Shown here: piece after piece, positions 1 through 11,100 of the stretch
Layout: the number at the start of each line of letters is the position of its first letter
Position numbering within the stretch: the stretch's first letter is position 1
Source of the DNA: Pseudobacteriovorax sp.
GTDB lineage: Bacteria > Bdellovibrionota_B > Oligoflexia > Oligoflexales > Oligoflexaceae
NCBI GenBank assembly: GCA_050293845.1
Contig: JBNKNM010000189.1
Location: 1 to 11,100, forward strand
Direction of reading: 5' to 3'
DNA: 11,100 nucleotides
The notes under the pieces: model-generated
The model's input: only the letters and a program-made list of their open reading frames with translations
Told to the model about the DNA's origin: nothing
Database searches by the model: none
Made by a program: the position numbers and the translations under genes

Positions 1-421
1 CACCAAAAGCTTTAACATGATGCCAATATGGTTGGCGCAAGCCTGTCGCCCTGCCACCTATAAAGTTGTGCTTCCCTTGCTCCATTGTGTTTTGCAGGAG
101 TTTAGGGTCAAAGGGCTTTTTAATAAACCCATTAGCACCAAGACCAAAAGCTCGGACAATATGTTGCTTCTGTCCCTTTGAGGTGACCATTACGATTTTT
201 ATTTTACTGTTGAACTCTCTGATTTTTTGAAGTGCGTCAATTCCATCAAGATTGGGCATCTCCCAGTCAAGGAGCAAAATATCGTATTGGTTTTCTCTTA
301 CTTTAGCAACGGCTTCTTCTCCGTCATAAGCATGGTCCAATGAAAATTGCTTTCTATCAAGGTGAATTGACAGGTAGGAATGAATAGCTTTGGAATCGTC
401 TGTAACGAGTACTTTTATCAA
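1..421 (-). CDS. Response regulator, CheY-like receiver domain (3' end runs off the window)
   Basis: Not in the ORF track. Manual translation from TTG at 421 (GAGGG RBS upstream) gives MIKVLVTDDSKAIHSYL...YDILLLDWEMPNLDGIDALQKIR...IVMVTSKG...GANGFIKKPFDPKLL..., with the acidic DD pair, phospho-acceptor Asp (LLLDWEMP), conserved Thr and KPF motif. There is no stop in 140 codons to the window edge. Confidence 0.92.
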   Translation of the reverse strand, partial: MIKVLVTDDSKAIHSYLSIHLDRKQFSLDHAYDGEEAVAKVRENQYDILLLDWEMPNLDGIDALQKIREFNSKIKIVMVTSKGQKQHIVRAFGLGANGFIKKPFDPKLLQNTMEQGKHNFIGGRATGLRQPYWHHVKAFG

Positions 422-455
422 GGTCAACCCTCTACTTTGCGATGGCTCATCTTAT

Positions 456-484
456 AATTTATTCTTTGTTATATTCCACGTCAA
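456..484 (-). promoter_or_regulatory. Putative sigma70 promoter for the response regulator
   Basis: Minus strand TTGACG (484-479), 17-nt spacer, TAAATT (461-456), about 35 nt upstream of the TTG start. Confidence 0.5.
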
Positions 485-594
485 GTTGGGTGTTTTTTAA
501 AGACTGCTGATCGAACCGTATCGATTAAACCTTGACCTTTATTCCAAGAATCTTTAATTTTTTAGCCCCATTACCACTTAACAAAGGTAGAAAA

Positions 595-2370
595 ATGGAA
601 AAATCTCCTCATAGGCTAAAAGAGCTGCTGAGTTACAGTAAAGAGCATAAAAGATTGATGCTCAGTGCAGGAATTTTCTCAGTCGTCAATAAGATCTTTG
701 ATATATTTCCGGAAATTCTAATTGGGGTAGCCATTGATGTTGTTGTAAAAAAGGAAGATAGCTTCTTAGGTAGCATTGGTATTGAAAATGTTGAACATCA
801 GCTCGCCTTTTTGGCCATTGTGACATTTTTGATCTGGCTGTGTGAATCCCTGACAGAGTATGGCGCTATCGTCAGGTGGAGGAATATAGCCCAAGAAGTG
901 CAACATAAATTACGCATCCACGGTATCAGTCATCTCCAAAAATTGAGCCTTTCCTGGTACGAAGAACAGAATTCAGGTCAGCTATTATCTATACTCAACG
1001 ACGATGTAAACCAGATAGAGCGATTTCTCAATGAAGGTTTACATAGTTTGATAAAACTCCTTGTATCTTCAGTTCTTATTGGTTGTGTTTTCTTCTATTT
1101 ATCGCCAATGGTAGCTTGTTTTGCCATATTACCAATCCCTATTATCATTGCTGGTGGATTACGATTTCGCGATCGTTTATCCGGAAGCTACAGCTTGGTC
1201 AGGAGTCGTGCCGCTGAATTGGGAGAAAAGCTATCAGGAACCATTCAGGGGGTTGTGACTATTCGTGCTGCTGTTGCTGAGCAAACCATGATCGATAAAG
1301 TGAGTCGGGCTAGCGAGGCATATATTGAAGCCAACCGCACGGCGATTAAATTAAGCTCAGCTTTTGTGCCGGTGATTCGGATGGCCGTGCTTGCTGGATT
1401 TTTGGTGACTCTGGTGTTAGGAGGTTTGAAGACACTGAATGGCGAACTGGCTGCATCAGCATATACTGTTTTGGTTTTTCTTACCCAAAGACTATTGTGG
1501 CCCTTCACGAGTTTTGGTGACATGTTAGATCTATATGAGCGTTCCATGGCTTCGGCGATGAGAGTTTTTAGGCTCATTAATGAACCTGCACCGATAGAAC
1601 AAGCTAAGACTCTCAAAACCACTCATAGTATCAAAGGAGAAATCAGCTTTGAAAATTTAGGCTTTGCATATAAACCGGGATATCCTGTTTTGGAAAATTT
1701 TAACCTCGCTATAAAAGCGGGAGAATTTGTGGGTATTGTGGGTCCTACCGGCTCTGGCAAAAGTACCCTAGTAAAATTGCTACTGAGGTTTTATGAAGCC
1801 AATGAAGGAATGATAAAAATAGATGGTATCGATCTCACCCAACTTCATACCAAACATTTAAGAAGTTCAATAGGCTATGTGGGACAGGATATTTTTCTGA
1901 TGGATTCTTCCATCAGTGAAAATTTGTTGTTAGGTAAGCAGAAAATCACCCATAAGGACATGGAGGCAGCTCTTAAGGTTGCTGATGCTAGAAACTTTGT
2001 TTGGCAACTTCCGGAAAAGCTAAAAACCAAAATTGGTGAAAGGGGGCAAAAGTTATCAGGAGGCCAAAGACAAAGATTAACCATTGCCAGAGGAGTACTG
2101 GGGAATCCCCCTATCCTAATTTTCGATGAAGCGACCTCAGCCGTTGATAATGAGACTGAAGAAGCCATACAAAAGTCCATTGCTAGCCTGGCCAAAGGTC
2201 GTACTATGATTGTTATCGCCCATCGGCTGTCTACTATTCGCCATGCCGATAATATTTTGGTGCTCGATAAAGGTAAGCTCGTACAGCAAGGAAGTCATGA
2301 AAAGCTATGCGATGAAGATGGACTTTACAAAAATTTATGGAATCTTCAGACCGGTAATTCTCAGCTATAG
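595..2370 (+). CDS. ABC exporter half-transporter (fused TMD-NBD, MsbA/ABCB-like)
   Basis: Hydrophobic N-terminal TM segments, Walker A GPTGSGKST, Q-loop VGQD, signature LSGGQ, Walker B ILIFDE and H-loop IAHR. ATG 595 (after AAGGTAG) is preferred over the track's TTG at 532. Confidence 0.95.
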   Translation: MEKSPHRLKELLSYSKEHKRLMLSAGIFSVVNKIFDIFPEILIGVAIDVVVKKEDSFLGSIGIENVEHQLAFLAIVTFLIWLCESLTEYGAIVRWRNIAQEVQHKLRIHGISHLQKLSLSWYEEQNSGQLLSILNDDVNQIERFLNEGLHSLIKLLVSSVLIGCVFFYLSPMVACFAILPIPIIIAGGLRFRDRLSGSYSLVRSRAAELGEKLSGTIQGVVTIRAAVAEQTMIDKVSRASEAYIEANRTAIKLSSAFVPVIRMAVLAGFLVTLVLGGLKTLNGELAASAYTVLVFLTQRLLWPFTSFGDMLDLYERSMASAMRVFRLINEPAPIEQAKTLKTTHSIKGEISFENLGFAYKPGYPVLENFNLAIKAGEFVGIVGPTGSGKSTLVKLLLRFYEANEGMIKIDGIDLTQLHTKHLRSSIGYVGQDIFLMDSSISENLLLGKQKITHKDMEAALKVADARNFVWQLPEKLKTKIGERGQKLSGGQRQRLTIARGVLGNPPILIFDEATSAVDNETEEAIQKSIASLAKGRTMIVIAHRLSTIRHADNILVLDKGKLVQQGSHEKLCDEDGLYKNLWNLQTGNSQL

Positions 2371-2399
2371 TGCTGGGATGTCTCGCTATGTTCTACACT

Positions 2400-2963
2400 T
2401 TAGATCATCAGTTTTTCTGATATTAACTTCAAGAATTCTGCTTTACTTGCGAGATGAAAGTGCAATGATGTATACCTACGTTTACCACCTATTAATCCAG
2501 ACAGCTTTTCAGGATTTTTGAAAGTTATACAGATATTCGGCTTTTCAAATGCTATTTTCAGTATGCAGTTGTCGTCAGATATTTTTTCCTTTGGTTGCCG
2601 CCAATCAGATGTAAATGGATTTTCAATTTTTAAACTTGAATCAGTAATCGACTCTATATTCTGTTGGGAAATAATAGCACTCAAGCGGAAAGAGGCACGA
2701 ATAGATAGATTGACATCATCAACAATAATACCTCCTAATCTTAGCTTGACATAATCCCTAAAAGTCCAAACTAAGCCAAGTATACTGATAGCTATGAGGC
2801 TATATTGAATGATGTCTTTAAGCTGGCTTTCGTCCATGACGTTCTCTATTAACAGATGGATCAGAGGTATCTCTAGTAGAGTTCCGATAGCTACAAGCAC
2901 CAGTATGACATTATACTGTGTTCCTTCAATAATATTAAATCTACTCTCCTTCTTTTGAATCAT
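2400..2963 (-). CDS. Hypothetical membrane protein (two N-terminal TM helices, soluble beta-rich C-terminus, possibly PH-like)
   Basis: 187-aa ORF with a GAAGGGAA RBS and two hydrophobic stretches (VILVLVAIGTLLEIPLIHLLI; YSLIAISILGLVWTF). The fold assignment is inference. Confidence 0.75.
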   Translation of the reverse strand: MIQKKESRFNIIEGTQYNVILVLVAIGTLLEIPLIHLLIENVMDESQLKDIIQYSLIAISILGLVWTFRDYVKLRLGGIIVDDVNLSIRASFRLSAIISQQNIESITDSSLKIENPFTSDWRQPKEKISDDNCILKIAFEKPNICITFKNPEKLSGLIGGKRRYTSLHFHLASKAEFLKLISEKLMI

Positions 2964-3021
2964 GGACCATTCCCTTCACCTGGTTTTATGGAAACGACAA
3001 TATTACGAGACAACAGCTTTT

Positions 3022-3051
3022 ATAGTATTAGTGCAACGGCTTCGTTTGCAA
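3022..3051 (-). promoter_or_regulatory. Possible sigma70 promoter for the 2400-2963 gene
   Basis: Minus strand TTGCAA-N18-TACTAT. Confidence 0.3.
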
Positions 3052-3102
3052 GTATGGTGATTGGAGAGTACCAAGGTAACTAATTGTCTATATCTAGTTT
3101 AT

Positions 3103-3612
3103 TTAGGCTCTATTTAGAGGCAATTCATAAATAAAAACTCTTCTAGATGTTCCATCTTTCTCTTTGTGATCATAAAAACCTCTAGAGGAAAAACCAAATT
3201 TTTGATTTGCTTTATAAGAAACAACATTACCTTCAACATGACCTGATTCAACGATTTTTATGTCACCTCTTTTTTTAGCCCAATCTAGCCTTCTCTCATA
3301 AAACAGGCTCGAAAGTCCTTTATTTCGAAACGGATTTCTAATATAACTCATCACCAAGATTGCTCTTGTCGAATCGTTTCTATCGATTACTATACCAGTT
3401 AATCCAACGACTTCATTATCTAGGTATAAACCAAAAGTCGCTGCATCGGGGTTTGAGAGTCTGGCTATCCAATCTTTCTTGCTAAATTCAAACTCATTTT
3501 TAGATGGAGTAAATAAATCAGGGTGAACCTGTAAGGCTTCAAGGCGAATTTTTTTAAACTTATCCCAATCACTTGTTAAGAACCGACGAAGCTTAAAACC
3601 TTCCTTCACCAT
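3103..3612 (-). CDS. GNAT family N-acetyltransferase
   Basis: Typical N-terminus (LRRFLTSDWDKFKKIRLEAL), acetyl-CoA motif A (YIRNPFRNKGLSSL) and motif B (NVVSYKANQKFGF). ATG 3612 follows a GGAG RBS and is preferred over the track's 3642. Confidence 0.88.
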   Translation of the reverse strand: MVKEGFKLRRFLTSDWDKFKKIRLEALQVHPDLFTPSKNEFEFSKKDWIARLSNPDAATFGLYLDNEVVGLTGIVIDRNDSTRAILVMSYIRNPFRNKGLSSLFYERRLDWAKKRGDIKIVESGHVEGNVVSYKANQKFGFSSRGFYDHKEKDGTSRRVFIYELPLNRA

Positions 3613-3685
3613 TAAAAATGCTCCAATAGATACAAAAAACATTTCAGTCTCAGTTGATACTTAAATCACAAAGAATTTATAAAAG

Positions 3686-3850
3686 CTAGGCAAACTTCCT
3701 TCTCTTGAATTCCAAGGTAGGATAATATTTGATCATGGTTGGTTGTTGAGAGAAAAGTCCTACAACAAACTTTGATGATCCGATCAATATGAGAGCTGCT
3801 GCGGTGCTAATGATAATAGCTGTAAAAATGTATATCGTGTCTATGCTCAC
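3686..3850 (-). pseudogene. Short 54-aa ORF with an N-terminal TM helix, probable remnant of a BlaR1/M56-type partner
   Basis: The GTG start overlaps the repressor stop (GTGA, translational coupling). It translates to MSIDTIYIFTAIIISTAAALILIGSSKFVVGLFSQQPTMIKYYPTLEFKRRKFA*. The position matches where M56 peptidase genes follow BlaI-family genes, but no HExxH motif remains. Confidence 0.45.
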
Positions 3851-4140
3851 GGATCTAACCTTTCTGAGATAATTTTCTGAATCTCCGCTAGATCTGCTTC
3901 TGACATGTCCGTTGTATCCATCAAAGTCCTAACAAGCGAGGACGGCGCACCTACAAAAACATTGTTCAGCAGATGCCCTAAGCTTGCTTTTTCATATTCT
4001 GATTTTTGAACCTGTGGGGTGTAGATGTAACTATTGCCGCTACCCTTACGACTTTTCATAACACCTTTCTTTTCCAAAATCCTAATTATAGTGGAGACTG
4101 AGGTATATGCGAGTTGTCTTCCCTTCGGTAGATGTTGCAT
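3847..4140 (-). pseudogene. BlaI/MecI/CopY family winged-helix repressor, N-terminally truncated
   Basis: LAYTSVSTIIRILEKKG...YIYTPQV...LLNNVFVGAPSSLVRTL...DLAEIQKII is the BlaI-family signature. The first helices (about 25 aa) are missing and an in-frame TAA lies 3 codons upstream of the ATG. Confidence 0.8.
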
Positions 4141-4202
4141 AACCCTTTATTTTATCTCGTTTTTTGAGGATTTTTTATTGAAAACTCCTTTAACTCTTAA
4201 TT

Positions 4203-4230
4203 AACTAAAAATTTAGTTGATATCAACTAA
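4203..4230. promoter_or_regulatory. Overlapping palindromes, putative operator of the BlaI-family repressor
   Basis: AACTAAA-AA-TTTAGTT (4203-4218) overlaps a perfect 18-bp palindrome TTAGTTGATATCAACTAA (4213-4230), just upstream of an AAGGAG RBS on the minus strand. Confidence 0.55.
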
Positions 4231-4402
4231 TAGCCTACCCATTTGCTATATCTCTGAAAATTTCAGATCTGGGTTCAATAGTGTGCCAAAGAAACCAGCT
4301 AACCCCAGCACAGAAAATCGCTTTATCTTCAAAAATTGCCCAGCTAATATCAAATCATCCAAGAAGAGTTATTATTGATATTAACGAAGTAAGGAAGCCC
4401 CT

Positions 4403-5080
4403 ATGAAACGAAGTACTCTTGCAACCTTTATCACCACCTGCTGGGCATTAACTACGGCTCTAACAAGCTACGCTGCTCCCAAAGACCCGACTCATGTCGT
4501 AACTCTGGAAGTAGCAGTAGATGGTAAAAAGGCAGGCGATATTGAAATTGAGCTGTGGGGAGGCTCGGTGCCAGCAACCTCTCTGAATTTCTTAGCTATG
4601 TGTCATGACAAGGTTACTCTTGCTAACAAAACGAAGCCTTTTAAAGGTGTCACCTTCCATCGTGTTATACCAGGATTTATGATGCAAGGCGGCGATTTTA
4701 CCCTAGGTAATGGGCGAGGTGGTGTCAGCATATACGGACCTAAGTTCAAAGACGAAAACTTTGTGCACAAACATACGGGACCTGGAATGCTCAGTATGGC
4801 CAACGCCGGACCTAACACAAATGGCAGCCAATATTTCATTACTTATACCAAAACCCCTCACCTCGATGGGAAACATGTAGTTTTTGGCAAGGTAAAATCA
4901 AATGATTTACCTAGCAAGTTAGCTATGCATGGAAGTCGTTATGGCACAACAAATAAAAAAATAGAAGTCACTGACTGCTCAATAAAAAAATTAGCCAAAA
5001 TTCAGCTTCCAAGTCAATTTGCAAAATTGATCGATAAGAAAAATGCCGATGCCCTCAAAGATCAGTTTGAAATTAAATAA
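4403..5080 (+). CDS. Secreted cyclophilin-type peptidyl-prolyl cis-trans isomerase
   Basis: [39 protein letters not shown] and [11 protein letters not shown] motifs. Sec signal peptide [25 protein letters not shown] and an AAGGAAG RBS. Confidence 0.96.
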
Positions 5081-5113
5081 AGCTGTTGCTTAATAGAAAC
5101 TCCATAGAAAATG

Positions 5114-5141
5114 CTACCCTCTTATATACATAAGAGGGTAG
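5114..5141. terminator. Hairpin between convergent genes (probable terminator)
   Basis: Perfect 12-bp stem CTACCCTCTTAT / ATAAGAGGGTAG with a 4-nt loop, about 33 nt after the cyclophilin stop. The U-tract is weak. Confidence 0.65.
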
Positions 5142-5315
5142 TTAAAGGGAGATACTTTGATTCAGGTGGTGACCTCTTTCAATTGCCCACGGAATACCTT
5201 AACCCTCGGGTCCATTAGCATTCTCCATGGGCGGAATCAAAGCCAATAATGTCAGTATGGAATAGCTTATAGCTAAGTAAGAATGCATGTAGTTTAAGGA
5301 TATAAGGTAATGCTC

Positions 5316-5876
5316 TCATAGCAACTCCTGATTAAACTGCTGCATCAGAACTCTAAGATCCGCAAAGTCGGCAGCTTGCTCATTAACCAGACGCTGTAGC
5401 AAGGTACCAATAACCAGGCTTAATACGGCAGAACCAGCTTCCAATCTTGTAAAGCCCAATATCTCTCTAATAGCATGTTGATAGTCGTCTAAGGCATGTT
5501 TGATTTCAGATTTAACCTCCAAATTATGATTTGGATCAGTAAGGCTATTTTGGCGTTGAAAATCAGTCATGAGTAAAATAATTTTCTGGAAATATTCTGA
5601 ACGCTCTTCAATATAGTTGAGGAACACTTCTAACCTAAGACTATGATCATCTATACCGCAGACTAAGGACATAGCAGTGTCAATATCTGCAGATGAATGA
5701 TACTTGACCAGCGCTATAAATAACTCTTCTTTATTCTTAAAGTGATGATAGAGACTTCCGGTTGTAATGCCAAGATAGGACGATAACTTACGCATCGAAA
5801 GACCATGGTATCCATCACGGGTAAAATAATTGAAACAACGGGATAGTATTTCCTTCTTTTTGCCGAGTTTCAGCAT
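5316..5876 (-). CDS. TetR/AcrR family transcriptional regulator
   Basis: HTH motif FTRDGYHGLSMRKLSSYLGITTGSLYHHFKNKEEL. The start is uncertain (5876, 5897 or 5924), and 5876 gives a typical N-terminus with the operator left upstream. Confidence 0.92.
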   Translation of the reverse strand: MLKLGKKKEILSRCFNYFTRDGYHGLSMRKLSSYLGITTGSLYHHFKNKEELFIALVKYHSSADIDTAMSLVCGIDDHSLRLEVFLNYIEERSEYFQKIILLMTDFQRQNSLTDPNHNLEVKSEIKHALDDYQHAIREILGFTRLEAGSAVLSLVIGTLLQRLVNEQAADFADLRVLMQQFNQELL

Positions 5877-5899
5877 AGTCACTCTTGATCTTCCCATAA

Positions 5900-5915
5900 C
5901 ATAACATCTGTTATG
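5900..5915. promoter_or_regulatory. Putative TetR autoregulatory operator
   Basis: Perfect inverted repeat CATAACA-TC-TGTTATG directly upstream of the tetR start. Confidence 0.55.
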
Positions 5916-6047
5916 AGGCACCATATCTTATTTTATCTCAGGTGAAAAGCTTAGATTTTTTAGGACGATAACAAAAATTATGTAATAGGTAAACGCCCTA
6001 GAGGTGGCCGCCTTCGCAAGCCTTATGAAATTCTGAAGGCTATGCCC

Positions 6048-6500
6048 TTAGATTTTTTCCAACGCAAATCGCAAAGAAAAAATCTTAGCTGTAAAGCGTA
6101 TGGCAGCTATATCGATCATCTCTTCACTAGTATCCAGAATAAACTCAACCATCCCAGTTTTTGTTTGGCCCCTTGCTATACTTCTATTACCCAAAACTTC
6201 TACCACTTTAAGATCCAATTTATCGAATTTCACCATGCGTCCCTCTTGCTTATACACCTCAGAAATAAGGGCACCTGGTTGCAATTGATAACGATCATCA
6301 AAGCTATAGCTGCCAAACAGCCAAGAGTTTGCTTTACCGCGAACTCGCAACAGACCAGAGCTGTTAAACTCATATCTCCCCCCTCCTGTAGCGGCAATAT
6401 CCGGGCTCTTCAGCTTCATCACACCGGCATGTACTTGGTTTTGAGCCCAAATGAGCTGGGGGAACAGAATTATTAATCCTAAAAAGATAGACTTAGCCAT
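6048..6500 (-). CDS. Secreted hypothetical protein (150 aa, beta-rich)
   Basis: GGAG RBS before ATG 6500, signal-peptide-like MAKSIFLGLIILFPQLIWA-Q, and alternating hydrophobic strands in the mature part. Confidence 0.75.
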   Translation of the reverse strand: MAKSIFLGLIILFPQLIWAQNQVHAGVMKLKSPDIAATGGGRYEFNSSGLLRVRGKANSWLFGSYSFDDRYQLQPGALISEVYKQEGRMVKFDKLDLKVVEVLGNRSIARGQTKTGMVEFILDTSEEMIDIAAIRFTAKIFSLRFALEKI

Positions 6501-6761
6501 AATATCTCCCGTTTCAACAAAAAGCCAAGATATGGAGGATATGCAAGGGTTAAACCAAATTAATTCCTTATTTTTCTTAATAGTTATATCAAAGTTCATT
6601 GTTGTCAGAGTTACACCTGAGGAAAAATAGGCACATATGCATCGATATAGAAATCTCTCATCTCAGATGTGAAATATTACCCCTATTCTGTGTGTTGCAG
6701 CAAAGAACTGAACATTTCAAACCCAGTTTCATACTAATTTGTATAAACTAAGGTTTTCACT

Positions 6762-6788
6762 TAATACCTTTTACCAAGAAGTCGAAAA
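6762..6788 (+). promoter_or_regulatory. Possible sigma28/FliA-type promoter upstream of the PilZ gene
   Basis: TAAT-N15-GTCGAAAA, an imperfect match to TAAA-N15-GCCGATAA. Confidence 0.25.
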
Positions 6789-6882
6789 GCTTCTAGAAAT
6801 CTGGAAGTCAGCAGATTTATTATGCTCCATCATAAAATGATGTTTCAGGAAAAGTCACAGTACGATAGAGGCCACCTTCAGA

Positions 6883-7272
6883 ATGAGAAAAAAAACCCTA
6901 ACTATTAGATCGAAGCGTTTTACACCATCGCACAATATGAAAACTATCGTTAAAAACCATAATGCCCGTAGCTCTTCCTTTTGGTTAGATGTTGAAAACC
7001 TATCGGATACCGGAGTCTGTATTGGTTATGATGGGCTCGGTTGTCTACCGATTGAGATCGGCTCTATTTTGAACGTGACCCTCGACATCAACTGCAAAAT
7101 TTTCTCCCGACCCATTCATTTAAAGGTTGAAGTGATACGGAAAAAATTTAAAGACATAGAAAGACACATAGTCAGTTCTGAAAGCATTTCATTAGGTACA
7201 AAAATATTGGAGGTTGAATCTCTTCACAAACCTATCTGGGAAGAGGGAATGAAAACCCTAAAATCAGAATAA
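6883..7272 (+). CDS. Stand-alone PilZ domain protein (c-di-GMP receptor family)
   Basis: N-terminal IRSKRF (degenerate RxxxR) followed by NLSDTG (D/NxSxxG), a beta-barrel pattern (IEIGSILNVTL, LKVEVIR, LGTKI) and a C-terminal helix. GAGG RBS. Confidence 0.8.
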   Translation: MRKKTLTIRSKRFTPSHNMKTIVKNHNARSSSFWLDVENLSDTGVCIGYDGLGCLPIEIGSILNVTLDINCKIFSRPIHLKVEVIRKKFKDIERHIVSSESISLGTKILEVESLHKPIWEEGMKTLKSE

Positions 7273-7493
7273 AACGGGTAGCCACTTCACCTCCAACTCG
7301 CTAGTTTCAATAAGGTTTTAGGACTAGCTATAATCCCTACCGGATAGGGAAGCCTTTCAAGCAATCATTTCTGCTTCATCAGATTATTAATTAAAATATT
7401 TTAATTTTGACTTTTTAATTTATAGTATATCTGCAATATATTCCTATGAGCCACATCCCTTACCTACATTGTACTCTTAATGCGAGGGAAAAA

Positions 7494-9749
7494 GTGAAAA
7501 TTTTAAGCAGCATAGCAGTATTTTTGCCACTGTTACTGATCATCTCCTGCGGTGCCAAGATGGATTCTAAGGCTAGTAATCCTAGTAATCTTTCTATTTA
7601 TGGGGGACATCCGACAGCACCAGGGGATTGGCTAGGTGTAGTTTCACTACGCCGTGAGGGGTATCCCTTCTGTACGGGAACCCTTATCCACCCTAAGCTG
7701 GTTGTAACAGCTGCACACTGCATGGGAGGTATATCCTCGAATAATATAGATTCACTTTCCGTTGTTTTTGGCAACGGGAGTGCAGAAGAACTCTGGGGAG
7801 AAAAAATTAAATCTTTTGGTGTCCATCCAGATTTCAACCTTACAAAGCGCCCAGACAAGAAAGACTCCATGGGTTACGCAAATGACATCGCCTATATCAT
7901 TTTGGAAGAGGACACACACGGCATAACCCCCCTGACCGTATTAACAGACGTCAGCGCAAGGGAGACCCTACTAAAGCAGGGAACTTCTGTGACCTTAGTA
8001 GGTTACGGGCAAACAGAAACGGGGCTTACAGGCATAAAATACGAAGTTGATACCCGTATTACCAACGACCAAAACGGTAATGAGATCCTGGCTGGAGCGA
8101 ATGGTAAAGATACCTGTTACGGCGATAGTGGCGGACCTGCCATCGCTTACGGGGCGGAAGGTGAGCCTCTGATTTTTGGAGTGACCTCAAGAAGCCCCTT
8201 TGAATGTGGAAAAAAAGATACTATTTACGGGCTCATTCATCCACATCTCTGCTGGATTGCAGAGGCTTCTGATGTTATATCCGACCTCGACTTCACCCGT
8301 AGCTTTCCCGATATTCACTGCAACGAACAAACGAATGCCCAGGTAAACTATGATTTTGTCGCATCATGTTTAGACTCCTACAACTTGGACGTCAGGGAAG
8401 CCCTTAGCTTCCGGGCTTTAAAAGCGCGTTATGAGGAAGACGATTGTAATGAATTACACATAAAATTATCCAGCACGCAGCATTTAGATCTCGAAAACTT
8501 GCTTTTTAAAGATCTCAACTTCCTTACAGGGCTTGCTCCCGAGACTTTATCATTAGAAAACAATAGTATAGAAGATATCCATTCGTATGTAAAAAACAAG
8601 TCCTTAAAAAACCTCAAAGCCGCTCATAATAAAATAAAACAATTGCCTGATTTTAGCTTTAATAGTCAGCTGCAATCCTTGGACATTTCCCACAATAGGG
8701 TAAAATCCCTCATGGGCTTGACTCAGGCCAATCAATTGAAAACATTGTCCATTGCTAATAATAAACTGGAATCGACCGACGGCATCGCCCAAGCTCCCCA
8801 TATAAAACAGCTAGATCTGTATGCCAACAGAATCGAACAACTAACTGGGGTGGAGAATCTTAAGGAACTTGAATCCATAAACTTTTCACACAACATGGTT
8901 TTGCAAATTGATCAATTAGACGGACTAGAGCAGTTAAGAGAAATCATAGCTGAAAATAATTGTATCGGTTCCCTCAACGGCTTATCGTATCTGCCAAAAT
9001 TGGAAACATTAGAATTAAGCAGCAATTGCATTACAGGGGTACAGAATCTCAGTATTCCCGCAAAATCGATTAACCTGGCAAAAAATTATATTACGGATGC
9101 AGACGGTATCATCGATATACAAACACTAGAATCCCTTGACCTCTCCAACAACAAAATCGAGCAGTTGCATTTCATCGATCATACTCCCCTTGAGTCACTG
9201 GTATTGAATTTCAACCAAATCAAGACAATCTCTGGATCAGCAAGTAACTTAGAAAGGCTAGAGCTGGTAGCAAACGAGATCAAAGATATATCGTTTGTTG
9301 AAAATTTGAAGAAGCTTAGTTCGCTCCATCTTGTCGATAACCTCATACAAGATTACACCCCCTTAAAAAAATTAGACCGACTATCCCAAGTTGCTTTAAC
9401 GTACGATAGAAATATAAACTTCCAAAATGATTTGGTACAAAGCTTAAAACAGAAGGGTGTGCAAGTAGATCTTTATGTAACATTCAGATTGCAGAGGTTT
9501 CAAGCAGCATTGGCAAGCCAGTATCCTCGTTTTGGAACACAGGGTGCAAATATAGCCGAAATCGTAATTGCATTGGCTCTTATCAATGAAACTGATTTAA
9601 TCTGGGAAATCAATGAACACGGTACTTATATGGAATTTCTTGATTTAGTTATAAATGCCCTTTTCGAATCAATCGATGAGGATACTTTCCGATTAAAAAA
9701 ACCTGAACAAAACTTATTTGTATCTTTTGCAGCACAGGAGTCAAACTGA
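7494..9749 (+). CDS. Lipoprotein with S1 trypsin-like serine protease domain fused to leucine-rich repeats
   Basis: GTG 7494 after GAGGG gives MKILSSIAVFLPLLLIISC (lipobox-like). IYGG activation motif at 7596, catalytic triad motifs TAAHC / NDIA / GDSGGP, then about 14 LxxLxLxxNxI repeats of about 22 aa. The track start is 7446. Confidence 0.92.
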   Translation: MKILSSIAVFLPLLLIISCGAKMDSKASNPSNLSIYGGHPTAPGDWLGVVSLRREGYPFCTGTLIHPKLVVTAAHCMGGISSNNIDSLSVVFGNGSAEELWGEKIKSFGVHPDFNLTKRPDKKDSMGYANDIAYIILEEDTHGITPLTVLTDVSARETLLKQGTSVTLVGYGQTETGLTGIKYEVDTRITNDQNGNEILAGANGKDTCYGDSGGPAIAYGAEGEPLIFGVTSRSPFECGKKDTIYGLIHPHLCWIAEASDVISDLDFTRSFPDIHCNEQTNAQVNYDFVASCLDSYNLDVREALSFRALKARYEEDDCNELHIKLSSTQHLDLENLLFKDLNFLTGLAPETLSLENNSIEDIHSYVKNKSLKNLKAAHNKIKQLPDFSFNSQLQSLDISHNRVKSLMGLTQANQLKTLSIANNKLESTDGIAQAPHIKQLDLYANRIEQLTGVENLKELESINFSHNMVLQIDQLDGLEQLREIIAENNCIGSLNGLSYLPKLETLELSSNCITGVQNLSIPAKSINLAKNYITDADGIIDIQTLESLDLSNNKIEQLHFIDHTPLESLVLNFNQIKTISGSASNLERLELVANEIKDISFVENLKKLSSLHLVDNLIQDYTPLKKLDRLSQVALTYDRNINFQNDLVQSLKQKGVQVDLYVTFRLQRFQAALASQYPRFGTQGANIAEIVIALALINETDLIWEINEHGTYMEFLDLVINALFESIDEDTFRLKKPEQNLFVSFAAQESN
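8476..9400 (+). repeat. Leucine-rich repeat array (internalin/SDS22-like, protein-level)
   Basis: Examples are LQSLDISHNRVKSL, LKTLSIANNKLES, IKQLDLYANRIEQL, LETLELSSNCITGV and LESLDLSNNKIEQL. Boundaries are approximate. Confidence 0.9.
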
Positions 9750-10015
9750 TGAGAATTATATTTTGGGGGATACTAGCAGCGATAACCATGACTTCTTGTT
9801 CGGGAGGATCCAGTAATACATCAAAGAAGAGCCCACCACCTATCCAGGAAAATTCTATTAGCTTAGTAGGCTGCGACGAATTTGATTATGACAGTGAAGA
9901 TATTACGGTTTATGCATTAACGGGAATCATCAAGCGCAATCGCGAAAAACTGAAAAATAAAAGCTTTTCAGAGATTTTTCAAGCGATTAATAAGAGCTGT
10001 ACAAAGCCCAGCTAG
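9749..10015 (+). CDS. Small hypothetical lipoprotein (88 aa)
   Basis: The ATG overlaps the upstream stop (TGATG). MRIIFWGILAAITMTSC is a lipoprotein-type signal, followed by a Ser/Gly/Pro linker and two further Cys. Confidence 0.75.
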   Translation: MRIIFWGILAAITMTSCSGGSSNTSKKSPPPIQENSISLVGCDEFDYDSEDITVYALTGIIKRNREKLKNKSFSEIFQAINKSCTKPS

Positions 10016-10053
10016 ATGATGTTATGGTGATTACTTAGTCAAGCATTCCCCAT

Positions 10054-10100
10054 AAAAGCTGTCCATCGGCAATCCCAAACAGTGATTGCTGATGGACAGC
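10054..10100 (-). terminator. Long hairpin between convergent genes (probable intrinsic terminator)
   Basis: GCTGTCCATCGGCAATC (10058-10074) / GATTGCTGATGGACAGC (10084-10100), a 17-bp stem with one non-Watson-Crick position and a 9-nt loop. It is followed by UUUU on the minus strand. Confidence 0.6.
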
Positions 10101-10154
10101 GAACCGCTACAAGTAGCAGCGAGGATTTTTCGACTTTATCGCAACTTGAGCATG

Positions 10155-10939
10155 CTAAAGTAATACCGTAAACACAAAAACCCTACCTTCACTTCCAAAC
10201 GGCCCTTGCACCTGTTCGAAGTGCTGGACAGCTCTATCGTCATTTATCACAATATCCAATTCCCAGTTGACATTATCAACAACCATTTCGATGGTATTAT
10301 TTTCAATATATAGATCCCTTACAATCAATGGAATCACACCAATAACAGCTCCACTGCAGTCAGCTGAAGCATAGATCTCATTCTGAACTATTGGTAAGAT
10401 CCTAACTCCAAAGTTAACTTGAACGAGCTTTAGCACAACAAAAAAGCTCTCCAATGCTGAGATGCTCTCACATTGGGACTTAATAGTTCGATTGACTAAA
10501 TCTGGATACCCTTGTCGCCACTTCAATATTCTAATTTGTGGTTCGGTTAGTCCATTGCTATCCACCCCTTGGAGACAAAGCTCCACATCACCATGAAAAT
10601 CATGTAAATCTAGAAATAGTTCTTTTGAAGACTGCTATGAATCATCCACGAACTAACTTGCTCGCAATCTTGACTAATCGTGTATTTAATCGACTCAACA
10701 CCAATTTCTAGAAAACTCAAACTAACGAACCTAGACCTATTGAAACCCTCTTCCGGCCATCCAGTGACTTCATATCGCCCCGAATAACCATCAACCTCAA
10801 TACTGTCACCTTCCTCGGAAACTTGCCCTTCGACAGCAGGAAGATCTTCAACTCCCCGTATGAACGATTCATTACTAATTAACCTACTGTTCTTACACAA
10901 CGAAATAAGTAATAGTGTAAATAAAGCGTATTTTAACAT
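10155..10939 (-). pseudogene. Single secreted/lipoprotein gene split by a 1-nt frameshift (ORFs 10610-10939 and 10155-10586)
   Basis: The downstream frame is open from 10634 and overlaps the upstream ORF. Adding one base to the T4 run at 10623-10626 joins them into ...WMIHSSLQKELFLDLHDFHGDVELCLQGVDSNG... (261 aa). Only the upstream ORF has a signal peptide. Confidence 0.7.
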
Positions 10940-11001
10940 ATCCCATACTCACTATATTACCATTATGTTATTTTAGGATATCGGAGATGATTTTGGCTTA
11001 A

Positions 11002-11100
11002 GTCAATTACCCCCACCTAAAGAAGGGGGCTTGTGAGGTGACTCGCAAGGGAGACTAGTTGACCAGACCACTAGCAAGAAAGGATGTTTAAATACAGTAT
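11002..11100 (+). ncRNA. 5' part of a HEARO/omegaRNA scaffold (end of an IS200/IS605 IscB/IsrB element), truncated by the window edge
   Basis: GTCAATTACCCCCACCTAAAGAAGGGGGCTTG...TAGTTGACCAGAC matches the GTCAAYnACCCC..TAAA..GGGCTTG..GTTGACCAG pattern I recall for HEARO/omegaRNA 5' ends. GTCAATTA (11002-11009) pairs with TAGTTGAC (11056-11063), enclosing a CCCCC/GGGGG hairpin (11010-11029) and a CTTGTGAG-GTGA-CTCGCAAG GNRA hairpin (11030-11049). Confidence 0.75.

What the first reader, a model, noticed from the sequence alone, without database searches (positions are those of the whole stretch)
11002..11100. 5' end of an OMEGA (IscB/IsrB) omegaRNA / HEARO RNA at the window edge
Seen: an abrupt switch from AT-rich intergenic DNA to a GC-richer three-way junction. 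It has a closing stem GTCAATTA/TAGTTGAC (one G-U), a CCCCC-ACCTAAAGAA-GGGGG hairpin and an 8-bp hairpin with a GNRA (GUGA) tetraloop, followed by CAGAC. Known: IS200/IS605 elements encoding IscB/IsrB (Cas9 ancestors) start with an omegaRNA whose 5' end has this GTCAA...CCCC...TAAA...GGGGCTTG...TTGACCAG layout, and the subterminal hairpin also serves as the TnpA-recognised end. Inference: an RNA-guided nuclease element, or a stand-alone trans-acting omegaRNA/non-autonomous copy, begins at 11002. The class is known, but this member may be uncharacterised.
Basis: partly seen in the sequence, partly recalled or inferred. Interest (0 to 1): 0.8.

Follow-up and report, generated by a model that had tools for sequence, protein, structure and literature searches.

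The report
Start of an IscB guide RNA
The last 99 bases of the window are the beginning of the guide-RNA scaffold of a jumping gene that carries IscB, the small ancestor of Cas9; the kind is well known, and this genome holds several dozen near-identical copies of it.

Summary
The observation and the interpretation both hold. Window 11002-11100 matches positions 1-92 of the 211-position Rfam HEARO model (the omegaRNA of IscB). The match is cut at its 3' side because the window is a whole contig that ends inside a repeat. A 99%-identical sister copy matches the whole model at 119.7 bits (cut-off 83) and runs into an IscB start 306 nt after the boundary. Of 35 BLAST matches in the genome, 32 start at the same G of GTCAA, each with a different upstream flank. 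The named three-way junction shows compensatory changes. The family's intact protein is in public collections: 442 aa, 342.7 bits on NCBIfam guided_IscB (cut-off 175), with an HNH domain, so it is IscB and not IsrB. The far end of the element abuts ATGAA in 41 of 44 cases. That is the reverse complement of the TTCAT motif published for Geobacillus IscB. This is a new member of a known kind. Whether this copy is full length cannot be read, because the contig ends. In passing: half of the copies sit exactly on host start codons.

The parts
10982..11001 (+). Flank directly 5' of the element. It is the predicted guide segment of this copy's omegaRNA (roughly the last 16-20 nt). This is inferred, not shown.
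   Evidence: IscB omegaRNAs carry the guide 5' of the scaffold and are transcribed from outside the element (Meers et al. bioRxiv 2023, passages). The flanks differ in 23 of 23 copies inspected.
11002..11100 (+). The first 99 nt of the omegaRNA (HEARO) scaffold. This is also the omegaRNA-side terminus of the IscB IS200/IS605-type element. It is cut off by the contig end.
   Evidence: RF02033 model positions 1-92 of 211, 31.6 bits, E 3.1e-5, 3'-truncated. It is 98 of 99 identical to the C10 copy, which scores 119.7 bits over the whole model.
11002..11063 (+). Three-way junction: closing stem 11002-11009 with 11056-11063, hairpin 1 at 11010-11029, hairpin 2 with a GUGA loop at 11030-11049.
   Evidence: The minimum-energy fold gives this junction. 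Covariation count: 13 of 23 pairs change on both sides and 88% of cells pair.
11010..11029 (+). Subterminal hairpin. It is the likely transposase-recognised palindrome of this end (inferred). The private G-to-A change lies at 11023.
   Evidence: Read from the sequence. The NC line of the cmscan alignment flags the mismatch. The role in TnpA recognition rests on established IS200/IS605 knowledge and was not tested.
11066..11070 (+). 5' strand (GACCA) of the HEARO pseudoknot. Its 3' partner lies beyond the contig end.
   Evidence: The cmscan structure lines mark these positions as the pseudoknot strand. In the C10 copy the partner UGGUC is present.

Best explanation
Window 11002-11100 is the first 99 nt of the omegaRNA (Rfam HEARO) scaffold. 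It lies at the omegaRNA-side end of a non-autonomous IS200/IS605-family element that encodes a 442-aa IscB RNA-guided nuclease. By inference from joined pieces, the full element is about 1.63 kb: 306 nt of omegaRNA and leader, then 442 codons that run to the last bases of the element. This genome holds several dozen near-identical copies, and that is why the contig stops here. The likely mechanism follows published IscB work and was not shown here. Transcription enters from the flank, so the 16-20 nt before 11002 become the guide. IscB with this RNA recognises the flank sequence followed by ATGAA, which is the joint left when the transposase excises the element. It cuts that joint, so that recombination with a sister chromosome restores the copy. 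A Y1 transposase supplied in trans moves the element.
For: A HEARO hit starts at 11002 and is 3'-truncated by the contig end. The window equals the whole contig C189. The C10 copy matches the full model at 119.7 bits, and C275 and C14 match at 99 and 98 bits, against a cut-off of 83. The family rang in 0 of 14 control genomes. The C10 copy continues into MLAFVLNRHG..., and contig C321 continues with PLMP, RuvC-I and the RRXRR segment (RRXRR 189 bits; guided_IscB 200 bits). P0002 (442 aa) joins these pieces. Its residues 297-434 are 137 of 138 identical to C462, and its last 21-23 residues are identical to the reading of more than 20 contig ends. It scores 342.7 bits on NF040563 against a cut-off of 175 and carries RRXRR and HNH domains. 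Its best solved relatives are IscB structures at E 1e-35 to 1e-37, and the alignment printed for the best of them (11hr) keeps the RuvC-I Asp, the HNH His pair and the RuvC-III His/Asp. 6 of the 8 members of its cluster are 442 aa. 32 of 35 matches share base 1, and 26 of those 32 lie at contig ends. 41 of 44 far ends are followed by ATGAA, and 32 of them lie at contig starts. In run X1, Logan contigs of the element parts have word depth 357-409 against about 7-9 for the unique flank. One 535-nt contig at depth 357 runs 327 nt further into iscB. HEARO lies upstream of iscB in 6 of 7 related loci. Meers et al. (passages) describe HEARO upstream of iscB bounded by the transposon end, a TTCAT TAM for Geobacillus IscB, and transcription that starts outside the element. 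The genome has 23 Y1 transposase matches.
Against: The fragment in the window scores 31.6 bits, below the family cut-off of 83, and the gathering-threshold scan of the window found nothing. The call therefore rests on the sister copy. No intact iscB is present in the 741 contigs of this assembly. Only a 173-aa N-terminal piece (C321), a C-terminal piece preceded by two in-frame stops (C462) and two internally deleted 193-aa frames (C14, C275) are there. P0002 comes from a public record whose source is hidden, so its link to this organism rests on sequence identity alone. The tool warns that summed contig depth is not a copy number. No cognate transposase was identified: short-word BLAST of both element ends against the surroundings of 8 tnpA genes gave only 10-nt matches at E 0.4. 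No sigma-70-like promoter was found in 10500-11100, and the nearest upstream ORF runs on the opposite strand.
Confidence: 0.9

Rival explanations
1. This copy is not a full element. It is a truncated or ORF-less derivative: a solo omegaRNA end or a miniature non-autonomous element that carries the omegaRNA start but no iscB.
For: Such derivatives exist in the same genome. C96 holds a copy cut after element base 159. C99 holds a mini element that joins omegaRNA bases 9-114 directly to the far end. C387 (453 nt) and C67 (435 nt) have an omegaRNA plus the far end and no ORF. C14 (886 nt) and C275 (881 nt) carry a 193-aa frame that lacks the bridge helix, RuvC-II and HNH. The contig ends 99 nt into the element, so nothing downstream can be read.
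Against: The derivatives that could be read are the diverged ones, at 71-88% identity over the 338-nt query where alignable. The window copy is 98 of 99 identical to the young family. Contig depths in run X1 are similar for the omegaRNA start (about 400), the iscB N-terminal region (357) and the C-terminal region (409), so most young copies seem to carry all these parts (depth is a rough measure).
Confidence: 0.15
2. The family is a set of dead relics. The omegaRNA start is real by descent, but no active IscB is made in this organism, so the RNA no longer guides anything.
For: Every iscB piece in the assembly is broken or deleted. The two mini frames evolve almost neutrally, with dN/dS 0.82. 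No listed run that holds this stretch is on record as RNA.
Against: Dozens of ends are 97-100% identical, which points to recent spread. An intact 442-aa frame with all catalytic motifs, identical to the assembled pieces, exists in 6 of 8 cluster members. A high-copy interior tends to be lost from binned short-read assemblies, so its absence from these contigs says little (inference).
Confidence: 0.12
3. The structure is a chance fold or belongs to another RNA class, such as a riboswitch or a terminator-like repeat, and has nothing to do with IscB.
For: The fragment alone is below the Rfam cut-off.
Against: The full-model match of the 99%-identical copy, the iscB start downstream, the covariation and the shared boundary all speak against it.
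Confidence: 0.01

Closest known systems
HEARO RNA (Rfam RF02033), the omegaRNA of IscB/IsrB
   Same: It starts with the same GUCAA, and has the same three-way junction, the same pseudoknot strand and the same position upstream of iscB. The sister copy scores 119.7 bits against a cut-off of 83.
   Different: Only model positions 1-92 lie in the window. Hairpin 2 is longer than the model consensus (8 pairs with a GUGA loop, shown as an insertion in the cmscan alignment). The window copy has one mismatch in hairpin 1.
ISGst5 / GstIscB of Geobacillus stearothermophilus (Meers et al., bioRxiv 2023.03.14.532601; passages read)
   Same: It is a non-autonomous IS200/IS605-type element with HEARO upstream of iscB and bounded by the transposon end. 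The adjacent motif is the same: TTCAT there, and its reverse complement ATGAA after 41 of 44 far ends here. ORF-less relatives (PATE-like) occur in both.
   Different: The host is different and the copy number is far higher here. The proteins were not compared directly, because no GstIscB sequence was at hand. The orientation bias relative to the upstream gene reported there is not evident here: 11 same, 8 opposite, 4 none among 23 flanks.
OgeuIscB and other solved IscB-omegaRNA complexes (PDB 7xht, 7utn, 11hr)
   Same: The domain order is the same, and phmmer gives E 1e-35 to 1e-37. In the printed alignment to 11hr the catalytic residues align.
   Different: P0002 is shorter (442 aa against 495-496 aa). 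Similarity is moderate. No structure was predicted here.
IsrB (the HNH-less relative that also uses HEARO-like RNA; PDB 8dmb)
   Same: It shares the PLMP/RuvC N-terminal part and the omegaRNA class (E 7.7e-13).
   Different: The family protein here has a clear HNH domain (46.2 bits), so it is not IsrB.

Membership tests
HEARO / omegaRNA (RF02033) | Covariance-model score at or above the curated cut-off (83 bits) | tested here: inconclusive
   The window fragment scores 31.6 bits and is 3'-truncated, and the gathering scan found nothing. The 99%-identical C10 copy scores 119.7 bits over model 1-211. The family-level test is therefore met and the fragment-level test cannot be.
HEARO / omegaRNA (RF02033) | Three-way junction at the 5' end supported by compensatory changes | tested here: met
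   88% of cells pair, 13 of 23 pairs change on both sides, and 0 of 500 shuffles reach this. Slid controls give 26-49% paired.
HEARO / omegaRNA (RF02033) | Lies directly upstream of iscB or isrB on the same strand | not testable with these tools
   The contig ends at 11100. The feature is met in the sister copy C10 and in 6 of 7 related loci.
HEARO / omegaRNA (RF02033) | Made as a stable RNA with a 5' guide taken from the flank | not testable with these tools
   No listed run that holds this stretch is on record as RNA.
IscB (NCBIfam NF040563 guided_IscB) | Equivalog model score at or above 175 bits | tested here: met
   P0002 scores 342.7 bits. The C321 fragment scores 200-203 bits. P0002 is tied to this family by identity to C10, C321, C462 and the contig ends.
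IscB (NCBIfam NF040563 guided_IscB) | PLMP/RRXRR segment, split RuvC and an HNH domain with catalytic residues | tested here: met
   RRXRR 203.1 bits, HNH 46.2 bits, HNH_5 35.4 bits. The Asp of LDSGSK, the His pair of HVHH and the H..D of KRHFVDA align with a solved IscB.
IscB (NCBIfam NF040563 guided_IscB) | An intact gene in this genome, behind this omegaRNA | not testable with these tools
   The assembly holds only broken or deleted pieces, and the contig ends at 11100.
IsrB | No HNH domain | tested here: not met
   The HNH domain is present in P0002.
IS200/IS605 family element | Many copies with sharp, identical ends and unrelated flanks | tested here: met
   32 of 35 matches start at base 1. 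23 of 23 flanks differ. 44 far ends were found.
IS200/IS605 family element | Subterminal hairpins at both ends instead of terminal inverted repeats | tested here: met
   The omegaRNA-side hairpin lies at 11010-11029. The far end reads CCCGGCC-CTAAAGA-GACCGGG nested in CTTCTCCA...TGGAGAAG (read from the sequence).
IS200/IS605 family element | A fixed short motif next to one end and no target-site duplication | tested here: met
   ATGAA follows 41 of 44 far ends. No direct repeat flanks 4 of 4 complete internal copies.
IS200/IS605 family element | A Y1 (HUH) TnpA transposase that acts on these ends | tested here: inconclusive
   The genome has 23 PF01797 matches, and 7 or more have open frames of 113-169 aa. 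None is next to these ends, and end similarity is weak. tnpA elements on C31 and C232 have an end of like layout but followed by TGATAA.

The most novel reading that the evidence does not exclude
This IscB family, and a good part of its wider clade, is specialised to sit exactly on host start codons. The adjacent motif ATGAA is the ATG plus the first two bases of a Lys or Asn codon. In this family the element's last bases supply GGAG 7 nt before that ATG, and the iscB stop codon is completed by the A of ATGAA (TG|A). The host gene would then stay translated, by the donated ribosome site or by coupling to iscB. The host promoter and 5' UTR would in turn supply the transcript and the guide for the omegaRNA. 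The result would be a transposon and host-gene arrangement of mutual dependence rather than a neutral landing site.
Probability: 0.4. Interest if true: 0.6.

Novelty: new member of a known kind. Interest (0 to 1): 0.35.

Why it matters
The finding itself is a correct recognition of a known class, so it adds a member and not a principle. The family still has some practical value. It is a compact IscB (442 aa, about 300 nt of RNA) that has reached several dozen near-identical copies in one genome, which suggests a currently active nuclease, RNA and transposase set that could be tested as an editing tool. The start-codon pattern, if it reflects selection and not only motif choice, would explain how these elements obtain transcription of an RNA whose guide lies outside the element, and why they are tolerated. 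Meers et al. raise the question of how that transcript arises from outside the element in the passages I read.

Tried and rejected
- The gathering-threshold Rfam scan of the whole window found 0 families. This is explained by the truncation.
- No contig overlaps the end of C10, so the element could not be walked through the assembly.
- DNA search of 30 relatives: only the congener G001 matched, with four matches of 31-34 nt to the terminal hairpin.
- Search of G001 with window 8000-11001 for an empty site found nothing, so the insertion could not be dated or its empty site shown.
- No RNA holder was listed among 4 runs of one study.
- Laying Logan contigs on the C275 copy left positions 666-950 at low depth. 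That part differs between C275 and the young family and says nothing about the HNH region.
- The promoter and terminator scan of 10500-11100 found 0 sites.
- Short-word BLAST of both element ends against the surroundings of 8 tnpA genes gave only 10-nt matches at E 0.4.
- RNAalifold on alignment A1 predicted no pairs, because some rows are poorly aligned. I then counted the named structure instead.
- Earlier findings of the scan were not open.
- The idea that the 193-aa frames of C14 and C275 are a selected nuclease-dead mini-IscB was set aside, since dN/dS is 0.82.
The names I give those ORFs are therefore recalled likenesses only.
- Literature searches for a described link between IscB or HEARO and start codons returned only Meers et al. 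and unrelated papers. In Meers et al. the words Shine-Dalgarno and ribosome binding do not occur, and 'start codon' occurs once, as an axis label. Supplements were not read.

Full report
**What is in the window.** The window is one whole contig (C189, 1-11100) of a 6.68-Mb assembly in 741 contigs, with 41% G+C. Up to about 10940 it carries ordinary chromosomal genes. These include an ABC transporter, GNAT, BlaI-like and TetR-type regulators, a cyclophilin, and a 767-aa trypsin plus leucine-rich-repeat protein.
- a closing stem GTCAATTA/TAGTTGAC with one G-U pair;
- a CCCCC...GGGGG hairpin;
- an 8-pair hairpin with a GUGA loop;
- then CAGACC.

The minimum-energy fold gives this three-way junction at -26.4 kcal/mol, z = -2.94, and 1 of 200 shuffles folds as well.

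**Identification of the RNA.** At Rfam's gathering threshold the window gives nothing. With the permissive threshold, 11002-11100 matches HEARO (RF02033) at model positions 1-92 of 211. The score is 31.6 bits, E 3.1e-5, and the match is flagged as cut at its 3' side. The low score follows from the truncation. In the same genome a copy on contig C10 is 98 of 99 identical over the shared part and matches the whole model at 119.7 bits, against a cut-off of 83. This includes the pseudoknot, whose 5' strand (GACCA, 11066-11070) lies in the window. Two more copies exceed the cut-off: C275 at 99.1 bits and C14 at 98.4 bits. Two fall below it: C387 at 77.5 and C67 at 37. The family rang in 0 of 14 control genomes.

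88% of cells pair, against 26-49% with slid partners. 13 of 23 pairs change on both sides, against 2-6 when slid. 0 of 500 shuffles reach the observed values. RNAalifold itself predicted nothing on this gappy alignment.

**The boundary and the copy number.** A 338-nt query from C10 gives 35 BLAST rows in the genome. 32 begin at element base 1, and 26 of those 32 lie at contig ends. The 40 nt upstream of the boundary are unrelated in 23 of 23 copies found by pattern. The window copy has one private change, G to A at 11023, which makes one C-A mismatch in hairpin 1. Most other contigs reach 74-77 nt into the element, and this one reaches 99 nt. That fits a short-read assembler following a private variant for one word length (inference).

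The other end of the element was found 44 times, 32 of them at contig starts. I laid Logan contigs of two runs that hold the window on the C275 copy. In run X1 the word depths are about 7-9 on unique flank and 357-409 on single element contigs. In run X2 they are about 6 and 150-214. The tool warns that such depth is not a copy number. Taken together with the 32 and 44 ends, I read it as roughly 30-45 copies.

**The protein.**
- In C10 the element runs into ATG TTA GCC... (MLAFVLNRHG) 306 nt after the boundary.
- Contig C321 starts a few codons later with PLMPCK... and carries RuvC-I and the arginine-rich bridge segment for 173 aa before it leaves the element. It scores 189 bits on RRXRR and 200 bits on guided_IscB.
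- C462 carries the RuvC-III motif, the C-terminal domain and the far end.
- The region between them, which holds the HNH domain, is in no contig of the assembly.
- A search of the public protein collection with the C321 piece returned P0002, 442 aa. Its N-terminus equals C10 plus C321. Its residues 297-434 are 137 of 138 identical to C462. Its last 21-23 residues are identical to the reading of more than 20 contig ends.
- P0002 scores 342.7 bits on NF040563 against a cut-off of 175. It has RRXRR (203.1 bits) and HNH (46.2 bits) domains. Its best solved relatives are IscB structures (11hr, 7xht, 7utn; E 1e-35 to 1e-37), and the alignment printed for 11hr has the catalytic residues aligned.
- 6 of the 8 members of its 90% cluster are 442 aa.

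So the family encodes IscB proper, not IsrB, and an intact frame exists. The source of P0002 is hidden, so its tie to this organism rests on identity only. In run X1 a 535-nt contig at depth 357 continues 327 nt into iscB, and its loose end equals the C321 sequence. This shows that the young, abundant family is not the short deleted form. Joining the pieces gives an element of about 306 + 1326 + 2 = 1634 nt (inference).

**The far end and the adjacent motif.** The far end reads ...CTTCTCCATTCCTCCCGGCCCTAAAGAGACCGGGTTTCCTGGAGAAGTTTG, followed by ATGAA and then unrelated sequence. ATGAA follows 41 of 44 ends. These include diverged copies in which the preceding bases differ (TTTA, TTTT, TTGG, CTAA), so the motif is the fixed neighbour and not part of the element. 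4 of 4 complete internal copies show no target-site duplication.

ATGAA is the reverse complement of TTCAT. In the passages I read, Meers et al. (bioRxiv 2023.03.14.532601) give TTCAT as the motif next to the left end of ISGst5 and as the TAM of its IscB. [quoted passage not shown] The genome holds 23 matches to the Y1 transposase family. I could not tell which one serves this element.

**How it most likely works.**
- Shown here: the RNA class, the boundary, the protein family, the motif and the multiplicity.
- Inferred from the published mechanism: the 16-20 nt before 11002 are transcribed with the scaffold and act as the guide. IscB with this RNA cuts the joint made of flank plus ATGAA that excision leaves, and repair from a sister copy restores the element. 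A transposase in trans moves it.
- Open for this copy: whether iscB follows (the contig ends), and what drives transcription. The nearest upstream ORF, 10610-10939, is on the other strand, and no sigma-70-like site was found in 10500-11100.

**Decayed relatives in the same genome.**
- C14 (886 nt) and C275 (881 nt) carry a 193-aa frame in which RuvC-I is fused directly to the RuvC-III motif and the C-terminal domain. The two frames differ with dN/dS 0.82, so they look like drifting relics.
- C387 (453 nt) and C67 (435 nt) have an omegaRNA and the far end but no ORF.
- C99 holds a mini element of about 200 nt, and C96 holds a copy cut after base 159.

It is less likely for the window copy, which belongs to the young, near-identical set.

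**Seen in passing: start codons.** Of 36 far ends found by a strict pattern, the ATG of ATGAA opens a frame of 60 or more codons in 18 and of 100 or more codons in 17. Among 24,091 ATGAA sites in the genome the shares are 19.3% and 14.6%. The binomial p-values are 3.4e-5 and 3.4e-6. 16 of these 18 frames have Pfam families. In most of them the first domain starts at profile position 1-3 within the first 11 residues. Examples are phosphofructokinase at residue 2 with profile position 1, Mur ligase 8 with 1, ribose isomerase 3 with 1, GST 1 with 3, and Hsp70 7 with 2. The ATG is therefore the native start.

The element places GGAG 7 nt before that ATG, and the iscB frame ends in TG|A, completed by the first base of ATGAA. 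Several omegaRNA-side flanks end with a purine-rich run 6-15 nt before the boundary, as if the element had split a host ribosome site from its ATG (read by eye, not tested).

The pattern holds beyond this genome. I took 109 distinct intact iscB loci (330 aa or more, with 400 nt or more downstream) out of 160 loci fetched from other organisms; the other 51 were dropped for length, missing flank or duplication. 41 of the 109 have an ATGAA that opens 80 or more codons within -60 to +150 nt of the iscB stop. The count is 0 of 109 on the opposite strand and 6 of 109 in a window shifted downstream. In 10 of those 41 the stop overlaps the ATG (ATGA). The GGAG is not general in that set.

The names I would give some of those downstream genes (DnaA-, UvrA-, DnaN- and Lon-like N-termini) are recalled likenesses and were not tested, because the step that would have tested them was stopped. 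Purging of insertions inside genes explains part of the excess. Whether the rest reflects selection for host-driven transcription and preserved host translation remains open. Three literature searches found no description of this pattern.

**Verdict.** This is a new member of a known kind, of modest interest in itself, with one side observation worth a wider count.

Noticed in passing
G000 contigs with the element's far end, e.g. C99:17636-17670, C46:79-110, C128:45-75, C192:44-75; related loci L042:3613-3645, L123:1381: Half of the copies (18 of 36) sit directly before a host start codon. The fixed neighbour ATGAA is the ATG plus AA of a Lys or Asn codon, against 19% of all ATGAA sites that open 60 or more codons. 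16 of the 18 frames have Pfam hits, most with N-terminal domains that start at the first residues. Across 109 intact iscB loci of other organisms, 41 show the same pattern, against 0 and 6 in the two controls.
   Followed up: partly
Far end of the element, e.g. L003-type contig starts; sequence: The element's last bases place GGAG 7 nt before the host ATG. The 442-codon iscB frame runs through the terminal hairpin, and its stop TGA is completed by the first A of ATGAA. In 10 of 41 related loci the iscB stop overlaps the downstream ATG as ATGA. This suggests a donated ribosome site or translational coupling. It was not tested.
   Followed up: partly
G000:C14:43954-44532 (-) and G000:C275:455-1033 (-): Two 193-aa frames fuse the PLMP/RuvC-I part directly to the RuvC-III motif and the C-terminal domain, without the bridge helix, RuvC-II or HNH. 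They share the same junction and are each preceded by a full HEARO (98-99 bits). dN/dS between them is 0.82, so they are probably drifting deletion derivatives and not a selected nuclease-dead form.
   Followed up: yes
G000:C387:~1170-1621 (-), G000:C67:~7618-8052 (-), G000:C99:17460-17661 (+), G000:C96:19627-19703: These are ORF-less miniature derivatives: omegaRNA plus far end at 453 and 435 nt, and one mini element of about 200 nt. One further copy is cut after base 159.
   Followed up: partly
G000:C31:71-430, C232:7943-8269, C43:6360-6716, C143:3004-3366 and others: There are 23 matches to the Y1 transposase family. The tnpA genes on C31 and C232 are followed by an end of like layout (hairpin CTGCACC-TGAAGG-AGCAG) but with TGATAA where ATGAA stands here. 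The C387 mini element shares that hairpin yet is followed by ATGAA. Which transposase moves the IscB family is open.
   Followed up: partly
G000:C462:1-1589: This scaffold has an 8-N gap and the same 77-nt stretch on both sides of the element's 3' part, probably a scaffolding artefact at a repeat branch. The stretch before the RuvC-III motif carries two in-frame stops in this copy.
   Followed up: no
G001 (same genus): C125:10828-10861, C143:354-384, C57:1901-1931, C7:8207-8237; G000:C7:32358-32391, C165:135-168: Only the first 31-34 nt (the terminal hairpin) match at 88-94%. These may be ends of other elements that use a like hairpin.
   Followed up: no
Loci L122, L123, L139, L143, L152, L155, L156: Several of the closest named relatives of this IscB (up to 71% over the N-terminal 157 aa) are in Candidatus Anoxychlamydiales genome bins, which hold several copies each. 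One copy (L123) sits on the start of a 433-codon frame whose N-terminus looks DnaA-like by recall.
   Followed up: no
window 7446-9749 (+): This 767-aa protein joins a trypsin-like protease domain (88.7 bits) to leucine-rich repeats. It is unrelated to the finding.
   Followed up: no
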